From the NCBI GenBank assembly GCA_951406725.2, contig OX597824.1, positions 33,294,001-33,358,000 of the forward strand: a stretch of DNA of 64,000 nt. The letters run 5' to 3'. Under the pieces are notes generated by a model that worked only from the letters and a program-made list of their open reading frames with translations, was not told the origin of the DNA and searched no databases. Positions within the stretch are counted from its first letter, which is position 1. Every line of letters begins with the position of its first letter. Positions 1-64,000 of this stretch are shown here, one piece after another. A program made the translations under genes and the position numbers. Source of the stretch: Octopus vulgaris (Eukaryota).

Positions 1-92
1 CGCACTGGGGGTCGATATAATCGACTTAATCCGTTTGTCTGTTCTTGTTTGTCCCCTCTGTGTGTAGCCCCTTGTGGGCAATAAAGAAATAA
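1..92 (+). mobile_element. SINE family A, 3' part (truncated by window edge)
   Basis: cactggggtcgat..tcgacttaatccgtttgtctg..ccccttgtgggcaataaagaaata, the same tail as other family A copies. Confidence 0.85.
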
Positions 93-749
93 GATTGCGG
101 AAGTTGTAAAGATAATTTATAAACAAATTTATTTGCGATGCGACTTCAACTATGTTACGTTTAGAAAGCCCACTCAATGGTCATAACGCAACGCACAACC
201 CTTAAATTTGTAGAGAAATTGGCAGAGTCGATTGAACCGTCGCAAGTATTTGTCTGGTGCTATTCTGTCAATGAGTAGGCAGAAAGACGAAACTAGATGC
301 AGTTAACCTAGAGGACAATCGTTTCCAGAATTCAATCTTTTATTTTTTTCAGTAACAGAAAGAATGGTTTCTTATTTAAACACGAGACCAACAAGTTTTG
401 AAGGAAAGGGCTAGGCAATACCATTGACTCTAGTACTCGACTGGTACTTTTCTTTATCGATATCTCCGGAGGGATGTAAGGCAAAGTTGAGCTGAACAGC
501 ATTTGCACTTAGAACATAAAGAACCGAAAAAAAAGACAAAAGATACTGCAAGAATTTACTTCTGGCGCTTTGCTATTTCTGCTAGCTCACTGCCTCAGGA
601 GCGGAAATAAATTTTAACTCTAATTGATCGGATGTAATTATTCTCTCAAGGGTGGGAGCATAGCTATTCAATCGACCCTAGTACTTCACTGTTACTTATT
701 GCATCAGACTTAGATGGAATTGAAGGCCGAACATAAATATTAGTTACAA

Positions 750-1245
750 ATCTTGGCACATGGACAGCAAGTTCCGTTGATTACATCGACCCCAGTACGT
801 AAATGGTATTTATTTTATCGGACCCCGTGGGATGAAAGGAAAAGTCAACTTCGGCGGCATTTGAACCTAGAACGTAAAGACGGACGAAATGCCGCTAAGC
901 GTTTTGCTTGGTGCGCTAACGATTCTCTCAGCTCACCGACTTCCCGAACATAAATATTGATTTTAAATTTTGGCACAAGGCCAGCAATTTCAGGTGAGGG
1001 GGAAGTCGATTACATTGCCCCCCAGGGTTCGACTGGTACTTGTTTTTTCTACTCTAGGCACAAAGCCCGAAATTTTGGGGGAGGGGCCAATCGATTAGAT
1101 CGACCCAGTACGCAACTGGTACTTTATTTATCGAACCTGAAAGGATGAAAGGCAAAGTCGACCTCGGCGGAATTTGAACTTAGAACGTAAAAACAGACGA
1201 AATTTCGTTAAGTAATTCGCCCGGCATGCCAGCTCGCCGCCTTTC
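750..1245 (-). mobile_element. Cluster of SINE family A copies (older tail type)
   Basis: Reverse complement of ggcggcgagctggc..gttcaaattccgccgaggtcgactttgcctttcatcc..ggccttgtgccaaaatttgaa, two to three partial copies. Confidence 0.8.
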
Positions 1246-1825
1246 CGAACATAAATATTAATGTAACTAATTGTCAAAAGGCATTTTATCCAGTACACTA
1301 CCGATTTTTATTCCACTGATTGTCCTTAAAATAATACGTAACCCGCAGACGAGAAACAAACCGTGCATCTATCGGTTGCCGTGCAACTATTCTCCAGATG
1401 AAACAAGAATGAATTTTTTTTTTGTAGCTAACATAACTTATTATACGAATGAAAAGACAGAAAGAAAATGATTAAAATATGTCTAAAGCCAGTGAATACA
1501 AATAAATAAATAAATAGAAAAAACTAACTGCCTTGAGTTTCGTGAGATAGTATAAAAGTAAAGTACAAGTTGATGTTGTAAAAGTAGTAAGAAGCAGAAG
1601 AGTATTAAAATAGGGTGATGGTACATTATTTACAGAGAACACGAATAATCAATAACTACCGAATGCAAGTAACTAATAAATATTTAAACTAGTCTCAATG
1701 AGAGAAAATAATCGATGGTTTTGTACAGCGTACTTCAATTTGGTGAAGTCTTCTCATTGTTTTTATTGAATCATAATTATTTTGTAGTTTTCTTGAGAAA
1801 ACTCAAATATTAGGCATTTAAACAC

Positions 1826-2384
1826 AGGTATGGCTGTATGGTGAGAAATTTGCTTTTCAACCATATGGTTCCTGGTTCGTTCCCACAGCGTGGCGCTTTG
1901 GGCAAATGTCTTTTATCATAGCCTCTTGTGAGTGGATCTGGGAGACGGAAACTAAAAGAAGCTCTTTGTGTACACACATACACACACACATATATATGTA
2001 CGTGTGTCCTGGTGTCTGTGTTTGTCTCCCACCACCATTTGACAACCGGTGTTGGCGTGTTTACGTCACTGTAGAAAGATATCGATAGAATAAGTAAGTA
2101 CAAGGCTTTAAAAAAAGTAGTGGGGGGTCGAGTCATTCGATTAAAGTTTCTTCAAGGCTGTGCCCCCGCATGGCCGCAGTCAAATGACTGAAATGGATAG
2201 AACGATAAAAGATTACTGTAGTAGGGGTAGGAGTGGCTGTGTGGTAAGTAGCTTGCTTATGAACCACATGGTTCCGGGTTCAGTCCTTGGGCAAGTGTCT
2301 TTTACTATAGCCTCGAGCCGACCAAAGCCTTGTGAGTGGATTTGGTTGACGGAAACTGAAAGAAGCCCGTCGTATATATGTATG

Positions 2385-2461
<77 letters not shown>

Positions 2462-2701
2462 TTTTATGTATGTATGTATGTATGTATGTGTTTGTGTGTC
2501 TGTGTTTGTCCCTCCAACATCGTTTGACAACCGATGCTGGTGTGTTTACGTCCCCATAACTTAGCGGTTCGGCAAAAGAAACCGATAGAATAAGTACTAG
2601 GCTTCCAAAGAATAAGGCCTGGGGTTGATTTACTCGACTAAAGGCGGTGCTCCAGCGTGGCCACAGTCACATGACTGAAACAAGTAAAAGAGTAAAAGAG
2701 T
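1826..2701 (+). mobile_element. Two tandem SINE family B copies with internal microsatellite
   Basis: tRNA-like head tggctgtgtggtaag..ggttcagtcc, then ccttgggcaagtgtcttctactatagcc, (TA)n slot, tail aaacaagtaaaagagtaaaagagt. Confidence 0.85.
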
Positions 2702-2885
2702 ATAGGTACGAATCCATAGTATTGTTTTGCTAACAGAATATATCACTGTATCGTAATTGATGGAGTTTCGGAAGAGTAATCACCGCATCGTAAGGAAGGA
2801 GAAGCACACGGAATTAAAAGGTTAAAAGATCTTTCAGAATCAAAATTTCCGTTGTATGAAACACAGGAATAATAGAAAGGGGTGG

Positions 2886-3716
2886 CGATCTTTTCCTTTA
2901 CATGGGCAGCTCGATTAATTAATTTTGTTTAACTTAACACTTTGAAACGTCGTATACTGGTAGAATGTGTCATATAGAACATCTTTTACTCTTAGCGTTG
3001 TTGAGAAAAGTTTCTATTTACGTAGTTATTTCGTGTTAAAGTTGTCGTATTTCGGTAATTTTTACCCAATGAATGACGTGTATTCAGCTGAATAAAATTA
3101 CTGCCGTTGTTTGTCAACAAAAACTATCAGCGGTGTATATTTCGGTTGACACTGTTATTTAAGACATCGTTCGTGCGTTTGTACAGGTTTTACCTTTAAA
3201 AAAATTTACAATTTTTCTACTTAGGGTTAGGGATAGAGTTGGGGTTTTAGGGTTAGCGTTACGGAAAAAAGTGAAAAATGAAGAAATTGGAGGCGTGAGG
3301 GGTAAAGGGAAGCAAAAAATTTCAGGAAAACAGGGAAGACACCCATAAAAGCTGTAGAAATACACGAACGATTATGGTGGTGTCATAAAGTAAACGTGCT
3401 TCAGATACACTCGTTTATTCATACGAATGTAACTGAGATGAAATATGTCATAAATAACAGTGACAAACGAAATATACACCGCCGGAAGTTGTTGTTGACA
3501 AACAACAGCGGTAATTTTATTCAGCTGAATACACGTCATTCATTGGTTGAAATTACCGAAATACGACAACTTTAACACGAACTAACTTCGTAAATAGAAA
3601 CTTTTCTCAACAACGCTAAGAGCTCTATATGACACATTCTACCAGTATACGAAGTTTCAAAGTGTTTAGTTAAAGAAAATTAATTAATCGAGCTGCCCAT
3701 GAAAAGGAAAAGATCC
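2886..3716. mobile_element. MITE with ~280-bp TIRs, 8-bp TSD and internal TTAGGG-like tract
   Basis: Termini (C)GATCTTTTCC..GGAAAAGATCC; perfect TSD AGGGGTGG at 2878-2885 and 3717-3724; ttagggttaggg..ttagggttagc at ~3221-3260. Confidence 0.9.
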
Positions 3717-5654
3717 AGGGGTGGGAGGGGGAAGAACCCAATTTTTGCTATTTTTCTTCCTCATGAAGTAGAATTAGGTATTCCAAAACTCCACCTCTTA
3801 AATGAATATTTTTAGAATTTATCGAATCTTAATATTTCGCAAGCAGAATTCCGCCGAGGTTGAGTTTGTCTTTCACACTTTCACGCGGTCGATAAAATAA
3901 GTACCAGTTGATCGCTGAGATTGTTGCCACAGCATGGCCGCTACCAAATGACTGAAACAAGTAAACAGCCGAAATTGCTGACCTTGTACCAAAATTTGAA
4001 ACCAATATTTTGTAGTCAGCATAGGAGACTATGTCACAGTTCGACCTACAAGAAATAGATACTAAATTTTCTTCAAACCACACTCTACCACCTAAAGAAA
4101 TAAAGATGGATACCGTTTTCCTGGAATCTGTGTCTAAACAAAAAAAAAAAACGAAAGAGGAGATGGCTACGGTTGGAATTCTTTTTGCTCATTGATTAAG
4201 ACTAACCTTAGGCTAAGCAGCGACAATACATTAGATTTCACTGAGTCAGTTGTTGTAGCAACCATCTGAGAAATTCTAATAACATTATATAGAAAGTTAA
4301 AGCTTAAAAAAAAAAGAGTATAAAACCATTTGACTAATTCTTTTGTCAATGGCGTCTCTAAGGAAAACTTGCACAATGATTCTTTCGTTGGTCGTTTAAT
4401 CTGATCTTTAGAATGACATACTGAACCAGTATTCATTCCCTCGCTAGGTTTGAATTCAGCTTTTTCAATTATATAATGACATTAAGCTATTAACATTATT
4501 TGCAAATGTAGTTGATATTTTTCTGTTATTTCTATAGGCCACTGGCTTTTCAACGGTATCTAGGTAGAACGAGGATTTGTAAAAACATAATTTCAGGCTT
4601 ATAAAAAAAAATCCATATTAATGCTTGAGAATCTTAAAGATGTTCATAAATTTGTTACACACGCGTATAACTGATAATAAAACAAAGATGAACAGCAATT
4701 TTCATTTTTTTTTCTATAATTTTTCTTTTTTGCATCAAAATATTTTTTTCCTTTTTTAAATTTTCTTTGCAAAGAGCATCAATAATTTTTGGTTTGATCT
4801 TCAGTGTACCAGAATGTCGAAGAGACTGAGATTCACTGCTCTAGAATAATCGTTTCAAATTTCGGCACAAGGCCAGCTGTCTTAAGAAAACGGAAAAGTC
4901 GATGGCATCAACTCAGAACGTAACGAAGAAGGGAAAAAAAATGGCAAAATACTTTCTCTGACGCGTTGACAATTCTGCCGCCGCCTTACTATTCTGGATG
5001 TATCAATAATAATGATACTTCTATCATAATAGAAATATCAGGTATGATTTAAATGACCTATTTCTTCTAAAAAAACAAACAAAAAAAAAAGCTGGTGCCT
5101 TCCCACCGTTGCCACCAAAAATAATTATATCTAAATTAATTAATTTACGTCGCAAACAAGAGCAAATAAGCGGGTAAACACACTTTTAAGGCTTTCTTTA
5201 AAATGATTTTCATTGGCAGCGACAGCATGAAAAATTCCTTTTACGTAACAAGTGAATGGGAACTAAAATCATCAGCTATTTGATGTATCATTAAAGAGAT
5301 TTAATAAACACAACGTAAATTTTGTGGAGGTTTGTTGACAATCGAGGGAGGCTATAATAATATTTGATAGTCATGAAACTGATAAGTCTAAACATTCACG
5401 CGTGGGATGCAGGACGGCGAGCATCCAAACAATTTCGTATCCATTCTTAATACATACTGCCAAATTCGGATGAGACTACCTGGAGAATATCTCCTTACTT
5501 TAGAGCAGTTTTTCTCAAGAAAGGTCAATATGATCCTTGTGGGTCCATCTAAGATTTTGTTGTTAAATTTTATCTACAATAAATTGGTTTTACTTTTATT
5601 TTGCACAAAATATTTTAACAATTTTTTTTTTTGTAATTCCAAATAATATTTGAT

Positions 5655-5856
5655 TTCAAATTTTGGCATAAGGCCAGCAGGTTTAGGGAAGGGGTTAAGT
5701 CGGTTACATCAACCCCCAGGGTTCAATTAGTACTTATTTTATCGACTTCGAAAGGGTCGAAGGGCGAAGTCGACCTCAACGAAATTTGAACTCAGAACAT
5801 AAAGACGGACTAGATTCCGCTAAGCATTTCGTCCGGTATGCCAGCTCGTCGCCTTA
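5655..5856 (-). mobile_element. SINE family A (degenerate)
   Basis: Same motifs as other family A copies in reverse orientation. Confidence 0.75.
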
Positions 5857-6259
5857 CAATTCTTCATATTTAATTATAAAAATATAAAAGGATTTTTTAA
5901 GCATCCAATGGTTATGAGGGTCCATCCGAGTAATAACTTAGGTAAATTAGATATGGTTCGACCAAAGATTGGTCCAGGCCATGCCTAACTTAATAGCACC
6001 ACCTGATAGGATTAGCTAAATCCTTTTTAAATTATAATAAAAAAGAAAAAGGTTGAGAAACACTGCTTTAGAGCATGTGTATTTATGATATACACGGGTG
6101 GTGAGTGGTGTGGGTTATGGACTCACCGTCTGAGAAGAAGATATGTTCTATAGCACAAAAAAAAAAAAAAAGAAAAGCAGGGATCAGGTGCTCACGATCG
6201 TATCTAGCAGCATGTATTGAGAAAAATAAATATATTATTGCTGATAAACTTAAATTGGC

Positions 6260-6575
6260 ACTCCGTCGGTTACAACGATGCGGGTTCCAGTCGAACTGAT
6301 CAACAGAACAGCTTGCTCGAGAAATTAACGTGCAAATGGTTGAGCACAGGCACGCGTACCCTTAACGTAGTTCTAAGAGAGATTCAACGTGTCACAGAAT
6401 GTGACAAGGCTGGACCTTTTGAATCACAGGTACAACTCATTTTTACCAGCTGAATAGACTGGAGCAAAGTGACATAAAGTGACTTGCTCAAGGATACAAC
6501 GCACCGCCGGCAATCGAACAAAAGACCTTTTGATCGTGAGCTGAATATCCTAACCTCTAAGCTAGGCGCCTTCAG
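6260..6575 (-). mobile_element. SINE, family C/D-like (degenerate)
   Basis: gcactccgtcggttac..cccttaacgtagttct matches the family C 3' part at 18141; tttaccagctgaatagactggagcaa matches the family D body. Confidence 0.7.
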
Positions 6576-6703
6576 AATTTATGGATTTACACATGGTTAC
6601 GATAAATTTTAATAACTTTAAATGGTAAATTTTATCAAATAAAATGTATAAAGTAGTTTTTATGTTGGTAAATTTGAAGCACATAAATTTGAGATTTACT
6701 GAC

Positions 6704-6983
6704 CGGGAGAGCTGCAGAGGTAAGCTGGTACTGATGTTATATTCTCAAATAATGTCGATGTACGAAGATGAGTAACTGTGCTTGATATCAGTGGAAGAAG
6801 TGTGGAGTTAGTTAATGCTAGTATTGCCGAAGTGGCAATAGATGTAGTACTGGTAGTTGTTGAAGTTGTTGTGTTTAAGTGGTGAGCTGTAAGGTTAACG
6901 GCTGAATCCTCCAGTCTTACTTGATGAGAAGTGGATAAATCAAATGAAGATAACATCGTCTTTACGCTGTCATTCAAAGCCAT
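6704..6983 (-). CDS. First coding exon of a host gene: Ser/Thr-rich, N-glycosylated N-terminus without signal peptide (GPCR-like or other membrane protein)
   Basis: Minus strand: polypyrimidine acceptor ttcttcttaatctctttcag| (exon starts 7024), 41-nt leader with an in-frame TAA, ATG in AAGATGG context at 6983, 93 codons, phase-1 donor CCCG|gtcagt after 6704. All five Asn are in sequons (NDS, NLT, NTT, NST, NIT). No downstream exon identified; product class is inference. Confidence 0.7.
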
Positions 6984-7221
6984 CTTTATCCAATTTGCGT
7001 AGACTTCGGCAGTCTGTTAATGAACTGAAAGAGATTAAGAAGAATATGTTTATAAATCCATCAAAGAATTTCATGTTTTGTAATTGAAAGAGAAATAATA
7101 CTATATCACAAGAGTTCGTTAAAGCAACTTTCTTTGTATATATTGTTAAGTCATTCTGTTAAATGTCTTTATAAGAATAATTTCCTTTTAAAGATGTAAA
7201 TAATAGAATATCTAAGTTATA

Positions 7222-7972
7222 CGAGGTCTGATCAATAAGTATGCGGACTGTTGCCATAGTAACGAAGCTAAAGCACGCAGAGTAAAGCCGCTTGGCAAAG
7301 ATTGACCTTGAACACTGCTGTGCATTCGCACTAAGTTTAAACGTTCTAGTTCACTTCTGCTGTTTACAGCAGTGCTTGGAAGGAAGATGTGTAGCGTGTG
7401 ATCGTCGCATTGACCATGACAGAGAAAGTTGTCATGGCGATACCTGCTAAGAGGCCTACGCAAAGTTGCAGAAAGTGTATGGAGAGGAATGTATGAGCCG
7501 CACACAAATGTACGAGTGGTTCAGACGTTTTCAAGACGGCCGAAAAAATATCGATATTGAAGTAAGTTCTGGGAGACCCGAAACCAGCAGAACTGAGAAA
7601 AACATCGCTGGTTTCGGGTCTTCCAGAACTTTCGTCAATATCGACATTTTTCGGCCATCTTGGAAACGTCTGAAAACCTTGTACATTTGTGTGCTGCTCA
7701 TACATTCCTCTCCATACACTTTCTACAACTTTGCCTAGGCCTCTGAGCAGGTATCACCATGACAACTTTCCCTATCATGGTCAATACGACGATCACACGC
7801 TACACATCTTCCTTCCTAGCACTGCTGTAAACAACGGAAGTAAACTAGAACGTTTAAACTTAGTGCGCATGCACAGCAGAGTCTCATGTCAATCAGTGCT
7901 AAGCGGCTTTACTCTGCGTGCTTTAGTTTCGTTACTATGGCAACAGTCCAGATACTTATTGACCAGACTACG
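7222..7972. mobile_element. Fold-back (palindromic) mariner derivative made of two inverted left ends
   Basis: TA flanks at 7220-7221 and 7973-7974; TIR CGAGGTCTGATCAATAAGTA; arms ~367 bp around an 18-nt spacer (7589-7606); each arm encodes mariner N-terminal HTH (VYGEECMSRTQMYEWFRRFQDGR..SGRP). Confidence 0.9.
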
Positions 7973-8074
7973 TATAATTCATTTTATCTTAAGAAGACAT
8001 CTCGCTTAAAGGTTTTCCTCGAATTTGCAGCTGAACCAAGAAATAATTCGTCTGTTGCATTGCCTTTTCTTTTG

Positions 8075-8228
8075 TAGGTATGGCTGTGTGGTTAAGCAGC
8101 TCACTTGACAGCCAGGTGGTTCCGGGTTCAGTCTCACTGCGCGACACCTTGGGTAAATGTCTTCTTCAACCGCCTCGGACCAACCAATGCCTTGGTGAGT
8201 GAATATGGTAGATAGAAATAGTATAGAA

Positions 8229-8322
<94 letters not shown>

Positions 8323-8490
8323 TCCCTCCCACCAGCACTTAACAACCGGTGCCGAGTTGTTTACTTTGCAGTTCGGTATTAAGGAATAAGAGAATAAGTA
8401 CGTTTAAGTACTGGGGTTTTGTTCACTTAAACCATTCAAGGTGTTGCCCCAGCATAGCCGGAGTCTAATGACCGAAGCACGTGAAGGAAA
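8075..8490 (+). mobile_element. SINE family B (degenerate) with (CA)n/(TG)n slot
   Basis: tggctgtgtggttaag..ccttgggtaaatgtcttc..ccccagcatagccg. Confidence 0.75.
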
Positions 8491-9069
8491 AATTAACTTT
8501 TTAGCTATACAGATATAACAAATAATATCCAACTCGAGATAAACGATAAAACACATACAAAGGTAATAGCAGCGCAATGAAATTTTTTTTTTTTTATACA
8601 CAAATTTGGAAAATCTCACGTTGGAAATATATTTTATAAGATATTAGATGTAAGATATTTATAAGATATTAGATATAAACATAAACACATATAGGATATA
8701 TAAAGGAAATAAAGTGAAAATCTTTATGATGCTGTAGCCCCCAGCTTTTTTGCTGTCCAATAAATCAATAACGTATATGTTAATATGGCTTCTTGCACCA
8801 AACAAAATATGTCTAACTTTCACTTTCATTTTCACAACTACTTTTACTTACGTCCTTGTAAAAAGGAGCAATAAAACTGAGCAAAGTCTATTGCCAGCAG
8901 CAGAGCGATAATATACTTGGTTATAATAAATAATTCGTAATTCAATATTCGACTGCTTTAAACTGGTTTTCTTTCTTTCTTTGCATTCTCATTTGATGTT
9001 CCTATACATGCATGTTTAATATGCTTTAATCATTAGAGATTCTTAGCGTCAAAAAATTGAATTATTTCA

Positions 9070-9226
9070 TGTGGCTGTGTGGTAAGTAGCTTGCTTACCA
9101 ACCACATGGTTCCGGGTTCAGTCCCACTGCGTGGCACCTTGGGCAAGTGTCTTCTACTGTAGGCTTGGACCGACCAAAGCCGTGTGAGTGGATTTGGTAG
9201 ACGGAAACTGAAAGAAGCCCGTCGTA

Positions 9227-9318
<92 letters not shown>

Positions 9319-9548
9319 TGTGTGTGTTTGTGTGTCTGTATTTGTCCCCACCCCAACATCGCTTGACAACCGACGCTGGTGTGTTTACGTCCCCGTAACT
9401 TAGCGGTTCGGCAAAAGTGACCGATAGAATAAGTACTAGGTTTACAAAGAATAAGTCCTGGGATCGATTTGCTCGACTAAAGGCGGTGCTCCAGCATGGC
9501 CACAGCCAAATGACTGAAATAAGTAAAAGAGTAAAAGAGTAAAGAGTT
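9070..9548 (+). mobile_element. SINE family B, near-intact, long (TA)n slot
   Basis: Full head-body-(TA)n-tail structure. Confidence 0.9.
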
Positions 9549-9828
9549 ATAAATAGCAAAATGTTGGTTTCAAATTTTGGCGCCAGGATAGCAATTTTCA
9601 GTAGCATGGCTCTTATGATGTCATTCTTCACCCTGAGCAAGCAAAACCTTCAATGAAACTGAGGACAGGGACCTAAACATTGAAGATGAATGTTCGGCAC
9701 CAACATGTAAACAAACGTTTTATAAGTCAAAATTAACCAGAAACCACTGGAATCCGTCATCACAAAAGCCTGTCTATCAAGATTCTATGAAAGGCGAGAA
9801 TAATTCTCTGAAAACAGAATAATTATAA

Positions 9829-10231
9829 GCGCAGGAGTGGCTGTGTGGTAAGTAGCTTGCTTCCCAACCACATGATTCCGGGTTCAGTCCCACTGCGTGG
9901 CACCTTGGGCAATTGTCTTCTACTGTAGGCTTGGGCCGACCAAAGCCTTGTGAGTGGATTTGGTAGATGGAAACTGAAAGAAGCCCGTCGTATATATGTA
10001 TATATGTATGTGTTTGTGTATCTGTGTATGTCCCCCCAACATGGCTTGACAACCGATGCTGGTGTGTTTACGTCCCCGTAACTTAGCGGTTCTGCAAAAG
10101 AGGACGATAGAATAAGTACTAAGCTTACAAAGAATAAGTCCTGGGGTCGATTTGCTCGACTAAAGGCGGTGCTCCAGCATGGCCACAGTCACATGACTGA
10201 TACAAGTGAAAGAGAAAAAGAGTAAAGAGTA
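9829..10231 (+). mobile_element. SINE family B, near-intact, short slot
   Basis: gcgcaggagtggctgtgtggtaag..agtaaagagt. Confidence 0.9.
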
Positions 10232-10715
10232 ATGATTACGACATAGCCTACGTAGTTGTGAGGAAAATACTGCATTAGCTGCTATAGATTAACACAGTAG
10301 AGAGAGATCGATATTTCAATGTATTGATATGCTGCTCCATATGAATGTTAAGTTCAACCGTAATAAAACAATTTAGTACTATAAGTGCTACTAAAGCAGA
10401 TTCTGGAAGAACCCGGTCAGAATGTCTCACTCAGCTTCTATAGAATTAGAACAACTGACTTGAATTTGGAATAAGAATATCACACAAAAAAAAAATCTTA
10501 ATTCCTTGTTATAAGATATCCTTAAGAAAATACATGACGCATGGTAGAAGTTGGTTAGGACTATGTACCACAAGAGACATATCAGGGAACAAGATAAAAA
10601 CATTGCTTTTAAATTTCAAAAATCCCCGTTAAACCACTTCTAGAAAGAAATATAAATACAATTTACAGAATTCAACAACACCACAATTACTAACAGAGAC
10701 ACTGCAGTATATATA

Positions 10716-11286
10716 ATTTCTTTACTGCCCACAAGGGGCTAAACATAGAGGGGACAAACAAGGACAGACAAACGGATTAAGTCGATTACATCGACCCCAG
10801 TGCGTAACTGGTACTTAATTTATCGACCCCGAAAGGATGAAAGGCAAAGTCGACCTCGGCGGAATTTGAACTCAGAACGTAACGGCAAACGAAATACCTA
10901 TTTCTTTACTACCCACAAGGGGATAAATACAGAGAGGACAAACAAGGACAGACAAACGGATTAAGTCGATTATATCGACCTCTAGTGCGTAACTGGTACG
11001 TAGCGGCAGGCGAAATCCCGCTAAGCATTTCGCCCGGCATGTTAACGTTTTTGTGAGCTCGCCGCCTTTCAGTTTCTGCCTACTAAATTTATTCGCAAAG
11101 CATTGGTCGACTCGGGGCAATAGTAGAAGACGGTTTCCCAAGGTGTAACTGGTACTTATTTAATCGACCCCGCAGCGATGAAAGGCAAAGTCGACCCCGG
11201 CGGAATTTGAACTCAGAACGTAACGGCAGACGAAATACGGCTACGCAATTCGCCCGGCGTGCTAATGTTTCTGCCAGCTCACCGCC
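10716..11286 (-). mobile_element. Nested/tandem SINE family A copies plus a family B fragment
   Basis: Tail-to-body junction aaagaaata|ggtatttc on the minus strand near 10898. Confidence 0.85.
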
Positions 11287-11986
11287 ATATACCACCCAAC
11301 AACATAATTGCTTGGGATTCCATATTCAACAAAATAATTGTATGAGTTTCCATATATGTAACATTGAAAAATAGAACCTATTTTAACACGTCTAAAATTG
11401 CCAATCAGATAAAAAGTAGAAACAGTCGCAGCAGACACAGTCGGCCGATACAATAGAGATCTAAATCAGCATCTAGTAGCTAACAAAGAAAGTAAACCAA
11501 GAAAATAATAAAGAAAGTGAACCAACAGAAACAGGAAATAAGTCAACATTTGTATTCAACATTAACCAGAAACAAGCCGTACCAAGCTGTTTAGAAAAGT
11601 ATAGAGTCATTGATACTGCTAATAGCTAAATCAGTAACGCTATAGCAACAGCCATATCACGTGTCACATTAACAGTCTCAAGTAACATTTAGCCACACTC
11701 TAACAATAAGTAAATTCACTTCTCAAACGGTTTTCCATAACCAGCTGTCAAAAAGCCTCTCTACTAAACGAAATATAAGATATACACCTTTTCGCTTAAA
11801 ATACTTAAGTTAACCGCTTTCCCCTTAAGAAATCTGGAAAACATTACGAAAATTCAACTTCCGCCTACCAAAAGTTCAGAAGATGACAGAATTATAAGTA
11901 TACACCTGAAACATTTATGGTACGGAGTGATTATTGCACTCATCGAGATTTTCGAATATATCTGGATGGTTTAATAGCAACGTCGT

Positions 11987-12412
11987 GGATCTTTTCGGTT
12001 TGAACGGCAGTTTTTAACATAATTTCTAGGTAACTAAAAAATTTTAAACTTCGTATACTGGTAGAATGTGCTTATAAAACATCTTTTTCTCTTGGCTTTA
12101 TTGAGAAAAGTCTATAGTTTGTAAGATATTTGTTGTTGTTTTTTCTTCAATTTCTGCAATTTCAACCATTCACTGATGTCTATTGAGATAAAAAAAACAT
12201 TCTGTGCCGTATGAATATGTCCCTCGTTTAAGAAACAGATTGGGTTTATTTACATTTCTGAAGAAATATATTCTTCCCCCACCCTAAACCTAACCCTAAC
12301 CCCAACCCTAAAACAGATTGAAATGCAATAGATCGATACTAGGGTCATAACTATGGGTGACAATTTCATATGACACCACTAGAAAAAACTGTCGTTCAAA
12401 CCGAAAAGATCC
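11987..12412. mobile_element. MITE related to 2886 element; short TIRs, 8-bp TSD, CCCTAA tract
   Basis: GGATCTTTTCGGTTTGAACGGCAG..CTGTCGTTCAAACCGAAAAGATCC; TSD AACGTCGT/AACGTTGT; cctaaccctaacc at ~12282-12310; interrupts an old SINE B. Confidence 0.88.
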
Positions 12413-12755
12413 AACGTTGTTTTGGGTTCAATCCCATGGTGTGGTACCTTGGACAAATGTCTTCTACTTTAGCTTCGAGTTGACCAATGTTTTGCGAGTA
12501 ACACTCGGTTGATGGACACCCTAAAAAAGCCCGTCAATTGTATGTATGTATGTATGTATGTATGCACAATACTCGTGTCATAAAAACGACACTTTAAATA
12601 AAGAAGCTGACATTTGATAAATGGTTGGACATAACACACATTCCATATATTTAATATAGACTTGTTACAACGCATCATATATTGCCGGGTTTGATTATGA
12701 TCAAAGTTCATTTGTCAAAAGTAGTATATTATATCAATAATCAATGTAAAATGCA

Positions 12756-12801
<46 letters not shown>

Positions 12802-13231
12802 GCACACAAACATACATAAACACGCACACACATAAGTATCATTATGACACATCCTACATGCAACGTTACTACTGTGCATCATACATACACCACTAGATAC
12901 AAATTTTATTCAATGTACGTTCACTGCATATATTTCATATGAGTGCATGCATAAAATACATCCCAGTTTTCATGTACTAAAATATACATATTTATACATT
13001 ATACAAATTATATTTCTAACAAAGCATATCATACATCATTACTGAATATAATTTAAATGTTCTTCCATTGAGTCTGTTTATTTTTTTTTCCGTGGATGTA
13101 ATTGGAATAACATATCTTTCTTAGTTTTTTAATATAACTACAGTTTCACTTATACACAAAAATTTTCGTTAGTCATCACGTCTTTTATGTATCAACTTGT
13201 ATAGATAGTTCTGTCCGGTTTTTAGTATATA

Positions 13232-13653
13232 CTAGCAGCGTTGCCCGAGTATGTAAGAGCCCCTAGTAGGCAACGACTAATCCCAATCTAGTCCTTTCCC
13301 TCTGGGGAACGAAGGCGCATGTGTAGGTTGCAATGTCTTCTCTTCACTCGAATACTTATGTGTATACGATGTTCCTAGCTGTCCCTTTGGGCGATAAAAA
13401 GGTCGAGTTGTGTCCCCTTGACAGAAAATGTGTTGCATATAAAAAGCTTAGATTCTCGACCCCATGTCGAATTTATCGATTTTTTTCAGAACTGGAGGAA
13501 CTTTTCAAAATTTTCGCTGCGTTAGTTTTGAATTATGACATTGGGCTATGTGTGTGTCAAGTTTCACCAGAATCGGTTGAAAGCCGTGGTCAGGGTGAGG
13601 GTACAACCTCACAGACACACAGACAGACAAACTGCCGTTTATATATAGAGAGA
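13232..13653 (-). mobile_element. Non-autonomous Helitron
   Basis: Minus strand a|TCTCTCTATATATAAA..ctgtctgtgtg..CTAG|t, i.e. TC..CTAG ends at an AT site. Confidence 0.7.
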
Positions 13654-14909
13654 TTTAAAAATAAAAACATAATATTGGTTTCAAATTTTGGCACAAGGCC
13701 AGAAATTTCGGGGGATGGGGGCAAGTCGATTACGTCGATCTCAGTATTCAATTGATACTTATTTCATCAACCCCGAAAGGAAGAAAGGCAAAGGTGACCT
13801 CAGCGGCACAACATAATATTTAATAGTGCAAACTTTAAATAACTGTATAATTTCCTTCAGTTTTATCATTTTCCCATCTATTTGTAAGTTTTCGAATGCC
13901 TAATTTGAAAAATTCCGTTGGTTTTGAATAAGTATAAGTATATAATTCAATTTCTATGTCTACTCTGCTAGCCGTCTTTTCCTCTCTAAATGGTCTTGCA
14001 AAGATCTAAGTAGATGACGTAGCAAAGTCCTGAGAATATGTTGAGTGTGGTAGTTTTTCCACCCGATTTATTGCAGAACATTTTTAGTGACTTGTGCAGT
14101 CTGAAATCGAGCATTATCTTGATAACCGAGAACCTCCACTCACTATGATTTATTAAGGTAAGACGTTATATATCCAAAGCAGTCTTCGAAATGGTAAAGT
14201 TACTGTTAGAAGACTTCTAAAGTGATTGCTTGATACAGCCCTTAAAAACTGAAGATGAATAATTCCTTCCACATTCTTCGAAATAATAACATTTTTTTTT
14301 TTAGTTAAACCACTCTCATGGATGCTATACAGTTTTTTTTTATTAAAAAAATTTGGGTTTAGATACAAACTGCAACGCCTCTGTCAACGATTTGCTCCCG
14401 AAAGGGCATGAAAATCAATTTTCCACCACTTTGTAACTTTTCCCCTCTCCAAATCATTATGAATGGTCATAATGCTAATTTTTTTTTTTTCGCAACTTTC
14501 ACGGATTCCCATGACACGATAATCATGAATTTGAATTAGGAGCTTGGGTCATAGTGAAACTTTTATTAGCTGATTACATCCCCACGGACGCCACACCAAT
14601 GGATGCGTTGCAGTTACTCTCTTGATAGAACTTAGTGATCCTGACCGCTGATCTTCTAGGATTCCCCCGCTCAACATCAATGTATGATGCACCGTTGGCT
14701 CTCTTCAGCTCTTCTGCTTTCATAATCCGCCATACTGCAGTCCTATGACTTCACCATATCCTTGACAGGGTGGCTGAACGGGTGCCATGCCTTGCCAAAG
14801 GGTAGCCCGTAGCTATGCAAGGCATGATCGTGTTACTCCGTGAGGTATTTTCAGAACACCCGCATACCCATAACATTTAATTCAGTTAAAAAAAAAAACT
14901 CTCACTTTT

Positions 14910-15150
14910 AAAGCAGGATTTCTTGCAAATGTTGCTTCAACAATTCGTCTCCCAATTTAGAAGGATGCCGTCATCGAGGTTTATCAAACAAATTGAAATT
15001 ACCACGTCTGAATTTTCCAACCCATTTTCTGCAAGTTCTTTCATTCTCTTCATCTTGACCATAAGACTTTGGGGCACATTTCTGGTTGTTTGGCGTGCAT
15101 TAGAAACTTGATAAGACTTATGCATTATAATATGACGAATATGCATTTTG
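14910..15150 (-). pseudogene. Mariner transposase N-terminal fragment (degenerate)
   Basis: Frameshifted translation HIRHIIMH..YGQDEENERTCRKWVGKFRRGNFNLFDKPR, Mos1-like HTH region. Confidence 0.65.
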
Positions 15151-15324
15151 CTTGATTCTATGATGGGTTCTATGTAGGGAAATATTAATAAACTAAAATA
15201 TGGTTGTTACTCTACTGGATGCTTCATGAAACGATTATGTATCAGTGAATGCCATTATATTTATAGCTTTTACCAAATAACAGGTTTCAATAGCTTCAGA
15301 CTCATAATCCGACCCAAGTTTCTT

Positions 15325-15825
15325 ATTTCTTTATTGCCCACAAGGGGCTAAACATAGAGGGGACAAACTAGGACAAAAGAAAAACGGATTAAGTCGATTA
15401 CATTGACCCCAGTGCGTAACTGGTACTTAATTTATCGACCCCGAAAGGATGAAAGGCTAAGTCGACCTCGGCGGAATTTGAACTCAGAACGTAGCGGCGG
15501 ACGAAATCCGACATAAGTTTCTAGTCATCCTGATGCAAGCTCAGATTAGTCTTCCTTCTCGCGCAGATACGAACCCACCACAATGAAAGTCACTATAGAA
15601 GATAAAGATAATGGCAACGAGCTGGCAGAATCGTTGACACGCCGAACAAAATGCTTTGCAGCATTTCGTCCGTCTTTACGTACTGAGTTCGAATCCCACT
15701 GAGGTCGACCTTGCATTTCATACCCTTCGGGATCAATAAATTAAGTACCAGTCGAGCACTAGGATCGATGTAATTGACTGATCCCCTCCCGCGAAATTGC
15801 TGACCATGAGCCAAAATTTGAAACT
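15325..15825. mobile_element. Two divergently oriented SINE family A copies
   Basis: Minus copy ~15325-15510, plus copy ~15612-15825. Confidence 0.8.
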
Positions 15826-16180
15826 GTTATTGAAAATAAAGTTGATACACACCACTGTGCATTTTTGTCCTTGAAAAGAGTTGAACTTGTAACCTCTTTC
15901 GTTAGTTTTTACCACTTAGCTTTACCACTGAGCTACGCGTCATTTAAGAAATCATGCAAATAGGCGGGAGACAGAAGAAAACATGCGCGCGCACGCCACG
16001 ATGTTTAATATAGATGTTCGCAGGACATTGATATGTAGTTTAGTCTATGTGAGAAAAGGATAAAGAGACAACATATTAAAAACAAAACCACACAAACTAG
16101 ATATATTTTCGATGGTTTAGGTGCAAGTTATATATATATATGTGTGTGTGTGTATATATATATATATATACACACACAAA

Positions 16181-16411
16181 AGGCGGCGAGCTGGCAGAAA
16201 CGTTAGCACGTCGGGCGAAATGCGTAGCCGTATTTCGTCTGCCGTTAAGTGTTCTGGGTTCAAATTCCGCCGAGGTCGACTTTGCCTTTCATCCTTTCGG
16301 GGTCGATAAATTAAGTACCAGTTACGCACTGGGGTCGATGTAATCGACTTAATCCCTTTGTCTGTCCTTGTTTGTCCCCTCTATGTTTAGCCCCTTGTGG
16401 GTAGTAAAGAA

Positions 16412-16413
<2 letters not shown>
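16181..16413 (+). mobile_element. SINE family A, full length (young tail type)
   Basis: A-box-like tggcagaaacgttagc, B-box-like ggttcaaattcc, tail ccccttgtgggtagtaaagaaata. Confidence 0.9.
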
Positions 16414-16505
<92 letters not shown>

Positions 16506-16579
16506 ATCCATCTGGCAACCTAGCTTGCAACCTATCTTTTTTCTTTCTCTCTCTCCTCCTCTCTCTCTCTCCATGTATG

Positions 16580-16629
<50 letters not shown>

Positions 16630-17002
16630 AGGACAGACAGAGCAACTGTTAGTAGACAGAGAGGCAGCAGACATAGAAAGATAGATAAATAGAACCCCCC
16701 CCCCACACACACACACACACCGAGTTTGAGAGAGAGTTTATATTTTGTTATTAATAAGGTCTTCATAGTTCTTTATTTATATATTTTTTCTCTGAGTAAA
16801 TCTATCCAGGCCAGGCGTGCTCTCAACTAACGATTTTCTATTTAGTTTTTCTTTTGTGTTCTGTATTATTATTATAATGTGCTGCAATGGCTTCTTGCTT
16901 TAAATGCATTCACCATTAATAAGGAAATAGGAAAAAAATCGTTTCTAAAAAGGATTGAATTCGAACATAGTCGTGTCTTCAATATATCTTTCAAACAAAA
17001 GC

Positions 17003-17385
<383 letters not shown>

Positions 17386-17411
17386 CTAAAATAACACACG
17401 CACACATATAT

Positions 17412-17830
17412 GGGCGCAGGCATGGTTGTGTGGTAAGAAGCTTGTTTCCCAACCACTTGGTTCCATGTTCAGTCCCACTGTGTGGCACCTTAGGCAAGGG
17501 TCTTCTACTATAGCCTCGGGCCGACCAAATCCTTGTGAGTGGATTTAGTAGACGGAAACTGAAAGAAGCCCACCGTATATGTGTGTGTGTGTGTGTGTGT
17601 ATCTCTGTGTCTATGTTTGTCTCCCTCCGTCTCTTGACAATCAGTGGTGACGTTGTTTACATCCCTGTAACTTAGCGGTCCGGCAAAAGAGCCCATAAAA
17701 GAAGTACTACGCTTCAAAACCATAAGTCCTAGGGTTGATTTGTTCGACTAAAACGCTTGAAGGCGGTGCCACATCATGGCCGCAGTCAAATGACTGAAAC
17801 ATGTAAAAAAGAAAAAGAGATAAAAAGATA
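17412..17830 (+). mobile_element. SINE family B
   Basis: ggcgcaggcatggttgtgtggtaag..ggccgcagtcaaatgactgaaac. Confidence 0.85.
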
Positions 17831-18140
17831 TGATAGAGATAACAACTAAAAGATGTTTCTTCGTTTACTTTTTGGAGGAATTGGTGTCGTCAGATGATGT
17901 CTCAATAATAATTGGGTAATTCAATCCTGAGCCATAATAGCCTCCCGTTGGTGGAACCATACTAAGTATGAGAGTCTTCTTACAGAAGACTCCCACACTT
18001 AGTATGTTTCCATTCAAAGGCTTGAACCCATCCTTCTTCCCATGGGGCTGTAAGCTTGGTCAATATTATTGTCTTTGCCTTTTCAAACTATAAACTACAG
18101 GGTTGTCCGGACGACAATACCTTATGAATCTTACATATAT

Positions 18141-18521
18141 GGGAAGCACTCCGTCGGTTACGACGACGAGGGTTCCGGTTGATCCGATCAACGGAACAGC
18201 CTGCTCGTGAAATTAACGTGTAAGTGGCTGAGCACTCCACAGACACGTGTACCCTTAACGTAGTTCTCGGGGATATCCAGCGTGACACAGAGAGTGACAA
18301 GGCCGGCCCCTTGAAATACAGGTACAACAGAAACAGGAAGTAAGAGTGAGAGAAAGTTGTGGTGAAAGAGTACAACAGGGATCACCACCACCCCTGCCGG
18401 AGCCTCGTGGAGCTTTAGGTGTTTTCGCTCAATAAACACTCACAACGCCCGGTCTGGGAATCGAAACCGCGATCCTATGACCGCGAGTCCGCTGCCCTAA
18501 CCACTGGGCCATTGCGCCTCC
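18141..18521 (-). mobile_element. SINE family C, full length with TSD
   Basis: tRNA-like head ggaggcgcaatggcccagtggttagg..gtttcgattccc; TSD CTTACATATAT; near-identical to 57560-57947. Confidence 0.9.
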
Positions 18522-18664
18522 CTTACATATATACCATTCTGCCTAAGCAACGGATCTACAAATTCAATATCCCTACATATCTCACATCTATTTTCTTTCC
18601 TCTACTTCACTCTCTATTTTGTATCCCATTTAAATTAATTATTACTTAACTATCCTCTCACACC

Positions 18665-18715
18665 GTCTCCGATGAAGGGATATAATTATAAATATCTTGG
18701 AAACAGCTGTAAGAC
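18665..18715 (+). ncRNA. Minimal type I hammerhead-ribozyme-like motif in a Penelope-like 3' end
   Basis: GTCT-CCGATGA-aGGGATAT-aattataa-ATATCTTg-GAAA-CAGCTG-TA-AGAC: stem I GTCT/AGAC, palindromic stem III ACAGCTGT, GUA cleavage triplet, U4C core variant. Upstream KQRIYKFNIP resembles a GIY-YIG C-terminus. Confidence 0.6.
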
Positions 18716-19124
18716 CTTCTATCTATAAATGTTCTAATATCTACATAGCCATGGTTTTTTTTTTATCTCATTACGCAAAAACTTTTCATGTAAATATATA
18801 TATATATATATATACACATACAAAAAAAAAAGTAAATTTCGAACGCGGAATAGCTGTGGAAACAGCTTCGAAGAGAGGGTAGACACCCTAAGGGGGCAGA
18901 AAAGAAAAGCGACCAGCAAGCGTGTACGGATAATCGAACCTTGTACCTCTCAAATTCCGTCTAAGTGGTCTGTACCATTAGCATAAGCACCTCCTGAGTA
19001 CAAATGTCTTTTATAACACTAAATGTTAACTTTTGGAATCTGAGCCCATTTTCACACACACACACACACACGCACACACACATGCACACATACGTACATG
19101 TATGTACGTATGTGTGTGTGCATG

Positions 19125-19276
19125 ATTGTTGGTAAGAAGCTTGCTTCCCAACCTCATGGTTCCGGGTTCAGTCCCACTGCGTGGCACCTTGGACAAGTGT
19201 CTTCAACTATAGTCTCGGGCCGACCAAAGCCTTGTGAGTGGATTTGATTGACGGAAACTGGGAGAAGTCTGTTGTG

Positions 19277-19308
<32 letters not shown>

Positions 19309-19490
19309 TGTATGTATGTATGTATGTGTGTCTTTGTGTCTGTGCTTCTCACTCCATCAGCGTTTGACAACCGCTGTTGGTGTGTTTAAGTCCAGGGGTC
19401 GATTTATTCGGCTACTACCCGTCAAGGCGGTGCTCCACTATGGCCGCAGTCAAATGACGGAAACAAGTGAAAGAATGAAAGGATAAAAGA
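19125..19490 (+). mobile_element. SINE family B with (TATG)n slot
   Basis: Family B head and tail motifs. Confidence 0.8.
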
Positions 19491-20121
19491 ATATGTATAG
19501 GCGGACAAGGTGTGCAGTGCTTACCCTAGACAAGTGTGTAAATATATAATTATTAATCATAAAAAAATAAATACTGAATCATTAAGAAAATGCCTACCCA
19601 GACAGCAAGTCTCTGACGTTGATAATGAGTTAAAATACGGGTCTTTGAAGAGTTGTTGGGTTGACTTATTCACCGTTCAAAGCTGCCGAAGAATTTTAGC
19701 TGAAACTAGCTTTCCCTTCTTTTCTAACTAATTCCACTGTTTGAATTATGTGTATTTTTAATGTTAGTTCAGTGTTTGTATATCGATTGTATTTCCATAT
19801 TGATTCAGTCAACTTTGAATCTACACTGAAGCGTAATATTATAACAAGGAAATATTTATTTAATCTGTGATGGTTATTTTATTTATTTTAAACTATCTCT
19901 AAAGCCCCTTTGATGATGTGTTTTAGTTTATGAAAAATTGGCCCCTAATTTATAAAGTTCATGTTTATCTTCAATAAATAATACGCATTAAATGTCATTC
20001 TATGTTAGTTAATTATTGATTATTTACACGAGGAGAAAGCCTCGGTTTGAGAGATAGCATAGTTGATTAAATCGATCTCAATATTTCTTTAGTAGTTTAG
20101 CTTGTAGATGACGCTTAGTGA

Positions 20122-20176
<55 letters not shown>

Positions 20177-20184
20177 TCTCTCTC

Positions 20185-21124
20185 TGTTATATATAACATA
20201 AATACGGACGTAGCAGATAACAGCTAGCCTTCGATAGCTTGGACCCTGTTGTGTCCACTACTCCGATTGGTTGGTATTGGCTCGTCCCTTGCTCTATTGT
20301 GCGCCAATATGCAACCCAACCAATCGCAACCTGATAAGGTCCCGTGACACAGTTTTTTCTAAAGCTCCGTTTGAGCCGATAATAGGCTATAAAACTTCAG
20401 CAATTCATCGTATTTCGTCTTTAGTTCTAGACCTTCTAAGGTATAACCATTGACCACAGAGCACACTGCCAGTGCCAGTGACAGACAACACCAGCAGCAT
20501 CAGGACCTCCATCTCCATCGCCTTGGTCTTCTTAACGACGCCAACAACATCTCTACGTACACCGCAACATTCGCTCAGGTCCAACTCCTCGTGAATTACT
20601 TCAAAGTGGTTAACAGAAAGTACAACAACCTGCGAGATCTTCCGGTATCAAGTGATCGGCAGTGGCATAGTAGCCACAACCGCTTACACGACACGTGCTT
20701 CAACCGGCTCTGCTTCTACGCCACAACTTCTTGTTACAGCTCTTCAACTATTGTGTACCTTACTAGGAACTGGTATTTATCTTCATTGTGTCTGAACTTC
20801 TTCTAGCGTCCTATTGTAGACTCTTTCAATGCTCTGTATTTTATTTCACATGCATACACCCTTGCTTGTACACACATACATATAATGTATGCATGACGGC
20901 CTGTCTATTGTTATTTTTATATATGTACTTATGTTGCACACACAGACACATACATGTTAACACATAAATAAAAGCTTCTCTTAAACATTCTACGGTTATG
21001 TCGTCTTTCTTTTCCTTCTGGCACTTGTACTCATTTATCCATTTTGCTTTTATTGTAAGCGACCGTGCGGTGTATTAAAGGAGCCATTCATTCATCACCT
21101 TTCCTATCGCACGGTCGTTCTACA
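20185..21124 (+). mobile_element. LTR-like segment (possible solo LTR)
   Basis: CCAAT/ATTGG boxes at ~20266-20324, TATAAAA at 20388, AATAAA at ~20967, ends in TACA; part duplicated at 17149. No TSD found and left boundary uncertain. Confidence 0.4.
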
Positions 21125-22020
21125 AGCTTACCGACCCTCAGAAGGTTGAACACTAAAGTCAACCTCAGTCCGTGTACTTTAAATTACTTTGGTAGCATTA
21201 GATAATAACTGTGAAGGTGCTTGGTCGTTCCAGTGGTCTCAGCCATGCAATCAAAAGCGTAGTAGCATATCTAGTGAGGGCGATGGGGCTGGTCCGCTCC
21301 AGGCGGCGCTTTTCTGTGGGAGATACTTTTGGGGTGTGCTGCATAAGCCTGAAATAGGAGACAGAGTGCGAGTGTGGAAAACTTAAGAGCACACATTATT
21401 GCTACGTCACTGCACCTACAGTAACTTTGTGAGTGTTTTGGCTAACCTCAAAATCCTTTAGAAGGGCACACCAATGTCCTCTAGTGCAATGTATACTTGA
21501 AGTAGAGTGTTTGTTCCTTTATTTTGCATTTATTTATTCAGTATTTTGGGGTTTTTTTTTACATTTTGAAACCATCCTTTACTGTTTACTATAATGAAGA
21601 TGGAGAGCTTCTAACAATGCAAAAAAGTAATCTTTAAATATGTCAGGTTACTTAACTTTCCCTTTCTGCATTATTTGAAGTTCTTTTCCATTATTTTATT
21701 ATTTTACTTCAGCATCAAAACGCTTCAAGCAAGCAACAGTGCTCTTCTATTTACTATGAATTATGGTATATTTTTTTTTATTTAGTTGGGTTTGTTTTCT
21801 TTCTATTTCTTTCATTTTCGTTTTGTTTTTCTTTCAACATATCCAAGACAGCAGGTGAGTTGTTTTCCTTAAACTCCCCCCCGGGTTAACTGACGTCACA
21901 TCATTTTTAAATCACCGGTAAATAACGTCGATTCTACAGGTGAGGTAGATTCGACAGATTTTATTGTTGAATTCATTGCAAAAAAATTAAATTAAATTTT
22001 TAAAAAAAATAATAAATAAA

Positions 22021-22024
22021 TAAA

Positions 22025-22076
<52 letters not shown>
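22021..22076. repeat. (AAT)n microsatellite
   Basis: Direct reading. Confidence 0.9.
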
Positions 22077-22077
<1 letters not shown>

Positions 22078-23067
22078 GATAGAAGTTTCAACAACTTAGG
22101 GCTTACGTTCTAAATCGAGATACAAAATCAGAAATAAACCAAAATATAAAACAAAATTCCCTACATTCGGTTGCATCTCTTTTGTAGTGCATTATTAACA
22201 ATAAAATATTTTTAATAAACAAACTTCCTTTTTGGAATTAAACGAATAAATTCTACAACGTTGTCGTTCTCGTCGTAAACCTTACTAAACTTGACCGATG
22301 TCAGGTGGTGTGTGGAGTGCAAAAGATATAACTAGAGAGGTCTGGGAGGTGGTTGTTGAAACACCGAAAACAACTCGTTCCATTTCTGACTCGTCGAAAT
22401 CATACGGTTGGTTGGTGCTTACAAATTCCAAATAATTTCGATATATTTAGAATAGCAGTGCACGAGACGGAAAAAAAAACAAATTTACATTATATTTAAT
22501 TTCATTAAGCTATATTTAATTATTTACCTTATTACATTTTTATGAATACAAATTGACTAATATATTCAAATATAATTATTTATCATTACATTATATTTAG
22601 TTTGCCACATTACATATAATTAATATAAGAAAACAAATTAGGGCGGTGAGCTGGCAGAATCGGTAGCAAGCCGTGCAAAAATGTTTGTAGGTATTTCGTT
22701 TGTCATTTTGTTTTTGTGTGTCCTATTTCTAATTTTTGCAGACAATATCACTTTTATACTTTATTTGACTCGTGAGCAGAACTCATGTCTGGAAACCTCC
22801 TGACATACTTAGATTGTTGAAAAAAATCGATAATAGTGCCCTTCCATAGGATCCTTCTATCTACTACATATTACTAATATTTTATTCAAACAACCCAGGG
22901 GAAATAGCCCATACCACCTGCAGATTTTAGCGAAGCGCTCAATATTTGATTCTTACGATCAGCCGACCTAATTCTGAATTTCACTACACATAGTTTTGAA
23001 CTGCTAAACATTATTATTGCACTTTCTTAATTTGAATCTTAAACCTTAAAGGCTTCATTCATACATT

Positions 23068-23573
23068 TCTATACATACATACTTTTTTCAATTCCCATTA
23101 CTCCGATAATTCTGCATTTTTACAGCTACACTTTTTCCATGACAGTAGATAAATTTTTTTTATTCCACAGAGTATTTGTAGTGACTTCATCCAGGCATAG
23201 CGTGGATTCGATCCTTGATTGCCAAATTTCACTTCAACAGCACTTTTCTCACGGTAAAACAGTTTTTCTGCGAATGACAGCAGTTTACATTTCCCAGATG
23301 CCTTCGTTAAGCAGAATGATGTCTTTCCCTCTCACCAACCTTCGAGAACCTCTCTCACCAACCTCCGGCAATCTTTCTCGCCAACCTCCGAAAACTTCTC
23401 TCGCCAACCTCCAACAATCTCTCCCTCCTCCAGCTGACAGTATTTTGTACTTTTTCCTGACGGAAAATACACCTTTTTTGGCAGTTATAACGAAATTGCT
23501 TTCTTATATCAGAGTAATAAAGCGTTTCAATAGAACATCTTTACCTCCGGGAATTACCGGGTACACCAGCTAT
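23068..23573 (+). mobile_element. Probable non-autonomous Helitron (degenerate)
   Basis: 3' hairpin ccgggaattaccggg followed by CTAT (CTAG-like); TCTATAC at the putative 5' end. Confidence 0.45.
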
Positions 23574-23973
23574 ATGTATTCCAAAGGTTAAACAGAAAGA
23601 ACACAACGAAGGGAAAACTTAGACGAAAACTGAGCGAAAACATAACGGACGGAAAAAATAACGAAGAAAAAAGGATAAACATGATACAAGAACCATTCGC
23701 TGCGGATTTTTCTCATCAGTTTGTTTCCGAGGCGTCTTCGTGATATATATATCCTTTGTCCATGTGTTCTACAACCAGCCATGAGGTCTTTTCTTTCTCC
23801 ACTTTAAAGGGAGGTCATAGGCCATCGGCCATTTGGGCCTGAAGAGACGCAGTAAAGCTAAGCACTTTATGGACGTGAAACCCAGGGTAATCCCCATAGA
23901 ACTATCTTTATCTAATTACTCTACTGCTGAACAACTTAGAGTGTGCTTCTCTTTCGGATTTATGATTTACTGA

Positions 23974-23974
<1 letters not shown>

Positions 23975-24024
<50 letters not shown>

Positions 24025-24032
24025 AATATATA

Positions 24033-24109
<77 letters not shown>

Positions 24110-25000
24110 GACGAGCTTCTGAACAGTTCCCATCCACCAAATCCACTCAAAAGGCTTTGGTTGGCCCAGGGCTACAGTAGAAAACACTTGCCCAAGGTGT
24201 CATGTAGTGGAACTGGACCCACTACCACATGGTTGGGAAGCAAGCTTCTCAGACATACAGCTACGTCTGCTCACACCCTCATATGCTTGTCCGAGGAGTA
24301 TGGGTAGATAAGTATGTGAGCGAGATAGCAGTCGTAAACGCATCAGACAGATTGCAGTGCGGTGTCTGCTCTGGTTCTCTGCTGTCGGGGTTCAAATCTC
24401 ATAATGTCAGTTTCACTTTTTATATTTTAGGATTCAGTAAATAGATAGGTGTGTGTGTGTTTCTGTAACGAAGCGGTTCGGTAAACAAAACCGATAGAAT
24501 AAGTACTGGTGTCGATTCATTCGGCTAAAAATTCTTCAAGCCGGTGTCCCAGCATGGCCACAGTCTAATGATTAATAATCCTTTCCCAAGGTCTGAAATT
24601 TTGGTGGATTAGACTAGTCGATTACACTGGCCCCAGCGCTTCACTGGTACTTTATTGATGCCGAAAGGATGAAATGTAAAGTCGACCTCAGAACGAAAAG
24701 ACGGACAAAATGCTGGTGTGCATTTTGGCCTTCACGCCAACAATTCTGCCAGCTCGCCACCTTACAGAAAACATTAACAATAAAATAAGAAATTAGTTTC
24801 AAATTTTGGCACAAGGCCAACAAGTTCGGGAAAGGAGATAAGTTGATTACATCGACCCCAGTCCTCAACTGGTACTTATTTTATCGGTACCGAAAGGATG
24901 GAAGGTAAAGCTGACTTCGGCTGAATTCAAATTCATAACGTCAAGACCGATAAGCATTTTGGCCGGCATGCTAACAATTCTGTCAGCTCGCCGCCTTAAA
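23975..25000 (-). mobile_element. Cluster of SINE B and SINE A remnants with (TA)n
   Basis: Family B head at ~24105-24270 (minus); family A copies at ~24585-24765 and ~24795-24997 (minus). Confidence 0.7.
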
Positions 25001-26885
25001 GAAAATATCAATAATCATAACAAAAAGATATTAACATGGCTGTAGTGAGGGTTTTCATGACCTGGGGTCAAAAACTCTCTTGACGCCCCTGCTTTAACTA
25101 ACAGGCCTGATAAGACAGTAGAAATTTCGCACCCGCCCTCTATAGACTTGCTCCCGAAAGGTGAGTGCCTCTCCACACGCAGTAATCTTCTCGTTTCCCC
25201 TGTGTTAATCTACAGAATACTATTCATCTATATTTACAACTTCTATATTGGATGAAATTAATATAGGAAATTACTTTGCCATAACATGGACGCCTCTTGT
25301 TGTCAAAACTATAAACAGCGACTTGTTAGAAAACCAAATACTGATTGCTTGATTAAATGTTATGTATAAGCTTTATACAAATTGTTTAAAATCAATTCCC
25401 CCAGAATTAATTCAAGTCCAGCACGATTGTAAATGGTAAGCAAGTAACGGTGAGGTGGTGGTGGTGGGGGGGGGCTGTGTGGATTTGCGAACAACTTTTA
25501 ATTAATAAAGCTGTTATATAATGTAATGTGATAAAGGGAAAACGAAACAAAATAAAAGAGAAAGCTTTACTGCAATAGGGATGCTTACATAAAACTGTTT
25601 GATTTTTCACGCAGCATCTGGGAAATTGCACACTTGTTGGAAATATGAGGTGCCATTTAAAAGACTTAGTCCCAGTTAACGATACCCATTCTTCAAACCG
25701 AAAGTGTCTTTATACTTCTGTTTATTTTGACACAAAACCCATTATAGTTTCTTTTACAAAACACAGCGATTATATGTTAGGTTAAGAATAATGAGAACAG
25801 CTATTGTCATACATTTCATTTGTCATTGATCAAGCCATCAACATCATGCAGAGAAACAACTAGACTTAATAACGAAGTTTTCAACTGATTGATGTAGATA
25901 TAGAATTTGGTCAAAGAAACATTAGCATTAAATTGTTGCATAGGGAAAAATAGCTGCAACAAAACAAGAAATATTCATTTCAATCGGCCATCTGTCTCCT
26001 CAGATTCAATCAACGATTGCAATAAATAACTTGATATTTATGAAAATGACATAAATGAGATTCATTGAAGATATATATCTATCATATATTCCATAGATCA
26101 AGACTGTTGAAACAGCTGCGGTTAGGAATTATGTCACTCGATACCTGTATGAATTTCATGCAACATGATATCGAGTTTTTAAAAGAGTCGATAATTCTTA
26201 TTTAGAAGAGTTGCCGATATTTATCACCTGGTCAAAATGAAAACATTTTCTAAAAATGTCCTGCATTTGGAAAGAAATACCAATAACGTTACACAAAGAA
26301 CCATTTGTCATCAATTCGTAGTTTTAAAAAGAAAAAGAGTAGAAGTTGCTGTAAAAACGACGATAAAATTTTTTAGCTGTCGTCTGTTGATTGAGACGAG
26401 TGAATGTGAAAGAATCACGCGTGAACATGACAATATATGTATAGATAAACTGTATTCATAAGACATGACAGAAAATATAGGCTTAAAAAAATATGAGCTA
26501 GAGCATTCTTCATATAAAATATATTTGTGACATAGCATTGATAGGAATGTTTGGGATACGAAGATATTAACAATCTACTCCTTCAACATCAAAACCGTCC
26601 TCAATATCTCAACATCAAGTAGAAGCTTCTACATAAATAGTGATATTGATGAACAATTTTAGAAGAGACAGTATGAGGGAAGATATTTTATACATAAGAG
26701 TTGTAATGTTGTATCGTATCATCCAAGTAAAACATTGTATACAACAACAAAAACAATTACATCATCCAGCTGGGATAGAACTCCCCAACAAAGCACTCGA
26801 AATTAATGATTTTCCTTGCAGCCTCTGAACTGGTGGACTCATACACAGATCTACTTTATCTGAAATCCACATGTGTGTGTATGTG

Positions 26886-27585
26886 TGGACTTCTATACAC
26901 ATTCGTGGGAGAGGAGAGGCATTAGGCTGGCCACCAAGTAGAAGGTGTAACAAGCAGCTGTACTGCTTTTGCTACTGTATGTCTGTGACACTAGGACGAA
27001 TTACAAACGGCACGGCAAAAAGCTAAACCACTTCTACATGACCTGTCTGAGAGTGCTGTTGAAAATCACCTGGCAAGACAAGGTCGCAGACACGGATGTA
27101 CTCTCTCGAGCTGATCTGCCAGGCATTTACACACTGCTGAGGTGTGCAAATGTCAGGTGGGCAGGCCGCCTTGTGCAAATGCCAGACACACGACTCACCA
27201 AGAGACTGTTTTAGAGCGAACTGGCAATCGCACGTAAGGTGACAAAGAAAGCTCCTCATTGATACGTTCAAAGCCTTAATGGGGAGGTTTCAGATAAACA
27301 CCTGGGAAACGCAAGCACAAGAACCGCCCTGCCAGCCAAATTTGCACCAACAGAGGTGCCACCTCCTACGAACGGAACAGGATTGCAAGGACACAAAAGA
27401 TATCGCAAACTGCGCAAACCCAGAAACAACCCCTCTCCTTCTGTCCCAGGAATCTTCTAATGCCCGACCTGCGGTAGAGCCTTCCATACATGCATCGAAC
27501 TGATTGGCCGCAGCCGAACACACGGTGACCCGTCATCTCTCCCATGTGATGTACTTGGTCATCTTCGAGAACGACAGACCATCTA
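26886..27585 (+). pseudogene. RTE-clade (BovB-like) LINE 3' fragment
   Basis: WERRGIRLATK*KV*..LLYVCDT..LRVLLKITWQDKV..VLSRA..RWAGRLVQMPDTRLTKRLF with stops; 3' end ggtcatcttcgagaacga. Confidence 0.85.
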
Positions 27586-28954
27586 ATTAATTGTGTGTGT
27601 GTGAGTATGTGTGTGTGTATATGTGTGTGCGTGTATATATATATATGTGTGTGTATATGTGTGTGTGTATATATATGTGTGTGTGTGTGTGTATATTTTG
27701 TCTGCAAATCTAAGGGAGATCATGTTCTAAGCATTACAAAAAGAAAACAGCCCTACCCCAATATGGTTGAAGTCAACATCTTTTTCAAAGCTAGTCACCA
27801 GTTCACACATGATGAAAGATTCCAAGTCTTTCTCTGTTTAAGCAGAGAGCTTTACAACTGATGATTCACTAAACTTCTATAGTTTGAAAAATAGGTAAAT
27901 GTACGAAGATTTATATGATTGTTTCTCCTTCAACTGGTTTAGAATAAACAATGGGAGATATATTTGTATTGCACTTCCTATAAATCAACTGTTTTATTTA
28001 TCTTCCTCTTTATTGTTGTTTTGTTATAGTCATCGGCCATTGCTTTTAAGTAATCTACCTTTCTTAGCCAACACAAAGCCACCTTCGTAAAAGTTCTGAA
28101 AGCTTAAAAGCTGGTAGCAGTCGACACAAGCCAAACACTGAATTTACTGAAGAAAGAGGTTCTTTGATATATATTCAGTTTTCTATATCAAAGGCAGGTT
28201 CTTTGCTTGTTTTTGCTTTGGTATTTCGAATCTACGGCTGTTTCTCAATTATTTTCCTTCAGTTTCGACATGACGTTAGAGATAAGAGAAATGGATATAA
28301 CTGTTTTGGCCCAAAGCCAGCAATTCTAGGATGCGCGGGGGTAGTCGACGACATCAACACCAGCGATTGACTGGCATTGATTTTATCAACCTCGGCGACA
28401 TTTGAACTCAGAATATAAAACAGGAAAAAATACCCCCGAGCATTTTGTCCGATGTACTAACAAATCTGCCAGCTCGCCGCCTTTTATATTGAGACAACAA
28501 TTTCTGGTGGTAATTTAAGGTAGATTTAGAGCAATTTGTAGAAGTTCTAGTCCATGATATTAGTCTACACTGGATTTCGGTCCAAACTGTTTTTCAGGCA
28601 ATTATAAGCCAAGTAATGATCAGATGTAGTTTGTCACCATTGTAAGAGATTAAGAAAGCGTCATCAACAAATACAATTTGTCTAAGGAGGGTTTCGTAGA
28701 GCTATCTCTTAATGAAGCAATGAGTAATTGCACGGAACTTTCTACTTGTCCTAATGTACGGTAGGATCTCTACCATGAATTTATAAAGGCGATGTTAGAT
28801 AATAATTGATGATAACAAAGACGGTTGACGAAAGAACAACGTAATTTTGTTTAACAACACTGTTGGTGAAAAGGACTTGAAAGAATGTCCCATAACAGCT
28901 TAATGAAACACTAACGTTCTAATATAAAGATCTGAGGATGCGTTTTAGATAGTT

Positions 28955-29750
28955 TTATGACCGGATTCCAAACTGGGGTGCAGAAACAAAGTCCTTCCAC
29001 CACACCTTCCGGTCCAACATCACTGCCTGGAGGTCCTGGATACATTCCCAGTCAGTTACTGCAATCAAGTTGTTGATGTACGAGTAACGACGTTTTTCTC
29101 TTCGTACATCAGCATGAAGTGGGTTGCACAAGACTAATGCAGTTTGCGCCTGATTGCAAATCAAATATGTGTGTTAGTTGACCGAAGGTAATGTTTGGGA
29201 CCGAGTTAAGGCGGCGAGCTGGCAGAAACGTTAGCACGCCGGGCGAAATGCGTAGCCGTATTTCATCTGCCGTTACGTTCTGAGTTCAAATTCCGCCGAG
29301 GTCGACTTTGCCTTTCATCCTTTCGGAGTCGATTAAATAAGTACCAGTTGCGCACTGGGATCGATGTAATCAACTTAATCCGTTTGTCTGACCTTGTTTG
29401 TTCTCTCTGTGTTTAGCCCCTTGTGGGTAGTAAAGAAATAGGTAATGCTTGGGACCTAGTGGATAAAGAAACGGGAGATTCTCGTTCATATTTGGTATCT
29501 TATATCAAGTCTCATTGGATAAACCATGGTCTACAAAGTTATTCGAGTAAACTCCTTCCCGACTAAGTTCAAAAGAAGGAGATGAATTTTTAATTTCTAC
29601 AGCCCATGGCCCTTTAGGTCTTGTAGGTCAGGAATACTGCTAATATTTTTGTCTTTTTTTTTCCAAAGTGGCCGCAATGATTAGCTTTTGCAATACGGAG
29701 AGACTTTCAATATGAAAAGCTACATTTACCACATAATTTCCTGGAATACA
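28955..29750 (-). pseudogene. RTE-like LINE 3' fragment interrupted by a SINE
   Basis: LVLCNPLHADVRREKRRYSYINNL..DLQAVMLDRKVW resembles an RTE/RTEX ORF C-terminus; upstream part heavily decayed. Confidence 0.5.
29207..29440 (+). mobile_element. SINE family A, full length with ~21-bp TSD
   Basis: TSD AGGTAATG(T/C)TTGGGACC(G/T)AGT at 29186-29206 and 29440-29460. Confidence 0.9.
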
Positions 29751-30612
29751 GTTTCCTGTTCAATTCGGTCCATCTCTCCATCTATGTTCTGATATTAGTG
29801 TGGTTTCCTGGTGTTAAAAGTGATTTTCAGAGGAAATGTTTAATTTTATTTAATTTTATGAAGCTTCTTAATTAACCCATGTAAAGTACATCCAGGGCAT
29901 TGTGAAGTTTGGAAGTCATTTAGTTACTTGGAAGAAATTTGTCGAATTTCACTGCAAGCGACTTTTGATGGCTCTCTTTGGGGGAGATATTATCAACATT
30001 TGATGAATGCGAACTCATGTATTTTATGACTGATTCTGATACAAAAGATGTGATCTCGAGAAAAATATATATGAATACATCAATATAAATAAAAGTTCTA
30101 TAAAACCGAGGAAATAATCTGTCTGAGAAGAGTCTTTCTAATTATATTATTGGCTTCAATTTCATATTCTTTACACGCACACATTTCCTGTACAAATGTC
30201 TGATAAAGATCAATATACCAAACCACATAAAACAAGATATTTTCAAAGTTCTCTACATTCCCCATTATCTTTACTACTAAAACAACAATAGAATAGGAGA
30301 ATTTCTCCATATTTAATACTAAATTTCTCCCCAAAATACGCCGAAATTTGTAATTACCCCATTACTTTCTTTCTGCTACACATGTTTGTATACAGAGAAA
30401 ATATCAATGGGAATCGAGGTTCAATAACTTTGAAACCAATGCAGCATCCTTTTTCAATGGAACTCATTTGATGTCTTTTGTTTTGCGACTTTCTCCGCCT
30501 TTTCAATGGGGTTTTCTGTGATTTTGTAGGCAATTTCAAAGGAACATATAAACTGAAAACTGCTGCAGATTGCGATAGTGTTATGAAATGAAATGCATGC
30601 AGTTCGCTAAAT

Positions 30613-30758
30613 CCATACATACAGTAGATGCATGCATACATACATACATACATACATACATACATACATACATACATACATACATACATACATACATACA
30701 AACATACATACATACATACATACATACACATACATACATACATACATACATACATACA

Positions 30759-30790
<32 letters not shown>

Positions 30791-31023
30791 ATACATACAT
30801 GCATGCATACATACATACATACACACATACACATACATACATGCATACATACATACATATATACATACATGCATGCATACATACATACATACACACATGC
30901 ATACATACATACATACATACATACATACATACATACATACATACATACATACATACATACATACATACATACATACATACATACATACATACATACACAC
31001 ATACACATACATACATACATACA

Positions 31024-31057
<34 letters not shown>

Positions 31058-31232
31058 CATACATGCATGCATACATACATACATACATACATACATACAT
31101 ACATACATACATACATACATACATACATACATACATACATACATACATACATACATACATACATACATACATACACACATACATTCAGACACACACACTC
31201 ACACATACATACATGCATGCATACATATATAC
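30613..31232. repeat. ~620-bp (ATAC)n microsatellite array with variant units
   Basis: Direct reading; source of the YIHT/MYVC ORFs. Confidence 0.95.
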
Positions 31233-31344
31233 ATTAATGTTTGTCTTTGTGTCAGTTATAGTTGTTTCAAATTTTAGCACAAGGCCAGCAATTTCGGGGG
31301 TGAAAATAGATTACATCGACCCCAGTGCTAACGATTTGAGTTAT

Positions 31345-31760
31345 ATTTTTTATTCTTTTGTTTCAGTCATTTGACTGCGGCCATGCTGGAGCGCCGCCTT
31401 GAAGGGTTTCTTTTAGTTTAGTCAATCAAATAAAACCTAGGACTTATTTCTTAAGCCTAGTGCTTATTTTACTGTTTTTTTGCCGAACCGTCAAGTTACA
31501 TGGGCGCAAACATACTAACATCTGTTCTCAAGCGGTAATGGGAGGAGGGACAAGCACAAACACACACACACACTCACACACGTATATGTATGTATGTATA
31601 CGACGGGCTTCTTTCAGTTTCCGTCTACCAAATCCATCCACAATGCTTTGGTCTACCTGCGGCTATAGTAGAAGACACTTGCCTAAGGTGCCGCGCAGTG
31701 GAGCTGAGCCCGGAACCATGTGGTTGGGAAGCAAGTATCTTACCACACAGCCACGCCTCA
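31345..31760 (-). mobile_element. SINE family B
   Basis: Reverse complement of family B head and tail. Confidence 0.85.
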
Positions 31761-32009
31761 ATACTTTTTGTCGAGTACACGCTTATTATACTTTTACAAA
31801 AGTGCTGATAGTGACTGCAACGTTTCGGCCTGCTAGCCTACACACTATTAGGAAAAGATTGCTGCACTTGTTGAGGAAACCGATAGGCGAAATTTCAAGT
31901 CACAATCAACTTGTTCTTCTCAATAAACTTCACTCTACCTTCATTCTACCATCAGTAACTGTTCAATGAGTTTCCTTAAAAGAATTTAAAATTATACTAT
32001 TTTAACATA

Positions 32010-32986
<977 letters not shown>

Positions 32987-32993
32987 CGTTAAC

Positions 32994-33188
32994 TAGAGAA
33001 GCAATGACGGTTGAAAATTCGGTAAATGATAACGATTATAAGCGAACATCGTGCATTAGCTAAAGAAAATAGTCTAATATTGAAGCATATAAGCCCTCGA
33101 CGGGAAAAAAAGTGAAAATTAGTACGCATGAGAATCGATCACCACACACACACACACACGATGGGGCGGCTTTTAAGCTAGTATATAG
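32994..33188 (-). mobile_element. Possible non-autonomous Helitron remnant
   Basis: a-CTAG at the left end, (CA)n and ..tatatag at the right end, same layout as the 13232 element. Confidence 0.35.
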
Positions 33189-33567
33189 CTTTTAAGCAAC
33201 TGACCCTGAATGGGAATATCTGCAAACAGATCTCTGACTTGTTTTGGAGAATTTGTTGCAATTGCTTCCTCAAGAGTCATATCCCAAAGATGATCATATT
33301 CATCGCTAAAAAGCATGTGAAAAACAAAAGATCGCTGAAGACAATCCCGGTAATGAAAACATAGAAATCCAAACTTTCAGAGGATTGCAGGTCCGGATTC
33401 GGCCCGGAATGTTTTTAATTTACTCACGGAGACAGCCTGATTCCAAAATGGTATGATATGTTGAGCATCGACCTCTAGGAGTAAAGTTGAAAAGGTGTGA
33501 CACAATGACACACTGACATTCACATTTATTATATGTTTAATTTGGGGGAAAATGCATTTCATTAAAG

Positions 33568-33659
<92 letters not shown>

Positions 33660-33891
33660 ATATATATATGTACACACACAAACACAGACATATATATGTA
33701 TGCATGTATGTATGTATGTATTAAAGAAAGCAAAAAATAAAAGAAAAATGATAGTGTTCTGTAATTAGTTCAGTATGTCTGTCCAGGAAAGTTATACATC
33801 ATCTCCCTATTTCTCTCACATACCCTCTCACATACCTAAAGTGTGACCCACTGACACACAGAAATTAGTTTTCGCGTTAATTATATTAGAT

Positions 33892-33953
<62 letters not shown>

Positions 33954-35000
33954 GCACAAACACACGCACACACACGCATACACACACACACACCCATACA
34001 CAGAATCACAAAACGAACCCACAGGAATATCTATGTGATTATCCCAATATGCTAAAAATACCAGCCACTGGTACTTAATTTATCAACCCTGAAAGGATTA
34101 AAGGCAATATGCTGGTCAATGTATTTCGGGTACACTTTTTCTAGAAAAATATATTATAGACTGGTCTTAGCTTAATTGGCCATTGATATGGCATTCCAAC
34201 TACCAACTTCTCGATCAAAACTGACCCTAGCTAAGAATCAATAACTTTCATTGCAAAAAACATTTTACCCTCGTTCTTAACAAGTAGCAGATACGTTTGA
34301 TTCCAGAAAGATCTGTGCAAAAATGTTTGAGGGTTAATGTCAAGAAATTAGTTGCGTGATGAAACGACATATAGGCGTCTAAAAAAGAATATGACGATAA
34401 GGAATAAATTTACATACGAAGCCATTTTGAACACATTTTAATTATAGAGATGGAAGTAGAGAAGTGAAAATATCGATATATTGGAGAGAAACACATAGAG
34501 TCTCATGAAAATGTATCGACACGTTTCAAATTTAGAACCAGAAGAACTGGAACCAGTTTAGCTTTGGAAATTTTTGATGGTCATGACAAAGAAAATAAAA
34601 AAAAATTAAAAAAAGAAAATACTAGGAATTTTATATTGTCCATTAACAAATTAGATTTGGAGAGGTCAATAGTTTCGGCCAGTGACCAATGGTCAGAGAT
34701 CTTACGCAAAAAAACAAAAATACATACATGTTCTCTTTCTCTGTCTCTCTCCCTCTCTCTTATAAACACTCATACAGATGTGTGTGCGTATGTGTGTATG
34801 TGTGTAAACACACACACACGCACACATATACATACACACACACACACACGCGCGCGCGCGCGTGTGTGTATGTGTGTTAGGAACGTGTTGTTTTGTTTTA
34901 AGAACAACGTGCCACCCAGCCTGGGAATTGAAATCACGTTCTCGTGATCGTGAGTGCAGCACTCTAACCGCTACATTATCTATCTATTTATATATATATA

Positions 35001-35044
<44 letters not shown>

Positions 35045-35276
35045 AACACAGTTGTCCGGAAAGAATCCATTAAGCGTCAGAAAAAATATCGCGCAATTAG
35101 ATTTGGCACGTGTACGTTCCGAGTTTAAATCTCAAACCCATATAAACAACCACTGAGATCGATTCAATCGATTATATCCTAAAATAGAGTGCTACAGTAT
35201 GGCCATAATCCAATGACTATAAGGAAAATAACATGATGATGTGACTAACAGCTTACAGATGTGACTAACAGCTTAC

Positions 35277-35732
35277 TTATTCTTTTCTACTCTTGGCACA
35301 AGGCTCGACATTTTTTTGTAGAAGTGGGGCAGTCGATTAGATCGACCCTAGTACGCAACTGGTACTTAATTTATCGACCCTGAAAGGATGAAAGACAAAG
35401 TCGACCTCGGTGGAATTTGAACTCAGAACGTAAAGACAGACGAAATACCTATTTCTTTATTACCCACAAGGGGCTAAACACAGAGGGGACAAACAAGGAC
35501 AGACATAGGTATTAAGTCGATTACATCGACCCCAGTGCGTAACTGGTACTTAATTTATCGACCCCGAAAGGATGAAAGGCAAAGTCGACCTCGGCGGAAT
35601 TTGAACTCACAACGTAACGCAGACGAAATACCGCTAAACATTTCGCCCGACGTGCTAACGTTTCTACCAGCTCGCCACCTTCAAACAGACGAAATACCGG
35701 CGTGTTAACGATTGTGCCAACTCGCCGCCCTG
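35277..35732 (-). mobile_element. Young SINE A (35450-35684) nested in an older SINE A
   Basis: Inner TSD ACAGACGAAATACC at 35436-35449 and 35685-35698; outer TSD CTAACAGCTTAC at 35265-35276 and 35733-35744. Confidence 0.9.
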
Positions 35733-35747
35733 CTAACAGCTTACCTA

Positions 35748-36450
35748 TGTAAACATTACTTATATTTTGACGGATATTTGTCCTCATCGAGTTTGTTGTT
35801 AACAGAACGTTTCGGCTGATGTACTCTCCAGCTTTATTAGGTCACTGCCTGGAATCGAACTCGGAATCTAGGGGTTAGTAGCCCGCGCTTTTAACCACCA
35901 TATGCCGTGGGCAATTATGGAGTGAATTTTAGGGCTTATAAATCTAATATTTTCCTATCCCTCCTTTATACTGGTTTCCATATGCTACTCATATTTGCAC
36001 TAGGATTGCTTAGGAGGTTATTATGTCCTAACAAATATGCTGCCTCTTTTAGTTTTCGTATTTTCCAGTGGTGTTCTCTGTCTATTACTTTAACTTCATC
36101 CCACAGGGGAAAAAACGGAGACCACCTCCCCACTGCGGGATGAAGTTAAAATAAAAGACAGAGAACACCAATGGAACATACGAAAACTAAAAGAAGCAGC
36201 ACATATGCTAGGACATAATAACCTCCAAAGCAGATCTAGTGCAGATATGAGCAACATATGGGAACCGGTGTTAAGGAAGGATAGGAAAATATTAGATTTA
36301 TAAGCCCTAAAGTTCATCCATAATGTGGTGCGGTGGTTAAGAGCGCGAGATACTAACCCCAAGATTCTGAGTTCGATTAACGTTAACAACAAACAAGATG
36401 AGGACATATATCCGTCAAATGTAAATAATGTAAATAATGTACATAGTTCC
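35748..36450. mobile_element. Palindrome of two inverted Penelope-like 3' ends (GIY-YIG C-terminus, tRNA-like segment, hammerhead-like motif)
   Basis: Arms ~35748-36110 and ~36127-36432; arms translate WDEVKVIDREHHWKIRKLKEAA / RDEVKIKDREHQWNIRKLKEAA..IWEPVL. Confidence 0.8.
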
Positions 36451-36497
36451 TCTTCTCTCAAATATAGAACTGAAATCTTGTAAAGTTGTTGACTACA

Positions 36498-36830
36498 AGG
36501 TATGGCTGTGTGGTACGAAGTTTGTTTCCCAACTACATGGTTCCGGGCTCGGTTTCACTGCATGTTACCTTGGGCAAGTGTCTTCTACTATAGCATCGGG
36601 CTGACCAAAGCTTTGTGAGTGGATTCTGTAGCCGGAAACTCAAAGAAACGTGTCGTGTGTCCCTGTGTGTGTATCTTTGTGTCTGTGTTTGTCCCCCACC
36701 GCTGTTTGACAACCGGTGTCGGTGTGTTTTTACCTCTCTGTGACTTAATTGTTCGGCAAAAGAGACTCCAGACTTAAAACAAAAATAAATATTGGGGTCG
36801 ATTCATTCGGTTAAACATTCTTCAAGATAA
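36498..36830 (+). mobile_element. SINE family B (degenerate)
   Basis: Family B motifs. Confidence 0.8.
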
Positions 36831-37130
36831 TTCCTGATAGAGATTTCAAAGAACAATTTTTATTGACAAAAAGGGGAATCTGTTCTCTTTTGTCAAACAG
36901 AATCTTTGCTTCGAGGGATACTTGTGAGACGTTTCTTCTAACATTAACCAGAATACTCTACAATAATATCGGTAAATTATATTTGTTTTTAAGCTATGAG
37001 GTGCATTCAACTCTATAGATATTGGTATGAGAAAAACAGTTTTATAATAATATATCAGTATTTTAAAACGCGTATAGGACTCCATTGAATTCTCTGCTGC
37101 TTAAACTTACAATTTGGATATCTATATATA

Positions 37131-37420
37131 TCTATATATATAAAAGAAAAGTTGTGTGTTGTCTGTCTCCTACGATTTAGATTCCTAACTACTCACGCAT
37201 TTTGCGGTGCAGTTTAACCAAAAGCGGGTATCTTATAGTCGTGATTCATATTGAGCCCTTCCGGGTATTAGCGCGCGTCTACGATGAGTCTACGATTACC
37301 ATAATTTTTTTCCATTTTTAATGCATTTTTTTTTGCTATTATATAAGGAAGTAACTCTCTAAAAATGCTTATATAGTTATTTCCCTTACATACCCGAGCA
37401 ACGCCGGGCGATACTGCTAG
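37131..37420 (+). mobile_element. Non-autonomous Helitron
   Basis: a|TCTATATATATAAAA..cccgagcaacgccggg hairpin..CTAG|t; second copy at 54181-54485. Confidence 0.85.
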
Positions 37421-37570
37421 TTTAGACATAAAGTAATTTAAAATGAGGGTTGTCACTTCTTGCAAACGCATAATACATACATACACGTATATTCATATAT
37501 ATATATATATCTCTATATAAATATCACCGACCACGGCTTTCAACCGATTCTGATGAAATATATCATAATT

Positions 37571-37623
<53 letters not shown>

Positions 37624-37640
37624 TACAAATATACTGCTAG

Positions 37641-37754
<114 letters not shown>

Positions 37755-37814
37755 TTTATTATTATATGATTGAACACCTCGCATCCATTTCCATGTAAGT
37801 TTATCTATATCTAT

Positions 37815-38427
37815 AAGTCCCCAGGACTTATTCTTTGTAAGCTTAGCACTTATTCTATCGGTCGCTTTTGCCGATCCGCTATGTTACAGGGACATAAACA
37901 CACCAACATCAGTTGTCAAGCGTTGGTGATGGACAAGCACAGACAGACACAGACACTCACACACACACATACACACACTCACACACACATATATATGTAT
38001 GTACGTATACACATATGTATGTATATATATTTCCATGCGAAGCTTCTTTCCGTTTCCGAGAACCAAATCCATTCATAAGGCTTTGGTCAGCCCAAAGTTA
38101 TAGTAGAATACACTCGCCCAAGGTACCACAATGTAAGACTGAACCCGGAACCACGCCTGCACCTATAAATATGTGTGTGTGTATTGTGTGTATGAGTATG
38201 TGTGTGTGTGTGTGTTTGCGTCTGTCTCTCCAACATGTCTGGACAACAGGTATTATGTTTACATGCCGTCAATTAGCGGTTCAGCATAAGTGACTTATGG
38301 TATAAGTATTAAGCTTAAAACTAGCAGGTCTTGGGGTCGATTTATTCGACTTAAAATCTTCCAGCATGGCCGCAGTCAAATGACTGAAACAAGTAAAAGA
38401 ATAAAAGAAAAGAATGAAAATGTGTGT

Positions 38428-38465
<38 letters not shown>

Positions 38466-38660
38466 GGCGGTGAGCTGGCAGAAACGTTAGCACGCCGGGC
38501 TGAAATGCTTAGCGGTATTTCGTCTGCCGTTACGTTCTGAGTTCAAATTCCGCCGAGGTTGACTTTGCCTTTCATCCTTTCGGGGTCGATTAAATAAGTA
38601 CCAGTTATGCACTGGGGTCGATATAATCGACTTAAGCCGTTTGTCTGTCCTTGTTTGTCA
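37815..38660. mobile_element. SINE B (minus), SINE B tail (plus) and SINE A (plus, 38465-38660)
   Basis: Family motifs. Confidence 0.8.
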
Positions 38661-39484
38661 GTAAAGAGATATGTGTGTGTGCATGTATGTGTGTGTATGT
38701 GTGTGTGTGTGCGTGCGGCGTGTGTACAATGGATTTCTACTCACTTCCCTTGTACCAAATTCCCTCACAGCTTATTGGTCGGCTCGGTCCTATTAAAAGA
38801 GGTAACTTGCCCAATGTGCAACGCAGTGGTGATTGTACACAATATGCAAATACATGTGCCCGTCGCGTGCTATGCATGCGAATACAAAAGAAATACTCGT
38901 TTCTCCACATTCACTTTTGAAACTGGTTCGACAGGTAAGGGAACTTCATGCAAAATTTCAGTGATCTGGTTTTTAAACAAAAAAAACAAACAAAAAACAA
39001 AAAAAAAAACAACAGAAACAGAGTAGGTCAGAAGAAACCACGTGATCCGTTGATTGTATACCAAACCATTTAACGCATAAACGAAAGTATATCTAATTGG
39101 TTATGAACAGAAGCATGTTGCATAGATTTTGGAACGATGGCATCGCTGTCGCCCTTCTCCGTTCACAAACGGACACAAATACGCAAGTGTACATAGCTAT
39201 CAATTGATGTGTGTACTGTATGTATTTGGCTGTGTGTATAAAACATATATATATATATATAATCTGTATTATAATGCGTGCTGAGTCTGTCCATCTGTTA
39301 GCAAAGTATCGTTATTGTAGCTACATACTCGATAGCTTTCATTAACGCCAGACGCCAGCATTCTCGCAGCAAAATATTATCTATCAGTTTATTGAAATAT
39401 CTATCTGCATATCTATCCCCAAGTGTATTTACATATATCGCTCTTTTTTATTTTGCTCTTTTCCTTACTCTCTCACTCATTTAG

Positions 39485-39769
39485 TTTCTCTCTCTCTCTC
39501 TCTTTCTCTCTCTTTATATATATATATGTACACGCATACACACATACATAGATAATACATACATGCATACATACCTATATACATACATGCATACATACAT
39601 ACATACATACATACATACATGCATACATACATACATACATATATGCATACATATATACATACATACATATATACATACATACTTACTTACATATATACAT
39701 ATCGATATGCACATACATTTTTGTAAGTTTATAAGTATATACGTATATGTATTTATATATATGTATATA

Positions 39770-39809
<40 letters not shown>

Positions 39810-39935
39810 CACGCATACACACATACATAGATACATACATACATGCACACATACCTATATACATACATACATACATTCATACATACATATGTACATACAT
39901 CCATACATACATACACACATATATACATACATACA

Positions 39936-39967
<32 letters not shown>

Positions 39968-39985
39968 GATATGCACAAGTATATG

Positions 39986-40020
<35 letters not shown>

Positions 40021-40095
40021 TACATACACATACACATGCGCACACACGCATGCACACACACATAACCATATACATGTACACACACATATACATAT
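39485..40095. repeat. Compound (TC)n/(ATAC)n/(TA)n microsatellite block
   Basis: Direct reading. Confidence 0.9.
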
Positions 40096-40540
40096 TTACT
40101 AATACTTCGGAGTCAGATAAACTTTTGTTGTTGTTGTTGTTGTTCTAAACTACCAAATCCGAATAATCTCCAAACATCATATCTTTACAGTTTAGTGAAG
40201 ACACAAATAAAACACCATAGTCCCTGTTGAGCACGTCTCATACGTCTGCTCACCGCACTGTAAAATGCAATGCTTGTAGATAATCTGGATTTGCTAGTTA
40301 CGAACTCTTTTAATGGATGATCAGTTTTTCTAAGAAATTTCCCAGAGTGTATCGTTCACAAATATTACTTGGAAATTATTCTCTTACACAAAAATAGTCT
40401 CCCAAACAAGTAGGTCATTCTGCTTCTGCACACGCTGAAGTTGGAGACGTTGTTTGTTGATAACCGTCGTGTTGTTCCAAAGAATGTTTGGTTTACTTTA
40501 AGTGAACAACCCACATACTAATACCAAGCGGTGTGTCCAA

Positions 40541-41352
40541 GCGGCGCGCTGGCGGAATAGTTAGCACCCCGAGCGAAATGCTTGGTGGCATTTCGTCTGC
40601 CGCTACGTTCTGAGTTCAAATTCCGCCGAGGTCGACTTTACCTTTCATCCTTTCGGGGTCGATTAATTAAGTACCAGTTACCCACTGGGGTCGATATAAT
40701 CGACTTAATCCGTTTGTCTGTCCTTGTTTGTCCTCTCTGTGTGTAGCCCCTTGTGGGCAGTAAAGAAATAAGGTATTTCGTCTGCGGCTACGTTCTGAGT
40801 TCAAATTCCGCCGAGGTCGACTTTGCTTTTCATCCTTTCGGGGTCGATTAAATAAGTACCGGTTACGCACTGTGGTCGATATAATCGACTTAATCCGTTT
40901 GTCTATCCTTGTTTGTCCTCTCTGTGTTTAGCCCCTTGTGGGTAGTAAAGAAATAGGCATTTCGTCTGTCTTTACATTCTGAGTTCAAATTCCGCCGGGG
41001 TCGACTTTACACATCATCCTTTTAGAGTCGATAAAATATGTATCAGTTTCGTACTAGCGACGATGTAACAGACTTACCCCCTCCTCCAAAGTTACTGGCC
41101 TTGTGCCAAAATTTTAAACGAATATAATAAGCTTTTATTTAAGACGGCGAATTGGTCGAATCGTAAGTACGCCGAACTTATGCTTAGCGGCATTTCGTCA
41201 GCTTTTATGTTCTGAGATCAAATTCCGCTAGAGTCGACTTTGCCTTACATCCTTTCGGGATCGATAAAATAAGTAACAGTTAATCACTGAGATCGATATA
41301 ATTGACTTTGCCCCTCTCTCGAAATTGTTTGTCCTTGTGCCAAAATTTGAAG
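40541..41352 (+). mobile_element. Array of four SINE family A units
   Basis: Tail-to-body junctions aaagaaata(a)|ggtatttc at ~40771 and aaagaaata|ggcatttc at ~40955; further copy from 41145. Confidence 0.88.
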
Positions 41353-41983
41353 CCACTATTAAGTGGTGTGCTTCAACTCAGACATTTAAACATCTTTCCA
41401 TATGATAGGTTCATACGAACAACAGTGTTGATCATTTTACAACTTCCCTGTAAAAGGAAGAAAAAGTGTCTTGTGCCAACGAGATGACGTTGGTATTGAA
41501 AATTGATGTTACAAAAGTTTAAGTTATGAAAAACTGCCAATGTGCTGGTGATGTTTCAGTTACCAGGCAACTAAAATATCTTGATATCTAATGTTTGCTG
41601 ATACATTGGCCCAGTCAACAAATTATTGTGTTTGAAACCAAATCGTGCCATAAAGGCGCACGAGTTAATCAATAAAATTAAAAGGATCCTCAGACACGAG
41701 GAATTCTTTATGGGGATTTTTGGCAATATTTCGAATAATAGGTCTAAATCACGGAAAGGAAAGAATGAGACAACGGGAAATGGTCCAAGAAGCTATCGGC
41801 AGAATGTACATGACGTGCTTACTGCTAACAATATTGTTTGTAAAGAATATTAAGCACACATCTTTCAGAAATTGGTCGAGAAAGAGGAACAGTGCTTGAA
41901 AGAAATCTGAACCACGCATTCCAGTGAAATGCTTAGAAATTTCAAAAAATAACGGTATGCTCTGGTGACCAGTTTATTATAAA

Positions 41984-42137
41984 GGAGTGGCTGTGTGGTA
42001 AGTAGCTTGCTTACGAACCACATGGTTCTGGGTTCAGTCCCACTGTGTGGCACCTTGGGCAAATGTCTTCTACTATAGCCTCGGACCGGTCAAAGCCTTC
42101 GAAGTGGATTTGGCAGACGGAAACTGAAAGAAGCCCG

Positions 42138-42195
<58 letters not shown>

Positions 42196-42330
42196 TTGTG
42201 TGTGTATGTGTGCGTGTGTTCCATCACCTCCTGACAACCAGTGTTGGTTTGTTTACGTCCCTGTAACTTATATAAATACCAGGCTGTTCAAAATAGTACT
42301 GAGGTTGATTCGTTCGACTAACATTCTTCA
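41984..42330 (+). mobile_element. SINE family B with (TG)n slot
   Basis: Family B motifs. Confidence 0.85.
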
Positions 42331-42528
42331 AAAAAGATACTGAAAATGTTAACAATGAGTATATTCAAATGCTAAACAATGACCGAACATTTACATTTGA
42401 AGCTTTTTGAGAAATAGACATTAAGTTTTTCTTCTCCTTTCTTTAACCTGTTTCCATCATTAGACTGCAGCCACGCTGGGGCACCACCTCCAAGTATTTT
42501 TGGTCGAATGAATCTACCTCAGTACTTA

Positions 42529-42987
42529 GGATCTTTACCCTTTGAACGGCAGGTCGAGAAATTAATTTTTTGTAACTAAACACTTTCAAACTTCGGACAC
42601 TGGTAGAATGTGTCATATAAAACATCTTTTACTCTTAGTAATGTTGAGAAAAGTTTATATTTTCAAAGTTATTTCGTGTTAAAATTGTCGTACAAACGCA
42701 CGAACGATGTCATGAATAACAGTGACAACGAAATATACACCGCCGGAAGTTGTTGTTGACAAACAACAGCGGTAATTTTATTCAGCTGAATACACGTCAT
42801 TGATTGGTTGAAATTACCGAAATACGACAACTTTAACACGAAATAACTTCGTAAATAGAGACTTTTCTCAAAATCGCTAACAGTAAAATATGTTTTATAT
42901 GACACATTCTACCAGAGTCCGAAGTTTGAAGGTGTTTAGTTACCAAAAACTTAATTTCTCGATCTGCCGTTCAAAGGGAAAAGATCA
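42529..42987. mobile_element. MITE of the 2886 family, internally deleted, inserted in a SINE B
   Basis: GGATCTTTACCCTTTGAACGGCAG..CTGCCGTTCAAAGGGAAAAGATCA; perfect TSD AGTACTTA at 42521-42528 and 42988-42995. Confidence 0.9.
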
Positions 42988-43069
42988 AGTACTTATTTTT
43001 TGTGTTTGGCCAAACCGCTATGTTACGGGGACGTAAACTCACCAACACCTTGTTGTCATGGATAAATAA

Positions 43070-44450
43070 TTCATTGACATCGCAGGTGATACAGGTAAAG
43101 CATATTTGCTACAGGAATTCTTGTATATACATAAGAACGACCACACAGTTTTTGCTACAGTCTCATCTGGCATTACCGTAACATTATTGAAGCAAGGCCG
43201 CTCTGCGTATTCAAGAATCAAGTTACCGATATTTGCAATTTCAGGCTTAACTTGTAAATTATCTCTCCTTAATGTTACATAACATTTGGAATGAATCACC
43301 TACGAGTCACTTTCATATTTTAACTCACAGGATTGAACCCTGACAAATGTGATGAATAAACAAGTCATCATTTAATCAGAAAGTGCCTCTTATCGAAATT
43401 ATTTCCAGCAGACTTTTTCCGTAATACGAACATGACGGTATTGAGTTATAAGCACATGTTTGAAAACAACTTGCACTTGGAGAACTTGTAAGACTTTCCG
43501 TCTTAACACTACTATAAGGGGTAATATTTATCCCCACTCAAAAGTGAGTGTTTTGTTAGAACAATCTATACTACGGTAGTTACCATGAGAGAAAATCTCA
43601 GATTGGTTTTTGATGTAAAATGCACGCTTGTTTATATTGCTAGCAGAGAGATAAATCCCCGCCACCTCTAGCGCCGAGACCACCACATCACTTGATTTCA
43701 ACCTTCCTTGGGCTTGTCAATTATGGACCCACGACTGCTAGAGATAGTATCGATTCATCTCCACCGGCGATCGAGCTGGCAGAATCGTTAGCACGCCGGG
43801 CGAAATGCTCAGCAGTATTTCGTCTGTCGTTACGTTCTGGGTTCAAACACCGCCGAGGTCGACTTTGCCCTTCATCCTTTCGGGGTCGATAAATAAAGTA
43901 CCAGTTGCGCACTGGGGTCGATGTAGTTGACTTAATCCCTTTGTCTGTCTTTGTTTGTCCCCTCTATGTTTAGCCCCTTGTGGGCAATAAAGAAATATAT
44001 AGAATAAGAGTTCTAAATTGTCTCTAAACCAACAGTATCATGTCTTGAGTTCAACAGTGTGTTATATTGATTCGGTGGTGCAACTATGTGACAGCAGAAT
44101 TCTTACCGCTCTTACTACCATAAATGCTGATGCCACTGAAATTCCTTCCCATGTTTATACAAATAGCGAAGAAGATTTCCCATATAGACAAAACTTTACA
44201 GACGAAGTTTAACTGTTTTCCATAGATATCATCGCGATCTTTTTTAATTTTTAAAATCTGAAGAAGTTTACAAACTTGACAGCGAAAACTAAGCAGGAAA
44301 ACTTTCAGGAGAGATTATTATTGTCAAACGTGTTGTCACTGTTGCCAAAAAGGTCCAAGAAGTTCTATACTCACCATAATTTAATTCCTTCAACACCAAG
44401 ATTTACCATCTCACGTTATCAAAGTAAAAGTTGACAATGTCGAGAAATCA
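43070..44450 (+). pseudogene. Helitron RepHel PIF1-like helicase relic, interrupted by SINE A (43766-43998)
   Basis: FIDIAGDTGKAYLL..ATVSSGITVTLLKQGRSAYSRIKLP (Walker A and ASSGIAA/GRTAHS motifs); later FQQTFSVI..CLKTTCTW and DLPSHVIKVKV (GLPPH.L.LKVG-like); many stops and frameshifts. Confidence 0.75.
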
Positions 44451-45184
44451 TGATCTCTGACCTGGTCACTGTAGCATCTTTTATCTTTTACTTGTTACAG
44501 TCATTAGACTGCGGCCATACTGGGACACTGCTTTGAAGAGAGGTTACAGAGTTTTATCTGCAACTGACGCTCTGATGAACGCAAATCAATTGACTAGAGT
44601 TGACGCAGGACGTACTTAGCTAACTCCCCGCGAACATGCAGTGATACCGGATGATAACAATGAAGCGATTTGATACAATCACACACTTCCATATTAAACA
44701 AGAACAACACAAATACGGTAAACCTTGGAGTGTATTAAGTCCAAGAACTCATAGCGCTGATCATCCGATTTCATTGCGCTTAAGTGACCGAGATCCCAGC
44801 GTTCTCTCCTGAACGAGACTCCATGGTTACTAATTTACGGATAAGTAGAAATGCGGCGAGCTGGTAAAATGTTTAGCAGCATTCCATCCGTCTTCATGTT
44901 CTGAGTTCAAATTCTGCCGAGGTCGACTTTGTCTTTCATCCTTTCGAGGCAGATACAATAAGATCCAGTTGATAAATGGGATCGATGTAATCGATTTACC
45001 CACTTCCCAAAGCTTACTGGCTTTGTGTCAAAATTTGAAACCGATTTACAACTGAGTAGGGTGAAACAACGTGAAATGAAGTATATTGTTGGAGAACATA
45101 ACACACTGCCCGGTCCGAGAATCGAAACCAAGACTGCACGAGTGGCTTCCTAATCAAAAGGTCAGGGACCTTCAAAACAAATAT

Positions 45185-45455
45185 TTATTTATTTATTTAT
45201 GAGCCCTTTTCAAGCCTAGCCAGGCTCATGGGCCCGGTTTCCCAGTTTCTGTGGCGTATGCGTTCCCCCTCAGCTGGACGGGATGCCAGTCCATCGCAGC
45301 GTTACTCAAGAAACAGGAAGAAAGAGTGAGAGAAACTTGGGGCGAAAGAGTACAACAGGGGTCGCCAGCACCCCTTGCCGGAGATTCGTAGAGCTTTTAG
45401 GTATTTTCGCTCAATAAACACACACAACGCCTGGTCTGGGAATCGAAACCACGAT
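45185..45455 (-). mobile_element. Chimeric SINE: family C head with family D tail
   Basis: cgctcaataaacac..ggtctgggaatcgaaacc (C head) joined to gcgatggactggcatcccgtccagctg..gggcccatgagcc (D tail). Confidence 0.75.
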
Positions 45456-45959
45456 TCGCATCACGTTGCGAATCCTGATTGTTTAAAACCGAACAACGGA
45501 AAGCTTTCAGAAAACTACTACTGCACGGTTTGGGAATGCTTATTCCGAAATTCCTGCAATAACTCAAACCTAAATATTCGCGAGTGTGGTTTTTACGAAG
45601 CGGAAGTAGTAAATAAGTGAAGAAATTTAAAGATGGCTACAGGAAGTAAACAGAGATCTGGATCTCTCCGCATTCAATACTCCTGCCACCATTCTTATCA
45701 CTCTACCTCCTCCCCTCACGATCGTCATGTGACTAGGGATTAGATCGGACCTGTTTATATTCGATATATCCTACCATTACTCATCTGCTATCACTGCCGG
45801 TCATTACTCCCTCTCCCTCCGCAAGCTACTATTTATTGACATCTGTCGTGCTATCTCGCAATTGCTCATCCTCTTGTGACATCTATTATTATCTCTCACT
45901 ATCGTCCATCTCTGTTACTGTTACACACATACAAAACACACCCATCCACACTCTCACTG

Positions 45960-46015
45960 TCAGTCTGACTGTCTTTGTCTCTGTCTCTCTCTTTCTCTGT
46001 CTGTATGTCTCTCTC

Positions 46016-46058
<43 letters not shown>

Positions 46059-46202
46059 TTCTCTGTCTCTGTCTCTGTCTGTCTCTCTCTCTCTGTCTCT
46101 GTCTGTCTCTCTGTCTCTGTCTGTCTGTCTCTCTCCCTCTCTTTCTCTCTCTCTCTTTCTCTTTCTCTCTCTCACTTTCTCTCTCTCTCTCTCTCTCGCT
46201 CG

Positions 46203-46278
<76 letters not shown>

Positions 46279-46304
46279 CTCTCTCTCTCCCTCTCTCTCG
46301 CTCG

Positions 46305-46374
<70 letters not shown>

Positions 46375-46381
46375 GTCTCTC
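45960..46381. repeat. ~420-bp (TC)n/(TCTG)n polypyrimidine tract
   Basis: Direct reading; source of the ER/SL ORFs. Confidence 0.95.
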
Positions 46382-46975
46382 ATGTATTAGAAACAAACGC
46401 GTACTCACACACAAGAAAAACATGCTACTGCCACCACTCTTTCCTATTATTCCCTTCTCTACCACTTTCTCGCTTCGATCACACTGTCTATCCCATTATA
46501 TTCTTTCCCTTTCTATCTCTCTTCTCTCGACTCTCTCGTCCTAGTTCTTATTCTATCATAATTTATTTATTGCACTTGCATTAAACGAAATAATTATCAC
46601 ATAAATTATGTATGCGTTTAACGATATATATTAGCACAATCAATGGGAGTCGCACTTGCATAACTTTCATGTTTATATATTTCTTGGGGGAAATTCTTAC
46701 GATTTGAGGCGAGGTGGGGGTGAAGTGGAATTTTCTTAAATTATATTCAGTTTTCGTCTCTCTTTCGCATCAAACAAGCACAGGTAACTTTTCTGTTTTG
46801 ACGCTTTTACTAACATATATTTCTGAAATAGGTCACGGGGTTTCGGGTTCAGTCTCACCGCACAGCGTCTTGGGCAAGTGTCTTCTACTACATCCTCGAG
46901 TTCAGACATGCTTTGTGAATAAATTTGATGGGTAGAAACTGTGTGAAACCCCCTGATTTGTACATGCATACATAC

Positions 46976-47006
<31 letters not shown>

Positions 47007-47755
47007 CATACATACATACATACATACATACATACATACATACATAGAAACATACATACATACGTACATACGTGTGCGTGCGAGCGTACGCACGTGAATA
47101 CATGCATTTATTAATTCATATATACATACATGCATTCAATCATGTATACATACATACATTCATACATACATATATACATACATACATTCATTAATTCATA
47201 CATACGTGCATACACACACATACACACAACATACACACACATACATACATGCATTCAATCATGTATACATACATACATTCATACATACATACATACATTC
47301 ATTAATTCATACATACGTGCATACACACACACATACACACACACACATATACACACACAGACACATGCAAACACATACATACATTACAAATACAGTTTGT
47401 AAGTGGAACAGTAAACATATGCAAGACTTTCCTCAAGTTTTATATGCGACATTGTTTTAGTTATCTACATTCCAGCGATAGAGTTTCGTATCTTTGTTAG
47501 AAACCAGCTCCTTCCTCAGAGGAAGAATTCGGTTAATAAAAAACAGATGTGTGCGCGAGCGTGCATACGTACGAGCGCGTGCATGTGTGTATGTATTTGT
47601 GTATGTCTCAAGGAGGAGGGAGTGCTATACGTCTTCAAAATTTGTTTAGTACAGTATTATTCTCATTAAGTTCCAATCCGACAAGTGTTTCTGTGGTTAC
47701 CTAAATCTAAATTATATTGGTGGTGAGGATCGCGCTAAACAGTAATAAGTAAAAC

Positions 47756-48248
47756 TGTAATGATATTATCAGTTTGAATATCTTGAGGCGCTTTCAAACT
47801 GGAGAACTAGCTACTCACTGCGTTTTATCACAGAAAATACATCCCGTTTGTTGACAAATGGTGTGTATACACCTAGATGAACTCACAGCGTCAGTTTCCC
47901 AGACTGTGAGATGCTAGTATTTCGGAGTAGCTATATCCTCTTCGTTACGAGCCGACGTATAGCATAAGGGGGTTGCCGTTTGGCACGAGCTGCCGTATAG
48001 CATAAGATAGTCACCCTCTTCAGTCAGCTCATAGTGCCGCCTGCCTGATGTCTGTTACCGAAGAGGAGATAACTACTACAAAATGCTAGCATTTCACAAT
48101 CTGGGTAGGTGGAGCTACGAGCTGATCTAGGTATATAAACACCATTTGTCAACAAACGGGATATATTTTCCAGGACAAAACACAGCGAGTAGCTTGTTCA
48201 CCGGTTCGAACGCGCCCTAAGCATATTCGGACTGATGATAACATTATA
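47756..48248. repeat. Diverged inverted repeat (~195-bp arms), each arm with a hammerhead-like motif, just upstream of a Penelope RT
   Basis: Arms ~47756-47950 and ~48050-48248 share catcccgtttgttgacaaatggtgt / acaccatttgtcaacaaacgggat and more. Confidence 0.8.
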
Positions 48249-48289
48249 AATCTGAATTATATCAGAGTACTAAGTTACCTGCCTGGAAT

Positions 48290-49430
48290 CCAAATCTTTA
48301 CGTTATAAAAGGGTTTGCGCTTCACCCCCCCTCACTCCATCCAGTAACGAATTTCAGACCCGTGCTGATATTCATAACTTTGTGCGCCGTGTCAGGCTAT
48401 ATGCACTATTCCACAACACTCCACCTGCATCTAACGAAGAGGACTGCTTCACCGACCTGGGCCGCCGACCATCCCACTGGACGCCAGTCTCTGGTCAGTT
48501 CCAAGCAGTCGATTATTTTGCGGGCATCTGCCAACGTCTTGTGGACCGGTTTAACTTTCGCAGGCGTCCCCGACATCTGAACATCTCCCCAGCCGAACTC
48601 TCGGCCCTTCGATGTTTCCGACGCCGCAAAGACATTATCATAAAATCAGCCAACGAGGATGGAGCCGTGGTGGTGTGACGCGCAGACCTCTACAAGGCTG
48701 AAGCTCTCTGTTAACTTCAAGACACCTCCTTCTATTACCCTTTGCCCTCCTACACCACGCCTAGCTATCAACAGACTGTGTCCTCCACTATCCATGACCT
48801 CATTTCCTCTTCCCGTCGCCCTCCCACTGCTCCCAACCTCATTGTCTGCACTCCACGCACCCGCACCATTTACTCCCTTCCCCAAATCTACAAGCCCAAC
48901 AACTCTGGCCGCCTCATCGTCTCCGCCTGTAACTGCCCCAGGGACTGATCTCGAAATACCTCGATCGTGTCCTTACTCCCATAGTGGCTGCCCCCCCTCA
49001 TATATCCACAACAGTATCCATACTCTTCGTCTTTTCAATCCTTTTTTCTTCCCTTCTGACACCTCTAAACTCCTCTTCATTCGTGATATCAAGAGTCTAT
49101 ATACGGTGATCCCACACAACGAATGACTTCTTGCCCTCAAACACTTCCCAGACCTTCGACCAAGCCCCCAACCTGACACATCCACGCTTTTTCGTCTGAT
49201 CGAACTTGTACCCTCCTTCAGCTGCTTCCCGTTCGCGGGGGAGTTTTACCAACAATTCTAGGGAATAACCATGGGAACGAGAAAGAGCTCCAAATATGCG
49301 AAGATATTCGTTGGCTACGTTGAGGCCCAAATATTTTCAAGATTCACTGGTCCCACTCCAGAACAATACGGTCGTTATACTGATGACTGTATCGATGCGA
49401 CCTCACTCTCCCGCGAACAATTAATACACC
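48290..49430 (+). pseudogene. Penelope-like element reverse transcriptase (degenerate)
   Basis: DIIIKSANEDGAVVV (KPADKG-like), YSLPQIYKPNNSGRLIVSACNCP, LFIRDIKSLYTVIPH, GITMGT..YAKIFVGYVE, RYTDD; frameshifts and stops. Confidence 0.9.
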
Positions 49431-49481
49431 TGCTTGTTGTTTATATACCTGTCTTCGTCTTTTGTTTATCTGTAAATTTCC

Positions 49482-49537
<56 letters not shown>

Positions 49538-49689
49538 CCTGCTTGCTTAGCCAGCGGGGTGGCGTCATTTGAAGGCTAAAACAATGCGAAGCGCACTGTG
49601 ACCAGTGATGTATAGCAACATCTGATAGCCTGGTCGGTCATGGTGATCACGGTGATATATATATATATAAGTCCTGTATTGTCCTTGCC

Positions 49690-50850
<1,161 letters not shown>

Positions 50851-50897
50851 GATTCGATTCGTTTGGTTTCGTTTGGTTTCTTCTTCTTCTCTAAGCT

Positions 50898-51200
<303 letters not shown>

Positions 51201-51684
51201 TTCATATACATTATGCGTATGTGTATATATATATGTGTTTTATCTTTTACTTATTTTACTCATTAGACTGCGACCATGTTGGTGCACCACCGCGAAAGGT
51301 TTTAGTCGAGCGAATCCACTCCAGTACTTTTTTAAAAGTCTGATACTTATTCTATTTGTGTCTTATACCGATTCGCTAAGTTAGGGGGACGAAAACAACC
51401 CAGCAGCGGTTGTCAAACAGTGGTAGGAGGACAACCACAAAGACACATGTATGTACAACTCCTAGTTTAAATGTACCAGCCTGTCGATTGGTCAGTGACC
51501 TCAAATTTACAGTTTTCAGTTTCCGTATACCAAATTCATTCACGCGTCTTTGGCCGGCCTAGGGCTATAGAAGATACTCGCCCAAGGTGCCACGTAATGA
51601 GACTGATCCATGTAATTAGGAAGACGACTTTTTACCACATAGCCACTCCTGCGCCTGCATAAGTGTATATGTGTGTATGTTTGT

Positions 51685-51990
51685 GAAGGTGCGTGGTCTA
51701 GTAATTAGAGTGCTGCACTCACGATCGCTAGATCGTGGGTTCCATACTCGGACCGGGCAGCGCGTTGTGTTCATGAACAAAATACTTCATTTTACGTTGC
51801 CCCACTGCAATCAACTGTAAATGTGTAACTCTGCGACAGACTAGTCTTCCGATCAGGGAGGATGTTAAACTGCTGGCCTAGCCAATGGGGTTAGCATCAA
51901 CCGAAAGTTAAAATGATGCAAAGCGCATTGTGGCCAGTGATGTATAACAACGTCCGATATTCCGGAAGATCATGCGATCACGTGATCACG
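51685..51990 (+). mobile_element. SINE family D-like (degenerate)
   Basis: gaaggtgcgtggtctagt..ggaccgggcagcgcgttgtgttc matches the 59570 copy. Confidence 0.7.
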
Positions 51991-52415
51991 ATATATACAT
52001 ACATCTCTCTCTCCCTCTCTCTCTCTTTCTGTCTTTCTATCGTTGTATAATGTATGTGTGTGTGTGTGTGTGTTTATGATGGACTCATACGTCAACTTTT
52101 TTGCCGACCGACCTGCACAAAGGATTAACCTCAAGGCCATATGCAAAGAGTGGAATGTTGCCACAGGGATGCCTTTGAGCTATATCCGTTTTTAATAATA
52201 ATAAGTAGTGATTAAAGAATTTAAAAATGAGCTGTGTGTATTTGTAACAAATAACATAAGCGTCGTGTTTAAAATAAGATATTTATGCAGAATTATGACG
52301 TTTCTTGTTGAATAATTTTGGCACAAATACTGGTTTTATTTTTCGGTTTTCATTTTTATATATAAGAATACATAAAACACACACACAAAATCACATACAT
52401 ACATTCACAGGCTGT

Positions 52416-52970
52416 AATTATAGACTTATTACAAGCTTTTGACTCTGGAAAGTATTAACTGGCCTCATGGCAGATAAAGTGTATAGCATCCTGGAGCGGG
52501 AGAATTTATCAAACAGAGGAACAGAAGGAATGCAAAAAGAAATGAAGAGTAACCACTGGTTTGTTATGTATTGTTAGTGTGATACTGATTGAGGCACGAA
52601 AAAGAAAGAACTTATCTGTTGGTTGCATAGATTACAAGAAAGTTTTAGTTAATGTTAAACGTTACTGGAACTTCGAGAGCCTGAGGACGTTCGGTATCAA
52701 TGTGGAGGAGAGAAGATAAACCGTTCTATTTTGCTTTTAGAAAATGCAGTGATGTCGTGAGATGTAGAACGAACATATGCACAAATAAATTTTTATGAAA
52801 CATGAAAATACACTCAGGGATATTTCAGAGAGTCGCTGTCTCCATTTCTTTTTGTCTTTGCGTTAATCTATCTCACAAAGATACTGAGAAAACTCAGCCT
52901 TGCATAAGACTTTCTCAAAACCAGGATAAAAATAAGCCTCCTTCTTATATAGATGGCCTCAAACTGTGTA
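52416..52970 (+). pseudogene. R4/Dong-type non-LTR retrotransposon RT fragment
   Basis: NYRLIT..WKVLTG..EEQKECKK..KNLSVGCIDYKK..SLSPFLFVFAL..YIDGLKL correspond to NYRPIT, EEQKGC, WIDYKKA, GDSLSP and YMDDLKL; stops present. Confidence 0.8.
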
Positions 52971-53449
52971 AATAAAAACGAGATGCAGCAGAGAATCCCT
53001 AGATTTATGTGACAAAAGATATTCTCATTAATAAAAAGTGAAATTTAATCACGTTCTGCAGCATGGATGCGAGAACGAAATTTGCTTTGGGGGTACAAAC
53101 CCAGGTCCAATATTTTTTTTACAAACAAGGTCGATTTTTTTCAATCCTATCAAAACAAACACAGGTATAATAATTAATATTAACTATCATATTTGTGCAT
53201 CAATCAAATCATAACTCCAATAATGGAAAAAATGTTCATATCAATCCAAAAATGTTTCTACGCTCGCTCGTTTTGGCGATGAAGTTTTTCGGGAGAATGT
53301 TCAAAGCGTTTTCATTGCCCCACCACCAATACCACCACCACCATCACCAAAAAATTTTAGTGGGTGCGCTAGCTCCCCCTGTACCTCCTATTCCCGAGTC
53401 TATGTCTGCCGGCTTAAACTTTTCAAAACATTTTCCTTTTATGATTGCA

Positions 53450-53670
53450 GACGCCGGTCCGTCGCAGGTGAGCTGCTAGATGCAGGAGGAAAGAGTGAGA
53501 GAAAGTTGTGGCGAAAGAGTCAGCAGAATTTCGCCATTACCTTCTGCCGGAACCGCGCGGAGCTTAGGTGTTTCGCTCATAAACACATACATCGCCCGAT
53601 CTGAGATTCGAACCCGCGATCCCTCGACCGCAAGTCCGCTGCTCTAACCACTAGGCCATGTACCTCCACT
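53450..53670 (-). mobile_element. SINE, family C-related
   Basis: tRNA-like head ggaggtacatggcctagtggttagagcagcgg..ggttcgaatc on the minus strand. Confidence 0.75.
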
Positions 53671-53897
53671 CTAATCGACTTAAGTAACCATAAACCCGTA
53701 TATTTAATTTTACCTTTTCGTCCTTGTGTTTGGCCTTATATTGCCTTATATTTGTTCGCATTTAACTATTTTGTCATGTCAGAATGAGCACCTACTTGAA
53801 TTCCATTGGAACTTTGAAAACTATGTTTTGTTTTCAGATACGTAGCATTTTTTAGTCCTTTCTCATATATTTTTATTTTTATTTATATATTTTTCTA

Positions 53898-54147
53898 GCG
53901 GCTGATGACGGTCAAGACTGATCTGGAACCCAACCTAGGCCCCCATATCTACGGCTTTCGCCGCTGGAATAAGGAGTGGCTGGAGATCACGCCTCAAATC
54001 GCCAGGCCTGGTCGGCGTTTGTGAGAGATGCAGCATTGAAGATGAATGAAGCCAGCTCAACCCACCCCGGGTGAATGCTGGAAGAAGAAGAAGAAGAAGA
54101 AGAAGAAGAAGAAGAAGAAGAAGAAGAAGAAGAAGAAGAAGAAGAAA
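53898..54147 (+). pseudogene. RTE-clade LINE extreme 3' end with (GAA)n tail
   Basis: TVKTDLEPNLGPHIYGFRRWNKEWLE..AWSAFVRDAA..ASSTHPG* followed immediately by (GAA)n. Confidence 0.7.
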
Positions 54148-54180
54148 AGTGGCTCCATTCTTGTTCAAATGTAGGAGACA

Positions 54181-54485
54181 TCTTTATATATAAAATTGAA
54201 GTTGTGTGTGTGAGACTCTGTCTCCTCCGATTTAGATTCCTAACTACTCCCACATTTTGCGGTGCAGTTTAACCAAAAGCGGGTATCTTATAGTCGTCAT
54301 TCATATCAAGCTCTTCTGGGTATTAGCGCGCGTCTACGATGAGTCTACGATTTAAAAAAAAAATTACCATCATTTTTCCGCATTTTTAATGATTTTTGCT
54401 CGGGTTATATAAAGGAAGTAACTCTAAAAATGCTTATATAGTTATTTCCCTTACAAACCCGAGCAACGAAGGGCGATACTGCTAG
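54181..54485 (+). mobile_element. Non-autonomous Helitron (same family as 37131)
   Basis: a|TC..hairpin..CTAG|t; high identity to 37131-37420. Confidence 0.85.
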
Positions 54486-54692
54486 TTTAAACTAAACCAA
54501 ATCACCAACAAGTTACACTGCTTCTTTTACACCTTTTTAATTTTGTAGATTTCCTTTAATCACATTTCATCCTTTCCCCTTACTCAATACTTATTTACAC
54601 GACCTTTCCCTTGAAAATCAAACAACCCAAACTGAACAAACAACCCTCTCATTCGTCCTTCATTCTCTCTCTCTCTCTCTCTCTCTCTGTCT

Positions 54693-54899
54693 TTCTTTTA
54701 CTCTTTTACTTGTTTCAGTTATTTGACTGCGGCCATGCTGGAGCACCGCCTTTAGTCGACCAAATCGACCCCAGGACTTATTCTTTGTAAGCCTAATACG
54801 TATTCTATCGGTCGTCTCTTTTGCCGAACCGCTAAGTTACGGGGACGTAAACACACAAGCATAGGTTGTCAAGCGATGTTGGGAGACAACAGACACACA

Positions 54900-54951
<52 letters not shown>

Positions 54952-55123
54952 CATATATACGACGGGCTTCTTTCAGTTTCCGTCTACCAAATCCACTCAC
55001 ATGGCTTTGGTCGGCCCGAGGCTATAGCAGAAGACACTTGCCCAAGGTGCCACGCAGTGGGACTGAACCCGGAACCATGTGGTTGGTAAGCAAGCTACTT
55101 ACCACACAGCCACTCCTACGCCT
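54693..55123 (-). mobile_element. SINE family B, near-intact
   Basis: Reverse complement of the full family B structure. Confidence 0.9.
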
Positions 55124-55924
55124 CGGTTTTCTTTCCTTTTTTTTTTTTGTTCTTCTGCTCAGTTAATCTCAGGTGCAGGGGGCTGTTCCGTTGATCGGAT
55201 CAACTGGAACCCTCGTCGTCGTAACCGACGGAGTACCAGTAGAGTCCCAGTCTTGAAATTATTTCATTGCAACCCTGGGACCCCTGGGTCGAAGAGTAAT
55301 ACATCACATAGCGATCAGTCTTTTGCTAGGGCGTGGTATTCTGGAGTGGAGTACGAAAGTAGTATACGCAGCATAAACTAATTCCGTTATAAATGGTTAT
55401 TAAGTGCAATCCTTTTTGTCATCAACAACAAAAGCTTACTACCGTTTAGAAAAACAACAACACCTATTTCATAAGTGATAAGGTGAGAAAAATATAACGA
55501 CAGCGACAGATAAGCTGTCTATAACTGACAGTCTTTCGTTTAAACTTCCCACTTAGACGGATACGAGATGGATGACAGCTTCAAACAACAACTGTGTGCG
55601 TTACTAACAGCAACCAAAGCCTTCGCTATCTACCTTTAAACAAAGGAGCGTAGTAGAATGAGGAGTCTGTGAAATAAAAAAAAAAGGAGAATAGGAGGTT
55701 GGCTACCATTTGTCCTATCAAAATCAATATAATTTTCAATATCATTAATGGCAACAAGCAACGACAAAAGCAAGCAATAGAAGCTAGGATGATATATATA
55801 TATATATATATATATATGGCAAATAAAATAATAAATATAAAACTGAACTACTAGTATCAGTCACAATGAAAGTAGCTGAAACAACATCTTTAAACAATGA
55901 CTGCAGCTACAACAACTGCACTAG

Positions 55925-56239
55925 GTTACCATCACCGTCATCATCATCATCGTCATCGTCGTTGTCGTCGTCGTCGTCATCGTCGTCGTAATCGTCGTCG
56001 TCGTCATCATTATCACCACCACCACCAGCAGCAGCAACAACGTCACCATCATTATCATCACCACTACTAACACCATCACCATCACCATCACCACTACTAC
56101 TAACACCATCACCATCACCATCACCGTCATCGTGACGTTATTGTTGCTGGTGGTGGTGATAATGACAACGACGACGACGACGATGATGATGATGATGTTG
56201 ATGATGATGACGACGACAACGATGATGTCATCAACGTCG

Positions 56240-56287
<48 letters not shown>

Positions 56288-56440
56288 ATCGTCATCATCG
56301 TCATCATCGTTGTCGTCGTCATCATCATCAACATCATCATCATCATCGTCGTCGTCGTCGTTGTCATTATCACCACCACCATCATCATCATCATCATCGT
56401 CATCATCAACAGCAACAACAAGAGCGACGACGACGGCGAC
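55925..56440. repeat. Compound trinucleotide array (CAT/CGT/CAC) with an internal inverted segment
   Basis: Direct reading; 56148-56227 is the reverse complement of 56302-56381. Confidence 0.9.
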
Positions 56441-56747
56441 AAGTGAGGCAGCGGTAAGAATTAACCATTAAAGACTTGAAGAATAGACTCACTGATGCAA
56501 AGAACAAACTGATGAGTTAACTTCGAACTTGATTCAAAATGAAGGACAAAAGTCTTTAACACCAAAAGGATACATTAAATACACAGGAAAGAGAACAATT
56601 ATGCGCTTCTGCTATAGTCAAAATTCCGATAAAATACAAAGAGAAAACGTTTTCTCTCAATTATTCTAATCATCATCATCATCAACATCATCGTCATCAT
56701 CATAATCATCATCATTATTATTATCATTATTATTATGCTTATGGTTA

Positions 56748-56967
56748 AGGCGGCGAAATGGCAGAATCGTTAGCACGCTGGACGAAATGCTTAGCGGTGT
56801 TTCGTCCGCCTTGATGTTCTGAGTTCAAATTCCCCCGCGGTAGACTTTGCCTTTCATCCTTTCGGGGTCGATAAATCAAATACCAGTGAAACACTGAGGG
56901 TCGAGTCGATGTAATAGGCTAGTCCCCTTCCCCCAAAATGTCAGGCCTTGTGCCTTTAGTAGAAAGA

Positions 56968-57049
<82 letters not shown>

Positions 57050-57262
57050 TTGAGGCGGCGAGCTGGTAGAAACGTTAGCACGCCGGGCGAAATGCTTAGC
57101 GGTATTTCGCCCGTCGCTGCGTTCTAAGTTCAAATTCCGCCGAGGTTGATTTTGTTTTTCATCCTTTCGGGGTCGATAAAATAAGTACCAGTTGAACACT
57201 GGGCTCGATGTAATCGACTTATCCCCTCCCACGAAATTGCTGGTCTTGTGCCAAAATTTGAA
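56748..57262 (+). mobile_element. Two SINE family A copies separated by (ATT)n(AGT)n
   Basis: Family A motifs with older tail types. Confidence 0.85.
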
Positions 57263-57559
57263 ATAATAATAATAATAATCATTATCTGACAAAGCCTATA
57301 AACCATTAATTATTTGATTTAAAACCATCTATCATAATTAAAGAGGTGGCTTTAAATAAATGTTTACATAGGAGTCTGTTAGCTTCACTAAGGGTCAACA
57401 GAAAAAAAAATGGGAAAAAATTGGCTGTGGTAAGAAACTTGTTTCCCAACCACATGGTTCTAGGTTCATTCCCATTGGGCAAGTGTCGTCTACTATAGCT
57501 TCGGGCTAATCAAAGACTTGTAAGTGGATTTGGTAGACGTCGTACACACACTAACACAT

Positions 57560-57947
57560 GTGGAAGCACTCCGTCGGTTACGACGATGAGGGTTCCGGTT
57601 GATCCGAATCAACGGAACAGCCTGCTCGTGAAATTAACGTGTAAGTGGCTGAGCACTCCACAGACACGTGCACCCTTAACGTAGTTCTCGGGGATATTCA
57701 GCGTGACACAGAGAGTGAGAAGGCCGGCCCTTTGAAATACAGGTACAACAGAAACAGGAAGTAGGAGTGAGAGAAAGTTGTGGTGAAAGAGTACAGCAGG
57801 GATCACCACCATCCCCTGCCGGAGCCTCGTGGAGCTTTTAGGTGTTTTCGCTCAATAAACACTCACAACGCCCGGTCTGGGAATCGAAACCGCGATCCTA
57901 TGACCGCGAGTCCGCTGCCCTAACCACTGGGCCATTGCGCCTCCACA
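57560..57947 (-). mobile_element. SINE family C, full length with TSD
   Basis: TSD ACACTAACACAT at 57548-57559 and 57948-57959. Confidence 0.9.
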
Positions 57948-58827
57948 ACACTAACACATACAGGGTGTTTTACGTACCAATATTAGAACTCATTATTTGC
58001 TGCATTGCATTGTTGTACGAGGAATGCCAATTATATAAATAGAATGCTGGATGTTTTGGTTCTTTTGGCCAATGTGTGTGTATATGTGTGTGTGTGTCTT
58101 TGTGTCTGTGTTTTCCCAACTACCACCATAATCGATTTTGATGCGTTTAGGTTCCTTTTACTTTACGGCTCGAGAAAAAAATACCGATAGAATAAGAACC
58201 AGGCTTTGGAATATTAAAAAGGAAATTAGAACTGGGGTCAATTCATTCGACAAAAATTCTTTAAGGCAGTGCCCCAGCATGGCCACAGTCTAATGACTGA
58301 AACAAATGAAAAGAATAAAAACACGATAAAAATAGAAACAATTAAAGAAGGGTAAAAGCCAGACTTCTGAACAGTATAAAGGTGTAACCATATAGAAAAG
58401 GGGTTTGTGTAAAAGCTAAGGGATTAGCTGGGCTATGTAGAGTCTACACTCGGAACCTTTTGTTGGGCTTTGTGAAGATGGTGTAGTAGAGAAAAGGGTC
58501 AATATAAAATGAGTAGCAAGCTGGTTAGCACTTGTCTTATTAAAATCAATACCCTTAATGGTAACTTCAGCAAGACGATAAAAACTGCACTATCAATAAA
58601 TGCAGCTGTAACAACACATTCGACAATAGCTGCAGCAACTGCGCTAGTAATACTAAGAATACCACCACCAACATCAAAAACAGTAGCAACAACAATGATA
58701 ATAAAGACAACGGCAAAAATGATAATAGAAAAAGAAGAGACACCAAGTCTTTTGTTGTATTTTAGTGAGAGGCATAACGTGATAAAGTAATGTTACTTTG
58801 TCTTTGTCAATATATGGCTTCAAAAAA

Positions 58828-59180
58828 GGCGGCGAGCTGGCACAAACGTTAAGCACGCCGGGGGAAATGTTTAGTGGTATTTCGTCTGCCGTTACGTTCT
58901 GAGTTCAAATTCCGCCGAGGTCGACTTTGCCTTTCATCCTTTCGGGGTCGATTAAATAAGTACCAGTTACGCACTGGGGTCGATGTAATCGACTTAATCC
59001 GTTTGTCTGTACTTGTTTGTCCCCCCTCCCTTGTGGGTAGTAAAGAAATAGGTATTTCGTCTGCCGCTATGTTCTGAGTTCAAATTCCGCCGAGGTCGAC
59101 TTTGCTTTTCATCCTTTCGGGGTTGATTAAATAAATACCAGTTAGGCACTGGGGTCGATATAATCAGCTTAATCCGTCTG
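58828..59180 (+). mobile_element. Tandem SINE family A units
   Basis: Junction aaagaaata|ggtatttc at 59050/59051. Confidence 0.88.
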
Positions 59181-59569
59181 GAAAACTGAGGCAAATGTCT
59201 GTGAGTTCAAATCCAGTCCATTATGTACATAATCTTGGCAATTTATCACCATTAGTGAAGATCGAATCACCAAAACTCAGGGAATTGCCAAAGCTATGTC
59301 CACTTGATTATACATTTTTCATGCAGTTAGCGCCCAAAGTTTAGCTTAGGGTAGACAAAGGGGTTTTGTCTACCCCGCGCTACGCTTGTATAGGAGCGGC
59401 ATTTTTGAGACTGTTGTATAAGCCACTTTAGGAAGCGGAGGGGAGCATACACTCTAACTATGCCGCTGCTAGCACCCAGAGTATTTTACTCTGTCGTTTC
59501 TCGAAGTTACCAGGTCACTCGCTGCTCATTTATTAAAATCTCATTTTCATTTTAGTCAAACTGAGATCT

Positions 59570-59835
59570 GTGGAGGCACGTGGCTTAGTGGTTAGGGTGT
59601 CAGCATCAGGATCGTAAGATTGTGGTTTTGATTCCTGGACCGGGCGACGCGTTGTGTTCTTAAGCAAAACGCTTCATTTCACGTTGCTCCAGTCCACTCA
59701 GCTGGCAAAAATGAGTAATGCTGCGATGGACTGGCGCCCCATCCAGCTGGGGAACACATACACCATTGAAACCGGGAAACCGGGCCCATGAGCTTGCCTA
59801 GGCTTTAAAAGGGAGCATTTATTTATTTTTTTTTT
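59570..59835 (+). mobile_element. SINE family D, full length with TSD (V-domain-like core)
   Basis: tRNA-like head, gcgatggactggcgccccatccag core, (ATTT)n/T tail; TSD TCAAACTGAGATCT at 59556-59569 and 59836-59849. Confidence 0.88.
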
Positions 59836-61719
59836 TCAAACTGAGATCTAGCAGCAACGGTTAGAATTGGCTTCGCTGATGATGTCTAATAAGATAGAAA
59901 CATAGCCGGACTTGTTGCTGTGATGCTAGAAACCAGGCCCAATCCCACCCACTGAACTCCATTTTCAATTAATTCTAATTTATTTCAATTTTTAGGTGGG
60001 GGTCATCTCGTATATTTTGACCGGAATTATTCGTTACGATTACACTGAAGGATATAAATTAGTTAATTAAAATTTATTGAGTGACTGCATTAAGCGTCTT
60101 AGCAACCAATTTGTAATGTGTATTTTCTCTATTTTCGCTCTTATGGCTGCAATCATTTACAGTTGTGCGTGTCAAAGAGAGATTGAACTGGAAAGAAAAG
60201 AAGCGAGTAAGAGGATAACAAATAAATATTAAATGAATGATTAAAAATATTGGAGATAGAGTTAGATAAAAAGAGTAATGTTATGGACTGCGTTATTAAG
60301 TTAGCACAAACTTGACTTAAGGTAGAATTATTCAGTAAACCTTCACTTAATGAGATACATTGGGCAGACAGTAAGGACCAGACTAGGTTTGATAGGTCTA
60401 TAATCAATTTAGGCCTGCCGAATACGTTTTTCTTTCTTTTTTATTCTTGAGGTTGGCATTTATTAATTATCATTTACTCTCATCAGGTCGTTTTTGGACC
60501 TATCTTTATGAGGGATCAATATATTTTGCAGCCTTATTTATTCCATGGTCAAAATGAACGGTCACATGACTTAACAGTTAAATATTACAATTTGGGGTTT
60601 ATGAAGTTTATTCGTCTGAAACTAATACTGGTTCATCTGCTTTTTTTTTTTTTCGAGGCTAATTGTACTGAGAAAGGATATATCAAGAAGAACGGACACG
60701 GGGGCAATATCAGAATATAAAATTGACCGGAAAAAAAAATCACTCGCTGTTCTGAAGCTTCAGAAAAACCTGCTCGGAATCTGGTTTAATCAAGATTGAT
60801 TATGGATAATAATAAGATATTGATCAGGCAAATAAATGAGTAACAGTTTAGTTTGTTTCATTACGAAGTAAACATTTACTTGGCAGTTTTGTATAGTCTC
60901 GGTCACCAAATTATTTTCTTTTATAACATGTCACATGCATGGTAGTAAGTACCAAGTGTCAAAACAACGACAAGCTTATTTATTCTTACTACATTTCGTT
61001 ACTGGAGGGTAATTTCTCCATTACGACGAATATGTGTTCATAGCACACTCGATTCATTAGCACAAGGGATTCTAGGACAGCTACTGTTTCGATATAGATG
61101 TGTCCCTTCAGCCAGAAGCATCCCCGGACCAATGAATCTAACAAGAGCTAATGCTCTAGTTTATAACTGCGACAAATAAGTTGCTATCACTTTCCTCTAA
61201 TGCCAAAGTCTATTATATGTCATTCTATGCTTCACATCAACTTGCAATGTCTTGGAGTCCGCTGTGTCGGCCTGCAGTGAAGCACATTTGTCTTTTGCTT
61301 ATACTTCCTAATATTTAGGTTAATAATGTCGAAGCTACAAGATACTTTCCGTTCATTCATATATTGCTGGTGGAAGAATGCCAAATAAGTAGTAAAGTTA
61401 AATAAAAACACATCTTTATGTTAGGTTAGTCTCATTCTATTATTGATTTTCTGTAATTTGAGCTGATTTTAGTCGAGAAATTATGTATTTATCGCCATCC
61501 GTTGTATTTATAGGTAAATAGTTGCTTGAAACTATTTAGCCTTGACACAAATTGCTATAGTATTTATAATAATTTTATCATACCCCTACAGTTGTTTTTC
61601 CAAATGACTCTAAACATCTTAGTTTATTAGTAACTTTTATATACTTTTATATAGGGAGAGAGTCCGTACGGTTCGTATATCGAAGACCTTTAAAATCGTA
61701 AAATAAGTCGTTCTTGCTA

Positions 61720-61822
61720 CTATTGCTGTTGTTGTTGTTGTTGCTGTTGCTGCTGTTGCTACTGCTGGTATTGCTGCTGCTGCTGCTGCTGCTGCTGTTG
61801 TTGTTGTTGTTGTTGTTGTTGT
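61720..61822. repeat. (GTT)n/(GCT)n trinucleotide array
   Basis: Direct reading. Confidence 0.9.
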
Positions 61823-62908
61823 AGATATTGCTGTTGTCTAGCCTTAGGTTAGCTCTGATCGGACTGGTTTGTTAATCAAAAGAAATCTGACCATGGCTAT
61901 CCCATATTTTCAAGGATTTCCAGGGGCCACATTAGCCAAAGAGCTGTTCGCCTTAACACGATAGGATATGATTTGAGGTGGTATTTGGCTACTATTCAAG
62001 TTATTCAAGCAATCACGTAGAAGCTCTCTCTCAAGTGTTATGAATTTACGCTAGTTATGTCTCTACTAACAACCAATAGTTATGGAAAGATAATAAATTT
62101 TAAGTGAACTGCGAATTGTATTACACAGACACTACTACAGTTAAAATACGTGCTATATTATATTAGATATCTTATGTACTGCATCGGCAATGCAGTAACT
62201 CACACGTATGTCTTAATCCTAATATATTTCATGACAGTTTTATCAATATAGATATATGGCAAGGCTCTCACACTCTCAAGAGCTGGTTAGGAAAGATCTC
62301 ATTTATTGCATATCAAATTAGTTGAACGCACTCACGCGCAAACACACACGCTAACATACACACACGCTAACACACACTCACACACAGACTAATATGCATA
62401 TATATACACACACGCACACACACATACACACACACATACATATACACGCACAAACATACGTACATGCAGGCAAATAGATAGACAGACAGACAGACAGAAC
62501 ATTTTTGACTAATTGATGCGAAACTTACAGCTCTTCGACTCTGACTACGAATTCTCATTTGCACCTATCATTATAGGTGTATCAAGTTATGTTACCAACG
62601 GATTTGTACAAAAATCTAGAAATACTCCATTTCGAGGAGATGGAGCAAAAGAAACTCACGCCGATTCTCTAAATCCAATCTATTAGTGGCACAATGAAAA
62701 TCTGTGAGACATTCCTAAAATTCTGCATTTGAGATTCCTATGTGAAGAGATGCACACACTTGGGTGCATGCATCGGCAGTTCTACCAACAGACCAATTCA
62801 ACCACATATTTACAAACAACTGGAACTCTCTTAATTAAAAAAGTCTTGTCACTTTCTTAGCAACTGGTTTGAACTCTCTCAAGAACTTAAATAAAACTCA
62901 AAGAAAAA

Positions 62909-62909
<1 letters not shown>

Positions 62910-62969
<60 letters not shown>

Positions 62970-63385
62970 TACACAAACACACATACATACATACATACAT
63001 ACAAACATACGTACATACATACATATATACGCACATATACATACACATACTACGTAACACATACATACATACATACATACATACATACATACATACATAC
63101 ATACATACGTACATACATACATACATACATACACACACATATACCTACACACATATATGTATACATACATATATGCATACATGAATACATACATACATCT
63201 CTTCTCGCTCTTATCAAGCCTAGTCAGGCTCATGGGCCCGTCCGCTGCCTTAACCACTGGGCTATTGCGCCTCCACACACACAGACACACACACACACAC
63301 ATACATACATACATACATACATACATACATACATACATACATACATACATACATACATACATACATACATACAAATATACATACT
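62910..63385. repeat. (CA)n/(ATAC)n block containing a deleted C/D SINE remnant (~63200-63275)
   Basis: Direct reading. Confidence 0.85.
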
Positions 63386-63693
63386 GACAGACATATATAG
63401 GTATCTTTATAGTTATTGTAGCACTTCTGTAGATGCTGGCATGAATTCATAATCTCTGGGGCGATGTTTAATAAATAAAACAATTAGTGCCAAGGGATCC
63501 TAAAGTGTCTCCAAGACTGGGTTTGCAAAGGTTTTGGTCTCGTTACATATCTTCGTTTGAGCTTCAAAGCAATTTCTACAGCCTTCCTCAAATGAGACCC
63601 CGGGGAAGCCTGTTAAATATAACAAGGAAATCTTTAAATTATACCCTTCTATCGTAATAGAAAGAATACATTGGAAATCCTGGGAAACAAAAA

Positions 63694-63829
63694 GTAGCTT
63701 GTTCACCAACCACATGGTTCCGGGTTCAGTCCCACTGCGTGGTACCTTGGGCAATTGTCTTCTACTATAGCCTCAGGCCGACCAAAGCCTTGTGAGTGGA
63801 TTTGGTAGACGGAAACTGAAAGAAGCCCG

Positions 63830-63884
<55 letters not shown>

Positions 63885-64000
63885 TGTGCATGTTTGTGTG
63901 TCTGTGTTTGTCCCCCTAACATTGCTTGACAACCGATGCTGGTGTGTTTATGTCCCCGTTACTTAGCGGTTCGGCAAAGGAGACCGATAGAATAAGTACT
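63694..64000 (+). mobile_element. SINE family B (runs off window end)
   Basis: Family B head, (TA)n slot and body. Confidence 0.9.

What the first reader, a model, noticed from the sequence alone, without database searches (positions are those of the whole stretch)
35748..36450. Penelope 3'-end palindrome that places a tRNA-like Pol III head directly before a hammerhead-like motif
Seen: two inverted copies (~300-360 bp, 16-nt spacer) of a GIY-YIG C-terminus. After the stop, both arms carry a tRNA-like segment (tggtggttaaaagcgcgggctactaaccc..gagttcgattcc, A- and B-box-like). In the left arm (minus strand, ~35805-35845) this runs into CTAATAA-AGCTG-loop-CAGCC-GAAACGTT, a decayed CTGATGA..GAAA hammerhead layout; the right arm has that part deleted. 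Known: Penelope pLTRs often carry minimal hammerheads and form inverted structures, and Pol III head plus hammerhead units occur in Schistosoma SMalpha repeats. Inference: because the tRNA head sits at the same position in both arms, it may be a built-in part of this family, giving a Pol III-driven self-cleaving small RNA unit inside a Penelope end.
Basis: partly seen in the sequence, partly recalled or inferred. Interest (0 to 1): 0.7.

Follow-up and report, generated by a model that had tools for sequence, protein, structure and literature searches.

The report
Penelope retrotransposon with tRNA-derived promoter
This palindrome is two broken, back-to-back ends of an abundant protein-coding jumping gene whose repeat unit begins with a tRNA-like sequence and has no run of four T on its coding strand, so the whole element was likely read by RNA polymerase III, the enzyme that normally makes only small non-coding RNAs.

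Summary
The palindrome is real: two head-to-head, dead ends of a high-copy Penelope-type retrotransposon. The tRNA-like head is a fixed family feature (26 of 29 endonuclease-anchored copies; 21 of 23 long ORF copies). It does not sit directly before the hammerhead: intact copies have an (AAT)n tract and linker between them (54-138 nt), which the left arm has deleted. The family core is an intact minimal type I hammerhead. The 2.6-kb unit is circularly permuted: head, ATG, hammerhead inside the first codons, RT, endonuclease, stop, next head. So the head is the element's 5' start, not a 3' passenger. 24 of 30 head-bearing copies begin within -7..+5 of tRNA base 1. The coding strand has no T4 run, while all 21 related ORFs tested have 3-34. 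Best reading: a captured tRNA promoter drove RNA polymerase III transcription of the whole unit, and copying the first repeat shed about 10^4 SINE-like copies. Pol III use and cleavage are untested; a hairpin at the head is a rival cause of the 5' peak. The scan noted this family before on other DNA of this genome. I did not find it in print.

The parts
35746..36109 (-). Left arm: 5'-truncated copy of the Penelope end (unit 2420-2622, then 2-236 with deletions); ends at the shorter of the two family 3' ends
   Evidence: 3'-end classes
35936..36109 (-). C-terminus of the RT-endonuclease ORF with stop TAA at 35938-35936 (one premature stop at 35968-35966)
35907..35935 (-). 29 nt between stop and head; resembles a decayed inverted copy of the head's start and is predicted to pair with it (TGCCC-AC-GGGCA at the centre)
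35841..35906 (-). tRNA-like head; A box damaged by a 5-nt deletion, B box intact at 35862-35851
35836..35840 (-). Junction of a copy-specific deletion of about 72-75 nt that removed (AAT)n, linker, ATG and the 5' strand of hammerhead stem I
35801..35835 (-). Remnant of the minimal type I hammerhead: stem II, GAAACGTT (predicted cut between 35806 and 35805), 3' strand of stem I with G>C at 35805; predicted inactive
36111..36129 (+). The 'spacer': element sequence (unit 2402-2419) belonging to the right arm
36111..36472 (+). Right arm: second 5'-truncated copy, with the longer 3' end (the optional tail, to unit 263)
36133..36303 (+). C-terminus of the ORF with stop TAA at 36301-36303
36323..36378 (+). 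tRNA-like head (unit 5-60), followed by a deletion of unit 61-173 that removed the rest of the head and the hammerhead
36382..36472 (+). Sequence after the hammerhead and tail; this is the N-terminal coding sequence of the next unit

Best explanation
The palindrome is a dead head-to-head insertion of a Penelope/Poseidon-type retrotransposon whose terminal repeat begins with a tRNA-derived head that likely served as an internal RNA polymerase III promoter for the whole 2.6-kb coding unit. Shown: the unit order is head (1-72), (AAT)n, linker, ATG (110), hammerhead motif (139-184, inside the frame), RT, endonuclease, stop (2593), 29 nt, next head. Also shown: copies start in a sharp peak at the head, end at two points 30-35 nt apart, and the coding strand lacks T4. 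Inferred: (1) Pol III starts about 6 nt before tRNA base 1 and, meeting no T4, reads through the ORF into the next repeat. (2) The RT starts inside the RNA at the tail, as shown in vitro for the anole element. Starting in the second repeat gives ordinary 5'-truncated copies like these two arms. Starting in the first repeat runs off the RNA's 5' end and gives the short SINE-like copies that form the majority. (3) The short GC hairpin at that end lets the cDNA snap back, giving the many fold-back palindromes. (4) The hammerhead cut as a dimer or with protein help; the recurrent 3-nt gap at the cut site may be an RT jump across cleaved RNA via a GT microhomology. How an uncapped RNA was translated is unexplained.
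For: Head is fixed: 26 of 29 non-self loci found with the endonuclease end alone; 21 of 23 long ORF copies that reach the stop. 27 of 30 head-anchored copies continue into linker, hammerhead or tail. Head lies upstream of the ORF in tandem copies L211 and L229. The reading frame through the hammerhead matches the N-terminus of P0001 (45% over 260 aa). 5' ends: 24 of 30 within -7..+5, 2 more fold-backs at -17/-18, 1 at -20, 3 run on into the endonuclease; of 12 hammerhead-anchored copies that reach the head start, 9 stop there. Exact 41-mer counts: hammerhead 1117, head 494, endonuclease end 166, controls 0. The column majority has TGGCGTAGTGG and GTTCGATTCC at tRNA spacing (they fit the recalled A- and B-box consensus), while the cloverleaf no longer folds. 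Best match 49 of 77 to host tRNA-Arg, z 7.7 against shuffles. T4 runs: 0 in 2622 nt; 0.39 per kb in 30 decayed natural copies; 21 of 21 related ORFs have 3-34. The 7 controls with T content up to 0.235 give 3.4 per kb, i.e. 8.5 expected, Poisson P(0) 2e-4. 3-nt gap at the cut: 20 of 176 copies, not tied to any of 24 variable sites after allowing for multiple tests; 8.7-10.1% of reads in three RNA runs of organism B.
Against: No direct evidence of Pol III use. RNA-seq depth was equal in both directions with no pile-up of ends, and reads come from many old copies. Internal nulls for the missing T4 are weak: P 0.035 (synonymous shuffle), 0.079 and 0.23 (first- and second-order Markov), and G4 is also absent, though G4 is absent in 9 of 21 controls as well. 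The zero is measured on a column majority, the controls on single contigs from distant hosts. Rotifer Penelope repeats also have fixed 5' ends with 18-38-bp palindromes and were described with TATA/Inr-like motifs (PMC3846280, passages), so a 5' peak does not need Pol III; the hairpin here could cause it alone. The ATG lies upstream of the predicted cut, so cleavage would cut it off from the ORF (next Met at nt 410). The family is about 8-10% diverged, and no intact copy was found.
Confidence: 0.6

Rival explanations
1. The tRNA-derived piece is a passenger, or part of a Pol II promoter. The 5' peak comes from cDNA fold-back at the hairpin just before the head, and the lack of T4 is composition and chance.
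For: The 29 nt upstream resemble an inverted head and are predicted to pair with it. Many head-start copies are fold-backs. Palindromes at the 5' end of the repeat are known in rotifer Penelopes. D. virilis Penelope has a TATA-less, LINE-like internal promoter (PMC2377424, passages). The second-order Markov null gives P 0.23.
Against: Both boxes are kept while the tRNA stems are lost. 21 of 21 relatives have T4. The peak, the boxes and the missing T4 would be three coincidences.
Confidence: 0.2
2. Pol III makes only the template for the short copies (a Penelope-mobilised SINE built into its own parent), while the protein comes from Pol II read-through or a separate promoter.
For: Short head-start copies outnumber ORF-bearing ones. 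This removes the problem of translating an uncapped RNA. It is analogous to Cassandra/Helenus, where the Pol III promoter sits in non-coding repeats (PMC10886601, passages).
Against: There is no terminator after the tail, and T4 is missing along the whole ORF, which a short-RNA role would not select for. Two tandem copies start at the head and run into the ORF.
Confidence: 0.15
3. An independent SINE inserted once before the inversion, or a compact head-plus-ribozyme small RNA.
For: In the left arm the head does abut the hammerhead remnant.
Against: The adjacency is a deletion in this copy. The head follows the stop in 21 of 23 long copies. 27 of 30 heads carry Penelope sequence behind them; I saw no separate body shared by the rest.
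Confidence: 0.05

Closest known systems
Penelope/Poseidon PLEs, e.g. PAc of Anolis carolinensis (PMC11167929; abstract and main text read)
   Same: One ORF of about 830 aa with RT and C-terminal endonuclease; repeat that overlaps the ORF start; hammerhead within the first codons; two 3' ends (tail); inverted 5' copies. An 836-aa Anolis protein is a 35% hit (P0014; that it is PAc is my inference).
   Different: No tRNA-derived head or Pol III promoter is described there. Here the ATG lies 34 nt before the core rather than at stem II.
D. virilis Penelope promoter (PMC2377424, passages) and Adineta Pen2/Pen3a (PMC3846280, passages)
   Same: Internal promoter and start site in the terminal repeat; palindrome at the 5' end of the repeat; repeat includes the first codons.
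   Different: Those carry Inr/DPE or TATA/Inr-like motifs, and D. virilis has an intron. This one carries A and B boxes, and no intron was seen.
Minimal type I hammerheads of metazoan PLEs (PMC4209133; parts 1-2 of 4 read)
   Same: Short stem I (5 bp), long stem II (6 bp) with one unpaired base and a G-C closing pair, palindromic ACGT in place of stem III.
   Different: Nothing essential; U at the cleavage position, as in several relatives. Activity is untested here.
Schistosoma SMalpha Pol III + hammerhead repeats (via review PMC6765202, passages)
   Same: tRNA-type promoter upstream of a type I hammerhead.
   Different: SMalpha is non-coding and tandem. Here the unit is the 5' end of an autonomous coding element, and copies are dispersed or inverted.
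TRIMp3: Cassandra, Helenus, Ajax (PMC10886601, passages)
   Same: Small-RNA-derived Pol III promoter inside a terminal repeat, probably by SINE or tRNA capture.
   Different: Those are non-autonomous LTR elements of 0.3-1.3 kb, and the paper argues that autonomous partners must use Pol II. This is a 2.6-kb coding PLE.
Non-LTR retrozymes (bioRxiv 10.64898/2026.07.22.740005; part 1 of 5 and term search)
   Same: Short non-coding derivatives of the PLE repeat with a type I hammerhead.
   Different: Defined as tandem arrays; the text has no mention of tRNA or Pol III. Short copies here are not a diverged family but the parent's own repeat.

Membership tests
EN+ Penelope-like element (Penelope/Poseidon type) | Single ORF with RT | tested here: met
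   838-codon open frame in the column majority; PF00078 above cut-off in 3 of 4 natural stretches
EN+ Penelope-like element (Penelope/Poseidon type) | C-terminal GIY-YIG endonuclease | tested here: inconclusive
   The C-terminus aligns with full-length relatives. PF01541 itself scored only E 0.23 on P0001 and is listed for 1 of 46 homologues. The YKGETCR / R..EH motifs match the family by recall.
EN+ Penelope-like element (Penelope/Poseidon type) | Partial tandem giving pseudo-LTRs, inverted 5' copy, optional 30-40 bp tail | tested here: met
   3' ends at unit 226-239 (93 of 192) and 260-274 (66 of 192)
EN+ Penelope-like element (Penelope/Poseidon type) | Placement in the Penelope/Poseidon clade by RT tree | not tested
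   only pairwise identity (55% to P0001, 35% to the Anolis protein)
Minimal type I hammerhead | CUGANGA and GAAA core, stem II, stem I, palindromic 15.2-16.2, NUH site | tested here: met
   family majority and 1117 exact 41-mers; 34 of 145 core-spanning copies pass a strict core test; not met in either arm of this window
Minimal type I hammerhead | Rfam hammerhead model score | tested here: not met
   no hit
Minimal type I hammerhead | Self-cleavage | not testable with these tools
   indirect only: recurrent 3-nt gap at the predicted cut; no peak of copies starting at the cut
tRNA-derived SINE | tRNA-related head with A and B boxes at the 5' end | tested here: met
   ARAGORN and Rfam do not call it; isotype unresolved (7 isotypes among 37 host sequences)
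tRNA-derived SINE | Non-autonomous family distinct from its partner, sharing only a 3' tail | tested here: not met
   the short copies are the coding element's own repeat, head included
tRNA-derived SINE | Transcription by Pol III | not testable with these tools
   uninformative
Non-LTR retrozyme | Tandem arrays of hammerhead-bearing monomers | tested here: inconclusive
   copies seen were single, inverted or occasional direct pairs; no genome-wide array search was run

The most novel reading that the evidence does not exclude
An autonomous, protein-coding retrotransposon that captured a tRNA promoter, purged Pol III terminators from its whole 2.5-kb ORF, was transcribed end to end by Pol III and translated without a cap, and produced its own SINE-like swarm from its first repeat; the 3-nt gaps are a genomic record of hammerhead cleavage in vivo.
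Probability: 0.45. Interest if true: 0.85.

Novelty: new variant of a known kind. Interest (0 to 1): 0.64.

Why it matters
Protein-coding retrotransposons are taken to need Pol II, and Pol III promoters are known only in non-coding hitchhikers. A natural 2.6-kb Pol III coding unit would break that rule and raise a testable question about cap-independent translation. It would also show one direct route by which a SINE-like family arises from its own parent, and would mean that some repeats filed as SINEs are Penelope ends. The sharp 5' peak gives a defined start site for a PLE. The cut-site gap, if it is a scar, would be rare in vivo evidence that minimal PLE hammerheads cleave.

Tried and rejected
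ARAGORN (down to -ps85) and Rfam found no tRNA or hammerhead. The 'one-off SINE insertion' was rejected. No clear target-site duplication around the palindrome: only one 6-mer is shared by the flanks. Run search: no RNA holder listed; five organism labels hold the repeat. RNA reads of organism B showed symmetric depth and no end pile-ups. Laying DNA contigs on the window could not confirm the deletion junction: one 58-nt exact piece, with too few letters on one side. A metagenome scan with P0001 alone found nothing; the five-sequence alignment worked. Of 80 loci from that scan, 21 had a non-redundant stop-free RT stretch of 400 aa or more and were used; the other 59 were dropped. All 30 loci from a protein search of the genome were this same family, so no in-genome Penelope control was obtained. 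One genome search was mis-aimed and unused. A subfamily explanation of the 3-nt gap was not supported but not excluded (smallest p 0.026 among 24 sites). PMC5785218 is not held. Searches that found no report of a tRNA-headed or Pol III Penelope: (listings only, open-access library). Repbase, Dfam and paper supplements, such as the repeat library behind PMC13282606 (part 1 of 3 read), were not seen and may already hold this family.

Full report
Observation. The region holds an inverted repeat, core 35923-36109 and 36130-36316, 88% complementary. Each arm ends a reading frame that matches the C-terminus of full-length RT-bearing proteins. After the stop both arms carry a tRNA-like stretch. The left arm then runs into hammerhead stem II and GAAACGTT; the right arm has lost that part. 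The DNA between the arms is element sequence of the right arm. ARAGORN and Rfam report no tRNA or hammerhead.

The family. The window lies in a 2.8-Gb genome (an octopus is my unverified guess). The arm has 4306 first-look candidates. Aligned copies show the layout: stop, 29 nt, head, (AAT/AAC)n, about 50 nt of linker, then GACAC-CTGATGA-A-stem II-GAAA-CGTT-GTGTT and a tail. The left arm has lost about 72-75 nt between an ACCTGA at the end of the head and an ACCTGA at the core, so the adjacency in the finding's title is an accident of this copy. Head-to-core distance is 54-138 nt in the 13 of 30 head-anchored copies with a recognisable core. Searching with the endonuclease end alone, 26 of 29 non-self loci carry all or part of the head (some loci repeat those). 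Among long ORF copies that reach the stop, 21 of 23 are followed by it; in one miss it follows a short duplication. Exact 41-mers number 1117 (hammerhead), 494 (head) and 166 (endonuclease end), controls 0. With 3 of 55 copies exact for the hammerhead 41-mer, this suggests roughly 2 x 10^4 hammerhead-bearing copies, a rough figure.

The unit is circularly permuted. Walking upstream through the RT led back to the same tail, hammerhead and head. A column majority over these loci gives a 2622-nt unit with one 838-codon open frame. The first ATG is at 110, the core at 144, the predicted cut at 179/180 and the stop at 2593. A natural copy aligns through the hammerhead codons with the N-terminus of P0001 (45% over 260 aa). 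Natural stretches hit PF00078; the closest homologues are 660-1040-aa proteins, one from Anolis. This is the architecture described for PAc, where the hammerhead lies in the first codons and the RT starts at two internal sites that define the tail (PMC11167929, main text read). Here 3' ends cluster at unit 226-239 (93 of 192) and 260-274 (66 of 192). The window's left arm has the short end and the right arm the long one. So the head is the 5' start of the element.

5' ends. I took the first 30 copies on contig C1 that match the 3' half of the head exactly. 24 begin within -7..+5 of tRNA base 1, two are fold-backs scored at -17/-18, one begins at -20, and three run into the endonuclease. Of 30 hammerhead-anchored copies, 18 are truncated inside or behind the head; of the 12 that reach its start, 9 stop there. 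Many have an inverted partial copy or a perfect fold-back at that point, also seen as loose read ends in organism B. L211 and L229 start at the head and continue into the ORF; L225 passes through it.

Promoter signs. The majority head has TGGCGTAGTGG at tRNA position 8 and GTTCGATTCC at normal spacing (box consensus recalled). It no longer folds as a cloverleaf. It aligns best to host tRNA-Arg(TCG) and Arg(TCT), 49 of 77, among 37 host sequences of 7 isotypes; all tRNAs score above shuffles, so the isotype is open. The coding strand has no run of four T. Internal nulls make this only suggestive: P 0.035 (synonymous shuffle), 0.007, 0.079 and 0.23 (Markov orders 0-2); G4 is also zero. The external control is stronger. 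All 21 usable related ORFs from metagenome contigs (of 80 loci) have 3-34 T4 runs, 212 observed against 182 expected by the same shuffle. The seven with similar T content predict 8.5 runs, P(0) 2e-4, and 30 decayed natural copies of this family have 0.39 per kb against 3.4. One control locus, L295, has a tRNA-like A/B box followed by T5 upstream of its RT stretch; the other 20 show none. 29 of 37 host tRNA-like genes have T4 or more within 40 nt downstream.

Hammerhead. The family motif fits the minimal type I form of metazoan PLEs (PMC4209133, parts 1-2 of 4): 5-bp stem I, 6-bp stem II, palindromic ACGT, cut after U. 34 of 145 core-spanning copies pass a strict test; neither arm here does. 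A 3-nt gap at the cut is the commonest indel: 25 against 4 at the next 3-nt site, 20 of 176 after removing duplicates, unlinked to 24 variable sites, and 365 of 3750, 300 of 2975 and 237 of 2731 reads in organism B. An RT jump from the cleaved 3' piece to the GT two bases upstream would give exactly this gap (inference). Slippage, or an in-frame subfamily, would too. No peak of copies starts at the cut.

Mechanism. Most likely Pol III started just before the head and read the T4-free unit into the next repeat. RT initiation at the tail of the second repeat gave truncated copies such as these arms; initiation in the first repeat gave the SINE-like majority. Against this stand the lack of any transcript evidence, the hairpin at the head, known 5' palindromes in rotifer Penelope repeats (PMC3846280, passages), and the problem of translating an uncapped RNA whose ATG precedes the cut. 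Self-cleavage can support cap-independent translation in viruses (PMC13725137, abstract only), but there the ribozyme is in the 5' UTR.

Prior work. Described PLE promoters are Pol II-like (PMC2377424, passages; PMC8557442, passages). Pol III promoters with hammerheads are known in Schistosoma repeats (PMC6765202, passages), and in terminal repeats of non-autonomous LTR elements (PMC10886601, passages). Searches listed no paper on a tRNA-headed coding Penelope; repeat databases and supplements were not seen. Earlier notes of this scan reached the same reading on other copies. I had the family layout and the 5' peak before reading them. They gave me the leads on the permuted coding unit, T4 and the 3-nt gap, which I then tested, adding the external T4 control.

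Verdict. This locus itself is a dead, doubly deleted copy. The family is a new variant of Penelope with a tRNA-derived 5' head, likely a Pol III promoter (0.6). Interest 0.64.

Noticed in passing
L261-L290 (e.g. L049:1880-2060): A second abundant repeat of about 250 nt with a hammerhead-like core (CTGACGA..GAAACGTT), flanked by (TA)n, T-rich on the core strand, 95-97% alike, 2038 candidates; no ORF link seen.
   Followed up: partly
L045, L051, L083, L086: The head (in L051 only the 29 nt before it) and the (AAT)n tract run straight into a different RT-type element; either insertion into the microsatellite or template-switch chimeras.
   Followed up: no
L295:3050-3170: A metagenome Penelope-type locus with a tRNA-like A/B-box stretch and T5 about 480 nt before its RT stretch.
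   Followed up: no
window 35244-35746: Two tandem SINE-like repeats (103 nt, 92%, spacing 184) lie between short repeats of ctaacagcttac, just left of the palindrome.
   Followed up: no
L376: A cluster of at least nine tRNA-Cys-like genes within 3 kb.
   Followed up: no
L233, L237: Long, nearly open copies of this family (569 codons without a stop; 803 with two stops); no fully intact copy was seen.
   Followed up: no
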